Assembly: GCA_963813815.1 (NCBI GenBank)
Contig: CAWFAD010000016.1
Location: 320,001 to 384,000, forward strand
From: an uncultured bacterium
GTDB taxonomy: Bacteria; Krumholzibacteriota; Krumholzibacteriia; Krumholzibacteriales; Krumholzibacteriaceae
Direction of reading: 5' to 3'
DNA: 64,000 bases
In this document: positions 1 to 64,000 of the stretch, piece by piece
Layout: each line of letters starts with the position of its first letter
How positions within the stretch are numbered: position 1 is the stretch's first letter
Made by a program: the position numbers and the translations under genes
Notes under the pieces: generated by a model
What the model was told of the DNA's origin: nothing
What the model saw: only the letters and a program-made list of their open reading frames with translations
Database searches by the model: none

Positions 1-1
1 T

Positions 2-3000
2 TTGTGGATGGAGTATGGAGAAGATGGAGTTCCTGTCTGCACAACGCCCAGCGAGCAGATGTATCCTGATATCACCTCGAACGGTTCGGAAGGAGCGATA
101 ATCGCGTGGTTCGACAACCGCGGATGGTATGGCGGCGCCATATACGCCCAGAGCGTGGATTCGATCGGGGCAGCGCAATGGGCGGTGGATGGGGTTGCTA
201 TTTCCAGCGCGGCGGCGGCTATGTATGATGCGCCTAAAATTAAAATCGTTTCCGACGGCTCCGGCGGAGCGATCATCACGTGGCTGGACAATCGTGGCGG
301 AAGCACCTACGACATCTATACCCAGCGGGTGGATGCGAGCGGGATACCCCAGTGGACGACGAACGGGGTCGCCATCTGCGCAGCCCCATACGAAAAGCTA
401 GATCCCCAGATCACGGCGGATGGCTCGGGAGGAGCGATCATCACGTGGCAGGACTATCGCAGCGGGAGCACATACGGCATCTACGCCCAGCGGGTGGATG
501 CGAGCGGGATACCCCAGTGGACGACGAACGGGGTCGCAGTCTGCACGGCGGCATATAATCAATATTACCCCCAGATAATCTCGGACGGCTTGGGGGGAGC
601 GATCATCACGTGGCAGGATCCACGCGCGGGATCCTACGACATCTACGCCCAGCGGGTGGATGCGAGCGGGATACCCCAGTGGACGGCAAACGGGGTCGTT
701 ATCTGCGCAGCTGCATACGTCCAGATAGTTCCCCAGATCACGGCGGATGACTCGGGCGGAGCGATCATTACCTGGCGGGACTATCGCAGCGGTAGCTATC
801 CGGATATCTATGCGCAGCGGGTGGATGCGAGCGGGATACCCCAGTGGACGGCAAACGGGGTCGCCATCTGCGCAGCCACAAACAGCCAGCTAGAAGCCCA
901 GATCACGGCGGATGGCTCGGGAGGAGCGATCATCACGTGGCAGGACCGTCGTGGCGGAAGCACCTACGACATCTACGCCCAGCGGGTGACTTGGAGCGGG
1001 GTCGTGCAGTGGATGACGGACGGGATCGCCGTCTGCATGGCGGGCTATGATCAGACGTATCCCCGGATCGTCTCCGACGGCTCCGGCGGAGCGATCGCCA
1101 CGTGGCAGGACACTCGCAGCGGTAGCTCCTACGATATCTATGCCCAGCGGGTGAATGCGAACGGAGCAGCGCTGTGGGAGGACGAGGGGGTTCCGATCTC
1201 CGCAACAAGTGATTATCAAGAAGTTCCCCGGCTCACTTCGAACGGCGCGGGGGAAGCGATCATCACATGGATGGATAGTCGTGGCGGGTATAGGGTCTAC
1301 GCCCAGCGCGCGACGGAATATGGTTTGGGCCCCATATGCAACGTGGAGCCGAGGGTGATTGATCTGCCGGAGGCCGTCCTCGTAGGCAGCTCACGGGACA
1401 CCTCATTCGTGATCACGAATGAGGGTGTGGAGCCCTTCATAGGCGGTGCGAGCGTGGTGTCCGATCAATTTTGGATCGTTTCCGGCGGCGGGAGCTTCCT
1501 CCTCTCGAACGGCCAGTCGCATGTCGTCACCGTTCGATACGAGCCGACCGCTCCAGGAACGCACAGCTGCACCATAGAGACGGGCGCCTATATCTGCAGC
1601 GACGTAACGATGACGGGAACGTCGGAACAGCTTCCCCCCGATTCCGTGATCTACGTGGATGCGGATGCGACGGGCGTGGGCGGCGGGAGCTCATGGCCCA
1701 ACGCCTTCACTGAGCTGCAGGACGCTCTGGCTCTTGCCCCGAGCTGCCCGGACGTGACGCAGATATGGGTCGCCGAGGGCACGTACCGGCCAACAACAGG
1801 CACAGACCGGACCGCCACGTTCCAGCTCCTTAACAATCTCGCGCTCTACGGCGGCTTCGCGGGTACGGAGATCGCGCGGGCCGAGCGCAACGTGCACGCG
1901 CACGTCACTACGTTGAGCGGCGATATCGGGATGCCCGGCGACGCTTCGGACAACAGCTACCACGTCGCGACGGGGAGCTTGACCGACACCACCGCCGTGC
2001 TCGATGGATTCACGGTGACTGGAGGAAAGGCCGACGGCGGCGATTGGGAGCAAATGGTGGGTGGGGGCCTCTACAATTTCAGGGGAAGCCCAACACTTGC
2101 GAACATCGAATTCCGCGCGAATGCAGTTCAGGGGGCTGGAGGCGGCATATACAATGAAGACGGCAACCCGAGAATGATCAACGCTATATTCAGGCAGAAC
2201 AGCGCCGCTGGAAAAGGCGGCGGCATGTGCAGCTATAACGTGTACGGTTGTCCGATCCTCACGAATGTATTGTTGATCGGCAATGCGTCAGGCGAGGCGG
2301 GTGGCGGAATTTACAGCGAAGGTTCCATGTCTCTCGTGCTCGTGAACGCGAGCTTCTTCGGAAACTCCGCTCTCGGGCCTGGCGGCGCAATGTGCAACTT
2401 CTCCGGGAGTCCAGTCATTACCAATACGATCATGTGGGGGGACAGCTCTGCATGGTGCAGCGAGGCATCTCAGAACTGTTCCGAAATCTTCAATTATCCA
2501 GGTGTAAGCCCGACGATCTCATATTCGCTGATTCAGGGGAGCGGCGGGAGCGCTGGATGGGATGCGTTGCTCGGCACGGACGGCGGCGGCAACATCGACG
2601 CCGATCCGCTCTACTACGGCGCGGAGGCGGGCGACCTTCGGCTTCTCGTGGGATCGCCCGCCATCGATGCCGGGAGCATCGTCTCGGGTCTTCCCGCGAC
2701 GGACATCGTCGGCAATCCCCGCATACAGGGCGTCACTGTCGATATGGGTGCCTACGAGGGAGGAACGGCGGCGCTCTTCAGCTATGCGCGCATGGACTCC
2801 CTCGTCGACGTTCCGGATGATCAGGGCGGTTGGCTGAGGATCCACTTCACGCGATCCTCCTACGACAACGCGCTCGAGGAGGAGTACCCGATCGAGCGGT
2901 ACGACATCCACCGGCGCGTGGATGACGTGGTGCTCCTCGCGAGCATAGCCGGCGCGGGAGAGGTCATCGCGGAAGATCTCACCGTAAAGCTGTCCGGCGG

Positions 3001-3880
3001 CGAGAAGATAAGCCTGGTGCCGCCTCCCTCCGATGCGGACAGCAAATATGTCAGTTACGCGGACCGGATCTATCTCGTGAATGAAGCCGACGCCGAGGCG
3101 ACCGCCCCCGCAGGCACGTGGGAGGTCATCGGAAACGTCTCCGCCGCGCAGCAGGAGCAGTACATCCGGCTCGCGCCGACACTGGCGGATTCGGCTGCGA
3201 CGATCCCATGGTCCGTGTACTACATCTCGGCGCATACGACGACGCCGAGCGTGTACTTCGATAGCCCTCCGGACAGCGGCTACTCGGTGGACAACATCGC
3301 GCCCGGGGTTCCCGAAGGTCTCATGGTTGCGTACAACACAGGGAGCGGGAACCAGCTGAGCTGGGATCCGAGCGTGGACAGCGACTTCCAGTACTTCAAG
3401 ATCTATCGCGGCACAGATACGGACTTCGTGCCTACGGCTGAGAACATGGTGGACGCGACGACCGAGACGGAGTGGAGCGATCCTGAGTACGACGGCTGGA
3501 GCGTTTACTACAAGATCGCGGCGCTCGATCATGTGGGGAACGAGAGCGCTCCGGCATCTCCCGAGTCGACGACGGGGAAGGACAATCAGCCGATCTCGGA
3601 CGCGTTCTCGCTCTATCAGAACATGCCGAACCCGTTTAACCCCAGCACGTCGATTCGCTACGATGTGCCCGCCGGTGTGGGGGCTGTGTCGCTTCGCATC
3701 TATGACGTGAGCGGCCGGCTCGTGCGGACGCTCGTAGACGGTCCGCAGGCGATGGGCCAGAAGACCGCCGTCTGGAATGGGGAAGATGATCGGGGACGCA
3801 GTGTGGTCTCAGGAGTTTATTTCTATCGGTTGGAGGCGCCGGGCTACAAGAAGACACTGAAGATGATATTGATACAATAG
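2..3880 (+). CDS. Large secreted multidomain protein (about 54-aa tandem repeats, Ig-like domain, beta-helix/choice-of-anchor Q region, FN3-like domain, C-terminal FlgD-Ig/T9SS-type domain); 5' end probably outside the window
   Basis: Repeats of PQITADGSGGAIITWQD..YDIYAQRVDASG; GGG(I/M)YN beta-helix motifs; SPAIDAG..DMGAYE; C-terminus LYQNMPNPFNPSTSIRY..IYDVSGRLVRTL..SGVYFYRL; no signal peptide at the visible start. Confidence 0.85.
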   Translation: MWMEYGEDGVPVCTTPSEQMYPDITSNGSEGAIIAWFDNRGWYGGAIYAQSVDSIGAAQWAVDGVAISSAAAAMYDAPKIKIVSDGSGGAIITWLDNRGGSTYDIYTQRVDASGIPQWTTNGVAICAAPYEKLDPQITADGSGGAIITWQDYRSGSTYGIYAQRVDASGIPQWTTNGVAVCTAAYNQYYPQIISDGLGGAIITWQDPRAGSYDIYAQRVDASGIPQWTANGVVICAAAYVQIVPQITADDSGGAIITWRDYRSGSYPDIYAQRVDASGIPQWTANGVAICAATNSQLEAQITADGSGGAIITWQDRRGGSTYDIYAQRVTWSGVVQWMTDGIAVCMAGYDQTYPRIVSDGSGGAIATWQDTRSGSSYDIYAQRVNANGAALWEDEGVPISATSDYQEVPRLTSNGAGEAIITWMDSRGGYRVYAQRATEYGLGPICNVEPRVIDLPEAVLVGSSRDTSFVITNEGVEPFIGGASVVSDQFWIVSGGGSFLLSNGQSHVVTVRYEPTAPGTHSCTIETGAYICSDVTMTGTSEQLPPDSVIYVDADATGVGGGSSWPNAFTELQDALALAPSCPDVTQIWVAEGTYRPTTGTDRTATFQLLNNLALYGGFAGTEIARAERNVHAHVTTLSGDIGMPGDASDNSYHVATGSLTDTTAVLDGFTVTGGKADGGDWEQMVGGGLYNFRGSPTLANIEFRANAVQGAGGGIYNEDGNPRMINAIFRQNSAAGKGGGMCSYNVYGCPILTNVLLIGNASGEAGGGIYSEGSMSLVLVNASFFGNSALGPGGAMCNFSGSPVITNTIMWGDSSAWCSEASQNCSEIFNYPGVSPTISYSLIQGSGGSAGWDALLGTDGGGNIDADPLYYGAEAGDLRLLVGSPAIDAGSIVSGLPATDIVGNPRIQGVTVDMGAYEGGTAALFSYARMDSLVDVPDDQGGWLRIHFTRSSYDNALEEEYPIERYDIHRRVDDVVLLASIAGAGEVIAEDLTVKLSGGEKISLVPPPSDADSKYVSYADRIYLVNEADAEATAPAGTWEVIGNVSAAQQEQYIRLAPTLADSAATIPWSVYYISAHTTTPSVYFDSPPDSGYSVDNIAPGVPEGLMVAYNTGSGNQLSWDPSVDSDFQYFKIYRGTDTDFVPTAENMVDATTETEWSDPEYDGWSVYYKIAALDHVGNESAPASPESTTGKDNQPISDAFSLYQNMPNPFNPSTSIRYDVPAGVGAVSLRIYDVSGRLVRTLVDGPQAMGQKTAVWNGEDDRGRSVVSGVYFYRLEAPGYKKTLKMILIQ
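250..1310 (+). repeat. Coding tandem repeat of about 160 bp (about 54 aa), several copies nearly identical in DNA
   Basis: 'cagcgggtggatgcgagcgggataccccagtggacg' recurs at about 322, 488, 650 and 815; 'gcgatcatcacgtgg' also recurs. Confidence 0.9.
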
Positions 3881-3914
3881 ACGGTGTTTCTCTCGGGTAG
3901 CTTTGGTTCTCAAT

Positions 3915-3959
3915 AGGCCCGGCTGTCAAGTGCAAGGTGCGCTCGGCAGCCGGGCTTTT
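3915..3959 (+). terminator. Probable intrinsic terminator
   Basis: Stem aggcccggctgtc..ggcagccgggctt followed by T's, just after the stop at 3880. Confidence 0.55.
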
Positions 3960-3994
3960 GAGCTGTGCGGCCCGCTGCGCAAGTAACCCAAAAA

Positions 3995-4037
3995 CAGAGA
4001 GAGGTTATGAAAAAGGTTGCGATCGGGGCGCCAGATT
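3995..4037 (+). repeat. 43-bp intergenic repeat, copy 1 of 4
   Basis: cagagagaggttatgaaaaaggttgcgatcggggcgccagatt aligns without gaps to copies at 6477, 7631 and 10729. Confidence 0.9.
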
Positions 4038-4082
4038 ATATTTTGCGTTAACCGCGCTTAACTCCTTAGCCCTTTTTCAATT

Positions 4083-4111
4083 TTGACATCCGTCCGTTCC
4101 TCGATTAGAAT
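4083..4111 (+). promoter_or_regulatory. Sigma70-type promoter of kinase 1
   Basis: TTGACA-N17-TAGAAT; the same promoter is conserved at 7718-7746. Confidence 0.8.
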
Positions 4112-4191
4112 CGTCTTTGAAGGCTCTAACTCCTTGGGGAAAAGCATCCCTGCAAGTTGGCTCGCGGCCCCCGCCGCAGCAAAGGGATCGC

Positions 4192-6432
4192 ATGATCGGC
4201 CGGACGATTTCACATTACAAGATCCTCTCGAAGCTCGGCGAGGGGGGCATGGGCGTCGTCTACAAGGCCGAAGACACCAAGCTTAGACGTACCGTAGCCC
4301 TCAAGTTCCTCCCGTCCGAGCTCACCCGCGATGCCGGCGCCAAAGCGCGGTTCGTTCAAGAGGCTCGAGCGGCAGCGGGGCTCAACCATCCCGGGATTTG
4401 CACGGTCTACGAGATTGACGAGCACGATGGCCGATCCTTCATCGCTATGGAGCTGCTGGAGGGGCAGACGCTGCGAGCCAGGCTCAATGCTGGGCCGATG
4501 CCTGCAGGAGAGGCGGTGGATATCGCCGCGCAGGTGGCGAGGGCGCTCGAAGAGGCGCATCGCAAGGGCATCGTACACCGCGATATCAAACCGGAGAATA
4601 TCATGCTCGCCTCGAGCGGCCATGTCATTATCATGGATTTCGGACTCGCCTATATGCCCGGGGTCACTCGCCTGACTCAAACGGGATCGACCATGGGCAC
4701 GGTAAACTACATGTCTCCTGAGCAGACTCGTGGTGAGGAGGTTGATGGCCGAACGGATATCTGGTCTCTCGGGGTGGTGTTGTACGAGATGCTGACGACT
4801 CAGCCCCCGTTTAGGGGGCTCTACGATCAGGCCATCATGTTCCAGATAATGAACGCGGAGCCCGCTACGCTCGCCGAGCTGCGTCCGAATCTGACGGGGC
4901 CGCTCGAAGCGATCCTGCGCCGGGCGCTCTCCAAAGACCCGGCGGATCGTCAAAAAGCGGCGGAGCTGGTCGCCGATTTGAATGCGCTAGCGGATCATGT
5001 GGGCTTCGCTTCCTCGGTCCCCGTTTCGGAAGAGGACAATGCGGGGCCGTCCATTGCGGTGCTGCCGTTTGTCAACATGAGTGCCGATCCCGAGCAGGAG
5101 TATTTCTGCGACGGCATTACGGAAGAGATTATAAATTCGCTGACGAAGGTTAAGGGCTTGCGCGTGGTTGCGCGAACCTCCGCGTTCTACTTCAAAGGAA
5201 GAACGCAGGACGTCCGCGAGATCGGAGCGAGGCTCGGAGTGGAAACGATCCTCGAGGGCAGCGTGCGCAAGTCGGGCAGCCGGGTTCGCATCACGGCGCA
5301 GTGCATCAGTGTGAGCAATGGCTATCACATTTGGTCCGAACATTACGATCGACAGTTGCAGGATATCTTCGCGGTTCAGGACGAGATAGCGCAGGCCATC
5401 ACAGAGATCCTTGAGCTAAGCCTCGTGAGACCGCGGATCGTTCCCGAGGAGAAGCGCCAGATCAAGGATTTCGAGGCTTACAATCTCTATCTCAAGGGCC
5501 GCTACCTATGGCGGGGACGAACGCTGCAGAAGATCGAGAAGAGCCTGAAGATGTTCGAGGCTTCGATCGCGAGAGATCAGTCTTCGGGCCTCGGCCATAG
5601 CGGCGTTGCGGATGTCTACAACCTCCTCGGTTGGTATGGTGTCCTCGCGCCTCGGGATTCTTTTCCGAAAGCCCTCGCGGCCGCCGAACGCGCGTTGGAA
5701 CTGGATGCCTCACTGGCGGAGGGCTGGACGTCGCGTGGATTCGCCAAGCTCTTCTACGTTTGGGATGGGCCCGGAGCGGAGAAGGACTTTCAGCGCGCCA
5801 TTGTGCTCAACCCCGGTTATTCGTTGGCGCATCATTGGTACGGGGAGTACCACCTTGTTGCGGGGAAGCTTGAGCAGGCGTTCGAGTATGCGCGCCGTGC
5901 GCTCGAGTGCGACCCGGTCAATCCAGCCCTGTATTCGTTAATGGGGTGGCTCCTTTACATCGCGCGGGACTCTGACAATTCCATCATACAGTGTTATAAA
6001 GCGCTGGAGCTGGATCCCGATCTGGCTTGGGCGAATGCGATACTCGGCTTCGGGCTCGTTCAACTGGGTCGCTCTCAGGAAGCGGTCGCTCCCTTCCGCA
6101 GAGCAGGCGAACAATTGGGGGAAGGTCTCTTCCGCGCGGCTGAAGGATACGCTCTCGCCTCCGGCGGGGATGCCTCGGGGGCTCGCACCGTTCTTGCGGA
6201 TCTGGCGCCGGGTGGCCGGTTCGGCTACGTATCTCCCGGTCTCGTGGGTGTCATCAACGCCGCTCTTGGCGACAAGGAGAGCGCATTCACATACCTTGAG
6301 AAAGCCCTCACCGAGAGGGATCTCCATCTGCTCTTCCTCGGCACAGATCCCATCTACGACAGCCTTCGGTCAGACTCGCGTTACGGCGATCTGTGCGCCC
6401 GCATCGCGAGCGCCAGCGGCGCGGTGTCCTGA
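4192..6432 (+). CDS. Hanks-type Ser/Thr protein kinase with TolB-N-like domain and TPRs (cytoplasmic)
   Basis: LGEGGMGVVY, VALK, HRDIKPEN, DFG, YMSPEQ, DIWSLG; SIAVLPFVNMSADPEQEYFCDGITEE; TPRs; start chosen by match to the paralog start MIGRTISHY. Confidence 0.93.
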   Translation: MIGRTISHYKILSKLGEGGMGVVYKAEDTKLRRTVALKFLPSELTRDAGAKARFVQEARAAAGLNHPGICTVYEIDEHDGRSFIAMELLEGQTLRARLNAGPMPAGEAVDIAAQVARALEEAHRKGIVHRDIKPENIMLASSGHVIIMDFGLAYMPGVTRLTQTGSTMGTVNYMSPEQTRGEEVDGRTDIWSLGVVLYEMLTTQPPFRGLYDQAIMFQIMNAEPATLAELRPNLTGPLEAILRRALSKDPADRQKAAELVADLNALADHVGFASSVPVSEEDNAGPSIAVLPFVNMSADPEQEYFCDGITEEIINSLTKVKGLRVVARTSAFYFKGRTQDVREIGARLGVETILEGSVRKSGSRVRITAQCISVSNGYHIWSEHYDRQLQDIFAVQDEIAQAITEILELSLVRPRIVPEEKRQIKDFEAYNLYLKGRYLWRGRTLQKIEKSLKMFEASIARDQSSGLGHSGVADVYNLLGWYGVLAPRDSFPKALAAAERALELDASLAEGWTSRGFAKLFYVWDGPGAEKDFQRAIVLNPGYSLAHHWYGEYHLVAGKLEQAFEYARRALECDPVNPALYSLMGWLLYIARDSDNSIIQCYKALELDPDLAWANAILGFGLVQLGRSQEAVAPFRRAGEQLGEGLFRAAEGYALASGGDASGARTVLADLAPGGRFGYVSPGLVGVINAALGDKESAFTYLEKALTERDLHLLFLGTDPIYDSLRSDSRYGDLCARIASASGAVS

Positions 6433-6476
6433 CTGCAGAGCACCTCCGAAGGCTAATGCGCCGAGGAACCCCAAAA

Positions 6477-6519
6477 TAGAGAGTGGTTATGAAGAGGGTT
6501 ACGTTCGGGGAGCCAGTTT
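6477..6519 (+). repeat. 43-bp intergenic repeat, copy 2 of 4
   Basis: tagagagtggttatgaagagggttacgttcggggagccagttt; similarity to copy 4 continues to about 6550. Confidence 0.9.
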
Positions 6520-6815
6520 TTCTGTCTGAATTCGTGGCACCCAGTTGGTTAGCACAAGCGCCCGAGAGCCGCATCCCGCGCGAGCCACCACTTCCCACAA
6601 ACCCAGTATAATTTGCGCGATGGACGGCTCGACGGGATCTCGAGCTCGTCAAGGAAACTCTCTCAGACACAGAGGGGGGCCATGATGTCTCTTCCCATTC
6701 CCATAGGCGCGAACCTTTTCGCTTTATGCCCGAAACGCCGTGTGATACAATTAGATCATTAGGGATTTCTTGCCGTGACGAAACTGCGACAACAGCTTTC
6801 GAAAGGAGGTGATTC

Positions 6816-7421
6816 ATGAAGCAATGCGAATGTCCTCTTATTGTCTTGTGCTTCTCTGCGTTGATGCTCTTGGCCGGGCCCGGATTCGGATTTGAAATCC
6901 TGCTCGACATCGACAACGACAACGACCCGGCGACGATCAACACGTTCACCTCGGCGACGAACACCGTCGTCAAGATAGTTCTCAATCCGACAATGCCTGG
7001 TGAAACGATAGGTTTTATCGAATTCGCCCTTGGCGGCACGTGTCACTTCTGTCCGCCGGACGATCCTTCGGGCGATGTTTATTGGGGAACGGCGATCGAG
7101 CATTTCCCCGAGGAGGGGTGGGTAACGGCGCCGGGCTTCGATAGCCAGGCCTTATACGCGGTGGGAGAGCTCTGCAACGGTACTTACGGTCCGTGGGTCT
7201 TGCTGCAGTTCGAGCCGAAGAGCGGGACGATTGATCTGAATCAGCCGATGTTTCTCTGCGAGTTCGACGCGTGGTCGGTCACCTATACCGACTGCCCGCC
7301 GGCACCTCATGATCTCATGGCCCTTTATAGCGCCTATGAGTTCTGGAACAAGGTGCTGCTCGACGTTCTTATCAACACCGACGTCGGCACCTGGGGGCAG
7401 ATCAAGAGCATCTATCGCTGA
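6816..7421 (+). CDS. Secreted protein with C-terminal TWGxIKxxYR motif
   Basis: Strong RBS aaaggaggt; hydrophobic signal peptide; ends GTWGQIKSIYR. Confidence 0.85.
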   Translation: MKQCECPLIVLCFSALMLLAGPGFGFEILLDIDNDNDPATINTFTSATNTVVKIVLNPTMPGETIGFIEFALGGTCHFCPPDDPSGDVYWGTAIEHFPEEGWVTAPGFDSQALYAVGELCNGTYGPWVLLQFEPKSGTIDLNQPMFLCEFDAWSVTYTDCPPAPHDLMALYSAYEFWNKVLLDVLINTDVGTWGQIKSIYR

Positions 7422-7432
7422 TAAGCTCCTCC

Positions 7433-7456
7433 GAGGGCCCGCCCGCGCGGGCCCTC
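7433..7456 (+). terminator. GC hairpin, possible terminator
   Basis: gagggcccgc-ccgc-gcgggccctc, perfect 10-bp stem; no U-tract. Confidence 0.4.
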
Positions 7457-7630
7457 GCCGTTAGGATTTCCCAAAGAAGCGCAGAGAGGAGTGTAATGCC
7501 CCCGGCATTTGAGCTGAGGGTGTTAACGCTCGGCGTATCAATGATGCTTCTTGGGCCCTGATCCCTGTAATCTGAGCCGTCGCCTCTCGCATTCGGGCCA
7601 GTCCTGAGCTATCCGGCGATCCTCACAATA

Positions 7631-7673
7631 CAGAGAGAGGTCATGAAGAGGGTTACGCTTGGGGAGCCGGATT
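7631..7673 (+). repeat. 43-bp intergenic repeat, copy 3 of 4
   Basis: cagagagaggtcatgaagagggttacgcttggggagccggatt; similarity to copy 1 continues through the promoter to about 7746. Confidence 0.9.
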
Positions 7674-7717
7674 ATTTTTTGCGTTAACCGCCCTAACTCC
7701 CTGGCTCCTTTTCAATT

Positions 7718-7746
7718 TTGACATAACACCGCGTCTCGATTAGAAT
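7718..7746 (+). promoter_or_regulatory. Sigma70-type promoter of kinase 2
   Basis: TTGACA-N17-TAGAAT. Confidence 0.8.
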
Positions 7747-7825
7747 GGTTTTCAAGCGGTTTGGCTCTTAGAGGGACGATTTTCTGCGAGGCGGCCGGAG
7801 CGGCGCGCCATCGCGAGGCGATTGA

Positions 7826-10714
7826 ATGATCGGCCGGACGATTTCTCATTACAAGATAATAGAGAAGCTCGGCGAAGGCGGGATGGGCGTCGTCTATCGG
7901 GCCGAGGATCTCACGCTCGGCCGGACCGTGGCGCTTAAGTTCTTGCCGCCTGACTCAATTGCGCGAGAGGAAGACCGAGCCCGTCTCGTGCACGAGGCGC
8001 GGGCGGCCGCGGCGCTTCTCCATCCCAACATTTGCCCCGTCTACGAGGTCGCCGAGGCTGAGGGCCGCACGTTCATTTCGATGGCGCACATCGAGGGCCG
8101 GAGCCTCAAGGAACGCATCGCCGATGGGCCGATCCCGCTGGATGAGGCGCTTGCGATCGGCCGCCGGATAGGGGAAGCTCTCGCCGCCGCCCATACGAAA
8201 GGCATCATTCACCGCGACATCAAGCCCGCGAACATAATGCTGACCGGGGACGGCCGCCCGATGCTCATGGACTTCGGGCTCGCAAAGGTCTCTGGAGCGA
8301 CGAAGCTCACGCGTACGGGGACGACGATGGGTACGGTGGCGTACATGTCGCCGGAGCAGGTGCATGGGAAAGAGGCGGATCACCGGAGCGACATCTGGGC
8401 GCTGGGAGTGGTGCTGTACGAGCTCGTTTCGGGCAAGGCGCCGTTTGGGGGAGAGTACGAAGCCGCGCTTCTGTATTCGATCATGAATGAAGATCCCGGG
8501 CCGCTCTCGGTTGAGGGGCGCGATATTCCCGCTGGCCTCGATGGAATCATCGCCAAAGCGCTCGCGAAGGATCCGATGCGGAGGTACCAGAAGGCGGAGG
8601 AGCTTGTCGCCGACCTTGACACGCTGGCTCGAGACCGAGAGGCGTTGCCCGCGGGCAAGACCCTGCCAGCGCGGGGGCTAAAGCGCCGCTGGCGCCGCTG
8701 GCGTCCGTGGCAGCGTGGAGCGGCAATAGCTTCGATCGTGGCGCTCGCTGCGATCGCGGCAGCGCTGACGATCAGGCTTTGGCCTTCGGCTCCGGACGCC
8801 ATGGAATATTCGCTCGCCGTGATGGATTTTCGCGATCTCGCGACACCGAATGATCCGATCGTCTCCGCGGGGCTTACCGAGCTCGTGAACATGGGGCTCA
8901 TCCAGGCGGAGCTCGTGCGAATCGTTAGCTCTGACCTTTTACATGACCTGCGCCGCCGTCTCTTTGGCTCTCCGCGCGGCGCGATCGAAGATAGTCAGAC
9001 AATGGAGATTGCGCGCCAGGCCGGGGCGACGCTCTTTCTCGTAGCGACGATTGGGGAGTCCGGGGGGAACCGGGTTGTGAACTGGCGGTTGGTGGATGCC
9101 CGGAACGGTCAGAATGTAGCTGCGCGCCGGGCTGAGGGGCGCACGGACGTCGATCTCGCGGATCAAATCATAGCTCAGGTCATGCCGATGATAGCGCGCG
9201 CGTGCGGTGTCAAGGCGCCGAGTGCCGACCCGACGACAATGGAAAGCATTACGACCGGGAACCCGCGCGCCTATCAACATTACATGGCGGGTCTCCTCGC
9301 CTTCGAGGAAGGACGACCGGACGAGGCGATCACCGAGTTCAAACGGGCATTGACGCAGGATACGACATTTGCGCTGGCGCATCTCCAACTTGGGAAACTC
9401 TTTACCCGGTATCAGGATTGGGGAAATGCCGAGAAGCATAGAGAGAGGGCGTGGAGCCTGCGGTCCCGCTTGAGCACAAAGGACCAAATGCGACTTGAAG
9501 CGGCACGTCTTTCTTCTAGCAATGAACCGAGTAAACAGCGCGATGCGGCCGAGCTCCTTCGAGAGATGCGAAGACGCTGGCCGGACGACCGGATGGTGGT
9601 ACTCGAGCTGGGGGATTTGCTGATCGGATACTGGCATTTTGCGGAGGCTTTGGAGGTGTTTGAAGACGGACACCGTCTGTTTCCCGATGATGCCGGTTTG
9701 AGCGGCCGGTACGTCTCCGTACTCGGCGCCATGGGCCGATACCGGGAGGCGCTTCGCGTGGTTCGGGTCAACACGGAACGAAATCCCAACGATCCGTCGG
9801 CCTGGGATGCCGTGGGGAACGTGTATCTCGGCCTGGGGCAACCGGACAGCGCGGAGGCGGCGTTTCGCGAGGCGACGAAGATCGATCCCGAGTGGAGGCC
9901 CGAAAACTACGCCCGCTGCGCGTATTGGCGTGGAGATCTCAAGGGCGCTATCGGAATATTCGAGAAAATCCTCGCGCGGCAGGACATCAGCGCGAACAGG
10001 CGCGAAGAATTGATTACGCTGAGTACGCAGGGCTTGAACATGGCGGCGCTTTACATCGAGGCGGGGCAGTACGAAAAGGCGCGCGAAGCGCTGCGCGGAT
10101 ACATGGATTCGCAGTTCGGCCGGACGAATCAGCTGCTGCTGATGATGGGGAGCGCGCAAGAGGTGCTTGATCGGATCGAGCTCATGGATGAGGAAATCGA
10201 GCGAGCACGTTCGTACAGCTGGCGCAGGCACCGTGGCATGGCTCTCGCCATGCTCGGCGACGCCGAAGGAGCCAGAAGAGCGGTGAGCGAAGACTGCGAA
10301 TCTCTGTGGGATTGGATCTGCCGCACGTACGCTCCGCTGATGCAGGCGGAAGCCGCCCTCGCCGATGGCAACCCGCGGATGGCTTTTGACTCTCTGAACG
10401 TCATGAAAGAGATCTGTCCGGGATTCTTCGTCGCGCCCGGTGGGGATTTCTTGAGCATCCGAACGCAAACGATCCTCGCTCGCGCCTATCGGATGGATGG
10501 CCGTCTCGATGAAGCCGCCCGCGTGTACGAGGAGTGGCTCCGGAGGTGCGGCGGACACGCTCTCGGGCACTATGAGCTGGGGCAGATCTACGAGGACATG
10601 AAGCGCCCCGCGGATGCGAAGAAGGAATACGCGAAGTTCCTCGAGATGTGGTCTGAAGCTGATGAAGATTTGCCGCAACTCGTGGACGCGCGGAAGCGTC
10701 TGGCCGCCCTTTAG
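7826..10714 (+). CDS. Membrane-anchored Ser/Thr protein kinase with extracytoplasmic TPR region
   Basis: Kinase motifs HRDIKPAN, DFG, YMSPEQ; basic cluster followed by TM segment GAAIASIVALAAIAAALTI; TPRs; ends ADEDLPQLVDARKRLAAL. Confidence 0.93.
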   Translation: MIGRTISHYKIIEKLGEGGMGVVYRAEDLTLGRTVALKFLPPDSIAREEDRARLVHEARAAAALLHPNICPVYEVAEAEGRTFISMAHIEGRSLKERIADGPIPLDEALAIGRRIGEALAAAHTKGIIHRDIKPANIMLTGDGRPMLMDFGLAKVSGATKLTRTGTTMGTVAYMSPEQVHGKEADHRSDIWALGVVLYELVSGKAPFGGEYEAALLYSIMNEDPGPLSVEGRDIPAGLDGIIAKALAKDPMRRYQKAEELVADLDTLARDREALPAGKTLPARGLKRRWRRWRPWQRGAAIASIVALAAIAAALTIRLWPSAPDAMEYSLAVMDFRDLATPNDPIVSAGLTELVNMGLIQAELVRIVSSDLLHDLRRRLFGSPRGAIEDSQTMEIARQAGATLFLVATIGESGGNRVVNWRLVDARNGQNVAARRAEGRTDVDLADQIIAQVMPMIARACGVKAPSADPTTMESITTGNPRAYQHYMAGLLAFEEGRPDEAITEFKRALTQDTTFALAHLQLGKLFTRYQDWGNAEKHRERAWSLRSRLSTKDQMRLEAARLSSSNEPSKQRDAAELLREMRRRWPDDRMVVLELGDLLIGYWHFAEALEVFEDGHRLFPDDAGLSGRYVSVLGAMGRYREALRVVRVNTERNPNDPSAWDAVGNVYLGLGQPDSAEAAFREATKIDPEWRPENYARCAYWRGDLKGAIGIFEKILARQDISANRREELITLSTQGLNMAALYIEAGQYEKAREALRGYMDSQFGRTNQLLLMMGSAQEVLDRIELMDEEIERARSYSWRRHRGMALAMLGDAEGARRAVSEDCESLWDWICRTYAPLMQAEAALADGNPRMAFDSLNVMKEICPGFFVAPGGDFLSIRTQTILARAYRMDGRLDEAARVYEEWLRRCGGHALGHYELGQIYEDMKRPADAKKEYAKFLEMWSEADEDLPQLVDARKRLAAL

Positions 10715-10728
10715 ATTGCCTCCCAAAG

Positions 10729-10771
10729 CAGAGGGAGATAAGGCGGAGGGTTACGTCAGGGGAGCCAGATT
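10729..10771 (+). repeat. 43-bp intergenic repeat, copy 4 of 4
   Basis: cagagggagataaggcggagggttacgtcaggggagccagatt; similarity to copy 2 continues to about 10804. Confidence 0.85.
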
Positions 10772-11038
10772 ATTTCTATCCGAGCTCGCGGCGTCCCCTT
10801 GGTTCGACCTACTGATAAATACTCAGTTTGGCTGAATCGGCGATGCCATCGGTGACAGCCGCCGATATCTGTGGACTTACTATCGTGTCGCGGCTATCAT
10901 GAAGTGCGATATAAGCATTTCCTCCTGATCAGAAACGCGTGCCGATGGGCGCTCCGAAGTTGCATCGAAGATTCCCGCCCAGTGAAATCCATCGCAAAGT
11001 CGAGAAGCTTGGATCCAATGATGACGCAAGGACAGTGA

Positions 11039-14000
11039 GTGGAAACAGGTATCCTCATAGGCTACTTCGCCCAACGAGCTGAGGCGCGCAGGGCCTTCAG
11101 GGAGCTCCAGCGAAGGGGTTTCCGCCGCGCCGCGCTCGTGAGCAAGACCGCGGGTGGAAATATCCATACGCAGGATCCTTTCCTGTGGCGCCGCGCTGTC
11201 GGAATCGCATCGGCTTTCATTCTGTTCGGAGCGCTCGCCGGAGCTGTTTCCATGAGCCTTCATTGGCCAGGGTCGATTCCGGGCGGACGTCCCCGTCGTC
11301 CTGATCCCGGGCCTTGTCGGCGGATTCGCCGGGATCCTCTTCGGCGCCGCGTGGATTCGACGATCGCGGTACGGCGTGGAACGAAGGCTGCTCGAGAATC
11401 ACGCGCGATGGCTCGTGTCCGAGGAGACCGTCCTGATTCTCCAGACGCCGATCGAAACGCTGCGTGTTCCCGTGGCGGTGCTGCGAGAAAGCGGCGAGAT
11501 CCCGCCCGCGATATTCGTCCTGCATCCGAAGCGGGAGAGTCTCGTCGGAGAAGTGGAGAGCCTCGCGAGTCCGCTCTCGGCGGCGCAGATTCAGGAGCAT
11601 GCCGAGCGCTTCGCACGGGACCAGCGGGTGGACCCGCGTCCGCCGGCGGAGCGTCGAACTGCTCAAGCGGCTCGAACAGACTCGGGCGTGGATCCATCTG
11701 GCATGCCTGGATCTGTCCGAAGCGAGTCGACTGGGACAGAGTACGCCTCCAACGGCCGAGTGGCTCCTCGACAACGAGTACATCATCGATAGCAACACCC
11801 GCGACGTTCAGCATGAACCTTCCCCGGCGCTATTACCAGGAGCTGCCGGCGCTCGCCAACGAGCCCTACCGGGGTCTGCCGCGCATCTACGGACTGGCGA
11901 GGGAACTCGTCTCCCATACGGATTTGCGCCTGGACCGGGAGAACATCCTCGCCTTTGTCGAGGCCTATCAATCCGTGCGGCGCGTTGACGATCGGCGAGC
12001 TCTGGGCCGTCCCTCAGATGCTGCGCATCGCGTTGATCGAGAGCATCTTGAGTATCGCCGAAAGAGCTCTGACGGAGCTGCGGGAGCGCGAGGTCGCGGA
12101 CTTCTGGGCGAACAGGCTCATCACCGCCAATCGGCGCGATCCCAACCAGCTCTTCTCGATCCTGGCCGAGCTGGCGGAAACGCAGCCCGCCCCGAGCCCT
12201 CATTTCGCCTCTCAGCTGGTCGATCACCTCTACGACGAGGAAGCCGCGCTCGTGCCGGTCCAGAGCTGGCTCGAGCGCACGTTCCGCAAATCCCTGAGCG
12301 AGCTCAACCTCCGCGAGCAGAACCGCCAGACGAAGGATCAGATATCGATCGGGAATGCGTTCACCAGCCTGCGACAGCTCGCCCTGCTGGATTGGAGGAA
12401 GATATTCGAGGAGCTGAGCCGGGTGGAGCGGCTGCTTCGGCTGGATCCGTCCGGCGTCTATCCCCGGATGGATTTCGATACGCGCGATCGGTATCGCCGC
12501 GCCGTTGAAGAGCTCGCCCGCAGGTCCGGCCAGACGGAAGAGCGAGTCGCCCAACGGGTCATCGAGCTGGCTGCGCGTCGCCGCCCGTGAAGCGGCGAAG
12601 GACGAACGGCGGATCCATGTCGGGACCTATCTGATCGGCGAGGGAAGGCGAGAGCTGGCGCAGCTCATCGGCTGCCGCGAGGCGCTCCGGTTCCGCGCCG
12701 TGCAATGGGTGTACCGCCATCATTCCGCGGTGTACTTTCTCTCGGACTCGGCTTTTTCACCGCGGCGTTCATCTCCCTGATCGTCCTGCTCGGCCTGGGC
12801 GGACAGACGTCCGGGATCCGGTTCTTGATGGTCCTCCTCCTGTTGGTTCCCGCCAGCCAGCTTTCGCTCGAGGTGGTGAACTACCTGGTCACCCGGTCGC
12901 TTCCGCCGCGCACCCTTCCGAAGATGGATTTCGAGAAGTCCGGCATCCCCGACGAATTTCGCACGCTGGTCGTCGTGCCCATGCTGCTCGTGGACGCGCA
13001 GGCGATCAGGGACGAGGTGGACAAGCTCGAAATCCGCTATCTGGCCAACAAGGAAGACAATCTGCTCTTCGGCCTCTTCTCGGATTATACGGATTCGAAG
13101 CAGGCTCACGGCGAAGAGGACGAGCCTTCTGCTCCAGGCGGCGATCGAAGGCATCGCAGCTCTCAATCGGCCGGTACGGCGGCGAGCGTTTCTTCCTCTT
13201 CCATCGGGAGCGAACGTGGAGCGAATCCGAACAGAAGTTCATCGGATGGGAGCGCAAACGCGGCAAGCTGGAAGAGCTCAATCGCCTGATCGATGGAACG
13301 CGGCCCGAAGATGCCGGGCGGTTGGTGTACGTCGGCGACCCGGATCATCTGTCGGATGTGCGGTTCGTCATCACGCTGGACAGCGACACGCAGCTGCCCC
13401 ACGACGACCGCCCGCAGGATGATCGAGACCCTGGCGCACCCGCTCAACCAGCCGCGCTTCGACGGCGAAGGCAATATCCTGGCCGGCTCCTATACGATCA
13501 TCCAGCCGCGCGTGAGCCCTTCCCTGCCGAGCACGAGCGCCACGCCGTTCAGCCGTCTCTTCGCGGACGCGGTCGGAATCGATCCCTATACGAAGGCCGT
13601 TTCCGACGTCAATCAGGATCTCTCCGGTGAAGGCTCCTACCACGGCAAGGGCATCTATGATGTGCGCGCCTTCAGTCGAGTGCTTTCCGGCAGGTTTCCC
13701 GAAGAGGGTTGCTGAGCCACGACTTGATCGAGGGCGCGCACGTTCGGGTGGGCCTGGCCAGCGATATCGAGCTCTATGATGAATTCCCGCAGGATTACCT
13801 GAGCTACACCGGCCGGCAGCATCGCTGGATTCGCGGTGATTGGCAGATCGCGGATTGGATCTTGCCGCGCGTTCCCCGGCCCGGAGAGGCACGGAGGTCC
13901 GAACCCGCTCTCCTGGTTCGACCGCTGGAAGATTTTCGACAACCTGCGCCGGAGCCTGATACCCGCGACCAGCCTGGCGTTGCTCATAGCCTCCTGGCTT

Positions 14001-17000
14001 GATCTCCTCCCGGATGGTATGGATCTCCACCCTGGTGGTCGCCGTGCAGCTGCTCTTCCAGCCCTTGGCGCAGCCCTTCACCTGGGCGACCACCCGCCAG
14101 GGGCTGAAGGGCTTCTCCTTCTCGAAAGTGGCGCACGACCTGCTGCGGACGATCGTCGAAGCCGCGCTGCTTCCGCACCAGGCCTGGCTGGCTCTGGACG
14201 CCATTCTGCGGGTCTGGTATCGGCGCCTCATTTCTCGCCGGAGGCTTGCTCGAGTGGACGTCCGCCCAGGTGACGCAGTGGAATGCTCCTGATCGGCTGC
14301 GAACGTTCGTGCTCCTGCTGGGCTTGGTGAGCCTTTTCAGCGGGATCGTGGGCTGGGCGGTGCAGCGCTGGATGCCGGCGAACCTTGTCGTGGCCGGCCC
14401 CTGGCTCGTGTTGTGGTTCCTATCCCCTCTGATCGGCTGGCTCTTGACCCTTCGGCCGCGCGGCGAGGCCGCAGCAATTCCTGCTCCTTGAAAAGGATAT
14501 GCGATTCCTGCGGAAGGTCGCGCGACGAACCTGGCGCTATTTCTCGGATTTTGTCGGCGATGAGACGTCGTGGCTTCCGCCCGACAACTACCAGGTCTCT
14601 CCACCAGAATCAACTGGCGATGCGCACCAGTCCGACCAATATCGGTCTCTGGATGGTCAGCGCGCTCGGCCGCGCATGATTTCGGATACCTGACGGTGGA
14701 TCAGGTCGTCGACAAGCTGACCCGCACCATGGAGACGATCGACAAGCTGGAGCGCTATGAGGGCCATCTGCTGAATTGGTACGATATTCAGACCTTGGCC
14801 CCTCTCGAGCCTCGCTACGTGTCCACCGTGGACAGCGGAAACCTGCTCGGCGCCCTCTGGACCCTGGAGCATGGCCTCGATGAGCTGATTCGGGGCCCCG
14901 TCCTGGATGCGAAGGCTTTTGAGGGCCTGCGGGACACCGGGGAGATCTTGAAGCAGACCGCCGAACGAGGAAGGCGTTTCCGGTCTCGGATACCGCGCCT
15001 CTTCGACGAGCTGATGCGCGCGTGGGAAGACCCGCCGGATCGCATCGTCGACGCGCTTCGCCTGTTGCGGCGGATGGAGAGGAGCGCGAGGGCTCTCGCC
15101 GGAGCGGCGCGCGGGTCCGCCGACAGTGAGGCGGGAGCGGCCTATTGGGCCGATCAGATGGAGAGACAGGTATCGTCCTGGCTGCGGTATCGCGGATCGT
15201 TATCTCGCCTGGATCGAAATCCTCGACGAAAAGACGGAAGAGGAGATCGCACCGCTGGGTCCGGAGGCTCTGCTCGCCATGCCGCGAGGATCTGCATCAT
15301 GCGCCTTCGCTTCTCGATCTCGCCAAGGGACACGTCGGCTGCATTCAGATCCTCCAGTCGATCCGGGAGGCGGCGCCCCCGGCCGACGGGCCTCTCTTCG
15401 AATGGATCGACCGCCTCATGGAAGCCTTCGCGCAGGTCGAAATGGCTGGCCGGTGAAATGCTGGCCTTGAGCGAACGGCTCATCCAGGATGGACGCGAGC
15501 TCTCCGAATCGATCAACATGCGCTTTCTCTATGACTCCGAACCGCAGGCTGTTCTCCATCGGCTACAACGTCTCCGAAGGACGCTCGGATAGCGCCTACT
15601 ACGATCTTCTGGCGAGCGAGGCGCGGCTCGGGAGTTTCATCGCCATCGCGCGGGGGGATGTCTCCGATCGAGCATTGGTTCTCCATGAGCCGGCCCTACG
15701 GCGCGATCGGCCGGCGCCGCGTGCTGCTCAGCTGGACCGGGACCATGTTCGAATACCTGATGCCGCTGCTTTTCCAGCGCTCCTACGGCAACTCGCTCCT
15801 CGACAAGGCGACGAAGGAAGCGGTGGCGATCCACATCGCCTACGGTCGCAAGCGTCATGTGCCGTGGGGGATCTCGGAGTCCGCCTTCGGAGATCTGGAC
15901 ATCAACAAGACCTATCAGTACAAGGCCTTCGGCGTGCCGGAGCTCGGACTGAAGCGCGGCCTGGAGGAGGATGTCGTCGTCGCGCCCTATGCCACCCTTC
16001 TGGCGGTGAACATTGCGCCGAGAGAGACCGTGCAGAATCTGAGACGACTGGCCAAGCTGGGGCTTCTGAACGAGTACGGCTATTACGAAGCGATGGACTT
16101 CAGCCGTCAGCCGAGTCGCGAGGGCGAGCGCGGGGTGATCGTGCGGGCGTATATGGCCCATCATCAGGGAATGGCTTTCCTCTCGCTCGCCAACCTCCTC
16201 CATGGCAATTCCATCCAGCGCCGTTTCCACGCCGACGCGCGCGTTCGCGCGGTTGAGCCGTTGCTCCACGAGCGCATCCCGGTCCTTTCTCCGCTGCACC
16301 ACATCTCCACGCGGGAGAGAGTGCCATCGGCGATGGACGTCGGCGAGGTCGTCGCCATCGGAGAGCAAATTCGACACACCCCACACCGCCACGCCCAAGA
16401 CCCAGCTGCTCGTGCAATGGTCGCTATCACCTGATGCTCACGAACGCCGGCGGAGGATACAGCCGGTGGGGCGACTATGAAATCACCCGCTGGAGGTCGG
16501 ATCGAACCCGGGATTCGTGGGGAACCTTCTGCTACATCCATGAAGCCGAATCCGGATCGACTTGTGGTCCAACACGTATCACCCGATCGGCGGAAAGGTC
16601 GAGGCGTATTCCGCCAACTTCGCGCTCGACCGTGCCGTGTTCCGGCGCATCGACAACGGCATTCAAACCGAAACCGAGGTCATCGTCTCGCCGGAAGATG
16701 ACGTCGAGATTCGGCGGATCACGCTGTTCAACCGATCCGTTCGCACGCGCCGCCTCGATCTCACGAGCTACGTCGAGCTCTCGCTGGCGCCGCACAACGC
16801 GGACCGGCAGCATCCGGCCTTCAACAAGCTGTTTATCCAGACCGAGGCGGTGCGCGAACATCAAGCGCTCCTCGCGTACCGCCGACCTCGCGGAGAAGAC
16901 GACCCGCCCATCTATGTCGCACACCGCTTCACGCTCGAACAAGCCGATGACGAAGCCTTGCGGTTCGAGACGGACCGGCGCCGGTTCATCGGGCGCGGGC

Positions 17001-20000
17001 GGACGCTCGCGAATCCCGATGGGGGTCTTTCAGGAGCCCGGCAACAGCCAGGGTTTCGTCCTCGACCCGATCCTCAGCCTGCGGCGGAGCGTGACCCTCG
17101 CTCCGGGCCAGCGCGTCCAGGTTTCCCTTGTTATCGCGGCCGGCGAAACACGCCAGCAGGTCTTGAGACTGATGGACAAGTACGGCGATCCCCACGCGAT
17201 CGATCGGGCGATGGATTTCGCCTGGGCCTCCGCCCAGCTCGAGCTGCGGCTGCTTCGCATCCAGCCCGACGAAGCCCGTCGCTTCCAGCAGATTGACCAG
17301 CCACCTGCTGTTTCCCAATCCCACTCCTGCGCCCTCCCGCCGAACGCATCGAGGAGAACCGCAAGGGTCAGGCCGGGCTTGTGGCCCTATGGAATCTCGG
17401 GCGACGTGCCGATCGCCCTGGTCACCATCGGCGAGGCGCGGGATATCGGCCTCGTCCGTCAGATGCTCCAGGCGCACACCTATTGGCGGAATGCACGGGT
17501 TGAAGGCCGACCTGGTGATCCTCAACGAGGAGGCCAGCGGCTATGAGCAGCCGCTGCGTGAACGACTCGAGCGCCTGATCCAGGCGCATTCGACGCATAC
17601 CGGGATCGATACAGCCGGCGGGATCTATCTTGCGCAGCGCGGATCACATCCCGGAGGAAGATCTGACGCTGCTCATGGCCGCGGCGAGTGTGGTGCTGGT
17701 GGCCGCGCGCGGCACCTTGCCCCAGCAGTTGGGCGTGCCGGCCGAGGCTCCCGAGCTGCCGGAACCCATGGCCAGGAAGCGCGCCCCCCGGGATGCCCTC
17801 GCCTCCGCTGCCCTTCCTGGAACTTGCCCTACTTCAACAGCCTGGGCGGGTTCACCCCGGATGGACGCGAGTACGCGATCTATCTCGGCCCCGACACCCA
17901 TACGCCTGCGCCCTGGGTGAACGTCATCGCCAACCCGACCTTCGGGACACTGGTCAGCGAAACGGGGTCGGGCTTCACCTGGTACGGCAACAGCCAGCGC
18001 AATCGCCTGACGGAGTGGTCGAACGATCCCGTGACGGATCCGCCTTCCGAGGCGCTGTACATCCGGGATGAGGAGACCGGTGTCTACTGGACGCCGACCG
18101 CGTCGCCGATCCGCGAGGAGACCGCCTACCGGGCGAGACACGGGGCGGGGTACACGGTGTTCGAGCATAACAGCCACGGGATCGAGCAGGAGCTCGACGG
18201 TCTTCGTTCCCGTGGACGAGAACGGGGGAGAGCCGGTCAAGCTGCAGCGGCTGCGGCTGCAGAAACGACTCGTCCGGGGCATCGCACGCTGTCGGTCACG
18301 TACTACGTGGAGTGGACGCTGGGCGAGAACCGCGAGTCCTCCCAGATGCACGTCGTGACCCAATGGGATGACGAAGTCCAGGCCCTGATCGCCCGGAATC
18401 GCTACCACCCGGAGTACGGAGACTCGGGTCGCCTTCGCGGCCATCAGCCCGCCCGCGGAGTCGTATAACGGCGACCGCACGTCCTTCCTGGGGCGCAATC
18501 GCTCGCTGGGCAACCCCGCGGCGATGGAACGGATCAGGCTTTCACGGCGGACGGGAGCGGGATTCGACCCGTGCGCCGCGCTGCAGGTCACGATCGAACT
18601 GGCGCCCGGCGAGACGATCCGAGATCACGTGCATGCTGGGCCAGGCCGAGTCGGTGGAGGAGGCGCATGCGCTGGTTCTGACCTACCGGGAAAGCCCGGC
18701 GCTCGAAGCCGCCCTCGAGCAGAACGAAAGCGTGGTGGGACGATCTGCTGGGAACGATCGAAGTGCATACTCCCGAGCTCGCGGCGGACTTCCTGATCAA
18801 CCGCTGGCTTCTGTACCAGAGCCTGAGCTGCCGGATCTGGGGACGTTCCGCCTTTTACCAGTCCGGGCGGCGCGTTCGGCTTCCGCGATCAATTGCAGGA
18901 CGTCATGGCCCTCGTCTATGCGCATCCCGAGCTGGCGCGCGAGCACATCCTGCTCGCGGCGAGCCGTCAGTTCAAGGAAGGCGATGTCCAGCACTGGTGG
19001 CATCCGCCGAACGGCGCGGGGATCCGCTCGCGGATCTCCGATGATCTCCTGTGGCTTCCCTACGTCGTCGCTCACTACATCAGGGTCACCGGCGATGCGG
19101 ACATCCTGCACGCGGAGGTTCCCTTCCTCAATGCTCCCCGCTGGAAGAGGGTCAGCACGAGATCTTCTCCACGCCGGAGGTCGCACTTGGAACGCGCCAC
19201 GCTGTTCGAGCACTGCCAGCGCGCGGTCGCGCGCGGCCTGACCTTCGGGCCCCATGGGTTGCCTCTTATGGGGACGGGGGACTGGAACGACGGGATGAAC
19301 CTCGTGGGCGCCGGAGGCAAGGGGGAGAGCGTTTGGCTGGCGTGGTTCCTGGCGGATGTGCTGCAGGGCATGGCCGAGATGTCCGAGCTGCTGGATCGGC
19401 CGGAGCTGAGCCGGACCTATCGGCAGGATAGGGAGTCGCTGATTCAGCGTGTCGAGCGAGACGGCATGGGACGGGGAATGGTATCTTCGGGCGATCTTCG
19501 ACGATGGCACGCCTCTCGGCTCCTCGGCCAACAGCGAGGCGACGATCGATTCCCTGCCCCAATCCTGGGCCTGGCTGAGCGGCGCCGCCGAGCACGGATC
19601 GCGCGGACGAAGGCCTTGGAATCGGCGTGGACGCATCTCGTGCGCGAGGATGAAGGCCTGGTGCTGCTCTTCGAACCTCCCTTCGACACGATCGGAGCCC
19701 TCCCCGGGCTACATCAGGGGATACCCGCCCGGGGTGCGGGAGAACGGAGGCCAGTACACTCACGCCGCCCTGTGGCTCGCCATGGCCATGGCGCGTCGAG
19801 GGGATGGCGAGCGGGCGGCGAAAATGCTGCGCATGCTCAACCCGATCGAGCGGGCGCGCGATCCCGAATCGGTCTGGCGCTATGGGATCGAGCCCTACGT
19901 GGTCGCCGCCGACGTGTACCGATTGCCCGGACGGATCGGCCAGGGAGGCTGGTCGTGGTATACCGGCTCGGCCGCCTGGATGTACCGGGCCTGGGTCGAA

Positions 20001-20295
20001 GAGGTCCTGGGTTTGAAGGTGCGAGGGGATCGCATGCAGCTGGACCCGGTCATCCCCGGATGGTGGGAGGGCTTTCAGCCTGCGCTATCGTCACGGTGAA
20101 GCGATCTATGAGATTCAGGTCGAGAATCCGGACAAGCGCGAGCGAGGCGTGTCGTGGGTGGAGATGGATGGTCGGCGCCTGCCGGATGGAGTGATCCCGC
20201 TGGAGAGGGGCCTCGTGAAGCATCGGATCCTCGTCCGCATGGGGGAGCCGGAGCGAGCAGCCGGCGATCCGTTGCGTCCGGCCGCTGTCGAATAG
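11039..20295 (+). pseudogene. ndvB: Cyclic beta-1,2-glucan synthase (NdvB/Cgs: GT84 + glucoamylase-like + GH94), split by many frameshifts (likely sequencing/assembly error)
   Basis: Fragments in alternating frames: [137 protein letters not shown]. Confidence 0.9.
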
Positions 20296-20441
20296 TACGG
20301 TGCACAAGCCGCACGCGGATCCCCGAGCGGCATGCGCTTTCATGCGCTCAACTGCTTCTCCGTGTCTGGCGGCAAATTCCTCCGGCGCTAAACCTCCCAG
20401 CGATTCGATGGCGCCGGCGTCGGGAGGCGATCGCCCTCACA

Positions 20442-21686
20442 TCAGGCGAACCGAAAGATCACCGGCAGGAGAAACGCGACGAGGGCGGCCCACACGCCAT
20501 AGACCGGCAGGTAGCTTCCCACGACGCTCCGCATCGCGGCGAATCCGACCCGCCGCCGGAGCAACGCGACGTAGGTCCAGCATATCCAGGCGAGATGCAC
20601 GATGACGACGAGATTGGCTCCGAGCACGGCTACGCGATTCGGAGTGAACCCGAAGGAGGCTATCCTGAAGAGAATCGCCGATAGGGCGATGGCATCGATC
20701 ACGAGAGTCACGACGACGAGCGCGAAGTTGATATAGTCGATGAGCTGCACGCGCGATTCCTCCGGGCGTTCCACGATCGAAAAGACTGAGATGCCGAGCA
20801 CGAGGAGCAGCAGCCCGTTGAATGTGATGAGGAAGTCGCGATCGATGAACGGGTTCTCCCCCCCGGCGAAGGCCACGACGAGATAGATGACCGCCATGAT
20901 CAGAAAGAGGGGCGAAAATATTCGCGCGAGCGCCGCGGCGATGCCGGTGCGTCGATTGAACACGGCGTCGTACAGGTAGGTCCCGGCGATCGGTACGGCG
21001 GCGGCGCCGAAGATCGCGATATTTTCGAAGTACCAATCCTCGGCTTTCTCGACGACCAGATTAAAGAGCGCAATCGTCACGCCGCTGAACGCTATTCCGC
21101 CGAGCGCCACGAGGCTCCCGAGGACCACCAATTCGCCGTTGTAACGCACGAAGCGAACCCGAGAATCCGCCTCGCGCCACGAGCGTCCCATGAACACGAG
21201 GCCCAAAAAAGCCCAGAAGACGATGGGGAGGTGGATGAGAGCCATAACCACGGAGTCGGTCAATTCGGGAAGCAGACGAACATAGGCGATCGCCGCGAGC
21301 GCGAGGCCCAGCCCGGCGACCAAGCTCCAACGGTCGCGACGCTCGATCCAGAAGTAGGTGGCGAGCGCCATGATGGCCAGCGAAGGGGCGAGGCGGGGAT
21401 AGTACCATTCCTGGCCGAGCCAGATAGCCGGGAGCCGGATGAGCGCGCCAAAGACGACGGCAATGGCGATCGCAACCACGAGCTTGCTGCGCCACGCCGT
21501 TCCGCGCCCGGACCCATGGAACTCGAGCCGAGCCCGCCAGACCCGTAGCGTCGCGGAGTCGGGCTTTTCCCGAGAGGCCTCGTCGAGCGACTCGCGAAAC
21601 GCGTCCGGATCCTGTCGATAGAAAGCTTCCAATCCTTGAGGATCATCCAGCAGCTCGAGTATGCGATCAGTTGTCGCTTTCTTCAC
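20442..21686 (-). CDS. Multi-pass membrane protein (DUF4153-like)
   Basis: GTG start with RBS gagagggg; many TM helices; FLITFNGLL, FGFTPNRVAVLGAN. Confidence 0.75.
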   Translation of the reverse strand: MKKATTDRILELLDDPQGLEAFYRQDPDAFRESLDEASREKPDSATLRVWRARLEFHGSGRGTAWRSKLVVAIAIAVVFGALIRLPAIWLGQEWYYPRLAPSLAIMALATYFWIERRDRWSLVAGLGLALAAIAYVRLLPELTDSVVMALIHLPIVFWAFLGLVFMGRSWREADSRVRFVRYNGELVVLGSLVALGGIAFSGVTIALFNLVVEKAEDWYFENIAIFGAAAVPIAGTYLYDAVFNRRTGIAAALARIFSPLFLIMAVIYLVVAFAGGENPFIDRDFLITFNGLLLLVLGISVFSIVERPEESRVQLIDYINFALVVVTLVIDAIALSAILFRIASFGFTPNRVAVLGANLVVIVHLAWICWTYVALLRRRVGFAAMRSVVGSYLPVYGVWAALVAFLLPVIFRFA

Positions 21687-22005
21687 GGTCGAGGCCCCTC
21701 TCGGCTCAGAACGGCTTGATATGATACGCCGTGTTCCACTTTTGGAAGACGGAGAAGTATAGCTCCTTGGCCGGCAGCGAGTAAAGGACGGACCAAGTCG
21801 TGCCCTTTTGGGAAACGTCCCGCAGCATCTCGCGATCGCCGTGCGGCCAACGGGGCGGCGAACAGCATAGGCATTGCGAGAAACGACGCTTTTCTCATCA
21901 AGGCCCTTTCCGCGATGAGTCACCAATCGGGGCGAACTTTCGATAATGGATGATACGAAATAGGCGGTTCTCGAGTTCCAGCAGGAATGACCGCCATGCG
22001 GCGGG

Positions 22006-23799
22006 TCATTCTTCTCGCTGCTCGAGGCACTCCATCGCGATGGCCAGGTTTTCGCGCGCGGGTTCATTGTCGGGATTGAGCTCGAGGGCCTTTTGGAAGC
22101 AAGGCAAGGCTTCGGGGATCTTGCCCTGTCGCGCCAGCGCTGCGCCGAGATCGATGTAGACGGCGACATACCGAGGATTCATTTCCAGAGCCGCGCGCAT
22201 CTCTCGCACCGCCGCATTCATATTGCCGCCGCGCTGCAAGGCGATGGCACGCTGATAGTGCCAGCGCGCGCCGCTCGGTTCGTAGCCGGTGACGTCCATG
22301 CGAGTCATCGCCAAGAGAAGGGCTGCCGCCCCTACCGCGGCGGCGAACCGGACGAACCGGCGTGCTCGGAGCTGCGCCACCAGCCAGACCAGAAAGGCGG
22401 CCGCGAACACGAGCAGAAATGGGATCACGGGCACCCGGTAACGCGATGTGATCGCGAACGGCAGGTGGGAGAGAAACCAGACCAGCACGACGCTCGCGAT
22501 CAGAAGCACGGCATCGCGTCGCTTCTCGATGTCGACGGCTGCGGCCAAGGCGCTCCGACCCGGACGCCGTCCCCCGAGACTCACGACGAAGCCGAGCAGG
22601 CCGAGCGCCAATGCCACGGGAAAGGTCAGCGGCATCCTGCGCAGCACCCGCGAATGGGATCGATCCAGCGCGATGACCCTGTTGTCGGCAACCTCATCGG
22701 GTCCCCAGTAGAGGGCCGTCTTTCGCAGCAACAATCCGGCGATCCGGGCCGGGTCGTTCCGTATCGCCATGAGCGCGCGGCGCGCAAGGAAGTCCGATGC
22801 GTCGGCGTGGGACATGCGCCTCCCCTCGAGCTGTTCCAGGCGCAGCACGATATCCGGCCAGTCGAAGCTCGTGTCGAGGCTGCCGATTCCCGGCAGCGTG
22901 CCGCGCACCTCTCCGTCGGCGCGCTCGCCGTTGCCGATGAGCAGGTTGATTCCGCCGTTCGACGAGATCGGCACGAAATCCCCGCTGACGCGGTAGTTCC
23001 TGATGGCGACGGGGAGGATGAAGAGCCCCACGCCTGCCGCCATGACGGCCGTATCGCGGACCCAGCGCGCGCGTCCCCGTCGTCGCCGGAACCACAAGGC
23101 CGTCACCGCGCTTAAGAGCAGCGCATTCGGCCGCACCAACGACAGCGCGCCGAGCGCGAGCCCCGCCGCTAGCGCCCGTCCGGCGACGGCGCGATCGCGG
23201 TACCGCAGAAGAGCGAGCACCAGCGCGAGGATCAACACGACCGACAGCGACGGCTCGAGGAGCTCGCCCTCGAAATAGATGAAGATCCACTCGACGGCCG
23301 CGAGGGCGGCCGCGACGAGGCCCGTGGACTCGCCGAAGATCCGCCGCCCAAGCAAGTAGATGATCACGACGCCAACCAGGCCCAGCAGAAACTGCGCCAT
23401 GCGCGGAGTCGTGTAGTCGTCGCCGAGGGCGGCGTATACCGCCGCGAGGAAGAATGGATAACCCGGGGGGCGGAAGTACGGCGTCGTCGATATCTGCGGA
23501 TCCGGCTCGAATCGCGGGGGCCTCCACTGGCGCGAGGCCGCGCTGCGAGCCCAGTAGTCGTGGTATCCGGCGTCCACGAGGGGCAGCGCGAAATCAGGGG
23601 CCCGTTTGATTTCCGCGAGGTAGACGAGACGCAGGATGAAACCGAAAGAGAGGATGATGAACAGAATCGATAGGCTACGCAGGGCTGAATGCTTGCTGGC
23701 GGGTCGGGCTCGGATGGTTGCCGAGAGCGCGTCCGTTTCCGCTCTCGCCGGAGGTCCGGTCGCTCTCCGAGCCCGCTTCAGGCTCCGTTTCCGGCCCAT
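22006..23799 (-). CDS. GT-C fold glycosyltransferase (PMT_2/GT39-like) with C-terminal TPRs
   Basis: DAGYHDYWA, YFRPPGYPFFLA, RPNALL, SSNGGINLLIGN, RYRVPVIP; TPR tail. Confidence 0.85.
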   Translation of the reverse strand: MGRKRSLKRARRATGPPARAETDALSATIRARPASKHSALRSLSILFIILSFGFILRLVYLAEIKRAPDFALPLVDAGYHDYWARSAASRQWRPPRFEPDPQISTTPYFRPPGYPFFLAAVYAALGDDYTTPRMAQFLLGLVGVVIIYLLGRRIFGESTGLVAAALAAVEWIFIYFEGELLEPSLSVVLILALVLALLRYRDRAVAGRALAAGLALGALSLVRPNALLLSAVTALWFRRRRGRARWVRDTAVMAAGVGLFILPVAIRNYRVSGDFVPISSNGGINLLIGNGERADGEVRGTLPGIGSLDTSFDWPDIVLRLEQLEGRRMSHADASDFLARRALMAIRNDPARIAGLLLRKTALYWGPDEVADNRVIALDRSHSRVLRRMPLTFPVALALGLLGFVVSLGGRRPGRSALAAAVDIEKRRDAVLLIASVVLVWFLSHLPFAITSRYRVPVIPFLLVFAAAFLVWLVAQLRARRFVRFAAAVGAAALLLAMTRMDVTGYEPSGARWHYQRAIALQRGGNMNAAVREMRAALEMNPRYVAVYIDLGAALARQGKIPEALPCFQKALELNPDNEPARENLAIAMECLEQREE

Positions 23800-24022
23800 A
23801 TGAACTCCTTCCGTTCATCGGAGCCGGATGCGTCGCGAATCGCCGCGGGCATAATTAATTGTATATGATTAATGGCTCTGCGTCAAGAGCTTATGTGGCT
23901 ACGCAGGGGCCCTGCCGACTTCAGGAAATGCTTGAATGCCAACGCAATTGGTGGTATCATATTTGTATTCCCTATATCTAATGCGGCTCGAGAGCATTCG
24001 CCGAGAAGTATGCGTTTGCGGG

Positions 24023-25249
24023 TGACGTGCCCCCGGGCTTTGTACAGCTCTGAGACTCAGACCGCCTGTTCGATTGGCGGGAGCTCTGCTGCCTTCGGTG
24101 CCGGCGGCCGATATCCCAGAGAGCTGTGCGGACGAACCCGATTGTACTCCTTTCTCCATCGTTCCACCAGCACCTTGGCTTCCCACAACGTATAGAAGAT
24201 CTCTCTGTTCAAGAGCTCATCTCTAAGCTTGCCGTTAAACGACTCGTTGTATCCATTCTCCCAGGGACTGCCTGGCTCGATGAACAGCGTCTTGACTCCG
24301 AGCCGCTGCAGCCAGCTCCGCAACACCTTCGCCGTCATCTCAGCCCCATTATCCGATCGTATGCAGTTCGGCGTCCCTCTCTCTATGAACAGTTTCGCCA
24401 AAGTCATCAACACATCATGCGAGCTGAGCCGTCTCTCGACGCGAAGAGCCAAACACTCCCGGCTGTACTCATCGATGATCGTCAGCAACCGCAACGGCCT
24501 GCCGTCATGCGTGCGCTCGTGCACAAAATCATAGGACCAGACATGATCACGGTACTCCGGCCTCAGACGGACGCAGGAGCCGTCATTCAGCCATAACCTC
24601 CCTCGTTTCGGCTGCCGCTTCGGCACCTTCAGCCCTTCCCGCCGCCAGATGCGCTCCACCCGCTTGTGATTCACGCGCCAGCTTTCTCTCCTGAGCATCG
24701 CCGTCACCCGGCGATAGCCGTATCTGCCGTACTCTGTCGCAAGCTCGATGATCCTCTTCACGAGCAATGGCTCATCATCGGCCACCCGCGGCTCGTACCG
24801 CTGCGTCGATCGCGGTTGATTTAACACCCGGCACGCACGGTTCTCCGAGACCCCAAGTTCTCCGCACACGTGCTCGACCGCCCGGCGTCGACGTACCGGG
24901 CTCAGAAATTTCCCCGGTTCGCCTCTTTCAAGATCGCGATATCCAGGGATAGATCAGCCACCAGCTTCTTCAGCCTCGCGTTCTCCTTCTCGAGCTCTTT
25001 CAGATGCCTTGCCTGCTGAATGTCCAGGCCACCATATTCCTTGCGCCATCGAAAGTAGGTGTTCTCGCTCACGTTGAGCTGCCGGCATACTTCCCCTACA
25101 TTCTGGCCCTTGGAGAGAAGAACCTCGGCCTCTCGAAGTTTCGTGATGATCTGTTCCGCAGTAAACCGCTTCCTGGGCATCGAAAAACCCCCTTTTCACT
25201 CGGCCAGAGTATAACTCACAGCCTTGATCCGAACTAGGGGGTCACGTCA
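24023..25249 (-). mobile_element. Complete IS3-family insertion sequence (IS407-like), 1227 bp
   Basis: Imperfect terminal inverted repeats TGACGTG(A)CCCCC.. with TG..CA ends; orfA/orfB arrangement. Confidence 0.92.
24057..25180 (-). CDS. IS3 transposase OrfA (24902-25180) and OrfB, joined by a -1 programmed frameshift
   Basis: Orf[37 protein letters not shown]; OrfB DDE motifs [19 protein letters not shown]; slippery G-GGA-AAT at 24908-24914. Confidence 0.92.
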
Positions 25250-25392
25250 TTCTCGTTTCTGAACCGCCCCCGCTTTGCAGTCGCACAGCGGATCAGGCGA
25301 AGTTATTCTGAGGCCGTGTTCGAGCGCAAGCTTGCCGGATTGCGATTGGGATTGCCCGAAGGAGCCCGAAGAGGAGTATAATTCCGGCGGCT

Positions 25393-26328
25393 ATGAAGTT
25401 CAGGGCAAGAACGCTCGTGGTGTCGATCATGATTGCGGTCGCCGGCTCGGCGGGCGCGCGCGCCAAGTCCTTTATCGCCCCGGTTTCCGAAGATCCCGCG
25501 ACAAGAACGACCATCGTTGGCCGTGTGTACAGGCACACGGTGCGGCCGGGCGAGACGCTGCTCGATATCGCGAGAAAGTACGATATGGGGATAACGGAGC
25601 TGCAGCTGTTCTATCCCACGCTGGATCAGTGGCTGCTCGAGGAGGGGAGCGTCCTGCAGATTCCGGCATTCTGGATTCTCCCCGCGGCGAAGGGGGAAGG
25701 CATCGTCATCAATGTGCCGGAGCTGCGCCTCTACTATTTTATAGCGAAGTATGGGGCGGTCTGGACGTACCCCGTGACAGTCGGAGAAAAGGAGACGCCG
25801 ACGCCGATCGGCACGTTCCAAGTCGCGGAAAGAGCGGTCAACCCGACGTGGAGCATCCCGGAGAGGCTTCAGGGCAAGTACCGGGAAAAGAGCCTGCCGC
25901 CGGGGAAAGACAACCCGATCGGAAAACACTGGCTGGGACTTTCCCGGGAGCGTTACGGAATTCACGGGACGGACAACGCCTGGAGCGTGGGGCGCATCAT
26001 CAGCAACGGGTGCATTCGGCTCTACCCGGAGGACATGGAGATGCTGTTTCCCGAGGCGCCGAGAGGCACGCTCGTCTACATCGTGTACCAGCCGGTGAAG
26101 TTCGGCTTCAGGAAGGGCAGGATTTTCGTCGAAGTCCACGACGACATCTACGGCAGGATCAAGAACCTCGAACGGCACGCGCGGTCTCTCGCGAAGAAAA
26201 TGGGCATCGAGGATTCATTGGACTGGGAGGAGGTTCATATGGCATTACATGAAAAGAGTGGGGTTCCTGTTCCGGTGGGCGCCCTGCCGGAAGGAGGTGG
26301 GGGCGAGCGTTTGTCGCGGCACCGGTAA
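25393..26328 (+). CDS. L,D-transpeptidase (LysM + YkuD; ErfK/YcfS/YnhG type)
   Basis: Signal peptide; LysM HTVRPGETLLDIARKY; IVINVPELRLYY, NPTW, YGIHGT, SNGCIRL. Confidence 0.92.
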   Translation: MKFRARTLVVSIMIAVAGSAGARAKSFIAPVSEDPATRTTIVGRVYRHTVRPGETLLDIARKYDMGITELQLFYPTLDQWLLEEGSVLQIPAFWILPAAKGEGIVINVPELRLYYFIAKYGAVWTYPVTVGEKETPTPIGTFQVAERAVNPTWSIPERLQGKYREKSLPPGKDNPIGKHWLGLSRERYGIHGTDNAWSVGRIISNGCIRLYPEDMEMLFPEAPRGTLVYIVYQPVKFGFRKGRIFVEVHDDIYGRIKNLERHARSLAKKMGIEDSLDWEEVHMALHEKSGVPVPVGALPEGGGGERLSRHR

Positions 26329-26374
26329 ACGAGAGGGACGTCTGGGGTATCTCGATTGAAGGGAGGGACGTGTT

Positions 26375-26707
26375 ATGAAGCCACGCTTCATCGTTATCGT
26401 GGCATTTGTGCTCCTTGCGGCGCTCATGACGAGCTGCGCCACGACGGGAGACCTGAAGGAGCTTCAGGGGGAGATTGACGCAGCCAACTTGAAGGCCGAG
26501 CAGGCGCTGGCGAAAGCCGATCAGGCGACCCGCGACGCCGCGGCGGCCACGATGGCCGTTCAGGGAGCGCAGGCCGAGTGCAGCAAAGCCACGGAAGCGG
26601 CCGCGCAGGCGGCCGAAGCGGCGGCTCGCGCCGAAGCGGCGGCGAAGCTCGCCGAGGACAACGCCAAGAAGGCGGAGGCGATCCTCTTGAAGGGGATGAG
26701 GAAATAG
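26375..26707 (+). CDS. Lpp/OprI-like alanine-zipper lipoprotein ending in Lys
   Basis: Lipobox MTSC; Ala-rich coiled coil; C-terminus KGMRK. Confidence 0.85.
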   Translation: MKPRFIVIVAFVLLAALMTSCATTGDLKELQGEIDAANLKAEQALAKADQATRDAAAATMAVQGAQAECSKATEAAAQAAEAAARAEAAAKLAEDNAKKAEAILLKGMRK

Positions 26708-26747
26708 GGAAACGATCGACGAGTAGGACGCCCCGCGTCATAAGAGG

Positions 26748-26783
26748 AAGAAGCGGCGCCGATTTGGCTCGGCGCCGCTTCTT
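26748..26783. terminator. Bidirectional terminator hairpin
   Basis: aagaagcggcgccga-tttggc-tcggcgccgcttctt, perfect 15-bp stem between convergent genes. Confidence 0.75.
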
Positions 26784-26837
26784 GTTGCCGCGCCCCCTTT
26801 GAGCGCGCTCTCCCGCCCGCGACCTCGGCCGCGCCGG

Positions 26838-27365
26838 CTAGGGTCGTATCTCCACCGGCGTCCACGGAAGGACGAGGTCCCAGATTTCTTCGATCTCGCC
26901 GTTCGTGAGCGCGACGCAGCCGTTGGTCCAATCGAAGAGGTATTGGACATCCCCCATCCACAGCTGTTTCTTGCTCAGGCCGTGGATCATGATGTTGTTG
27001 CCGGGAGCGACGCCGAGAGAGTCGGCCCGCGTCAGGTCGTCGAGATTCGGGTACGTCAGATGGAGGGCCTTGTGATAGACGCTGTTGCCGACCTTGTAAT
27101 CGACGAAATAGAGCCCCTCGGGCGTCTTGTTATCGCCCCGCATCGCCTTTGGACCAATGGGGTCGCGGCCCAGAGCGACTCTGTAGACCGCCACTTCCCG
27201 CTCGCCCTTGAGAAGCGTCATTTTTCGCTTCGATTTCTCGATGACGATGCGATCCACCGCGTCGACGGCCGTGCTCAAAGTGTCGTTGGGCGCCGCGAGC
27301 GCGGCGAAGGAGGAGAGGAGGCCAACCGCATACACGAACAGGACGGCGGCTCTTGTCTGCACCAT
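26838..27365 (-). CDS. YkuD-family protein, YafK/LdtF(DpaA)-like
   Basis: Signal peptide; GPKAMRGDNKTPEGLY, LHLTYPN, IMIHG, WTNGCVAL. Confidence 0.85.
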   Translation of the reverse strand: MVQTRAAVLFVYAVGLLSSFAALAAPNDTLSTAVDAVDRIVIEKSKRKMTLLKGEREVAVYRVALGRDPIGPKAMRGDNKTPEGLYFVDYKVGNSVYHKALHLTYPNLDDLTRADSLGVAPGNNIMIHGLSKKQLWMGDVQYLFDWTNGCVALTNGEIEEIWDLVLPWTPVEIRP

Positions 27366-27478
27366 GTCTCGACCCATATATAGCACCGGTCAAATGTAGT
27401 GGGCTACGCACTCTTCCTTCCGCGAGTGTAGCACCGCCGCGGCTGTATCGAGAGCCAAAAGGCGATGCGCCGCATGAG

Positions 27479-28534
27479 CTATTCGAGATCGCGGCGGCGC
27501 GCAAACTCCGCCGCGAGAGCCCAGTATGGATCGACCACGGGATGTTCCAGGGTCGTTTCTGTCCCCTTGTGCATCACTGTCAGGCCTTCCTCCCTCTGAA
27601 CGACCTCGCCGCAAACCGCGCTCGGTATGCCGCCTGCTTCCAGGGCGGCCGTGAGCTCATCGGCTTCCCGTTCGTCGACAACGGCGATGAGGGTGCCTTC
27701 GCTGATGGAAGAGAACGAATCGAATTTGAAGAGCTCGGCTGTTCTTTTCACCGCAGGTTGGATCGGTATCAGATCCTGATCAATTCTGAGCCCGTACTCG
27801 CCCGCCCTCGCCATCTCGTAGAGCGCGCCCCAAATGCCGCACTCGGTCGCGTCATGCATTACGTGTACCCCGCTGAATGTCCTCGCTATCGCGCAATCAT
27901 CGAGAACGCTCATTTGTTTGAAAACTCCTGCAGCCTCCTTTTGGAAAGCTTCCCCGCCTGCTGCCACGAATTTCTCGGGGAATAGCACGGCGAGCAGCCC
28001 CGTCGTTTCTATCGCCGGCCCTTTCGTTATCACTATCTTATCTCCGATTCGCGCCTTGTAAGGGGCTCTCAGCTCCTTTTCGTCCCCGATTGCGATCGCG
28101 GTCGCTCCACCGACCATGGGATAGTTGCATCCGGTGTAGCGCGCCGTGTGACCCGTCACGACGCTGATTCCGTATTTCATCGCTTCTTCATGCACTGCGT
28201 TCCACAGCTCTTCTAGCTGGGCCTCCGTCGTCTCCGGCGGAAGATTGAGATCGATCGCGAGATATTTCGGCGTAAGCCCCGAAACGGCCACGTCGCAGAC
28301 TATGATATGAAAGCCGAACCAGGCCGCCCTCGAGAAGCCGAACGAGGGAACGATGAAAAATGGATCCGTCGACAGGGCGACGACTCTTCCGCCGATTCTG
28401 AGCACGCCAAAGTCCACGCCATGCCGCGGGCCTATGATGATGCTCTCGTCCCGCACGCCGAGGCGGGGATAGACAACGCGGTCGAAGAATTCAGGATGGA
28501 TCTTGCCGAGCTCGGGAAGTTTTTTGATGTTCAT
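27479..28534 (-). CDS. AIR synthase-related (PurM/HypE/ThiL fold) protein, under TPP riboswitch control
   Basis: GVDFG, STDPF, CDVAVSG, VTGHT, GDKIVITKG, MHDATECG, ISEGTL. Confidence 0.85.
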   Translation of the reverse strand: MNIKKLPELGKIHPEFFDRVVYPRLGVRDESIIIGPRHGVDFGVLRIGGRVVALSTDPFFIVPSFGFSRAAWFGFHIIVCDVAVSGLTPKYLAIDLNLPPETTEAQLEELWNAVHEEAMKYGISVVTGHTARYTGCNYPMVGGATAIAIGDEKELRAPYKARIGDKIVITKGPAIETTGLLAVLFPEKFVAAGGEAFQKEAAGVFKQMSVLDDCAIARTFSGVHVMHDATECGIWGALYEMARAGEYGLRIDQDLIPIQPAVKRTAELFKFDSFSSISEGTLIAVVDEREADELTAALEAGGIPSAVCGEVVQREEGLTVMHKGTETTLEHPVVDPYWALAAEFARRRDLE

Positions 28535-28536
28535 GC

Positions 28537-28643
28537 CCGCTCCCTCCGCAGGTATTAACCTGATCAGGTTCGATGGGTCCCCGGATGTCCTCCAGGTTCT
28601 CAGCCCCGGGTTCGCCGGGCGAATCGAGGGGCTCCCCGAGTAA
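28537..28643 (-). ncRNA. TPP riboswitch
   Basis: Minus strand reads ctcGGGGAGC..GGGCTGAGA..GACCC atcg AACCTGATCAGGTTAATACCTGCGGAGGGAgc and then ATG; canonical THI-box motifs; 3' strand overlaps the SD. Confidence 0.93.
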
Positions 28644-28758
28644 ACTCGCGATGTCGGATGGCAGGATATGCTAGACTGAATCTTTCGTCAAGGGGATGGA
28701 GTCTACGGGGAAGCGTGCCGCGAAATACGTGACCCATCATGAAGGAGATACTGAAAGC

Positions 28759-29661
28759 TTGCCTCGGGAGCAGGTAATCATTGTCGGGGCCGGACCGGCC
28801 GGCACGGCCGCCGCGGCGCAGTGTCAGCGGCTCGGTGTCACCCCGCTTCTTCTCGACCGAACGGGGACCGCCGGCGGTCTTGCGGAGAATGCATACTGCA
28901 TCGAGAACTATCCGGGAATGCCGGAGCCCCTCGGCGGGATTCAATTCGCGGAAAATCTGAGAGCGCATCTCGCACGGTTCGATCTGACGGTCGGCAGGGT
29001 GGAGGCCATGGGGATCATGCGAAAGAGGAATGAGCTCTCGGTGAAACATGCCGGCGGCGAGCTGCTCGCGCGGTCGCTGATCCTGGCGAACGGCAGCGAG
29101 CCGTCCCGGTTGGATCTCGCGGGGGAAAATGAGCTCGACGGCGTAAAACTATTCTATGAAGTCCGCTCTTTGCTTCGCTGCCACGCGAAGCCTCGAGATG
29201 TCGTCGTCGTGGGCGGGGGGGAAGCCGCGTGCGATTATGCGCTTACACTGGCGTCGGCGGGCGCGACAGTGCATCTCGTGGTGCGCTCCGATCGTCTGAA
29301 GGCGCGCGGAGATCTGGCGAGCGCCGTGCAACGGTCGCCGGCCATACGAATTTCCCACGGAACCCGGTGCGAACGGATCGCGGCATCGCCGCTTTTCACC
29401 GTCCGGCTGCGGAACGCGAACACGGGAAGCATGGTGGAGCTGAGCCCCGACGCCCTATTAATCGCCGTCGGAAGACGCAGCGCGGCGCCGAGCCTGCTCG
29501 ACCCGCTCGGCGTTTCGGTGGCCGACTGCGTTGCCGGTTCGATACCGGGATTGTTCGTCGCAGGCGATGCACGCATCGGATCGCTCGGACAAATCGGCAT
29601 GGCGGTCGGCGACGGCATCCGCGCGGCGGCGGCAGCCGTCGACTTTCTGGAGAATTCATGA
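28759..29661 (+). CDS. Thioredoxin reductase-like NAD(P)/FAD oxidoreductase lacking CxxC
   Basis: IVGAGPAG, IENYPG, VVGGGEAACD, GLFVAGD..AVGDG; TTG start after aaggag (alternative ATG at 28696). Confidence 0.85.
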   Translation: MPREQVIIVGAGPAGTAAAAQCQRLGVTPLLLDRTGTAGGLAENAYCIENYPGMPEPLGGIQFAENLRAHLARFDLTVGRVEAMGIMRKRNELSVKHAGGELLARSLILANGSEPSRLDLAGENELDGVKLFYEVRSLLRCHAKPRDVVVVGGGEAACDYALTLASAGATVHLVVRSDRLKARGDLASAVQRSPAIRISHGTRCERIAASPLFTVRLRNANTGSMVELSPDALLIAVGRRSAAPSLLDPLGVSVADCVAGSIPGLFVAGDARIGSLGQIGMAVGDGIRAAAAAVDFLENS

Positions 29662-30581
29662 CGATGCGTATCGTTGATAGCACGGGCACCGATGATCTCT
29701 CTCGCGTGTTCATCGCGGAGCTCGATGACCGTTCGCTCGTGGAATGCGCCGAATCGGTGCAACCTCCCGTCCCGCGTGAGCGCAAGTGGGTTCTCATTGT
29801 CTCCACGCTCAAGGGGTGTCCCGTCTCCTGCCCCATATGCGATGCGGGAGGGAACTACCGGGGGACGCTTACCGCCGATGAAATCCTACAACAAATCGAT
29901 TTTCTCATTCGCAGGCGCTTCCCCTCGGGTGTCGTTTCCATTCCAAAGCTAAAGATCCAGTTCGCTCGCATGGGCGATCCGGCTTTCAACGAAGCTGTGC
30001 TCGACGTTCTGCGGCGGCTCCCTTTGCTGTACGACGCTCCGGGACTGATGCCCTGCATATCGACCATCGCGCCGGCGGGACATGAACGGTTTTTCGAGTC
30101 GCTTATCTCCGCCAAGAACACGCTCTATGCGGACGGGCGATTCCAGATGCAATTTTCCATTCATACCACCTGCGAGGCGGCACGACGGAGGTTGATACCC
30201 GCACGCGTTTGGTCGTTTGCGGAGATTTCCGCCTACGGCTCGCGTTTCTTTTCGCATGGCGATCGAAAAATCACTCTCAACTTCGCGCCGGTCAGGGGCT
30301 TGCCTCTCGATCCCGGTCGGCTCGCCGACTGGTTTTCTCCCGAAATCTTCGCCGTGAAGCTGACGCCGATCAATCCCACCTATGCCGCCGCTCGTTCGGG
30401 CTTCGTCGGACTCATAGATCCGGGCGACGGGCCGGGCTGCGAGCGCGTGGCCGACCGCTTTCGGGTAGCAGGCTTCGAGACGGTCCTGAGCATCGGCGAG
30501 TTGGACGAAAACCGCATCGGTTCGAACTGCGGGATGCGCGCGAGAGCGCTCGAGGGTACGCCGCTCAAGATAGAAAGCTAG
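29658..30581 (+). CDS. RlmN/Cfr-related radical SAM protein
   Basis: CPVSCPIC, FARMGDP, QFSIH, KLTPINP, C-terminal GSNCG; ATGA overlap with the upstream stop. Confidence 0.85.
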   Translation: MTMRIVDSTGTDDLSRVFIAELDDRSLVECAESVQPPVPRERKWVLIVSTLKGCPVSCPICDAGGNYRGTLTADEILQQIDFLIRRRFPSGVVSIPKLKIQFARMGDPAFNEAVLDVLRRLPLLYDAPGLMPCISTIAPAGHERFFESLISAKNTLYADGRFQMQFSIHTTCEAARRRLIPARVWSFAEISAYGSRFFSHGDRKITLNFAPVRGLPLDPGRLADWFSPEIFAVKLTPINPTYAAARSGFVGLIDPGDGPGCERVADRFRVAGFETVLSIGELDENRIGSNCGMRARALEGTPLKIES

Positions 30582-30708
30582 CGGCGGAAAAATTCTACTT
30601 TTTCTTACGATTCCGCTGGAAGGCGCCCCGCACGGATATTATAATCCATCTGTTTGATTGTCGGCCGGCTTCGGGCTCCTGTACAACTGTAGAAACGGAA
30701 GGGAACAC

Positions 30709-31881
30709 ATGGCTTACCAACCGCTCGACTTCTTCAATCTCGACAGCCTCCTCAGCGAAGAGGAAATCATAATTCGGGACACGGTGCGCAAGTTCGTCGA
30801 CAAAGAGGTGATCCCCGTTATCGCGGAGCACTGGGAGGCGGCGACCTTCCCCATGTCGCTCGTTCCGAAGCTCGCCGAGCTCGGCGTTTTCGGCCCCTTC
30901 GTGCCGGCGAAGTACGGCGCCTCCGAGGCTTCGTACACCGTGTACGGCCTGATCTGTCAGGAGCTCGAGCGGGGCGATTCGGGCGTGAGGAGCTTCGCCT
31001 CGGTCCAGGGAAGCCTCGTCATGTATCCGATCTGGAAGTTCGGCTCGGAAGAGCAGAAGATGGAATACCTGCCGAAGCTGGCCTCGGGGAAAATGATCGG
31101 GTGTTTCGGGCTGACCGAGCCCGACGCCGGGTCGGATCCGCGCTCGATGACCACGAGGGCCCACAAGGACGGCAAACACTGGATCCTCAACGGCGCCAAG
31201 ATGTGGATCACGAACGGCACGATAGCCGATATCGCGATCGTCTGGGCGAAGGACGACGACGGGAAGATTCGCGGATTCATCGTGCACAAGGACGACAAGG
31301 GATTCTCCGCACCGGAGCAGAAGCACAAGGTGTCGCTGCGCGCCTCGGTGACCTCCGAGCTCGTTCTGGAGGACGTCCGCATCCCGGCCGACCGGGAGCT
31401 TCCCAACACGAGCGACCTCAAGAGCCCGCTCATGTGTCTCACCTCGGCCCGATACGGGATCGCGTGGGGGGCCACGGGCGTTCTTCAGGGATTGCTCGAC
31501 GAGGCGATCAACTACAGCAAGGAACGGATCATGTTCGGCAAGCCGATCGGCTCGTTCCAGCTCACGCAGCAGAAGCTCGCCGAGATCGCGACCGATCTCA
31601 CGAGCGCGCAGATGATGGCATATCGTGTCGGTCGCCTCGCGGATGAAGGCAAAATGAAGCACTATCACGTTTCGATGATCAAGAGGAACAACGTGAACGC
31701 CGCCCTCGTCGCGGCGCGCAAGGTGCGGAGCATCCTCGGAGCGAACGGGATATCCCTCGAGTACCAGGCGATCCGCCACATGTGCAACCTCGAATCGGTC
31801 CAGACGTACGAGGGGACCTTCGAGGTGCACACGCTGATACTCGGAGAGCAGCTGACCGGGATCTCGGCGTTCAAAGGCTGA
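30709..31881 (+). CDS. Acyl-CoA dehydrogenase (glutaryl-CoA dehydrogenase-like)
   Basis: ELERGDSGVRSFASVQGSLVMYPI, GCFGLTEPDAGSDP, KMWITNG, TYEGT. Confidence 0.9.
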   Translation: MAYQPLDFFNLDSLLSEEEIIIRDTVRKFVDKEVIPVIAEHWEAATFPMSLVPKLAELGVFGPFVPAKYGASEASYTVYGLICQELERGDSGVRSFASVQGSLVMYPIWKFGSEEQKMEYLPKLASGKMIGCFGLTEPDAGSDPRSMTTRAHKDGKHWILNGAKMWITNGTIADIAIVWAKDDDGKIRGFIVHKDDKGFSAPEQKHKVSLRASVTSELVLEDVRIPADRELPNTSDLKSPLMCLTSARYGIAWGATGVLQGLLDEAINYSKERIMFGKPIGSFQLTQQKLAEIATDLTSAQMMAYRVGRLADEGKMKHYHVSMIKRNNVNAALVAARKVRSILGANGISLEYQAIRHMCNLESVQTYEGTFEVHTLILGEQLTGISAFKG

Positions 31882-31960
31882 GCGCGGCTACCGGTCGCGG
31901 CCTGATTTTGGAAGCCCGGCTGTCGAGTCCATGAAGGCTCGGCGGCCGGGCTCGACTATA

Positions 31961-32716
31961 TCAGAGGAGTATCGACAGACAGGTCATGGCCCCGTCGCAC
32001 TTCGGGAACTCCGTCATTTCGAGCGCGATGACTCCCACGCCGGCCCGCTCCAGGAGTTCCTTCGTTCGAGGGAACCCCGCGGGCATCACCACGGCGCCAT
32101 TCACGGAGAGCACGTTCGCAGCGTACTCCTCGCCATCGGGGACAACGAGCTTTTCCTCGCCTGCGAGCGCGGCATGGTCGGCCAAGGCCTTGGTGACCAG
32201 AACCGTGCCGTCCCGGATGTAGCTCACGTGGCTCTTGAGATGCATCATGGCGGGGTCAATGATGGTGTCCACCTTGACGTCGAGCCAATCGGCCAACTGC
32301 CTCGCGCCCTCGCGGTTGGTACGCCTCGTGAGACCGCACACGAGCCTGTCGCGCAGGTGCAGCACGTCGCCCCCCTCGACGGTCGCGGTTTCGGACGCTC
32401 TCTTCACATCGAGCATCTCGGATAGGATCGTCTCGATCGCCGTTACTTCGTCCCTCCTGGCCGCTTCGGCCGGCCTGCAGATCAGGGCCTTGCCCCCGCG
32501 CACGACCGCCATGTCCTCGACGAAGCACGAGTCGGGAAGCGTGTCGTCCCTTTCGAGTCGGATTACGTCGAGCCCGAGATCCTTCAGCGCCTCGACGTAC
32601 GCCGCGTGCTGCGCTCTGGCGCGCGCTACGTCGACGGTGTGCCTCATCGGGTGGGTCGATATGCACCTCGAGAGCCCCTCCCCGGATTCGCGCACGATTG
32701 CCTTCCTGACCAGCAT
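31961..32716 (-). CDS. Dimethylarginine dimethylaminohydrolase / amidinotransferase family
   Basis: PDSCFVED, EGGDVL, RTNREG, HLKS, DGAMTCLS. Confidence 0.9.
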   Translation of the reverse strand: MLVRKAIVRESGEGLSRCISTHPMRHTVDVARARAQHAAYVEALKDLGLDVIRLERDDTLPDSCFVEDMAVVRGGKALICRPAEAARRDEVTAIETILSEMLDVKRASETATVEGGDVLHLRDRLVCGLTRRTNREGARQLADWLDVKVDTIIDPAMMHLKSHVSYIRDGTVLVTKALADHAALAGEEKLVVPDGEEYAANVLSVNGAVVMPAGFPRTKELLERAGVGVIALEMTEFPKCDGAMTCLSILL

Positions 32717-32737
32717 GTGCCGGAGACCCCCGTTTCT

Positions 32738-34108
32738 TCAGCCCTTGTCCCGTTCGTTTTCGTCGGTGCGGCCGTTATCGTACATGCCTATGAGCTTGAC
32801 GACCTTGCCGGATTTGTTTCTTTCGAACGTGATGCGGAAATAGTCCAAGTCGCCGACGCGGAAGAGATCCCCTCCCATAGGCGCCATCTCGTAGCTGGGG
32901 CGATCCTCGCGTTGATAGCAGAGAACGCCGTTCTCGATGAAGATGCGACGAGGGCCATATGCTCCGACGTACTGTTTCATCTGTTTCTCCGACATCTTGA
33001 TCGGATTGAGCCGGCTCTCCAGATCAGTCAAGCCCCACCGGTATCCTGCGACGATCTGCTCGTCCTTCTCGGTTTCAATGAGCTTGCGCAGGGCGTGGAC
33101 GCGCGCTGCATCGAGGGCTTGCTCTTCCGGGACAACGATGTGAGGTATGACGCCGACGCCTTCCCACCCTTCGTTGTTCTCGGGATTATAGGCCCGCCCG
33201 TAGGGAATGCGAATGCCCATGCGGAAGCCGTCGAAATCGAAAACGTAGCTTTCGACCGTGTGCCCGCCGCCGCCGGTCGTTTCGCCCACGATGGTGGCGC
33301 GCTCCAGATTCTTGAGGTCGAACGTAAACTCCTCGGCGGCGGAAAAGGTGCGATCGCTCGTGAGGATGTAAACCGGCTGTTCGAGGATGCGCTTGCCGGG
33401 AACGTAGTCGGCGCTGTACGACTGAACCGTTTTTCCCTCGGCGCGGATATCCCAGTTAATGAGATGCGCCGTTTCCTCGAACAGGTAGCCGCTGATGAAG
33501 CGGATCATGGAGGCCGAACCTCCGCCGTTGTTTCGGAGGTCGAGGATCAAGGCGTTGCCATTGGCGAGGCAATTCATGGCCGCGGCGGCAGCCTCGAAGG
33601 CTTCGTTCCCGTGCGCGAACTGATCGAATCGAAGATAGCCGATACCGCCCGGGAAGATCTCCACCTTTTTGAACCCGTAGTTCCGCCCGCGCTCGAGCCG
33701 GCGGCGACGCTCCACATCGGCCGGATCCTCGTCCCTCTGGGGCTCGACGATAGATCGATCGAGAGGCGGCATGGCCGCGATCCGGAAGTGGCCGTCATGG
33801 TTGATGGCTTGGGCGTCGCGGTAGAGCCTTTCCGCGAACGCCACCGGGTCGGTCAGGGCGTCGTAGTCGCCGCTCGCGAGGTTCTTCCGCAAGCCGGCGA
33901 CGATGCGCTTGGCCGGTTCTTCGAGGACGTAAACCGAATCGATCGCGGCCGTGAGGCTGTCGACGATAGCGGCGCGCGTCGCGGCGTCGATTTTCGGAAG
34001 CTCTCCGGGTCTGGCAAACTGGGCGCGCGAGGCCGGCGAAAGCGACAGCAAGGCGAACAAGACGACTGAGGAAAAGGTATGCAGGGGAATCGAGCATTTC
34101 AATGACAT
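32738..34108 (-). CDS. S41-family peptidase, secreted
   Basis: RBS gaggagg; signal peptide; IGYLRFD, ILDLRNNGGG, TFSAAEEF, IVGETTGGG, WEGVGVIP. Confidence 0.9.
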   Translation of the reverse strand: MSLKCSIPLHTFSSVVLFALLSLSPASRAQFARPGELPKIDAATRAAIVDSLTAAIDSVYVLEEPAKRIVAGLRKNLASGDYDALTDPVAFAERLYRDAQAINHDGHFRIAAMPPLDRSIVEPQRDEDPADVERRRRLERGRNYGFKKVEIFPGGIGYLRFDQFAHGNEAFEAAAAAMNCLANGNALILDLRNNGGGSASMIRFISGYLFEETAHLINWDIRAEGKTVQSYSADYVPGKRILEQPVYILTSDRTFSAAEEFTFDLKNLERATIVGETTGGGGHTVESYVFDFDGFRMGIRIPYGRAYNPENNEGWEGVGVIPHIVVPEEQALDAARVHALRKLIETEKDEQIVAGYRWGLTDLESRLNPIKMSEKQMKQYVGAYGPRRIFIENGVLCYQREDRPSYEMAPMGGDLFRVGDLDYFRITFERNKSGKVVKLIGMYDNGRTDENERDKG

Positions 34109-34217
34109 GTCGTTTGACCTCCTCGTGGTTATTATATAAAGAGTTACGCCAATTTTCGCAAAAAGTTCCTGCGCGTGAGGTTCATAAAGAGGATTGCGCT
34201 TGGCCACCCCCATCGTA

Positions 34218-34246
34218 TTGACACAAGGTCGGAGCCGCAATAAGAT
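34218..34246 (+). promoter_or_regulatory. Sigma70-type promoter
   Basis: TTGACA-N17-TAAGAT upstream of the CDS at 34313. Confidence 0.65.
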
Positions 34247-34312
34247 TAGCAGGTGAACTAATCGTGCCGATGGCAAGGTGCTGAGGGGACGATATAGCGG
34301 GAGGGAGGTCGC

Positions 34313-35233
34313 ATGCCCAAACGAATTCTGCTGTCCGGCATCCTTCTTCTGGTCATCGCGGGCGCCGTTCAGGCTCAGCAGGTAGCCGACCTGAAGTACT
34401 GTCCGCCCATTCTTCGGCCGGCCTACAAAGCGGAGGAGGGCCCCCGCGTCGCGATCGACGAGGCGCACTATAATTTCCATACAGCCGACGGGCGTTACCA
34501 GCCGTTCGCGGAGCTTCTCCGGCGCGACGGCTACCGCGTCGGCGGCATGGGGGAGCAGTTCTCCGCCGCCTCGTTGAAGGCAGCGGACGTCCTCGTGATC
34601 GCCAACGCGCTCAATGAGCGGAACGCCGAGGATTGGTCGCTTCCCACGCCGTCCGCTTTCACGGAGGATGAGATCGCCGCCGTTCGCGACTGGGTCGAGA
34701 AAGGCGGCTCGCTCTTCCTGATCGCCGATCACATGCCATTTCCCGGCGCGGCCGGCGATCTAGCCCGGGCTTTCGGTGTGGAGTTCAGCAACGGCTACGC
34801 GACGGCCGGAAATCGGGAGCGGGGCGTGCCGGATATTTTCAAGGATGGAGCCGGTTTCAAGGAAAGCGCCGTCACCCATGGCCGGGCGGACGATGAGCGG
34901 GTAACACAGGTCGCAACCTTCACCGGTTCGGCCTTCAAACCGCCGAAAGACGCGATCCCGATTCTCGTGTTCGATCCGAAATCCGTATCGTTTGAAACGA
35001 AGAAGGCCCCGGGAATCACTCCCGACGCGCTCGAGGTGCCCATCGAAGGCTGGAGTCAGGGAGCGATTTTCGAGGTCGGCAAGGGCCGTGTCGCGGTATT
35101 CGGCGAGGCCGCGATGTTCAGCGCGCAGCTGGCCGGACCGCAGGAGATGCCGATGGGCATGAACTCGCCCGCGGCGGCGCAGAACTTTCAATTGCTCCTG
35201 AACGTGATGCACTGGCTCACCCGGGCGAACTGA
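34313..35233 (+). CDS. Secreted DUF4350-like (class I GATase-like fold) protein
   Basis: Signal peptide; VAIDEAHYNFHT, GGSLFLIADHMPFPG, GRVAVFGEAAMFSAQ. Confidence 0.8.
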   Translation: MPKRILLSGILLLVIAGAVQAQQVADLKYCPPILRPAYKAEEGPRVAIDEAHYNFHTADGRYQPFAELLRRDGYRVGGMGEQFSAASLKAADVLVIANALNERNAEDWSLPTPSAFTEDEIAAVRDWVEKGGSLFLIADHMPFPGAAGDLARAFGVEFSNGYATAGNRERGVPDIFKDGAGFKESAVTHGRADDERVTQVATFTGSAFKPPKDAIPILVFDPKSVSFETKKAPGITPDALEVPIEGWSQGAIFEVGKGRVAVFGEAAMFSAQLAGPQEMPMGMNSPAAAQNFQLLLNVMHWLTRAN

Positions 35234-35235
35234 TT

Positions 35236-35358
35236 ATCCGCACGGCAGGTCGCCGCAACGTTATTGGAGTTCTGCTCGTGACGCTCATCATGTACCTTCT
35301 CGCGATCCCGACGTTCAATGTCTCTCTCACGCAGCTGCCGGCTTGGATTGGACGCTGA
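35236..35358 (+). pseudogene. 3' remnant of a membrane-transporter gene (DASS/SLC13-like C-terminus)
   Basis: Reads IRTAGRRNVIGVLLVTLIMYLLAIPTFNVSLTQLPAWIGR* with no evident RBS/start upstream of the helix. Confidence 0.45.
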
Positions 35359-35363
35359 GCGCC

Positions 35364-36632
35364 ATGGAACTGAAAGCCGAAACCAAGTACAGGCTCCTCG
35401 CTCGAATCTCCCATGAGCTCCGAGACACGCTGGACCTGGACGAGATACTGAATCATCTCCTGGATATGGTTCGTTCGGTCGTGGAGTACGACGCCGCGGG
35501 CATTTTTGTGCTGAACGAGGATTTCATGGAGCCGCACGAGAGGAAGGCGCGCGGGTTGATCGGCGGCATCGCGATTCGCGGATTCGACATACGACCCCCG
35601 AGCATCGATCCTATGCTGAGCGCCGGCAAGGGTATCGTCGGGCATGTGATCGGAACGCGCGAATGCGTCGTGATTTCCGACGTGCGCAACGATTCTCGCT
35701 ACATCGAGGGCCGTAAGGGGACGCGCTCGGAGATCGCCGTGCCCATCGTGAGGAATGAGCGGGCGATCGGTGCGTTGAATCTCGAAAGCAACACGGTGGC
35801 GGCCTATAGCCCCGGCAATCTCGAGATGCTGCAATTCGTCGCCGATGCAGCCGCGCTCGCCATCGAAAAAGCCATGCTGCACCGGCAAATTCTGGAGAAG
35901 GAGCGCATAGAGGAACAGCTGAAGGTCGCGCACGAGGTTCAATCCCGCCTTCTCCCGCGCGAGGCTCCGGACGTGCCCGGGTACGACATCAGCGGCACAT
36001 GCATTTCGACGTACGAGATCGGGGGAGACTACTTCGATTATCTTCGGCTTCCGAACGACAGGATCGGCGTCGTCGTGGCGGATGTGTCGGGGCATGGAAT
36101 CCCCGCGGCGCTGATCATGACGGCTTTTCGCGCGCTCCTGCGCACGCAGATCCGCGCCGATGCGGAGCCGGAGCATGTCGCCAGCTCGCTCGGCGGGCTG
36201 CTCCCGGAATTTATCGGGGATGAACACTATGTGACATCTGTGTACGGGGTTCTCGATCCGCCGGAGGGTCGCTTCACGTATGTCAACTGCGGGCACGTCG
36301 TTCCCCTGCTTTTTCGATCCGACGGCCGCGTCGAACATTTGAGAATCGGGGGGCCGGTCCTGAGCGGCGCCCTCACGGACACGTCGCATCATGCCCATGA
36401 GGTCGAACTCGCACGAGGAGACACGCTGATTCTCTATACCGACGGCGTCGTCGAGATCGGGCCCGAGAACGGAGAGGAATTCGGTCTGGAGCGATTGAAA
36501 ACGGTCGTGCAGGGAGCGCGGGAGCTCCCGGCTTCGGGCATAATTCGCGAGCTCGTTCGTGCGACGCGGGAGTTTTCCGGTTCGGAGCATTATCGCGATG
36601 ATTTCACTCTCGTGATCGTGCGACGAGGGTAG
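35364..36632 (+). CDS. GAF + PP2C (SpoIIE/RsbU-type) phosphatase
   Basis: GAF RSEIAVPI; IGGDYFD, VADVSGHG, YVNCGH, LYTDGV, DDFTL. Confidence 0.92.
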   Translation: MELKAETKYRLLARISHELRDTLDLDEILNHLLDMVRSVVEYDAAGIFVLNEDFMEPHERKARGLIGGIAIRGFDIRPPSIDPMLSAGKGIVGHVIGTRECVVISDVRNDSRYIEGRKGTRSEIAVPIVRNERAIGALNLESNTVAAYSPGNLEMLQFVADAAALAIEKAMLHRQILEKERIEEQLKVAHEVQSRLLPREAPDVPGYDISGTCISTYEIGGDYFDYLRLPNDRIGVVVADVSGHGIPAALIMTAFRALLRTQIRADAEPEHVASSLGGLLPEFIGDEHYVTSVYGVLDPPEGRFTYVNCGHVVPLLFRSDGRVEHLRIGGPVLSGALTDTSHHAHEVELARGDTLILYTDGVVEIGPENGEEFGLERLKTVVQGARELPASGIIRELVRATREFSGSEHYRDDFTLVIVRRG

Positions 36633-36729
36633 ATGCCCGTCGTGTCGCTTCTCGTTGACTCTCGAGAAAAGCAACCACTATACTCCCCTCGCTTCTCCGG
36701 TGAACGGGAAACGGAACGAAGGGAAGGTT

Positions 36730-37617
36730 ATGAAAACGAATCTCGTGCTGGTCTCCACGCTCGTCATCCTGCTGCTTTCGTGCGCCGCTCCGCCCGCGGG
36801 GGCGCTGGAAATCGTGTCCAAGAGCCCGTACGCGGGCGCCATCGTCGTCGACGCCGCAACGGGAAGAGCGCTGTTCGAGGACGACGCGGACGTGCGGGCG
36901 TACCCGGCCAGCATCACGAAGCTCATGGTGCTCCTCGTCATTCTCGATGCGGTCGAAGCCGGCCGCCTCACCCTCGACGCGCCGGTCAAGGTGACCGCCC
37001 AGGCCTCCAAGATCGGCGGAACGCAGGTGTATTTGAAGGAAAACGAAGTGTTCCCGGTCGAGGAGCTGCTGTACGCGCTCATTGTCGAGTCGGCGAACGA
37101 CGCGGCGACCGCGCTCGCGATCCATTACGCCGGCAACAAAGCTGCTTTCGTGGACCTGATGAACAGGCGCGCGCAGGAAATCGGCATGAAAGACACGGTC
37201 TATCACTCCGCGCACGGCCTGCCTCCGAGCAAAGGCCAGCTGCCGGATGTTTCCACTCCGCGCGATATCGCGAAGCTGTGCTGCGAGCTTCTGAAGAAGC
37301 CCGGCGTCTTGAAGTATACCTCCACCCGGCGGCGCCCCTTCAGGGCGGATTTGGCCGAGCCGTTCATGATGACGAACCACAATCGGCTGCTCGGAAGGCT
37401 CGAGGGGTGCGACGGGCTCAAGACCGGGTATTTCAGGGCGGCGGGATTTTCCATCGCGGCGACCGCGGCCAGAAAGAATAAACGAGCCATCGCCGTCGTG
37501 GTCGGGGCGACGAACGAGAGAGTCAGGGATGTCCGGACAAAGGAGCTCCTCGCCAAGGGGCTGGAGGAGCTCGCGGCCGCCTCGCCGTCGACGGCCCCGG
37601 CCGGGGCATCTCGGTGA
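36730..37617 (+). CDS. D-alanyl-D-alanine carboxypeptidase (peptidase S11)
   Basis: PASITK, SAND, GLKTGY. Confidence 0.92.
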   Translation: MKTNLVLVSTLVILLLSCAAPPAGALEIVSKSPYAGAIVVDAATGRALFEDDADVRAYPASITKLMVLLVILDAVEAGRLTLDAPVKVTAQASKIGGTQVYLKENEVFPVEELLYALIVESANDAATALAIHYAGNKAAFVDLMNRRAQEIGMKDTVYHSAHGLPPSKGQLPDVSTPRDIAKLCCELLKKPGVLKYTSTRRRPFRADLAEPFMMTNHNRLLGRLEGCDGLKTGYFRAAGFSIAATAARKNKRAIAVVVGATNERVRDVRTKELLAKGLEELAAASPSTAPAGASR

Positions 37618-37631
37618 AAAGGAGCGGGACC

Positions 37632-37994
37632 ATGCGCAGCAGAATCGTTGTTTCGTTGGCGGCGGCGGTTTGCCTCGCCGCGTCGAACGCGTTCGCCGGG
37701 CGCATCTTCGGCGACATCAAGCTCGACGGCAAGCCGGCGCCGGCCGGCATCGCGGTGAAGATCGCCGTGGCGCCGACCGCGGGGGCCGCGACGACGCCGG
37801 TCGTCGTCGACTCCGCGGTCACCGACAAGTTCGGCTCGTACAAGCTGGCGGTGAAGCAGGAGGGGAAGTGCGTTCTGACGCTCGTGTACGAGAAGCAGGC
37901 GGTAACGCTCGAGGTCTTTTCCTACAAGAGCGCGACGCGCTACGACCTCATCCTCGAAAAAAAGGGTGGGAAGGCGACCCTGAGAAGGAAGTGA
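37632..37994 (+). CDS. Small secreted beta-sandwich-like hypothetical protein
   Basis: RBS ggag; signal peptide ending AFA; TDKFGSY motif. Confidence 0.75.
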   Translation: MRSRIVVSLAAAVCLAASNAFAGRIFGDIKLDGKPAPAGIAVKIAVAPTAGAATTPVVVDSAVTDKFGSYKLAVKQEGKCVLTLVYEKQAVTLEVFSYKSATRYDLILEKKGGKATLRRK

Positions 37995-38001
37995 TCGAAA
38001 G

Positions 38002-38901
38002 ATGAGCGTCGAACCCGTACAAAAACGGGACGCGTGGAACAAGATCGAGATCCTCACGCGCCCGCTCGGCGGTCTGCTCACCGCGGCGGCCATCACCGTG
38101 CTCGGTTTCATCACCTCGAGCGCCCTCAATCAGCGGCAGGCGATCGACACGAACACGCGCCTCTACACGGAGCTCATGAGCCGCCGCGAGGAATCGGAAA
38201 GCGCGCTCCGCAAGGATATGTGCGTTTCCATCATCAATTCCTTCGTGAACCCGCGCGACACGGGGCTCGGTCCCTCCGTGCTCAACCTCGAGATGCTCGC
38301 CTACAACTTTCACGAGTCGCTCAACCTGAAGCCGCTGTTCGAGGAAATGCGGCGGCGGGTGATGCACGCGCGGGGAGAGGCGGCGACGCTCGAGGACCGG
38401 GCGGAAAACGACGCCTACCTTGAGAGGCTCGAGACCATGGCGCGGGAGATCGTGCGCAGGCAGATGATCGTTCTCGAGGGAGTCGGTAAGAGGTTCGATC
38501 GCACGATCGATCTCTCCGGCGATCCGGAGGGAGCGAGCCTCGAGCCCGAGACGCTGACGCTCGACGGCGTCGCGACGACCTTCGCGATCGACGTTCTCGG
38601 CGTCGACCGGGAGACCCGCGAGATAGAAATCGGCCTCAGCATCGAGAGCCCGGACCCCGAGCAGGGGCGCCAGACGAAGGTGGCGGCCTTCGGCGTCAGC
38701 TACTTCGATTTCCCCATGATCGACAACACGAGGCTCGTCGGCGGCCAGCGTTGCTCGGTGGTGCTGAACAGCATCTCGGAGCATTCCGCCGACATCACGC
38801 TCGTGCTTTTTCCCGGCACCTACGCGAGCCTCAAGGAAAAGCCTTACTACAACGAGGTGATCGAGAGCGTTCTCAAAGCGAACAAGAGGATGGCCCGCTG
38901 A
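38002..38901 (+). CDS. Hypothetical membrane-anchored protein
   Basis: RDAWNKIEIL followed by a TM segment; long ORF 7 nt after the previous gene. Confidence 0.75.
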   Translation: MSVEPVQKRDAWNKIEILTRPLGGLLTAAAITVLGFITSSALNQRQAIDTNTRLYTELMSRREESESALRKDMCVSIINSFVNPRDTGLGPSVLNLEMLAYNFHESLNLKPLFEEMRRRVMHARGEAATLEDRAENDAYLERLETMAREIVRRQMIVLEGVGKRFDRTIDLSGDPEGASLEPETLTLDGVATTFAIDVLGVDRETREIEIGLSIESPDPEQGRQTKVAAFGVSYFDFPMIDNTRLVGGQRCSVVLNSISEHSADITLVLFPGTYASLKEKPYYNEVIESVLKANKRMAR

Positions 38902-38982
38902 GCGCCAGCCGATCGATGAGAGGGCGGCGCAACCCCGCAACCGCATTTACCGGGCGGGTGCGCCGCAGAAACGAGGTCTCGT

Positions 38983-39714
38983 ATGAAGAAGCTGCTCATG
39001 GCCGCGATCGTCGCGGCCGCCGTAATCGTCGTCATCGTTCTCGTCGGCCTCTCCAAGCTCGACTCACTCGTCGCGAAAATGATCGAGAAATACGGCGGCG
39101 ACGCGACGCAGACGGAAGTCCGCGTCGCGGGGGTGGATATCTCTCTCCGCGATGGGCGAGGCTCGATCAAGGGGCTCGAGATCGAGAGCCCCGAGGGGTT
39201 CGGGGCTCGCACGGCTCTTTCGCTGGGCGACATCGTCGTCGACATCGACGTCAAGAGCATCCGCGAGGAGCCCATCGTCATCGACGAGATTCGCGTGCGG
39301 GCTCCCGTCGTCAGCGCCGAGATAACGAAGACGGGCTCTTCCAACATCGACGAGCTCCGCAAGCGGGTGCAGGCCTACGCCGCGGGGACGGGGGGAGAGG
39401 GCGGCGAATCGAGAGGCGAAACGAAGCGGATACGGATCGCGCGATTCGTATTCGAGGAAGGCCGCATCGAGGTCGACGCGTCGGCGCTCGGGATCGAGAA
39501 GCGCACGATCGTTCTCCCCGAGATCCGTCTCGACGACGTCGGCGGAGCGAGCGGCGCGCCGCCGGACGAGATCGCGAGGATCATACTCACGACCGTTGCC
39601 GGCAAAGCGACCTCCGAGATCGCCGACTCCGAAATCGACCGGCTGATCAAGGAGAAGCTCGGAGGGTCCGTCACCGACAAGGTGAAAGACCTGATGGACA
39701 AGGTCGGTCTGTAG
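38983..39714 (+). CDS. AsmA-like protein
   Basis: N-terminal TM; IKGLEIESPEGF, IVIDEIRV, SNIDEL. Confidence 0.75.
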   Translation: MKKLLMAAIVAAAVIVVIVLVGLSKLDSLVAKMIEKYGGDATQTEVRVAGVDISLRDGRGSIKGLEIESPEGFGARTALSLGDIVVDIDVKSIREEPIVIDEIRVRAPVVSAEITKTGSSNIDELRKRVQAYAAGTGGEGGESRGETKRIRIARFVFEEGRIEVDASALGIEKRTIVLPEIRLDDVGGASGAPPDEIARIILTTVAGKATSEIADSEIDRLIKEKLGGSVTDKVKDLMDKVGL

Positions 39715-39769
39715 CCGCGCGGCCGAGCTCTCCTCCGCGGCGCCGCGGGCGAACCGGCGGCTCGCGCTT

Positions 39770-40801
39770 CTATTCCACCTTCCCGAGCGGCATGACGTAG
39801 AGCGGCTCCTCCGCGCGCGTCATCCCGACGGCCTTCTTGAGCCGCAGATCGTCGAACGCGCCGAGGGCGCACGTGCCGACCTTGAGAGCGTACGCCTCGA
39901 GGTACACGTTCTCCGCGGAATGCCCGAGATCCATGCAGACGTAACGATCGCGCCCGCGCTGGCCGTACTTCACCATCGTCCGCTCGTACACGGCCGAGTA
40001 TACGATCGCCGCCGAGGCCGTCTTGAAATGGGGCTGGTCGAAGCAGGCCTTGCTCACCTCGTCGCGCCGGTCTCCCTCGGCGACGCGCACGAGCCGATGC
40101 GTCTCCGACTTGTAGTAGTAGATGCCGTCCGGAAGGCCGGTCACGTCGAAGGCCGCGAGGTAGATGTCGAGCGGGTAGCGGCCTCCGGCCGAGGGCGCCG
40201 TCCGCAGACCCCCTCGAAGGAAGGCGGGCGGGTTCTCGCGCGTTTTCGTGATTCCGTAGGCCGCCCAGAGGAGCTGGGAGGTCTCCTCGAGCGCGAGGGG
40301 CTTCTCGACGTAGGAGCGGATCGATCTGCGGTTCGCGAGGGCCGCCTCGATCGATACCGTTCCGTCGAGGCGCGGGGCGGGGAGGTCGATCGCGGGGCCG
40401 TCCGGGTGGGTCTCCGGGAATGATCTCTCCACGAACGCGATCTTCTGCTGGATCGAGTCCATGACGGCCTTCCATTGGCTTCCGCTCCGAAGGCTCTCGA
40501 GATCCGCGTCCGCCGCGAGCGTCTCCTTTTCGAGGAATCCCGCCTCGATCGCCTTGAAGAGATATCCGTAGGCGGCCTCCGGCTTGCCGACCCGGGCGCC
40601 GGCGCAGGCGGCGTTGTAGAAATCGTTGTAGCTCCACTCGCCCGTTTCGAAGGCCCTTTCGTAGAGGGCGAGGGCGTTCTCGTATTCCTTGGCCATGAGC
40701 TTCGACTCGGCCTCCCGGACGAGGGCGTCGTATCCCTGCGCCAGTGAGGCGGAGGCGAGCCCCAGAAATACGACAGCCGCCATCGCAACGCGCATTCTCA
40801 T
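39770..40801 (-). CDS. SagB/ThcOx-family nitroreductase with signal peptide and TPR-like N-terminal domain
   Basis: RBS ggagg; YNAAC TPR-like segment; RRSIR, SQLLWAAYGIT, RTAPSAG, DLGHSAENVYL. Confidence 0.88.
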   Translation of the reverse strand: MRMRVAMAAVVFLGLASASLAQGYDALVREAESKLMAKEYENALALYERAFETGEWSYNDFYNAACAGARVGKPEAAYGYLFKAIEAGFLEKETLAADADLESLRSGSQWKAVMDSIQQKIAFVERSFPETHPDGPAIDLPAPRLDGTVSIEAALANRRSIRSYVEKPLALEETSQLLWAAYGITKTRENPPAFLRGGLRTAPSAGGRYPLDIYLAAFDVTGLPDGIYYYKSETHRLVRVAEGDRRDEVSKACFDQPHFKTASAAIVYSAVYERTMVKYGQRGRDRYVCMDLGHSAENVYLEAYALKVGTCALGAFDDLRLKKAVGMTRAEEPLYVMPLGKVE

Positions 40802-40844
40802 GTCGATACCTCCCGTTCGCGATCGCCGTGCTTTCTCCTTGGGA

Positions 40845-40873
40845 TTTACATTATACGCGCATTCGAGTAGAAT
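40845..40873 (+). promoter_or_regulatory. Sigma70-type promoter, probably giving a leaderless mRNA for the radical SAM operon
   Basis: TTTACA-N17-TAGAAT, then 6 nt to GTG at 40880; no SD. Confidence 0.55.
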
Positions 40874-40879
40874 CGGCCA

Positions 40880-42262
40880 GTGGAGAGAAAATCTCGTTTC
40901 AAGCATGACGGCGTGCTGCACGCCACCATAAACGGCCACCGGTTCCACCTTCGGCGCAAGGACCCGACACGCGACGACTTTCTCTGGATCGACGGCCGGC
41001 AGCCGCCGATCGTTCTCGATCGGACTGCGGCTGATTTCGTTTCTCATCTCATCGACGCGATGTGGCTCCATCAGCGGGGCAACGGAGACCAGTCGCAAGC
41101 GGTGATCGACTACGTCGTGGAAAAGATGGCCGGGCGCTACTCGCGGGGGCCGCGCCTTTTCGGGCGCGCCGTCGCGCGCGAGACGATCGCCGCCGACCTG
41201 AACAGAATCTTCGGCACGCTGATGAGACTCGCGGAAGGGACGTGTCCCGCGGAAGCGGGGCTCGGTTCGAAGGAGATACGATACGGGAAGTGGCTCGCGC
41301 CCGCCCGCATGGATCTCGCCGTGACCTACCGGTGCAACCTGAAATGCGGGAAATGCTACGTCGGCGACCGGCGCGTCGAGCGGGAGCTCGGCACGCGGGA
41401 ATGGGTCTGCGTCTACGAGACGCTCTGGAAGTCGGGCGTGCCGCAGGTCGTTTTCACCGGCGGGGAGCCGACGCTGCGGGACGATATCGTAGAGCTCGTG
41501 AGCGAGGCCGACGAGTTCGTCACCGGTCTCGTCACGAACGGCACGAGGCTCCGCGAGCTCTCCGAGGCCCTGCGCGACGCGAGCCTCGACTACGCGCAGG
41601 TCACGGTCGAGTCGTTCGACGCCGGGATTCACGACCGGATCGTCCACGCGGACGGATCGCACGCGAAGACCGTGGCCGGCATCGAACGGGCCCTCGCCGC
41701 GGGCCTCGAGATCGTGACCAATACCACGCTCACCCGCGCCAACGCCGCCTCGTTCGTCGAGACCGTGAGATGGCTGCACGGCCTCGGCATCAGGAACGTC
41801 GCCTGCAACACGCTCATCTGCAGCGGTCACGGGGTGGAATACCGGAGAGAGAACGGGCTCGACGAGAAGTCGCTCGGGGGGCTGCTCGCCGCCGCCCGCC
41901 GGACGGCGGAGGATCTGGGGATCGCGTTTCAGTGGTATTCCCCGACGTGCTATCACGGCGGCGTCGATCCGGTCGCGCTCGGCCTCGGCGTCAAAACCTG
42001 CTCGGCGGCGGCGCACAACATGACGATTCAGCCGGACGGCACGGTGCTCCCCTGCCAGTCGTGGCCCGACGCCGTGGGGAATATTCTGAAGGACGAGTGG
42101 GGCTCGATCTGGCGGCATCCGGTCTGCGTGAAGCTGCGCGAACGGCGAATGACGCCTGCGGAGTGCCGCGGGTGCGAGCACGAGATCTCGTGCGGCGGCG
42201 GGTGTCCCCTCGACGCGTCTCCGCGAATCAAGAGCGCGGGGGAAAAGGGGGCGATCGCGTGA
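40880..42262 (+). CDS. Radical SAM/SPASM protein with PqqD/RRE-like N-terminal domain
   Basis: TYRCNLKCGKCY, FTGGEPTLR, VTNG; SPASM CSAA..IQPDGTVLPCQS..CRGCEHEISCGGGCP; N-terminal VLDRTAADFV..VARETIAADL. Confidence 0.9.
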   Translation: MERKSRFKHDGVLHATINGHRFHLRRKDPTRDDFLWIDGRQPPIVLDRTAADFVSHLIDAMWLHQRGNGDQSQAVIDYVVEKMAGRYSRGPRLFGRAVARETIAADLNRIFGTLMRLAEGTCPAEAGLGSKEIRYGKWLAPARMDLAVTYRCNLKCGKCYVGDRRVERELGTREWVCVYETLWKSGVPQVVFTGGEPTLRDDIVELVSEADEFVTGLVTNGTRLRELSEALRDASLDYAQVTVESFDAGIHDRIVHADGSHAKTVAGIERALAAGLEIVTNTTLTRANAASFVETVRWLHGLGIRNVACNTLICSGHGVEYRRENGLDEKSLGGLLAAARRTAEDLGIAFQWYSPTCYHGGVDPVALGLGVKTCSAAAHNMTIQPDGTVLPCQSWPDAVGNILKDEWGSIWRHPVCVKLRERRMTPAECRGCEHEISCGGGCPLDASPRIKSAGEKGAIA

Positions 42263-43221
42263 AACGAATGCTGCCCCTCTTTCTCCTTGTCTGCCTCACG
42301 TCGATGGCCGGCGGATCGCTCGCCGGGGACACCGGGACCTACCGGATACTGAGCTACCGGGTCGCCTTGACTCCCCGCTCCGACGGCACGGTCGCGATCG
42401 ACTACTATCAAAAATGGCTCGTCACCGGCGGTCACATCCCCTGGATCACCGTGGGGACCGCCAACGACGATTTCGAGATAACGAGCCGCGGCGGCGCCGC
42501 GCTGGCGGTCGCGCCTGCCGGTCAGGGGGGCTGGAGCGGCGCGCGGCTCGATCTCGACGCGGACTATCGAGAGGGACGGACCTTCGAGGTTTCGTTCTCG
42601 ATCGCTCAGAGGCGGCTGTTCTACGCCGACAAGGACGGCTACCGGCTCGACTTCACGCCCGGCTGGTATGATCGCGCCGCCGTCGAAACGCTTCTCGTGA
42701 GCGTGAGATTCTTCGCCGACCCGGCGACGGTCGTCGTGGAGCCGCCGGCGTCGCGCGTTTCGGGCGATACGATGGAATGGGTCCGGCACGGTCTCGGAGC
42801 GGGAGAACGGTTCAACGTTCACGTATCCATACCTCGCGCGGCATTCCCGGCCGGCATCGCCGCGGGCGAGCTTCGGGGAGGCGCCGGCGGGAAGAGCTCC
42901 GGTTCGGGCGGTCTCGTCGCCTTCGTGATCGTCGTGCTCGTCATTCTTATCATCGTCGTCGTCCTGCGCTCGAGGGGAGGCCCTTACTCCGGCGGAAGAA
43001 TATTTTACGGAGGAATGCCGGGCGGGCGTTCGAGCGGCGGCAGGTCCGGGGGCGGCCGATCGAGCGGCGGAGGGGGCGGATTCGGCGGAGCGTCGATGTC
43101 CTGCGCGTGCGCGTGCGTGAGCTGCGCCTGCGCTTGCGCGTGCGCCGGCGGGGGCGGGGCCGGGTGCGCCAGAAAATCGGAGCACTCGTGCCCGCTCTGC
43201 GGGAAGGAGAGGACACCGTGA
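42259..43221 (+). CDS. DUF2207-like membrane protein with Gly-rich and (Cys-Ala)n C-terminal tail
   Basis: GTGA overlap with the radical SAM stop; signal peptide; YRVALTPRSDGTV; TM LVAFVIVVLVILIIVVVL-RSR; tail SCACACVSCACACACAGGGGAGCARKSEHSCPLCGK. Confidence 0.88.
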   Translation: MKRMLPLFLLVCLTSMAGGSLAGDTGTYRILSYRVALTPRSDGTVAIDYYQKWLVTGGHIPWITVGTANDDFEITSRGGAALAVAPAGQGGWSGARLDLDADYREGRTFEVSFSIAQRRLFYADKDGYRLDFTPGWYDRAAVETLLVSVRFFADPATVVVEPPASRVSGDTMEWVRHGLGAGERFNVHVSIPRAAFPAGIAAGELRGGAGGKSSGSGGLVAFVIVVLVILIIVVVLRSRGGPYSGGRIFYGGMPGGRSSGGRSGGGRSSGGGGGFGGASMSCACACVSCACACACAGGGGAGCARKSEHSCPLCGKERTP

Positions 43222-43760
43222 AGAGGATCGCCCGCTGCCTTTTCATCCTCGCGACGCTCGCCGCCTGCGAGGGCGGTGCGGATCGATACGACAAAAACGT
43301 CGCGGTTCCGAGGGGAGACCCTGCGTTTCCTCCGCTCGGCGCGTCGTGGGTGATCGACCGGGCCGGGGTCCTGTCGGAGCCCGTGATCGCGGCGAACGAC
43401 GCGATCTGCGAGAAGCTCAAGGCGGACGGCGTCGCCGAGGTCGTCGTGGTGATCGTGAACGGCGTCAAGCAGCCGGAGGATTGGGCCACGCATTACGGGC
43501 GATGGCTCGGTCTCGGGAGCAAGGGCCTCAGCGCCGATGGGGGGAACCGGGGGCTCGTGTGGCTCGTTCGGCCCGACGCGGAGGAAAAGCTGACCGTGTC
43601 CGTGGGGCGGGGGCTTCCCCGGTTCACGACGGTCGACTACGGCGGCATCATGGATGACGCCGTCGAGTATTTCAATTTCGGCAACTTCGACGGGGGCGTC
43701 GCGACGCTCGTCGCCCGAACGGACGAGGTCCTGCGAAGGATAAGCGTCGAAGGGAAGTAG
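43218..43760 (+). CDS. TPM-domain (DUF477-like) lipoprotein
   Basis: RBS aaggagagg; lipobox LAAC; WVIDRAGVLS, NRGLVWLV, VSVGRGL, GNFDGG. Confidence 0.85.
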   Translation: MKRIARCLFILATLAACEGGADRYDKNVAVPRGDPAFPPLGASWVIDRAGVLSEPVIAANDAICEKLKADGVAEVVVVIVNGVKQPEDWATHYGRWLGLGSKGLSADGGNRGLVWLVRPDAEEKLTVSVGRGLPRFTTVDYGGIMDDAVEYFNFGNFDGGVATLVARTDEVLRRISVEGK

Positions 43761-43778
43761 AGGAGAAAGGAGCCTCAC

Positions 43779-44402
43779 GTGAAAAAGTCCGCCGCGGGGA
43801 TCGCCGTGCTGATCGTCGTCATAGGCATCGTCGCCTTCTCTCTCGTGTCGTCGGGAGTCGGCGTCTGGAACAAGCTCAATCAGAAATTCCAGATGGTGGA
43901 GGGAGGCAAATCGCATTACTCGGCGGCCCTCAACACCTGCACGGAAAAGATCAAGGGCGTCTGGGAGATGGCCATTCAGTACATGGAGCATGAATCGGAA
44001 ACGTATCGCGCAGTGGCCGAAGCGCGCAGCGGCTACGACGCGGCGAGGGATGCGTTCGAGCAGGCGTCGGCGGAGGTCGGCGACACCGAAGCGCTCACGA
44101 AGGCGGGCTCGGAGGTTGTGAGAGCGGCCATGGCCTTCAGGATCCAGGTCGAGGCGTATCCTCAGCTTCGGGCCGCCGAGACGTCGCAGGAGAACATGCG
44201 CAACCTCGAGTCGTCGGTGAACGAGATCAAGACCGCGCTCGACGACTGGGTGGTCACGATCCGTGAGTACAATACCTATCGCGGCTCGGCATGGCCGTCC
44301 ATGCTCGGAGGTTTCATGAAGAAGTTTCCGCCGCGGATCGAGTACTACGAGGGCGAGATCGAAAAGCTCGATATCGACGATCTCAACCCCGCGAAGGGGT
44401 AA
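43779..44402 (+). CDS. lemA: LemA family protein
   Basis: N-terminal TM; YMEHESET, QVEAYPQLRA, EYNTY...WPS. Confidence 0.85.
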   Translation: MKKSAAGIAVLIVVIGIVAFSLVSSGVGVWNKLNQKFQMVEGGKSHYSAALNTCTEKIKGVWEMAIQYMEHESETYRAVAEARSGYDAARDAFEQASAEVGDTEALTKAGSEVVRAAMAFRIQVEAYPQLRAAETSQENMRNLESSVNEIKTALDDWVVTIREYNTYRGSAWPSMLGGFMKKFPPRIEYYEGEIEKLDIDDLNPAKG

Positions 44403-44567
44403 TGGGGAGCCATCGAAAGCGGTAGATCCTCGTCCCGGTCGCCTCAACCGGGGAAAATTGGCCGATTCGTCGCTCCGTGGGGCGAACTACTCATGAGTCT
44501 ATTTAATGACATATTTATTTATCGTATTATTTTGCAGCAAGTTATGTAACGTCCTTAAAGCCAAGTC

Positions 44568-44597
44568 TTGACAACGCCCGGGCAGATAAGGTATAAT
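44568..44597 (+). promoter_or_regulatory. Sigma70-type promoter
   Basis: TTGACA-N18-TATAAT. Confidence 0.75.
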
Positions 44598-44655
44598 AGG
44601 TTCTATAAATAAGCGGCTCGCGCATTCACTGCAACCTAAGAGGGGAAGGAAAAAT

Positions 44656-45345
44656 ATGCGCAAAATGCTCTTCGCGTTCCTATCCGTTATTCTCTTGCCG
44701 GCGCTCCTCGCGGCCGAGCCCGTGAGCGGCGTATTCAACTCCACCGATCTCGGCGGGCAGTTCCTGACCGGCCGCTACTCGAACTGGCGTCCCAAAAGCA
44801 CGCAGGGCACGCCGCGCGTGCTTCACATGCAGTCATGGGACGGCGCGGCTCTCGGCACTCAGTGGGACATCACGTGCCCGCTCTCTGCGACGGATTTTGC
44901 GACGGTGGACAACCGCGTGGGCGGCGTCGGCACGGTCGTCTACACGCTCAACATGAGCGGCGGAACCTTTACGTTGGCCGCCGGCGGTTGGCCGTGGGGA
45001 GACGGTTTGGGAACGCTCGGTGTCACGGTCTTTAGAACGACCGAGACCTATGCTCTCGTCAGCGGCACAGCCACGTTGATCTCGACTGTCAACAGCGGGA
45101 ACACGTACGGATCGTTCGTCAACGACTGCGCGCTCGAGCTCTCGTGGACCGGAGGCATACAGGTCAACGAGACGCCGTACGCCACGAAGCCGACGACGTA
45201 TCCTTCGTTCATCGGGAGCACCTGCGCTGCGGCGACGGCGCTCTACGGCGAATGGGGAGGCATCACCGCTATGACCCTCTTGATCGACTGCCCCATCGCG
45301 ACCGATGAATCCACCTGGGGAGCGATCAAGCAGCTCTATCGGTAA
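44656..45345 (+). CDS. Secreted protein with C-terminal TWGxIKxxYR motif
   Basis: Signal peptide; ends ATDESTWGAIKQLYR. Confidence 0.85.
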   Translation: MRKMLFAFLSVILLPALLAAEPVSGVFNSTDLGGQFLTGRYSNWRPKSTQGTPRVLHMQSWDGAALGTQWDITCPLSATDFATVDNRVGGVGTVVYTLNMSGGTFTLAAGGWPWGDGLGTLGVTVFRTTETYALVSGTATLISTVNSGNTYGSFVNDCALELSWTGGIQVNETPYATKPTTYPSFIGSTCAAATALYGEWGGITAMTLLIDCPIATDESTWGAIKQLYR

Positions 45346-45374
45346 GCTTCGACGATTCGATTCGGGAAATCTCC

Positions 45375-45412
45375 AAGGGGGGCGAGCTCAAAAGGCCGCC
45401 CCCTTCTTCTTT
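45375..45412 (+). terminator. Probable intrinsic terminator
   Basis: aaggggggcg..cgccccctt followed by cttcttt. Confidence 0.5.
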
Positions 45413-45472
45413 GATCGCGCCGCCGTTTTGATTGCCCCGCCGCCGCCGCCCGCATGCTGTATAATCCGATCG

Positions 45473-48025
45473 ATGCGAACGACGCTCGAGAGCTATCTCG
45501 ACGATTTTCTCTCGCGCGGCGACGAAACGGCCCTGGCGCGTCGCCGCGGGCTGCGGACCATTCGCACGTCCTACGGAGGGCTCGCGCGCGGTGCCTTTCG
45601 ATTCTCGCGCGAGCTCGAGGAGCGAGGCGTCGGCAGGGGCGATCGAGTTGTCCTTCAGGGGGAAAACGGCGCCGGCTGGGTCGCCGTGTTTCTCGGCTGC
45701 CTCGTTCGCGGGGCGATCGTCGTGCCGCTCGACGCTCGGAGCGAGCCGGGATTCGCGGCCCGGGTCGCGCGCCGGGTCGAGCCGAAGCTCGCCGTGATCG
45801 ATTCCGCCGCGGGGGGCGCCGGAGCGTTCGGCTGCCCGGCGGTGCCGCTCGGGGATCTGGAGGACCTCCTCTCGCGCCATCCGGCCGAACCGCGCCCCGC
45901 CGCGCTCATCGATCCGGACGACGCCCTCGAGATCGTCTTTACCTCCGGCACGACGGCCGAGCCGAGGGGCGTGCTCGTCACCCGCCGCAACCTGCTCGCG
46001 AATCTCGGGGCGCTCGAGCGGGAGATCATTCCGTACCTCAAGTACGAGTGGCTCGTCCATCCGATGCGGTTTCTGAACCTCGTGCCCCTGAGCCACGTGT
46101 TCGGGCAGATCATGGGCATGTTCGTGCCGCAGATGCTGGGAGGAGAGGTGTTCTTCCAGGAATCCCTCGGCCCCTCGCGCGTCATCGAGACGATCGAGCG
46201 GGAGCGGATATCGGTTCTCGTCGCCGTGCCGAGGATGCTCGATTCGCTCCGCGAGACGATCACCCGCGACCTCGAGGCGCGGGGCGCGATCGAAGGGTTC
46301 CACCGCTCGTTCGAAGGCGAGCGGGGACGCCATCCCCTTCGGCGCTGGTGGAGGTTTCGCGCGATCCATTCGCGATTCGGATGGAGGTTTTGGGCCTTCA
46401 TCTCAGGGGGCGCCTCGCTCTCGCCGGAAACGGAGGAGTTCTGGGACCGGCTCGGATTCGCCGTCATTCAGGGCTACGGCATGACCGAGACCGCCTCCCT
46501 CGTCAGCGTCAATCATCCCCTGAGGCTCGTCCGCGGATCGATCGGCAAGGCGATGCCCGGCACCTCGGTACGGCTCGCGGCGGACGGGGAGATACTGGTT
46601 CGCGGCGAGAGCGTCACTCCGGGATACTGGAAGGACGCGTCCGGCGCCGAGTCGTCGCCCGACGGGTGGTTTCACACCGGCGACATCGGGGAGATGGACG
46701 CGGAAGGAAATCTCTATTTCAAGGGACGCGCGAAAGAGGTCATCGTCACCGCCGCGGGGATGAAGATCCATCCGGGGGACATCGAGCGGGCGTTCGATCG
46801 CGAGCCCGAGGTCAGGGCGTCCGCCGTCATAGCCGCCGCGGGGGCCGGCGGGCCGGAGCCGCTCGCCGTGCTCGCTCTTCGCCGGAAGGCCGATGCGAAG
46901 GCCCTCGTCGACCGCGTCAACCGATCGCTCGCGCCGTACCAGCGCGTTCGCCGCTGGTTCGTCTGGCCGGAAGACGATCTCCCGCGCACGCCGACGCAGA
47001 AGGTCATGAAGCGGCTCGTCGCCGAGAAAGCGCTCGCCGGGGAGGCGATCGGCGCCGGGCGCGGGGAAGCCCTTGATGTCGCCCCCGGGATCGACTCGAT
47101 CGTCTCGCGGCTCGGCGGCGGAGCGGGACGGGCGAACGATCCATCCGCGAGGCTCGGAGCCGACCTCGGCCTCGATTCGCTCGGCCGGGTCGAGCTTCTC
47201 GACGCCGTCGAGGAGCAATACCGGATCGATCTCGACGAGGCGGCGCTCACGGAGGAAACGACGCTCGGCGATCTCGAGCGGCTCGTGCGGGGCGGAAGCG
47301 GTGGGCGGGAGTCGCCGTATCCGTATCCGCGGTGGCAGCGGAGGCCCCCCCTGAGTTGGCTCGGACTCGCGATGCTCGAGCTCCTCGCCATGCCGGCGGC
47401 GAGGCTCCTCGGACGGCCGCGAACGAGCGGCGGAGAGTTCGCGAAGAATATTCGCGGTCCGTTCGTCATCGTCTGCAACCACGTCACGGCGGTCGATCAC
47501 GCGTTCGTGCTTCTGGCCCTCCCGCGGAGGATGCGGAGGCGCACGGCGATCGCCATGGACGGAGAGATACTGCGCGAGAGGCGGCATCCGCCCCCGGGAA
47601 CGCCGATGCTCGCGCGCGTTTCCCTCGCGATCCAGTACGCTCTCGTCGTTCTGTGCTTCAACGTGTTTTCGATGCCGCGGCGGAGCGGCTTCCGGAAGAG
47701 CTTCGAGTTCGCCGGAGGGCTCCTCGATCGCGGATACAATCTGCTCGTGTTTCCGGAGGGGCGCCACACGGAGGACGGAGCGATCGGCCCCTTCATGCCG
47801 GGGACGGGCCTCCTCGTTTCGAGGCTCGACGCGCCGGTGATTCCCCTGCGGCTCGACGGACTGTGGGAGCTCAAGAAGGCGCGTAGGCGCCGGGCGCGGC
47901 CGGGAGAGATTTCGATCGTCATCGGGGAGCCGGTGCGGTATTCGCCGAATGATCGTCCCGAGCGGATCGCCGCCGATCTCGGCGCGCGCGTGAGGGGTCT
48001 CGGGCGCGGTCCGTCCGGGCAATAA
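45473..48025 (+). CDS. Acyl-CoA synthetase + ACP + PlsC-type acyltransferase fusion
   Basis: FTSGTTAEPRG, QGYGMTE, FHTGD; LGLDSLGRVEL; CNHVTAVD, VFPEG. Confidence 0.9.
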   Translation: MRTTLESYLDDFLSRGDETALARRRGLRTIRTSYGGLARGAFRFSRELEERGVGRGDRVVLQGENGAGWVAVFLGCLVRGAIVVPLDARSEPGFAARVARRVEPKLAVIDSAAGGAGAFGCPAVPLGDLEDLLSRHPAEPRPAALIDPDDALEIVFTSGTTAEPRGVLVTRRNLLANLGALEREIIPYLKYEWLVHPMRFLNLVPLSHVFGQIMGMFVPQMLGGEVFFQESLGPSRVIETIERERISVLVAVPRMLDSLRETITRDLEARGAIEGFHRSFEGERGRHPLRRWWRFRAIHSRFGWRFWAFISGGASLSPETEEFWDRLGFAVIQGYGMTETASLVSVNHPLRLVRGSIGKAMPGTSVRLAADGEILVRGESVTPGYWKDASGAESSPDGWFHTGDIGEMDAEGNLYFKGRAKEVIVTAAGMKIHPGDIERAFDREPEVRASAVIAAAGAGGPEPLAVLALRRKADAKALVDRVNRSLAPYQRVRRWFVWPEDDLPRTPTQKVMKRLVAEKALAGEAIGAGRGEALDVAPGIDSIVSRLGGGAGRANDPSARLGADLGLDSLGRVELLDAVEEQYRIDLDEAALTEETTLGDLERLVRGGSGGRESPYPYPRWQRRPPLSWLGLAMLELLAMPAARLLGRPRTSGGEFAKNIRGPFVIVCNHVTAVDHAFVLLALPRRMRRRTAIAMDGEILRERRHPPPGTPMLARVSLAIQYALVVLCFNVFSMPRRSGFRKSFEFAGGLLDRGYNLLVFPEGRHTEDGAIGPFMPGTGLLVSRLDAPVIPLRLDGLWELKKARRRRARPGEISIVIGEPVRYSPNDRPERIAADLGARVRGLGRGPSGQ

Positions 48026-48108
48026 ATCCGCAGGAAAGGTCCGGGCGATGATATATATTAAGGATTGAACGAGTCGGGAATCCGTTGAAACGAGCAGGGG
48101 AGGTTCAC

Positions 48109-48879
48109 ATGAAACGCTTCGCATATTTCGTCGCCGGTCTCGCGATCCTCGCGATGCCCGCGGTCGCGGCGTGTCAGAAGGCGGAGGAGAAGACTCCGAC
48201 CCCGGATGCGTCGGCCGCGGCCGCGCACGAATTCACGCAGGCGGAGATAACCGCGTCGGTTCCCGAGCTGAGGGATCTGCACGAGGTCGTCTACCCGCTC
48301 TGGCACAGCGCGTATCCGGACAAGGATTTCGCGATGATCAAGGAGCTTCTTCCGCAGATGGACACCCTGACCGCGCGGCTCGACGCCGCCCCGCTGCCGG
48401 GGATCCTGCGCGAGAAGCAGGCGGCGTGGGACGAGAAGAAGACGAACCTGAAATCGACGCTCCAACAGCTCCACGCGGCGGCGTCGAAAGACGATCAGTC
48501 CGAGATGCTGAAGCAGGTCGAGGCGTTCCACGCCGTCTACGAGCAGCTCGTGCGGACGATCCGTCCTCTCGTCAAGGAGCTCGACGCCTATCATCAGGAG
48601 CTCTACAAGCTCTACCACTACTACGCGCCCGCGTACGACATCGAGAAGATCCGCTCCGCGGCCGCCGCCATGGCGGAAAAGATTCCGGCCCTCAAGGCGG
48701 CGGCGCTTCCGAAGCGGCTCGCCGACCGGCAGGCGGATTTCACGGCGGCCGTCGCGGCGCTCGAGACGTCGACGCTCGAGCTCGTCGAGATCGCCAAGGG
48801 GGACGCCAAGGAGAAGATTCTCGAAGCGGTGGAAAAGGTCCACGCCGCTTATCAGGGCGCCGAGCGCATGTTCGACTAG
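48109..48879 (+). CDS. Helical lipoprotein with two internal His-containing repeats
   Basis: RBS ggggagg; lipobox VAAC; ELRDLHEVVYPLWH..FH and ELDAYHQELYKLYH..VH. Confidence 0.8.
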   Translation: MKRFAYFVAGLAILAMPAVAACQKAEEKTPTPDASAAAAHEFTQAEITASVPELRDLHEVVYPLWHSAYPDKDFAMIKELLPQMDTLTARLDAAPLPGILREKQAAWDEKKTNLKSTLQQLHAAASKDDQSEMLKQVEAFHAVYEQLVRTIRPLVKELDAYHQELYKLYHYYAPAYDIEKIRSAAAAMAEKIPALKAAALPKRLADRQADFTAAVAALETSTLELVEIAKGDAKEKILEAVEKVHAAYQGAERMFD

Positions 48880-48898
48880 GGAGCCCGGGAGCCGCGCC

Positions 48899-50161
48899 AT
48901 GATCCGGTTTGCTACGCTGCACGACGTGATCGTCATAGGAGGCGGCGCCTCGGGGATGTTCGCGGCGGGACGCGCGGCCGAAAACGGCTCGCGCGTTCTG
49001 CTGCTCGAACGAAACGACCGCCTCGGGAGGAAGCTCGCCATCACCGGCAAGGGCCGGTGCAACCTGACCAACACCGACGAGACGGCCGCGTTCATAGAAA
49101 ATTTCGGCCGCAACGGCAAGTTTCTCTACCGCGCGTTCACGGAGTTCTCGAACCGCGATCTCGTGGCGTTTTTCGACTCGCGCGGCGTTCCCACGAAGGA
49201 AGAGCGGGGCGGACGGATATTCCCGGCGAGCGAGAGCTCCGCGAGCGTCGTGAGAGCGCTGGCCGGGTACGTGAAAGAGAGCGGGGTGTCCGTCCGGTTC
49301 AACTCCCGCGTGGAGCGGATCGTCGTCGATCCCGTCTCCGGCTCCGTGGCGGGCGTGCACGAGGCCGGCCGCGCGGGGACGATCGCCGCGAAGAAAGTCA
49401 TACTCGCGACGGGCGGGCTTTCCTATCCCGCCACGGGCTCGACGGGCGACGGCTACGCGATGGCCGAGGCGCTCGGCCACACGATCGTGCCGCCTCGCCC
49501 CGCGCTCGTTCCCCTCGAAACGGTGGAGCGGTTTCCGAAAGAGCTCGCGGGGCTGTCCCTCGAGAACGTCAGGGCGACGGCCCTCGGCGACGGCGCCAAA
49601 ATAGCCGACGAGTTCGGCGACATGCTCTTCACTCATTTCGGCGTATCGGGTCCCATTATTCTCAGGCTGAGCGGCGCTGTCGTCGAGCGTCACGCGAGGA
49701 AAGAGCGGGTCGAGATCTCGATCGACCTCAAGCCCGCGCTCGACCGAAACAAGCTCGAGAACCGGCTCGTCCGCGAGCTCTCGAGCTCAGGCGCCAAAGC
49801 GCTTCGAACGGTCATGAAGGAGCTGCTTCCGCGCGCGCTCATTCCGGCCTTCGTCGAATCGAGCGGAATTCCCGGCGACAAGAAATGCAGCCAGATAACG
49901 GGGGCCGAGAGGAGAAAGCTCGTCGACGCGTTCAAGGATTTCCGTTTGACGGTGCGCCGGCCGAGACCCGTCGCGGAGGCCATCGTCACGCGCGGCGGAA
50001 TCGATCTCAGGGAGATCGATCCGCGGACGATGGAGTCGAAGAAGGTGAAGGGGCTCTATTTCTGCGGAGAGATCATCGACATCGACGGAACCACCGGCGG
50101 GTACAACCTGCAGGCGGCCTTTTCGACCGCTCATCTCGCGGCGCTCCGCCGCGCGGAATGA
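48899..50161 (+). CDS. HI0933/BaiN-family flavoprotein
   Basis: IGGGASG, GRKLAITGKGRCNLTN, ATGGLSYPATGSTGDG, LFTHFGVSGP, GGYNLQAAF. Confidence 0.92.
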   Translation: MIRFATLHDVIVIGGGASGMFAAGRAAENGSRVLLLERNDRLGRKLAITGKGRCNLTNTDETAAFIENFGRNGKFLYRAFTEFSNRDLVAFFDSRGVPTKEERGGRIFPASESSASVVRALAGYVKESGVSVRFNSRVERIVVDPVSGSVAGVHEAGRAGTIAAKKVILATGGLSYPATGSTGDGYAMAEALGHTIVPPRPALVPLETVERFPKELAGLSLENVRATALGDGAKIADEFGDMLFTHFGVSGPIILRLSGAVVERHARKERVEISIDLKPALDRNKLENRLVRELSSSGAKALRTVMKELLPRALIPAFVESSGIPGDKKCSQITGAERRKLVDAFKDFRLTVRRPRPVAEAIVTRGGIDLREIDPRTMESKKVKGLYFCGEIIDIDGTTGGYNLQAAFSTAHLAALRRAE

Positions 50162-50192
50162 ACCCGGCGGCGCTTTCCGCCCGTCCGCGGAA

Positions 50193-51974
50193 TCAGCGCA
50201 TCAACACGATCTTCCGGGATCGTGTCTCCCCTCCGGCCTCCACGCGGAAAAAATAAACGCCCGGCGCGGCGGCCCGCCCGCGGTCGTTCTTCCCGTCCCA
50301 GTGGAAACTCCGGAATCCCATTTGCATCGGCCCCTCGAAGATGGCGCGAACGCGACTCCCGGCGGCCCCGCACACCTCGGCGCCGACGCGGGCGTCGGCG
50401 TCGAGCCTCAGGAGGACCGTCGAGCCGGCGTTCGCCGGATTCGGATAGGGGGGGAAGAGGAATCCGGGAAACGGGGCCGCGGCGCGCGGGCTCTGCGCTC
50501 CGCTCTCGACTATCTCGTCGAGGTTGAGGTGCCCCTCGGCCGACGCGTCGACGATCTCGAGGTAGACCTCCCTGCCGTAGAGGGAATCCGTTCTCCAGAA
50601 GCGGGGCTCGAGCGTCTCGGCGCCGGTCCCCGTCGCGCTCGCGATGATCTCGTGGCTTCGCGAATCGCGGAGCGCGAGGAAAATCCTCGCGGGATCCTCC
50701 GTGCCGCCGATGAGGAACGATATCTCCGTGCCCGTGACGAGAAAATCCCTGCTTCGGACGCCCCCCACGGCCTCGTCGCCGACGAGGCCACCCTCGACGG
50801 TGGAGGTGAGGGGCCCCCGGTAGCGCTCGCGCGTGCCGATCCAAGAGTTGCCGGCGACGCCGACCGTCACCGGCTCTCCCCGGAATGCCGGATTCTCGCC
50901 GAAGGTCGGCTGATACGCGAACGCCGAGTCCGTCGAGAATATTGCGCTTCCGGTCTCGCCGAAGCGCGGGTCCGGATCGTCGAGATCGAGCGGCGACCAA
51001 TCCTCGAAAAACGTCCCGTCCTCCCCGACATACGGATCCCCGGCGTCGTCCCAGAAGAGCGAATCGACCTTCATGACGTTTCGGTAGACGCCGTCGGCGA
51101 GGTAGCTCTTGTGGCGCGCGATGAGCGTGTTCGGCCGGTCGCCGAAAATCTCCTGCGCCTGGCCGAGGGCGATGACCTTTCGCGTCTCCTTGCTCCAGGG
51201 GCCGTCCATCGATTCGGCGCGAACCACGGATATGCCGAGCACGCCGTGCTCGTTGAAGAAAAGATACCAGCGCCCGTCCCGCTCGACGAGCTGCGCCGAT
51301 TCGAGCACTTCCCCCGAATCGTTGACGAGGAGAGGTCCCCGGTCGCTCCACGAGAGTCCGTCGACCGATACCGCGTGGTCCACCGCGCCGAGGCCTTCCC
51401 GCGTCGTGGCGGTGTTGAGGACGTGCAGCGTATCCGATAGGCGGAAGACGTCCGGGTCGCGGCAGTTCGACCATTGCCCTTCCCGCCAGTCGAACCGCGC
51501 GGTGTCGGGATGGTAGATCGGATTCGACGGATGCGCGCGCCAGGCGAAAAGATCCTCGCTCTCGGCCATCCCCATGCGCTGGGCGACGCTCGAATCGACG
51601 CCCGTGTAGTAGAGGCGATACCCGTCCTCCCAGGGAACGATGTCGGGCGCCCAGATGTTTCTCTCGTCCCACGTCCCGGTGCCGACGCCGAGCACGTCCG
51701 GATGCATCGTCCAGTGCCGGAAGTCCTTCGTGGTCGCGTGTGCGAACGAAACCTCGTTTCCCGGCACGCGCCAATCCATCGCCGAATCGCTCCCGACGAT
51801 CATGAAGCAATGCCACTGGTCGCCGCGTTTCACAAAGCAGCGGTCCTTCGTGTAGCGGCCGGGAATGGCGAGGTACCGCTGATCGAAGGAAAAGCGCTCG
51901 AAGCCGGCGGCGCCTCGGGGCGACGCGAGGAGAACGATCGGGGCGATGAGGGCCGTCAGTATCCGCCGTTTCAA
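50193..51974 (-). CDS. Secreted GH32/GH43-like five-bladed beta-propeller glycosidase with FlgD-Ig/T9SS-type C-terminal domain
   Basis: TKD, HATTKDFRHW, IWAPD, CRDPDV, LESA; PYPNP..WDGKNDRG..PGVYF; TTG start after ggggagg (alternative ATG at 52022). Confidence 0.8.
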   Translation of the reverse strand: MKRRILTALIAPIVLLASPRGAAGFERFSFDQRYLAIPGRYTKDRCFVKRGDQWHCFMIVGSDSAMDWRVPGNEVSFAHATTKDFRHWTMHPDVLGVGTGTWDERNIWAPDIVPWEDGYRLYYTGVDSSVAQRMGMAESEDLFAWRAHPSNPIYHPDTARFDWREGQWSNCRDPDVFRLSDTLHVLNTATTREGLGAVDHAVSVDGLSWSDRGPLLVNDSGEVLESAQLVERDGRWYLFFNEHGVLGISVVRAESMDGPWSKETRKVIALGQAQEIFGDRPNTLIARHKSYLADGVYRNVMKVDSLFWDDAGDPYVGEDGTFFEDWSPLDLDDPDPRFGETGSAIFSTDSAFAYQPTFGENPAFRGEPVTVGVAGNSWIGTRERYRGPLTSTVEGGLVGDEAVGGVRSRDFLVTGTEISFLIGGTEDPARIFLALRDSRSHEIIASATGTGAETLEPRFWRTDSLYGREVYLEIVDASAEGHLNLDEIVESGAQSPRAAAPFPGFLFPPYPNPANAGSTVLLRLDADARVGAEVCGAAGSRVRAIFEGPMQMGFRSFHWDGKNDRGRAAAPGVYFFRVEAGGETRSRKIVLMR

Positions 51975-52142
51975 GATGGAAACCTCCCCGGCAACGGCCG
52001 GCAAGACGATAATAGACTTCATCGCGTCTTCCCGCCACAGGAAGAATGCGCGCGGCCCGCATCCGCGCCGTTGAAACGCCGCCCGCAAAAGGGTATATTC
52101 CACGGACGCGGAAAACGGGTCTTTACGGAACGGCGGGATGAG

Positions 52143-54011
52143 ATGATCGTCGTCGACGGCATATCGAAGAGCTACGGCGGCCAAGAGCTCTTCAAGAACG
52201 CGAGCTGCACGATCGGCGCCGGCGAGCGCGTCGGTCTCGTCGGTAGGAACGGCTCCGGCAAAACCACGCTCTTCCGGCTCATCGCCGGAGAGGAGGAGCC
52301 CGATTCGGGCTCGATCGCGCTTCCGAGAAACTACTCGATCGGCTACGTCAAGCAGGAGCCCGACTTCGCCGAGAGCACGGTGTTGCTGGAGGGGTGCCGC
52401 GGGCTTCCGCCCGCCGAGCGGGATCATCGCTGGAAGGTCGAGAAGATACTCGCGGGGCTCGGTTTCAGCGAGCGCGATTTCGAGAAGAGTCCGGCGGAGC
52501 TCTCCGGCGGATTTCAGGTGCGGCTCAATCTCGCGAAGACCCTCGTTCGGGAAGCGAACCTCCTCCTGCTCGACGAGCCGAACAACTACCTCGACATCAC
52601 CTCGATACGCTGGCTCGCCCAGCATCTGAGAAGCTGGCGGGGCGAGCTCGTGCTCGTCACGCACGACCGCGGATTCATGGACACCGTGGCGACCCACGTG
52701 ATCGGGATTCACCGGAAGGGCTTCCGCAAGATCGCCGGAGACACCGGAAAGCTCTACGCGCGGCTCGCTGCGGACGAGGAGACCTACGAGCGGACGAGGC
52801 TGAGCGACGAGAAGAGGAGAAATCAGGCGGAGCTCTTCATACGCCGCTTCCGGGCGAAGGCGCCGCTCGCGAGGCGCGTTCAGTCGAGGATCAAGGCTCT
52901 CGAGCGGCACGAGAAGCTCGAGAAGCTCGAGCAGGAGAAAAACCTCGATTTCTCATTCCGGTCGAAACCCTTCAACGGAAAGCCCGTCATGCGCGCCTCG
53001 GGCGTCTCCTTCGCGTACGAGCCGGAGAGCCCGCTTTTTACCGATCTCTCATTTTCCGTCGGACCGTACGACAGAATCTGCGTCGTCGGCAAGAACGGCA
53101 GGGGGAAAACGACGCTCCTCCGCGCGCTCGCGGGGCGGCTTCCCACGCTCGCTGGAGCGGTCACGCTGAACGCCACGGCCGCGGTCGGATACTACGCGCA
53201 GGCGAACGTCGGCGCGCTCGACGAGGAGCGGACCGTGCTCGACGAGATCTATCGCGCGGACCCGGCGATCGATCAGCAGCAGGCGAGGAACATCTGCGGC
53301 ATGATGATGTTCGAGGGGGACGCCGCGCTGAAAAAGATCAAGGTTCTCTCCGGCGGAGAGAAGAACCGGGTGCTCCTCGGAGCGATCATCGCCACACCGG
53401 TCAACCTGCTGCTCCTCGACGAGCCGACGAACCACCTCGACATGGAATCGTGCGACGCCCTCCTCGAGGCGATCGACGCGTTCGCGGGGGCGGTCGTGAT
53501 GGTCACGCACAACGAGATGCTGCTCCACGGACTCGCGGAGCGTCTCGTCGTGTTTCAGGGCGGAGGCGCGAGCGTGTTCGAGGGGAGCTACCAGCGTTTC
53601 CTCGACGACCGTGGATGGGACGAGGAGCGGGATCGCGGCGGCAGGGAGGCCGGCGAGGAGCCCGCGCGGCGGCGCGCGGAGCGGAGGGAATCGCGGAGAG
53701 AGCGGGCCGCGTTCATCAGGGAGCGTTCGGAAGCGCTGCGCCCGCTCGAGAAGACGATCGCGGATCTCGAGGGCCGGATCGCCGCCGCCGAGGCCGCTCT
53801 CGAGCGCCTCTACGAGAAGGTCGAGGCCGCCTCTCTCGATGGAGACAGCGCCGCCATCGCCGCGTCGTCGATCGGGATTCACGAGGCGCGAAACGAGATC
53901 GAGACCTGCTTCGGTCTGCTGGAGGCGGCGAGCGAGGAGTACGGCGAAAAGAAAAGCGCGTTCGATCTGCGCATGGGCGATTCAGAACCGTCCCCCCGCG
54001 GAGACAGCTAG
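52143..54011 (+). CDS. ABC-F family ATPase
   Basis: GRNGSGKTT, LSGG, LLLDEPNN, GKNGRGKTT, LSGGEK, LDEPTNHLD; no TM segments. Confidence 0.92.
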   Translation: MIVVDGISKSYGGQELFKNASCTIGAGERVGLVGRNGSGKTTLFRLIAGEEEPDSGSIALPRNYSIGYVKQEPDFAESTVLLEGCRGLPPAERDHRWKVEKILAGLGFSERDFEKSPAELSGGFQVRLNLAKTLVREANLLLLDEPNNYLDITSIRWLAQHLRSWRGELVLVTHDRGFMDTVATHVIGIHRKGFRKIAGDTGKLYARLAADEETYERTRLSDEKRRNQAELFIRRFRAKAPLARRVQSRIKALERHEKLEKLEQEKNLDFSFRSKPFNGKPVMRASGVSFAYEPESPLFTDLSFSVGPYDRICVVGKNGRGKTTLLRALAGRLPTLAGAVTLNATAAVGYYAQANVGALDEERTVLDEIYRADPAIDQQQARNICGMMMFEGDAALKKIKVLSGGEKNRVLLGAIIATPVNLLLLDEPTNHLDMESCDALLEAIDAFAGAVVMVTHNEMLLHGLAERLVVFQGGGASVFEGSYQRFLDDRGWDEERDRGGREAGEEPARRRAERRESRRERAAFIRERSEALRPLEKTIADLEGRIAAAEAALERLYEKVEAASLDGDSAAIAASSIGIHEARNEIETCFGLLEAASEEYGEKKSAFDLRMGDSEPSPRGDS

Positions 54012-54070
54012 ACGGGCGGAGCGCGCCCGGCGGCGGGCGCCGCGGGCCCTGAAGCCGTGGAATCCGTTCG

Positions 54071-55405
54071 CTACTGGATCTGCGCCCTGATGAGAGCCGC
54101 GCGGGCCGCGCACGAGGCGGCCTTTTCTATCTGATTGCTCTTCTCGTACAGACTCGCGAGGCTCTCGTTCACCTCGGCTACGTTCGGGTGATTGGGGCCG
54201 AGCTCCTTCTCGTAAATGGCGAGCAGGCGCCGGTAGACCGGCTCGGCCTCGCCATACTTGCCTTGCGCGCGGTAAATCGCCGCGAGATTGCGGAGCGAGA
54301 TCTGGACCTCGGGATGGCTCGATCCGAGGGCCTTTTCCCGGATCGCGAGCGCGCGCTCGCAGAGAGGCTCGGCCGCCTCGTGCTTGCCGCGCGAGGCGTA
54401 GAGAACCGCGAGATTGTTGAGCGGGGTGGCGAGCTCCGGATCGCCCGGGCCGATTCCCTTTTCGTAGATCTCGATCGCCCGTTCGTAGAGCGGCTCGGCG
54501 TCGTTCGGATGCCCCAGCGATTTGCGGATCGTCGCGAGGTTGACGAGGGCCGCCGCCAGCGTGAGATGATCGAGGCCGAGGCCCTTCCGGTAGATCTCGA
54601 TGGCGCGTTCGCAGAGCGGCTCGGCCTCCTCGAGCTTATCCTGGGAGAGATAGACGCTCGCGAGGTTGTGGAGCGAGCGCGCCACGTCGAGGTGGCCCGG
54701 GCCGAGCGTTTTTTCCTCGATGGCGATCGCGCGTTTGTAGAGCGGCTCCGCCTCCTCGTACCGGCCCCGCGCGCGGCAGATCTCGGCGAGATCGTGGAGC
54801 GAGGCGCCGACGTCGGCGTGCTTCGGCCCGAGCGTTTTTTCGCGGATCGCGAGCGCGCGACGGCAAAGAGGCTCCGCCTCCTTGTATCGCTCTCCCGCGC
54901 GATAGAGCTCGGAGAGATTGCTGAGAGAGGCGCCGACGTCGATATGATTGAGTCCAAGCGTCTTTTCCCGGATCGCGAGCGCGCGCCGGTAGAGAGGCTC
55001 GGCCGCGGAAGGCTTTCCCTGCGAGAAGCGGATCGCAGCGAGATTGGCGAGGGAGGCGGCAACCGCCGGATGATCGGGCCCGAAGACTTTTTCATAGATC
55101 GAGAGGGAGCGCTTGCAGAACCGCTCGGCCTCGGCGAGCTTTCCCTGCTCCTTGTGGAGCACGGCTATGCACTGCAGCGAGTTCGCCACGTCGGGATGGT
55201 TCGGCCCGTTCGACTTCTCGGCGAGCGAGAGGGCCTGCATCGCGACCTCGAGAGCCTCGATATGCTTGCCCTGCGCGCGAAGCGCGGCGCTGCGCTTGCC
55301 GAGAGCCGCCCACTCTTCGTTCCCCGCATGAGCGGCGGCGGCCAACAACGCGGCCGCGGCGCAGATTCCGACGAGCGATCGAAGCGTTTTCCCTTTCCGA
55401 ATCAT
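54071..55405 (-). CDS. Secreted TPR protein (42-aa kinesin-light-chain-type repeats)
   Basis: RBS ggaggt; signal peptide; repeated AEPLYxRALAIREKxLGPxHPDVAxSLxNLA. Confidence 0.9.
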   Translation of the reverse strand: MIRKGKTLRSLVGICAAAALLAAAAHAGNEEWAALGKRSAALRAQGKHIEALEVAMQALSLAEKSNGPNHPDVANSLQCIAVLHKEQGKLAEAERFCKRSLSIYEKVFGPDHPAVAASLANLAAIRFSQGKPSAAEPLYRRALAIREKTLGLNHIDVGASLSNLSELYRAGERYKEAEPLCRRALAIREKTLGPKHADVGASLHDLAEICRARGRYEEAEPLYKRAIAIEEKTLGPGHLDVARSLHNLASVYLSQDKLEEAEPLCERAIEIYRKGLGLDHLTLAAALVNLATIRKSLGHPNDAEPLYERAIEIYEKGIGPGDPELATPLNNLAVLYASRGKHEAAEPLCERALAIREKALGSSHPEVQISLRNLAAIYRAQGKYGEAEPVYRRLLAIYEKELGPNHPNVAEVNESLASLYEKSNQIEKAASCAARAALIRAQIQ

Positions 55406-55911
55406 CCTTGACCTCCAGCCTTTGAAGAGAGGCTTTCGCATAGATCAAGCCAAGCGGACGCGACGGCTCGCCCTCGGAACGGCCAGCGGCAATAGATTTA
55501 TAGATAATGAGTTATTGTGACGCCCGGGAGGCGGGAAGGGAAAGCTCCGGCGAGTCCCTCATGCAAATAGCCGACAGGATCTCCCGCCCATCGTGATGAG
55601 CCCGGAGAGGCGTCGGCTATTCTTTTGCCCCCATCGTCAGGTTGGGGCATCTCACAAACAGTTAAATCATATCCCTTTTAAAAAAGCGAGTCAAGGGAAA
55701 TTGAGATTAAGCGCATTACGTCAAATAAAAGAAAAACCAGCCGTGTTTCGGCGGCGGAGTATCGGACTTGAAGAATATTATTCCCGAAAAAGGGATTCGC
55801 TCTTAGCGGATTCAGGCACTGTTTATGCGAAAATCTCCATCGGAGGCAATTTTCGTGCTCTGCGCTTGGATCCGAGATCCCGCTGAGCGGGATGTAAAGG
55901 ATAGATGCCGT

Positions 55912-57558
55912 ATGAAACGATACCTAGCGATGCTCGTCGTTTCGCTCGCTCTCATGGGAGCGTGCGATCGCGGCGACGGTATAGTCGACAGCACGGCGCC
56001 CGCGCCCGAGACTCCCGACGAGTCGATCGTGATTTCGAACTGCGCCGCGCTCGAGGACGCCGTTCTGGCCTTCGCGGCGGAGAACGACGGCGTGTACCCG
56101 GCGAGCGTCGGCGCCGATACGACCCTCGCCGGAAGCACCCTGTTGGATCTCCTGGGCGAGGGCGCCCTCGCGGAGAATCCCTTCACCGGCTCTCCCACGG
56201 CGCCGCTCGACGGCGCGGCGCAGAATCCCGGCGAAGTCGGCTACGCTCCGGTGTGCGAGGGAGACTGGAACGTCGGCTACCTCATAACGGGGTACGGGAC
56301 GTCGTCTCTCGTCGCGACTCTCAGCAACGTCGGTTCCCCCGAAGAGGCCAAGGTCCTCGCGAACTGCTTTATCGTGAGACAGGCCGCGGAGAGGCAGTAC
56401 TCCGACCACCCTTATTCGGGGTACCCTTTCGAAATCCCCTCAGTCGGCTGGCCGCACCTGTGGCTCTATCCTCTCATCGTGAACCCTTACACAGGAGAAG
56501 CCGGCATGCCGGTGCCGCGCATCGCCGAAACACGGGGAGAGGTCGGGTACACCTTCGCGCGGACGATTAACGGAGAGGTCGGTTACGTCGTTACGGGCTG
56601 CGGAGCGGAGGGGATTATCCTCGTGCTCTCGAATCTCGATCTCTCTCGCGAAGAAATGATCGTCGCATCGCGGTGCAGAACGATTCAGCTTGCCGCCGAG
56701 GCGTGGGCGCAAAGCCACGCGAGCTGCTATCCAACCGGGATGTCGTGCCCAGAGGGCGTGGCCTATCGGTCGATCCAGGCCGGCGAGTGGAACGTGGGGT
56801 ATCTCGTCACGGGCGCGGCGGACGGAACGCCGGTGTGCGAGCTCACGAACATCTCCTCCCCCGAGGACGCCGCCGTTCGGTTGAACTGTCAGCTTCTCAG
56901 AAAGGCCGTTGAGGAGTTCGCGGCGCTGAGCCTCGGCCGCTATCCGAACGACGTCGATCGCGATACGACGCCCGGAGGAGAGACGGTCGTCGATCTTCTT
57001 CCGCGCTCACATCTCTTTCTGAATCCGTTCACCGGCGTAGCCGCGGCTCCCGTAAATCATTCGGCGTCCGACGACGGGGAGATAGGGTACGCCGCGGTGT
57101 CCGCCGCGGAGGCGAGCTACCCGGGCGACTTCGAGATCGCCCCCGGCTACGTCATAACGGGAATGTGCGCCGGAAGTCGAGCCGTCGCCGTGACGAATAT
57201 GAGCTGCGACCAGATAGGGGCGGTGACGATCTCTCACTGTCGAACGCTTCAGCTCGCCGTCGAGCGATTCGCCTCGCTCAACGGCGGAGTGTATCCCGGG
57301 GATATTTCCTGCGACATGACGCCGGACGGCGATACGATAGTCGACCTCTTGCCGCGCGGGGCTTTTCTCCTCAACAGGGCGATCCTTTGCTATACCGAGC
57401 CGGTGGATGGCTGCGCCGTCTTGGAAGGTCAGGTGGGATACCATCCGGTTTGCCGAAACGGCGTGAACGTCGGCTGCGTCATTTCCGGCGTGGGATGCGA
57501 AGCGGGCACCACGGTGATGGTGATCGTCATGGAGCCGCCGTACGTCGAGGTTCCCTGA
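55912..57558 (+). CDS. Lipoprotein with five tandem pilin-head-like repeats
   Basis: Lipobox MGAC; five copies of CxxLxxA(V/A)ExF..G.YP..NP(F/Y)TG..GE(V/I)GY..GY.(I/V)TG. Confidence 0.8.
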   Translation: MKRYLAMLVVSLALMGACDRGDGIVDSTAPAPETPDESIVISNCAALEDAVLAFAAENDGVYPASVGADTTLAGSTLLDLLGEGALAENPFTGSPTAPLDGAAQNPGEVGYAPVCEGDWNVGYLITGYGTSSLVATLSNVGSPEEAKVLANCFIVRQAAERQYSDHPYSGYPFEIPSVGWPHLWLYPLIVNPYTGEAGMPVPRIAETRGEVGYTFARTINGEVGYVVTGCGAEGIILVLSNLDLSREEMIVASRCRTIQLAAEAWAQSHASCYPTGMSCPEGVAYRSIQAGEWNVGYLVTGAADGTPVCELTNISSPEDAAVRLNCQLLRKAVEEFAALSLGRYPNDVDRDTTPGGETVVDLLPRSHLFLNPFTGVAAAPVNHSASDDGEIGYAAVSAAEASYPGDFEIAPGYVITGMCAGSRAVAVTNMSCDQIGAVTISHCRTLQLAVERFASLNGGVYPGDISCDMTPDGDTIVDLLPRGAFLLNRAILCYTEPVDGCAVLEGQVGYHPVCRNGVNVGCVISGVGCEAGTTVMVIVMEPPYVEVP

Positions 57559-57890
57559 TCCGGCGGCATGAGGCCGCATGGGCAAGGGCTCGAAATCGCC
57601 CGGGAATGGCCGGACAGGAACCCGCGTTCGAGGATCAACCGGGAAGCCGCGGCAACCGAACGGCGCCAGGTTGAACGGTCTGGGGCTCAGTTCCCAGTCA
57701 TCTGTACCGAACGGTACAACATTCGAGATGCACCGGCCCGTCAGAACACCATTTAACTAGTTGTCATATAATCAATTAATGCGAACCGCCCACTCTGGCC
57801 TCCATCCTGCTTTTATTCCCAATCGAAACCGGGCAGGAGACAGTTAGGAGACAGCGCAGCAGCAGCAGCAACAGGAGAAGGAGGTCCGCT

Positions 57891-58214
57891 ATGCGTAAGG
57901 TATTTTCGGTTCTTGCAGTCATCGTGGCCGTGTTCGTCCTCGCCGCTCCGTCGGCGATGGCGGGGGATTTCTTCTACAATTGGCTCCGTGACGACGACGG
58001 CGACGGTATTCCGAACTGCATCGATGGCGACTATGTGCCGCCCGAGGACGGCACGGGTTATGGGAAGCTCGGCCCCGTCGAGGGTCTGGCCCTGACCGAC
58101 GGCAACGACGATGGTAGCGATCAAATCCGGATTCGCACGGACAAGCGCGCCGGCGAGCTCAACGGATACAGCTACCTTTATCGGTACAGACACATGCGTC
58201 TCCTTGGGAAGTAA
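57891..58214 (+). CDS. Small secreted protein with DxDxDG (Ca-binding-like) motif
   Basis: RBS aaggaggt; signal peptide; RDDDGDGIPNCIDGDYVPPEDGTG. Confidence 0.8.
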   Translation: MRKVFSVLAVIVAVFVLAAPSAMAGDFFYNWLRDDDGDGIPNCIDGDYVPPEDGTGYGKLGPVEGLALTDGNDDGSDQIRIRTDKRAGELNGYSYLYRYRHMRLLGK

Positions 58215-58264
58215 GGGATAGCAACGAGGCCCGGTCCGCTCTCGCACCAGAGAGTCTGACTGCG

Positions 58265-58301
58265 GTGCCCCCGGAAGGAAACTTCCGGGGGCGCTTTTTT
58301 T
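58265..58301 (+). terminator. Intrinsic terminator
   Basis: gtgcccccggaag-gaaa-cttccgggggcgc followed by a T-tract. Confidence 0.85.
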
Positions 58302-58307
58302 ATTGGA

Positions 58308-59738
58308 TCAACTCTCTCTGAATTCGACGAGGAATCGCATGAAGGCGGCGGCGTCCTCGAAGTTCGACGCGAGCCCGAGCGAGATGCGCACGGCCCCCGT
58401 GCTCTTTCCGTCGATGCACTGGCGGAACTGCTCGAGCGACAGACGCGCTCCCGACCCGCCGAGACACTGAACCATCTCGTTCCTCGAGAGGCCGAGGGCG
58501 AGCTCGCCGGCTCCCGGATTGCAGAAGCATCCGGTGCGGAGCGAGATCTTCCGGCGGTTCGCCCGCTCCTCGACGAGGAGATGGTTGATCGACTCGCCGG
58601 CGCCGTCGTACACGTTGAAGGCGATCGTCGCGCCGCGCATCGCGGTGTCGACCGGGCCGTACACGCGGACGATCGGGCGGCCGTTCGCGTGCGTCATCGA
58701 CGCCATCCCCTCGAGAATCCAACCGGCGAGGCACATGACGCGCGTGTGGATGGCGTCGAGGCCGATCGAGTCGATGAAGTCGAGCCCCCGCTCGACGGCC
58801 GGGAGGCAGGCGTAGTTGAGCGTGCCGTCCTCGAATCCCTGGGCGCCCGCCGCGAGAAAGTGCCGGTCGGCCTGCACGGAGGCGACCGTGATCGTGCCCC
58901 CCGCGAACCACGGGCGCTGGAGCTTTTCGAGCGCCCCGCGCCGCGCGATGAGCGCGCCGACCCCCGTCGGGTAGCCGAACATCTTATAGAACGAAACCGC
59001 CGTGAAATCGGGGTGGTGCCGCCCGAGGTCGAGACGATTCGTCGGCACGAACGCCGCCGCGTCGAGAAGTACGTCCCAGCCCGCCTCGTGCGCGCGATCG
59101 ATCCACTCGAGGGGATGCTGCACGCCCGAGAAGTTGGACTGGGCCGGATAGGCGAAGAGACGGTTGCAGTTTCGCGGGCTCTCCGCGAGGCAGCGCTCGA
59201 GAACGCAGTCGAGAATCCGCAGGTCGGGAGGCATGACGGGGACGTACTTCGTCACGGCTCCGTGGATCCGGTCATACTCGCGGATGCCGTTCACCGAGTT
59301 GTGGTTGTCGAAGCTGAGGAGCAGCACGTCTCCCTTGCAGAAGGGATACCCCTCGCCGACGAGCTTCAGCGCGTGCGTGGCGTTCGCCGTCAGCACGGGG
59401 ACGTACTCGTCGGGAGAGGCGTTGAAGAACTCGAGAATGCGATGGCGGCAGCGCTCGACGTAATCGGTCGCGATCATCGAGGTCGGATTGGTGGAATGGG
59501 GATTGCCGAGAACGGTGCCGAGGAGAAAATCCGCGTGACCCCGGACGTGCGACTCTCCGTACAGCCCGCCGCCGGTATAATCGAGATAGACGTGTCCGAG
59601 CCGGTCGAGCCGCGAAAACTCACGGCGCCGGATCTCGTCGAGCTGCGCCGTATCCGCGTATCGCGGATAGCGCTCGAGGAACTCCTCGTAACTCGTTTCC
59701 GCCGTCCCCGTTCGGGGCGGGGTAGGGTCCGTGCTCAT
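58308..59738 (-). CDS. Class V PLP enzyme, Moco-sulfurase (MOCOS/ABA3 NifS domain)-like cysteine desulfurase
   Basis: VYLDYTG, GNPHS, DNHNSV, PAQSNFSG, LDAAA, SFYKMFGYPTG, RTGCFCNPG. Confidence 0.88.
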   Translation of the reverse strand: MSTDPTPPRTGTAETSYEEFLERYPRYADTAQLDEIRRREFSRLDRLGHVYLDYTGGGLYGESHVRGHADFLLGTVLGNPHSTNPTSMIATDYVERCRHRILEFFNASPDEYVPVLTANATHALKLVGEGYPFCKGDVLLLSFDNHNSVNGIREYDRIHGAVTKYVPVMPPDLRILDCVLERCLAESPRNCNRLFAYPAQSNFSGVQHPLEWIDRAHEAGWDVLLDAAAFVPTNRLDLGRHHPDFTAVSFYKMFGYPTGVGALIARRGALEKLQRPWFAGGTITVASVQADRHFLAAGAQGFEDGTLNYACLPAVERGLDFIDSIGLDAIHTRVMCLAGWILEGMASMTHANGRPIVRVYGPVDTAMRGATIAFNVYDGAGESINHLLVEERANRRKISLRTGCFCNPGAGELALGLSRNEMVQCLGGSGARLSLEQFRQCIDGKSTGAVRISLGLASNFEDAAAFMRFLVEFRES

Positions 59739-59815
59739 GCGCGATGCCTCCGGTCGAAGCGACGCTTTCTACAGTATCGAACGTCCGCCCCGCTGTCAAT
59801 ACGCGCAAAATCCGG

Positions 59816-59844
59816 TTGACGTCAAAACATTAAATATTTATAAT
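59816..59844 (+). promoter_or_regulatory. Sigma70-type promoter with overlapping palindromes (possible ArsR operator)
   Basis: TTGACG-N17-TATAAT; palindromes ttgacgtcaa (59816-59825) and taaatattta (59831-59840). Confidence 0.7.
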
Positions 59845-59923
59845 ATATCCGCCGTTGAATATTCCGCGCCCCGGCCGCGGGCCGCCCGGCGCGTTCCCCG
59901 AACGAACGACAAGGAGAGCTGTC

Positions 59924-60178
59924 ATGGATGAGAGCGAGCTGAAATCCCTCAAGGCGGGCAAGGTGGTCGACGCGCGGGGCATGGCGTGCCCCGGGCCGCT
60001 CCTCGAGGCCAAGAAGGCGATGGCCGGCGTTCCGGTGGGCGGCGTCATGGAGGTCCTCTCCTCGGACGAGGGGACGAACAACGACATTCCCGCCTGGACG
60101 AGGAAGATGCAGTACGAGTTTCTCGGGGTGCTGGAGGACGCCGGGTTCTGGAGGCTCTTCGTCCGCAAGACGAAGTAG
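59924..60178 (+). CDS. tusA: TusA-family sulfur carrier
   Basis: RBS aaggag; VDARGMACPGP. Confidence 0.88.
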   Translation: MDESELKSLKAGKVVDARGMACPGPLLEAKKAMAGVPVGGVMEVLSSDEGTNNDIPAWTRKMQYEFLGVLEDAGFWRLFVRKTK

Positions 60179-60260
60179 CGGGTCCGGGCCGCGCCGCGGC
60201 GCGTGCTCAACAGGCTCTAGGCCGCCGGCCGGCGCGTTTCTTCCGGATTCGGGGGATGCG

Positions 60261-60554
60261 ATGAGGGATGTGCAGGAAAAGAGACGCTGCGCGAGGATCG
60301 CCGCGATCTTCAAGACGCTCTCGCACCCGCAGAGACTGTTTCTGCTCTGCTGTCTCTGCGAAGGCGAGGCGACCGTGGGGGATCTGCAGAAACAGTGTGG
60401 CGCCCCGCAGCCGGTCATATCGCAGCACCTCTCGCGGATGCGGCGCGAGGGTCTCGTGAAGGCGAGGCGGACGGGCACGCGGGCGCATTACCGCATCGCC
60501 GACCCGCGGATACCGGCGCTCATCCGGAGCATGGAAAAGATCATCGGCCCCTGA
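60261..60554 (+). CDS. ArsR/SmtB-family transcriptional regulator
   Basis: FKTLSHPQRL, ISQHLSRMRREGLV, YRIAD. Confidence 0.88.
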   Translation: MRDVQEKRRCARIAAIFKTLSHPQRLFLLCCLCEGEATVGDLQKQCGAPQPVISQHLSRMRREGLVKARRTGTRAHYRIADPRIPALIRSMEKIIGP

Positions 60555-60594
60555 TGCGCCCGATCGCGCGGCCGGGGAGGCCCGGCGGATGGCC

Positions 60595-61005
60595 ATGAGC
60601 GAATTCGAACCGAAGATACTCGTGTTCTCGACCGATACCGTGTCCGATCCGGGGATCGATCTCGCGGGCCGGAACAAGATGCACTATTCGCCGAACGTGT
60701 ACGTGATCACGCTCCCGTGCTCGAGCGGCATCAGGCCCCAGTGGATCGCCCACGCGATCTCCCGCGGTTTCGACGGCGTCTTCATCGCGGCCGACGGAAG
60801 CGACTGCGCGCTCGTTCCCGATTGCACGGCCCGCACGGCGAAAATCGTCGCGGCGGCCCAGACGATGCTCCGGGAGCGCTCGATCGAGCCGCAACGCGTC
60901 AAGATGGCCGCGCTCTGCTCGGTGTGCGCAGAATCCTTTCAGAAACACATGAAGCAGTTCGGCGAGGCCCTGCGCAAGCTCGGGCCCGCGAGGAAACCGG
61001 CCTAG
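60595..61005 (+). CDS. mvhD: MvhD-family iron-sulfur subunit (variant)
   Basis: FEPKILVF, DLAG, LPCSSG, GFDGVFI, KLGP. Confidence 0.85.
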   Translation: MSEFEPKILVFSTDTVSDPGIDLAGRNKMHYSPNVYVITLPCSSGIRPQWIAHAISRGFDGVFIAADGSDCALVPDCTARTAKIVAAAQTMLRERSIEPQRVKMAALCSVCAESFQKHMKQFGEALRKLGPARKPA

Positions 61006-61011
61006 GAAACG

Positions 61012-63807
61012 ATGACGGACGAAAAGGCGCAGACGAAACCCTCAGCGGCGCCGGGCCGCGCCCGCTACGACGCGCTCGTCGTTGGCGGCGGCATCGCCGG
61101 CATGGAGTCGGCGATCAGCCTCGGCGACATGGGATACCGGGTGCTGCTCGTCGAGAAGGAGCCGAGCGTCGGCGGGAAGATGATTCTTCTCAGCAAGGTC
61201 TTTCCGACTCTCGATTGCGCGAGCTGCATCTCGACGCCGAAGATGGCGCTCGCCGCGAGCCATCCGAACATCGACCTGCGCGTGTATTCCGAGGTCAGGG
61301 ATCTGCGCCGCAACGCCGACGGGACGTTCGCCGCCACGGTCGTGCGCAAGCCGACCTTCGTCGATTTCGAAAAATGCACCGGCTGCCAGGACTGCGAAAA
61401 GGTCTGCTCGGTCACCGTTCCGGACGAGTTCAACTTCGACCTCGTGTCGCGCCGCGCGGCGAACATCGCCTTCCCGCAGGCCGTGCCGAAGAAGGCGGTC
61501 ATCACCCGGGAGGGCACCTCGCCCTGCACGTACGCCTGCCCCGTCGGCATCAAGGCCAACGGCTACATCTCGCTCGCACGCCGGGGCGATTTCGAAAAGG
61601 CGTTCAACCTCATCCTGGAGGACGCGCCGCTCGTCGCGAGCCTCGGGCGCGCGTGCTACGCGCCGTGCCAGCCGGAGTGCACGCGCGAGAAGATCGGGGA
61701 CGCGCCGCACATCAAGCTCCTCAAGCGCTTCATCGCCGACTGGTATTACGAGCGGCACCCCGAGCCCGAGCACGGGCCGCCCGCCGAAAAAAGCGGCAAA
61801 CGCGTCGCGATCGTCGGGTCGGGCCCGGCCGGTCTCTCGGCGGCGTATTTTCTCGCGAAGAGGGGGCACGAGGCGGTCGTGTTCGAGGGAGAGGCGAAAG
61901 CGGGCGGGATGCTCAGATCGGGGCTTCCGCCGTACCGGCTGCCGAAGGAAGCCGTCGACCGCGACATCAAGAACGTGACGGCGCTCGGCGTCGAGATTCG
62001 GACCGGCGCGAAGGTCGAGTCGATCGCGGCGCTCCGCGCGCAGGGATTCGACGCGGTGTTCATGTCGGTCGGCGCCCCTCTTCCGAAGAAGCTCCGCATC
62101 GAGGGGGAGGACAACCCCGCCGTCATGAGCGGGATCGCCCTCCTCGCCGAGGCCTCTCTCGGAACGAAGGTCGATCTTTCGGGTAAGCGGGCGATCGTCA
62201 TCGGCGGCGGAAACGTCGCGATCGACGTCGCGCGCACGGCGCGCCGTCTCGGAGCCTCGAACGTGCGCCTCGTGTGCCTCGAAAAGCGCCGCGAGATGCC
62301 CGCGGCGGAGGAAGAAATCCGCGACGCCCTCGCCGAGGGCATAGAGTTCCGCAACGGCCTCGGGCCGAAGCGCATCGTCGTCGCCGGCGGGCGCGTGACG
62401 GGCGTCGAGACGGTGCGCTGCGTCTCGGTGTTCGACCGGGACGGGAGGTTCGCGCCGAGGTTCAACGAGAGGGCGTTGAAGACGCTGCCGGCGGACATCG
62501 TGTTCGTGGCGATCGGACAGGTGTCGCCGACCGCCGCGTTCGCGGCGGACGGCCTCGCGCTCAATCCGAACACGACGATACGAGTCGATCCGCGCACGCT
62601 CGAGACGAGCGTCGCGGGCGTGTTCGCCGGCGGCGAGTCGGTCACGGGCCCCTCGATGATCGTGAGGGCGATGGGACAGGGCAAGAGGGCCGCGTTCTAC
62701 ATCGACCGCCGTCTCCGCGGCGAAACGCTCGAGGGGGTCGAGTTCGAGCCGGCCCTTCCCGCCGTGGACAAGGACGCCGTGCTCGGGCGCCAGACCGTCT
62801 ATCCCTCGATCCGCGTCGAGAAGCGGGAGCTTTCGCCCACGCACCGCGTGCTCAACTTCAGCGAGGTGCAGGAGCCGCTCACCGAGGAGGAGGTCCTCGC
62901 GAGCGCCTCGAATTGCCTCAACTGCGGCATCTGCTCGGAATGCCAGCAGTGCCGAATCGTCTGCCCGGCGGCCGCCGTCGATTTCGGCATGCGGGAGGTC
63001 GAGGAGGCGGTGGAGGCGGGTGTCGTCGTCGTCTCGACCGGTTTCCGTCTCTTTCCCGCCGAGCTCATGGAGCGCTTCGGCTTCGGCGAGCACCGGAACG
63101 TCATCACGGCGATGCAGATGGACCGGCTCGTCGCCCCGACGCGCCCCTACAACCACGTGCTGAGACCCTCGGACGGAAAGGTGCCGGGAAATATCGCCTA
63201 CGTGCTCTGCGCCGGCTCGCGCGATCACACCGTCGACAATCCGATATGCTCGCGCGTCTGCTGTATGTACTCGGTGAAACAGGCGCAGCTTCTGCTCGGC
63301 GCCCTGCCCGTCGCGGACCTGACGCTCTACTACATCGACATCCGCGCCTTCGGCAAGGGGTACGAAGAGTTCTACGAGCAGACCCGGGGGATGGGCGTGC
63401 GCTTCGTGAAGGGGAAGATCGCGAAGATTACGGAGCGGGAAAACGGGAACCTCCTCGTGCGGTACGAGGATATCGACGGCGGCGGGGCCGTCAGGGAAGC
63501 GGAGCACGATCTCGTCGTGCTATCCGTGGGGATGCTCCCGAATCCGGACGCGCTCCGTCTCTTCGCGGACGAAAGGATCGAGGCGGACGACACGCTCTTC
63601 GTCCGCGAGCCCGAGGAGCACGTGAACCCCGGGCGCACGAGCATCGAGGGGGTCTTCGCGGCGGGCACCGCGACGGGCCCGATGGACATACCCGACTCGA
63701 TACTGCACGCGGGAGCGGCGGCCGCGCAGGCCGCTTCCTATCTCGAGCGGTCGAAACGGAGACGCGGGGCCGCGTCATCCGCGGGGGAGGCTCCGGAGCG
63801 GCGATGA
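61012..63807 (+). CDS. HdrA-like protein with GltD-like NAD(P)-binding insertion (HdrL type)
   Basis: GGGIAG, KVFPTLDCASC, CTGCQDC, LGRACYAPC, GSGPAG, GGGNVAID, CLNCGICSEC, CAGSRD, CSRVCC. Confidence 0.9.
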   Translation: MTDEKAQTKPSAAPGRARYDALVVGGGIAGMESAISLGDMGYRVLLVEKEPSVGGKMILLSKVFPTLDCASCISTPKMALAASHPNIDLRVYSEVRDLRRNADGTFAATVVRKPTFVDFEKCTGCQDCEKVCSVTVPDEFNFDLVSRRAANIAFPQAVPKKAVITREGTSPCTYACPVGIKANGYISLARRGDFEKAFNLILEDAPLVASLGRACYAPCQPECTREKIGDAPHIKLLKRFIADWYYERHPEPEHGPPAEKSGKRVAIVGSGPAGLSAAYFLAKRGHEAVVFEGEAKAGGMLRSGLPPYRLPKEAVDRDIKNVTALGVEIRTGAKVESIAALRAQGFDAVFMSVGAPLPKKLRIEGEDNPAVMSGIALLAEASLGTKVDLSGKRAIVIGGGNVAIDVARTARRLGASNVRLVCLEKRREMPAAEEEIRDALAEGIEFRNGLGPKRIVVAGGRVTGVETVRCVSVFDRDGRFAPRFNERALKTLPADIVFVAIGQVSPTAAFAADGLALNPNTTIRVDPRTLETSVAGVFAGGESVTGPSMIVRAMGQGKRAAFYIDRRLRGETLEGVEFEPALPAVDKDAVLGRQTVYPSIRVEKRELSPTHRVLNFSEVQEPLTEEEVLASASNCLNCGICSECQQCRIVCPAAAVDFGMREVEEAVEAGVVVVSTGFRLFPAELMERFGFGEHRNVITAMQMDRLVAPTRPYNHVLRPSDGKVPGNIAYVLCAGSRDHTVDNPICSRVCCMYSVKQAQLLLGALPVADLTLYYIDIRAFGKGYEEFYEQTRGMGVRFVKGKIAKITERENGNLLVRYEDIDGGGAVREAEHDLVVLSVGMLPNPDALRLFADERIEADDTLFVREPEEHVNPGRTSIEGVFAAGTATGPMDIPDSILHAGAAAAQAASYLERSKRRRGAASSAGEAPERR

Positions 63808-64000
63808 GCGAACGGGAACGGAAGATCGGCGTCTACATCTGCCACTGCGGGGGAAACATCTCCGACTACGTGGACGTCGACAAGGTCCGCGAGGAGGTCG
63901 AGCGGGAGACGGGCGTCAAGGTCGCGAAGACGTCGCTTTTCACCTGCTCCGACGCGTCGCAGCAGGAGATCATGAAGGACATCAGGGAGCAGGGGCTCGA
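63804..64000 (+). CDS. hdrA: HdrA-family protein, N-terminal part (truncated by the window edge)
   Basis: ATGA overlap; KIGVYICHCGGNISDYVD..FTCS. Confidence 0.85.
   Translation, partial: MSERERKIGVYICHCGGNISDYVDVDKVREEVERETGVKVAKTSLFTCSDASQQEIMKDIREQGL

Follow-up and report, generated by a model that had tools for sequence, protein, structure and literature searches.

Genes and features at the locus

The locus lies in the window, i.e., the whole stretch of 64,000 nucleotides that was analysed, and comprises four genes read in the same direction. These encode a radical SAM/SPASM enzyme (rSAM), a membrane protein with a Cys-rich tail (tail protein), a TPM-domain lipoprotein and a LemA-family protein. 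The genes and their features are as follows:

40880..42262, + strand: rSAM gene, radical SAM/SPASM enzyme of 460 aa (open reading frame)
40880..41236, + strand: predicted RRE-type (PqqD-like winged-helix) domain of the enzyme, residues 1-119 (predicted structure, VIA-align, Foldseek)
41333..41356, + strand: CxxxCxxC (C152, C156, C159) for the SAM-binding 4Fe-4S cluster, then Tyr160 (invariant in 58/58 homologues)
41948..42205, + strand: SPASM region with seven invariant Cys, C357, C374, C392, C429, C432, C438 and C442 (58/58 homologues)
42259..43221, + strand: tail protein gene, 320 aa (translation)
42325..42888, + strand: outer (extracytoplasmic) domain, residues 23-210, distant relative of the DUF2207 N-domain (hhalign)
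42910..42966, + strand: transmembrane helix, residues 218-236 (Kyte-Doolittle 19-residue mean up to 3.74)
42985..43014, + strand: YSGGRIFYGG segment just inside the membrane, candidate RRE recognition sequence (conservation)
43099..43167, + strand: Cys-Ala core SCACACVSCACACACAGGGGAGC, residues 281-303, candidate modification site (conservation)
43183..43200, + strand: H-x-C-P-x-C end motif, residues 309-314 (conservation)
43218..43760, + strand: TPM-domain lipoprotein gene, 180 aa, lipobox LAAC (Pfam TPM_phosphatase, E 9.3e-14)
43779..44402, + strand: LemA-family gene, 207 aa, N-terminal transmembrane anchor (Pfam LemA, E 1.4e-14)

Gene order, overlaps and domain content can be read directly. 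The rSAM stop codon and the GTG start of the tail gene overlap in a GTGA sequence, the tail gene and the TPM gene are joined in the same way, and lemA starts 18 nt past the TPM stop, preceded by a GGAG-type ribosome site. The initial annotation of this DNA had described both overlaps (at 42259 and 43218) and the position of lemA, and all of these are present in the sequence. The TPM and LemA matches score 51.9 and 54.6 bits, respectively, against Pfam cut-offs of 22.1 and 26.2.

The tail protein begins with a signal-like hydrophobic stretch, followed by the outer domain, a single transmembrane helix, an Arg-rich sequence (RSR) C-terminal to the helix and a Gly/Ser/Arg linker; it ends with SCACACVSCACACACAGGGGAGC..H.CP.C, so that 10 Cys fall within residues 282-314. 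Every element of this architecture had been annotated from the start and was found again here. The protein has no match in Pfam or NCBIfam; its outer domain aligns in hhalign with that of a second tail-bearing family, a DUF2207-type protein of 620 aa (probability 99.1, E 1.1e-18). A total of 744 tail-protein homologues were collected, as were 708 representatives at 50% identity. Across 45 homologues, Y243, G245, G246, G251 and G252 of the YSGGRIFYGG segment are invariant or nearly so, and the segment is altered in divergent pairs such as L020. As a lead only, 23 of the 30 nearest Atlas clusters of the outer domain are DUF2207 (score 0.91).

The tail is predicted to be cytoplasmic, because in three proteins in which TPM is fused to the tail protein (P0118, L050 and L028) the tail falls between two transmembrane segments, with the exported DUF2207-like and TPM domains on the outer sides.

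Conservation of the tail and its pairing with the enzyme

The tail is extremely conserved at the protein level: mean pairwise identity is 98% in the Cys-Ala core as compared to 58% in the outer domain. At the DNA level, the core occurs in 90 distinct versions among 100 loci, and synonymous change is free, including switches between AGY and TCN serine codons. In the end motif, H309 and C311 are invariant in the homologue alignment and C314 almost so; the motif is missing from the 620-aa type, which stops right after GGGG, and from the L050 fusion. The genome (2.53 Mb) contains one site coding for (Cys-Ala)4, the one at the locus, and no site coding for the reversed control pattern; since the motif is also kept in hundreds of relatives, it cannot be ascribed to chance. 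Among the best 150 of the 708 representatives of the outer-domain family, 129 carry a Cys-rich tail, 128 of them with a CxCxC-type run and one without; 16 of the other 21 are fragments under 280 aa.

The pairing of the tail with the enzyme family is complete across lineages and gene arrangements. The tail gene lies directly downstream in 17/17 genome loci found via the enzyme. In the phylum of the window, the tail protein occurs in 17 of 208 genomes and an enzyme orthologue (E below 1e-150) in the same 17, the two genes adjoining on one contig in 16 of them. In a second phylum, 5 of 285 genomes have the tail protein, and the adjacent enzyme is present in these 5 as well; one further enzyme of this phylum, 41% identical (G311), lies behind an open reading frame ending in a Cys-Ala/Val run and GGGGH. 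Conversely, when 85 metagenome loci were collected by the tail motif alone, an enzyme-family gene was next door in all 48 that could be evaluated: upstream in 42/42 loci of the short type, and downstream, as a full-length homologue 37-42% identical, in 6/6 loci of the 620-aa type. The latter type, whose 21 members all end in the same motif (21/21), differs from the short one in host protein and has a convergent orientation, yet it keeps the enzyme partner. Overall, the pairing is retained with enzymes diverged to 37-46% identity. Co-occurrence was one of the checks named at the outset, and it came out in favour: tail and enzyme occur together wherever the loci could be evaluated.

The association with the other two genes, also proposed initially, holds in part. 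Among motif-seeded loci, TPM comes next after the tail gene in 64 of the 73 that extend at least 500 nt downstream, and LemA is present in 45 of the 51 that extend at least 1100 nt; however, this tie is looser, as the pair occurs without TPM and LemA at L014, at L020 and in the 620-aa type. The four coupled genes are a real, conserved system. As for a small precursor gene, whose absence near the locus had been remarked upon, no conserved candidate fits at the rSAM-tail loci: the two genes overlap or abut, so that there is no room for one between them, and the gene upstream of rSAM varies from locus to locus.

Architecture of the enzyme and its closest known relatives

The enzyme matches Pfam Radical_SAM (E 1.8e-22) and SPASM (37.8 bits vs a cut-off of 21.5; residues 374-433). 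Thirteen of its Cys, including the annotated CxxxCxxC and SPASM cysteines, are invariant in 58/58 homologues, and an extra Cys after C442 is found in 2/58 only. No NCBIfam model claims the enzyme at its cut-off; the best scores come from non-thioether families (NirJ2, PqqE and a pseudo-SAM family), and the StsB family model gives 84 bits vs a cut-off of 625. Searching PDB sequences returned PqqE, SkfB, SuiB and CteB. Sequence similarity does not fix the chemistry among SPASM enzymes.

The predicted structure (pLDDT 85, pTM 0.86) has SkfB, SuiB and CteB on top in Foldseek, and its best structural matches are SuiB, SkfB, PqqE, anSME and CteB. The superposition on SuiB is full length (Z 25.8; model residues 14-451 on about 4-439 of the chain), as is that on SkfB (Z 24.9); anSME reaches Z 22.8 and the CteB core Z 22. 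The model thus points to the three-domain build of peptide maturases, i.e., an RRE-type N-terminal domain, a radical SAM barrel and a SPASM/twitch domain, as in SuiB, SkfB and CteB, although sequence identity to these is 14-19% and their substrates are small free peptides. Catalytic-site landmarks, placed by motif spacing only, are mixed: Tyr160 is StsB-like, while Thr219 and Ser245 are compatible with StsB or CteB.

For the first 120 residues, the predicted order of elements is strand-strand-strand(-strand)-helix-helix-helix (strands 12-17, 20-25, 33-37 and 44-46; helices 48-64, 72-87 and 100-118). The best VIA-align matches are the lasso-peptide RRE proteins 6jx3_B and 5v1u_A (Z 6.7, short of the 8 that the tool itself treats as comfortable; rmsd 2.6 Å over 79 residues), followed by the CteB RRE (CteB residues 1-79; Z 5.8) and PqqD (Z 5.4); DNA-binding winged helices of response regulators also reach Z 5-6. 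Foldseek placed TbiB1 in the top five positions (E 0.07-0.24), with nothing at E 0.001 or better, and Pfam PqqD matched 0 of 11 N-domains of the enzyme family. Resemblance of this segment to PqqD/RRE had been noticed at the outset, and the fold check on the N-terminal residues named beforehand came out in its favour: an RRE (PqqD-like) fold is moderately supported, with middling scores.

To our knowledge, ordinary LemA-DUF2207 members have Gly-rich tails without Cys and no radical SAM partner. Such pairs are known neighbours whose function is described as unknown (PMC12631010); we found no paper tying them to a radical SAM enzyme. The present locus resembles them in its LemA and TPM genes, both above Pfam cut-offs, and in the distantly DUF2207-like outer domain.

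One of the two characterised cases closest in logic is CrpC of Methanococcus voltae, an RRE-radical SAM enzyme that puts thioethers (ranthionine) on the full-size protein CrpA (PMC13692751). As described there, CrpC shares with our enzyme a seven-Cys SPASM region and an adjacent gene for a full-size substrate protein whose Cys-rich part is C-terminal. It differs in belonging to TIGR04463, and CrpA, at 28.8 kDa, carries ten repeats of a 17-residue motif as well as C-x-x-Q/D sites, whereas here a Cys-Ala run is borne on a membrane protein; the description includes no LemA, TPM or DUF2207 context, and the word "membrane" is absent from the main text. The same source describes QhpD, a radical SAM enzyme with RRE that forms intra-protein Cys thioethers in a protein subunit, QhpC, rather than in a natural-product peptide; QhpC differs in that it is described as an enzyme subunit that is small and exported, and in that its links join Cys to Asp or Glu. 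In the StsB system, a core of the pattern CxCxCx4GxGxG is closed into a hairpin by Cys-Gly sactionines, and the first of the catalytic-site residues of StsB is Tyr (PMC10288494). StsB/StsA and BlaB/BlaA share with our system the core motif, found within the tail, and StsB shares with our enzyme the Tyr after CxxxCxxC (Y113 in StsB, Y160 here); StsA, however, is a small leader-core peptide, whereas the tail also includes another CACAC half and additional Cys. Finally, TIGR04222 membrane proteins with C-terminal, low-complexity, Cys-bearing tails were proposed as in-place substrates of MNIO enzymes, which act as RiPP-type enzymes (PMC12452194), and the 620-aa relatives match TIGR04222 weakly (E 2.4e-5; 24 bits vs a cut-off of 43). 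As presented in that source, those enzymes are not of the radical SAM type but form another superfamily, the predicted location of the tails is the periplasm, and the proteins, mostly from Actinomycetota, are not systematically associated with the enzyme.

Possible modification of the tail by the enzyme

We consider it likely, with a probability of roughly 60%, that the enzyme, once docked on the cytoplasmic tail, puts thioether cross-links on the tail cysteines in place. The RRE-type domain would bind the linker (YSGGRIFYGG) or the tail itself, one auxiliary cluster would have a free iron that could hold a substrate Cys, and 5′-deoxyadenosyl radical chemistry would link the Cys sulfur to a Gly or Ala carbon. 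As a guess, Cys-Gly sactionines might close the tail into a hairpin like that of StsA: tail residues C289-x-C291-x-C293-x4-G298-x-G300-x-G302 fit the StsA pattern, although runs of Gly readily give such a fit and the 620-aa type shows it only in part. The product would form a rigid knot, either resistant to proteases and redox change or able to bind metal, on the cytoplasmic side of an envelope module made up of DUF2207, TPM and LemA. If true, this would be an undescribed modification whose substrate is a whole membrane protein. Protein substrates have published precedent in QhpD and in CrpC/CrpA (2026) (PMC13692751), and our literature search found neither this enzyme family nor any membrane-protein substrate in print.

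The pairing of enzyme and tail would equally suit a radical chemistry other than thioether formation, such as oxidation of Cys to formylglycine or dehydroalanine, as anSME does, epimerisation at Ala or Cys, bonds from carbon to carbon or to oxygen, or insertion of sulfur or a metal cluster. The closeness of anSME in structure, the scatter of the best NCBIfam and PDB sequence scores across families that catalyse very different reactions and the mixed landmarks speak for this option. However, anSME is not known to carry an RRE domain and targets C/S-x-P/A-x-R, a motif that is presumably not in the tail. Moreover, the logically closest Cys-rich cases, CrpA and StsA, both receive thioethers according to their descriptions (PMC13692751, PMC10288494), and we regard another chemistry as unlikely.

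The tail could also work unmodified, since CxC repeats typify metal-thiolate binders, and within 33 residues it has ten Cys, which form such repeats, and one His. It would then be a membrane-tethered metal or iron-sulfur module of the metallothionein type, with the radical SAM protein as a partner in cluster or metal handling or electron transfer. The invariance of every Cys suits ligand roles, and the CrpC authors suspect metal binding by their own Cys-rich protein (PMC13692751). Nevertheless, the Ala and Gly that separate and follow the cysteines are no less invariant in the alignment than Cys, which plain metal ligation would not demand; the enzyme has the full predicted maturase build, including the RRE-type domain, and among the loci compared the cassette has no conserved metal transporter or chaperone. 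An unmodified tail thus appears rather improbable.

That the adjacency reflects mere co-transfer or co-regulation, with TPM, LemA, a small molecule or some small peptide missing from the annotation as the true substrate, is very improbable: the cassette is patchy, like mobile gene sets, but the pairing outlasts loss of TPM and LemA, convergent orientation, a different host protein and enzyme divergence, and the gene junctions and variable upstream neighbours leave no place for a conserved small gene.

With a mean of 1.7, the Cys-Ala stretch shows mild hydrophobicity and might sit in or on the membrane.

A four-gene cassette and its Cys-Ala tail

All four genes described in the initial annotation are present in the sequence, together with the two GTGA junctions and the 18-nt spacing before lemA.

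Genes of the cassette (window positions, strand)
40880-42262 (+): radical SAM/SPASM enzyme, 460 aa; its stop lies within a GTGA shared with the start of the tail-protein gene
42259-43221 (+): tail protein, 320 aa; a second GTGA overlap joins it to the TPM gene
43218-43760 (+): TPM gene; PF04536 at 51.9 bits (cut-off 22.1), residues 45-170
43779-44402 (+): lemA; PF04011 at 54.6 bits (cut-off 26.2); 18 nt after the TPM gene, with a ribosome-binding site ahead

The identities given to the enzyme, TPM and LemA hold, since their Pfam scores all exceed the curated cut-offs; for the enzyme these are PF04055 Radical_SAM (E 1.8e-22, 80.7 bits, cut-off 29.5) and PF13186 SPASM (37.8 bits, cut-off 21.5). 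Likewise, the tail protein has the architecture first proposed for it, with a signal-type N-terminus, an outer domain, one transmembrane (TM) helix (residues 218-236), an Arg-rich Gly/Ser linker, the stretch SCACACVSCACACACAGGGGAGC and a short end containing H-x-C-P-x-C, 10 Cys falling within 33 residues. A small precursor gene had been reported as absent and, indeed, we find no leader-core peptide; the sole conserved partner of the enzyme is the membrane protein of 320 aa or, in a second type, of about 620 aa. The cassette has neither a conserved protease nor a conserved exporter.

No family matches the tail protein in Pfam (E up to 0.01), where the DUF2207 models PF09972 and PF20990 gave no direct match, or in NCBIfam, where TIGR04222 gave none; the 53-residue tail alone has no fitting NCBIfam curated family. 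Among the nearest Atlas clusters of the outer domain, 23 of 30 are DUF2207, which serves as a lead.

The genome contains a single (Cys-Ala)4-coding site, that of the tail gene. A homology search with the tail protein recovered 744 relatives, and the C-terminal end is near letter-perfect among the 120 matches listed. When 45 diverse members were aligned, the mean pairwise identity reached 98% in the Cys-Ala core, as against 58% for the outer domain and 53% for the linker; it was lowest, at 22%, in the membrane helix. The 57 nt coding for the core occur in 90 versions across 100 loci, most of which were picked by an amino-acid-level pattern and so display codon freedom rather than motif frequency; the third positions are free and Ser alternates between AGY and TCN codons, so the core is neither a DNA or RNA element nor a product of slippage. 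The tail is under strong selection as a protein.

A profile search of 1.84 billion representatives gave 708 proteins at E <=0.001, and 409 at <=1e-10. The best 150 of the 708 include 36 with the double motif, 92 with another CxCxC-type run and one with a Cys-rich end devoid of such a run; the remaining 21 lack a Cys-rich tail, 16 of them being fragments under 280 aa. The commonest tail variant among the best 150 is (Cys-Ala)4-5 followed by GGGRAGC, and the common denominator of the tails is (Cys-Ala)n-GGG-x-x-G-C, a core that recurs in hundreds of DUF2207-like proteins from about eight phyla. In a large sister group of the family (proteins P0330-P0413), the double motif is replaced by the end (Cys-Ala)4-5-GGGRAGC-S-R/K-K-DFY.

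Pairing of enzyme and tail across genomes

The pairing was analyzed using three designs: enzyme-seeded loci, whole-genome presence/absence and tail-motif-seeded loci. In the enzyme-seeded design, the tail gene lies directly downstream in 17 of 17 genome loci (enzymes 57-77% identical), whose source names comprise Krumholzibacteria, Zixibacteria, a Patescibacteria-type genome and others. At loci with room, TPM comes next in 15/16 and LemA in 14/15; the exception is L014, on an 8.2-Mb chromosome, where enzyme and tail stand alone and TPM and LemA are absent. The whole four-gene cassette is kept at L016, which belongs to a genome of about 1.0 Mb (G210) labelled Paceibacterota (Patescibacteria) and encodes an enzyme 57% identical to that of the window.

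As for whole genomes, the counts are to be read as concordances and not as statistics, given the non-independence of related genomes: of 208 genomes in the window's phylum, 17 have the tail protein and exactly the same 17 the enzyme orthologue (E below 1e-150), while in the phylum of another genome, G208, both genes occur in 5 of 285, adjoining in all five. Enzyme and tail gene share a contig in 16 of the 17, and in G060 they lie on two short contigs. Three more enzyme matches in the window's phylum (E 1e-21 to 1e-25) are ordinary SPASM paralogues, and two genomes of the same genus lack both genes.

For the tail-motif design, a degenerate DNA pattern yielded 85 metagenome loci, 77 of the window type and 8 of the second, 620-aa type. 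An enzyme homologue was found upstream in all 42 window-type loci with at least 1300 nt of upstream sequence, and a full-length one, 37-42% identical and with its N-terminal domain (N-domain) included, just downstream in all six 620-aa loci with at least 700 nt downstream; in the latter the enzyme gene is convergent at five loci and co-directional at L038. The co-occurrence of tail and enzyme, first proposed as a check, was found in both genome sets and at every evaluable motif locus of either type. A first tally had counted seven motif loci lacking an enzyme; this was ruled out, as each of these loci either has an enzyme homologue, divergent or convergent, or is too short. Among the more distant cases, L020 combines an enzyme 46% identical with an altered tail linker and lacks TPM and LemA, and at L105 (G311:C721) a Cys-Val/Cys-Ala tail ending in GGGGH and a stop (1942-2085, -) lies directly upstream of a 41%-identical enzyme, whose ORF includes a masked stretch read as X.

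The 620-aa type ends in ...GGFTPPSCACACACVSCACACACAGGGGCT, or GGGGGT in one member; all 21 family members have such a C-terminus, and every named source belongs to the Bacillota. One member is a DUF2207 protein by NCBI name, and the family matches DUF2207_C weakly (E 5.5e-4, below cut-off) and TIGR04222 weakly (24.1 bits, cut-off 43); no NCBIfam curated family fits it. That two unrelated host proteins carry the motif was ruled out, since hhalign shows distant homology between the outer domain of the 320-aa type and that of the 620-aa type (probability 99.1, E 1.1e-18, 19% identity). A single old family has thus retained the tail as the rest of the protein diverged.

The position of the tail relative to the membrane can be approached through fusion proteins. 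P0118 and those at L050 (3388-5463) and L028, of 498-691 aa, consist of outer domain, TM helix, linker, Cys-Ala tail, second TM helix and TPM domain, the tail being a loop between two membrane helices; the L050 fusion has lost the H-x-CPxC end and kept the core. When unfused, both flanking domains are exported, the outer domain by a signal peptide and the TPM domain as a lipoprotein, so that a tail between the two helices would face the cytoplasm. From these sequences we infer that the tail must be cytoplasmic, within reach of the radical SAM enzyme, which has no signal peptide.

Other genes in the surroundings deserve a brief description. Divergent from the cassette is a SagB-type dehydrogenase gene (39770-40801, -; TIGR03605 E 9.8e-40, above cut-off), whose product combines a signal-like segment at its N-terminus with a TPR region, unusual for the SagB type. 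It was ruled out as a cassette part, being a neighbour only in a subset of the Krumholzibacteria-type loci, with 5 of the 17 genome loci (L003, L006, L009, L013 and L015) and 3 of the 85 motif loci; its presence at few loci, sometimes on the other side, probably reflects lineage synteny. Downstream, a 906-aa fusion (45305-48025, +) unites an AMP-binding enzyme, a phosphopantetheine carrier and an acyltransferase, and is found downstream in L008 too (72% identical). Near the 620-aa type, a glycyl-radical-enzyme activase is encoded at L045 (753-2159, -) and L025 (31-963, -) (TIGR02494, 362 bits, cut-off 174); it is probably unrelated to the enzyme-tail system.

Domain structure of the enzyme

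The CxxxCxxC motif of the enzyme (C152, C156, C159) is kept in 58 of 58 homologues, and its SPASM motif, C374-x12-G387-x4-C392 and C429-x2-C432-x5-C438-x3-C442, is invariant, the seventh Cys being C357. Overall, 13 Cys are invariant, including the seven of the SPASM region, and a Cys after C442 is found in merely 2 of 58 members. Three of the invariant Cys lie outside the known cluster motifs, namely C122 (in C122-P123), C309 and C314 (about 41243-41248 and 41804-41821); C122-P123 sits in the linker that follows the N-domain and persists even in the 620-aa-type enzymes, which have not kept C309 and C314.

The enzyme model (58 sequences; pLDDT 85, pTM 0.86) is composed of an N-domain (four short strands, three helices), a radical SAM barrel and the SPASM domain. 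Its top Foldseek matches are SkfB (E 8.9e-16), SuiB and CteB. VIA-align of the whole model gives SuiB at Z 25.8 (374 residues, model 16-451) and SkfB at Z 24.9 (model 20-445), while the matches to PqqE, BlsE, anSME and CteB cover the core, starting near residue 136. In a sequence comparison with solved chains, PqqE, SkfB, MoaA, SuiB and CteB come closest.

The N-domain had been likened to PqqD and other RiPP recognition elements (RRE), and its predicted topology follows the RRE plan, a three-stranded sheet and then three helices (winged helix), N-terminal to the catalytic domain. Folded alone (pLDDT 81), it is matched best in VIA-align by the lasso-peptide RRE proteins 6jx3_B and 5v1u_A (Z 6.7, rmsd 2.6 Å, 79 of 84-85 residues), then by CteB 1-79 (Z 5.8) and PqqD (Z 5.4 and 4.6), with MccB, TbtB, McbBCD and NisB lower; Z values under 8 are middling by the tool's own note, and OmpR-type DNA-binding winged helices also reach Z 5-6. 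In Foldseek the top five matches of the isolated domain are TbiB1 (E 0.07-0.24), none at E 0.001 or better, and an Atlas feature search places PqqD clusters at 0.87, which is a lead only. None of 11 N-domains matches PF05402 PqqD at E up to 10 beyond chance-level rows. The RRE claim stands for predicted fold and position, and the PqqD sequence match does not; we read the N-domain as an RRE-type fold in RRE position, from a sequence family that profiles do not yet cover.

The enzyme falls well below the cut-off of each of the 25 best of 61 NCBIfam families, which do not include TIGR04463. Among the curated maturase families, neither StsB (84 bits, cut-off 625) nor SkfB (61.5 bits, cut-off 300) is reached; the AlbA model appears on the L045 homologue only (62.9 bits, cut-off 850).

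Predicted modification of the tail and known systems

Most likely, with a probability of roughly 0.6, the RRE-type domain of the enzyme docks on the cytoplasmic linker or tail and the enzyme joins tail Cys to carbons of Gly or Ala by radical chemistry. The predicted product would be a knot of cross-links on the cytoplasmic side of the DUF2207-like protein, with TPM and LemA as partners that are often present but not required. Catalytic-site proximity profiling, a scheme taken from PMC10288494, bears on the type of linkage: Y160 corresponds to StsB Tyr113 in its position after the cluster motif, and the six positions Y160, T193, T219, S245, Q393 and S394, mapped by motif spacing only except for that correspondence, share 3/6 identities with StsB and 2/6 with CteB. 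These values are too weak for a choice between sactionine and ranthionine.

Alternatively, the enzyme could perform another chemistry on the same tail, which we consider unlikely. Less likely again is a tail that stays unmodified and binds a metal or a cluster; in the alignment of 45 members, the Ala and Gly of the core are as fixed as the Cys. The idea that enzyme and tail are merely co-located is very improbable.

If radical cross-linking of the tail does take place, it may be the first RiPP-style ladder of cross-links that a radical SAM enzyme builds in situ on an integral membrane protein, at its cytoplasmic tail, with the modified tail as the missing biochemical handle on LemA/TPM/DUF2207 modules; to this proposal we give slightly less than even odds. 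Such a tail could be, e.g., a metal- or redox-sensing knot that links the outer domains with the interior of the cell. Neither the enzyme class nor the notion of protein substrates is new. Radical SAM/SPASM maturases are known to act mainly on small secreted peptides, with QhpC and CrpA (2026) among the few protein substrates that we know of; modification of an integral membrane protein at its inner tail would extend this range. The LemA, TPM and DUF2207 modules abound in bacteria, and we know of no function for any of them; the enzyme-tail pairing would offer them a concrete biochemical step. Since the tail is short and invariant and has a single paired enzyme, co-expression with mass spectrometry could be attempted directly. 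The occurrence of the cassette in uncultured anaerobic lineages, one of them represented by a genome of about 1 Mb assigned to Patescibacteria, suggests that its function is worth retaining.

Searches of NCBIfam release 20.0 and of open-access papers and preprints found neither this family of enzymes nor the invariant Cys-Ala tail, nor a membrane protein as substrate in a LemA/TPM cassette; in the same literature, they found nothing relevant that ties a DUF2207, LemA or TPM domain to radical SAM/SPASM. LemA-DUF2207 pairs are known gene neighbours (PMC12631010). A parallel proposal concerns MNIO enzymes and TIGR04222 membrane proteins, and differs in enzyme class and in the predicted periplasmic location of the tails (PMC12452194); no MNIO (DUF692) gene is among the annotated neighbours here.

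Closest in logic is CrpC/CrpA, in which an RRE-rSAM-SPASM enzyme of the TIGR04463 family puts ranthionine links on an adjacent-encoded, Cys-rich protein of 28.8 kDa (PMC13692751). CrpC has seven SPASM Cys, the same number as the window's enzyme, and according to its authors three of them belong to auxiliary cluster I, where one iron is then left open to a substrate Cys (PMC13692751). Unlike the Cys-Ala tail, CrpA repeats a 17-residue unit with C-x-x-Q/D, and membranes are nowhere mentioned in the main text of that article (PMC13692751). Closest in motif is StsB/StsA, where three Cys-Gly sactionines turn a CxCxCx4GxGxG core into a hairpin (PMC10288494); the stretch from C289 to G302 of the tail fits this pattern, a fit that comes easily in a Gly run. 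Sactipeptide and ranthipeptide maturases act on a small leader-core precursor that is then released or exported, whereas the partner of the window's enzyme is a membrane protein.
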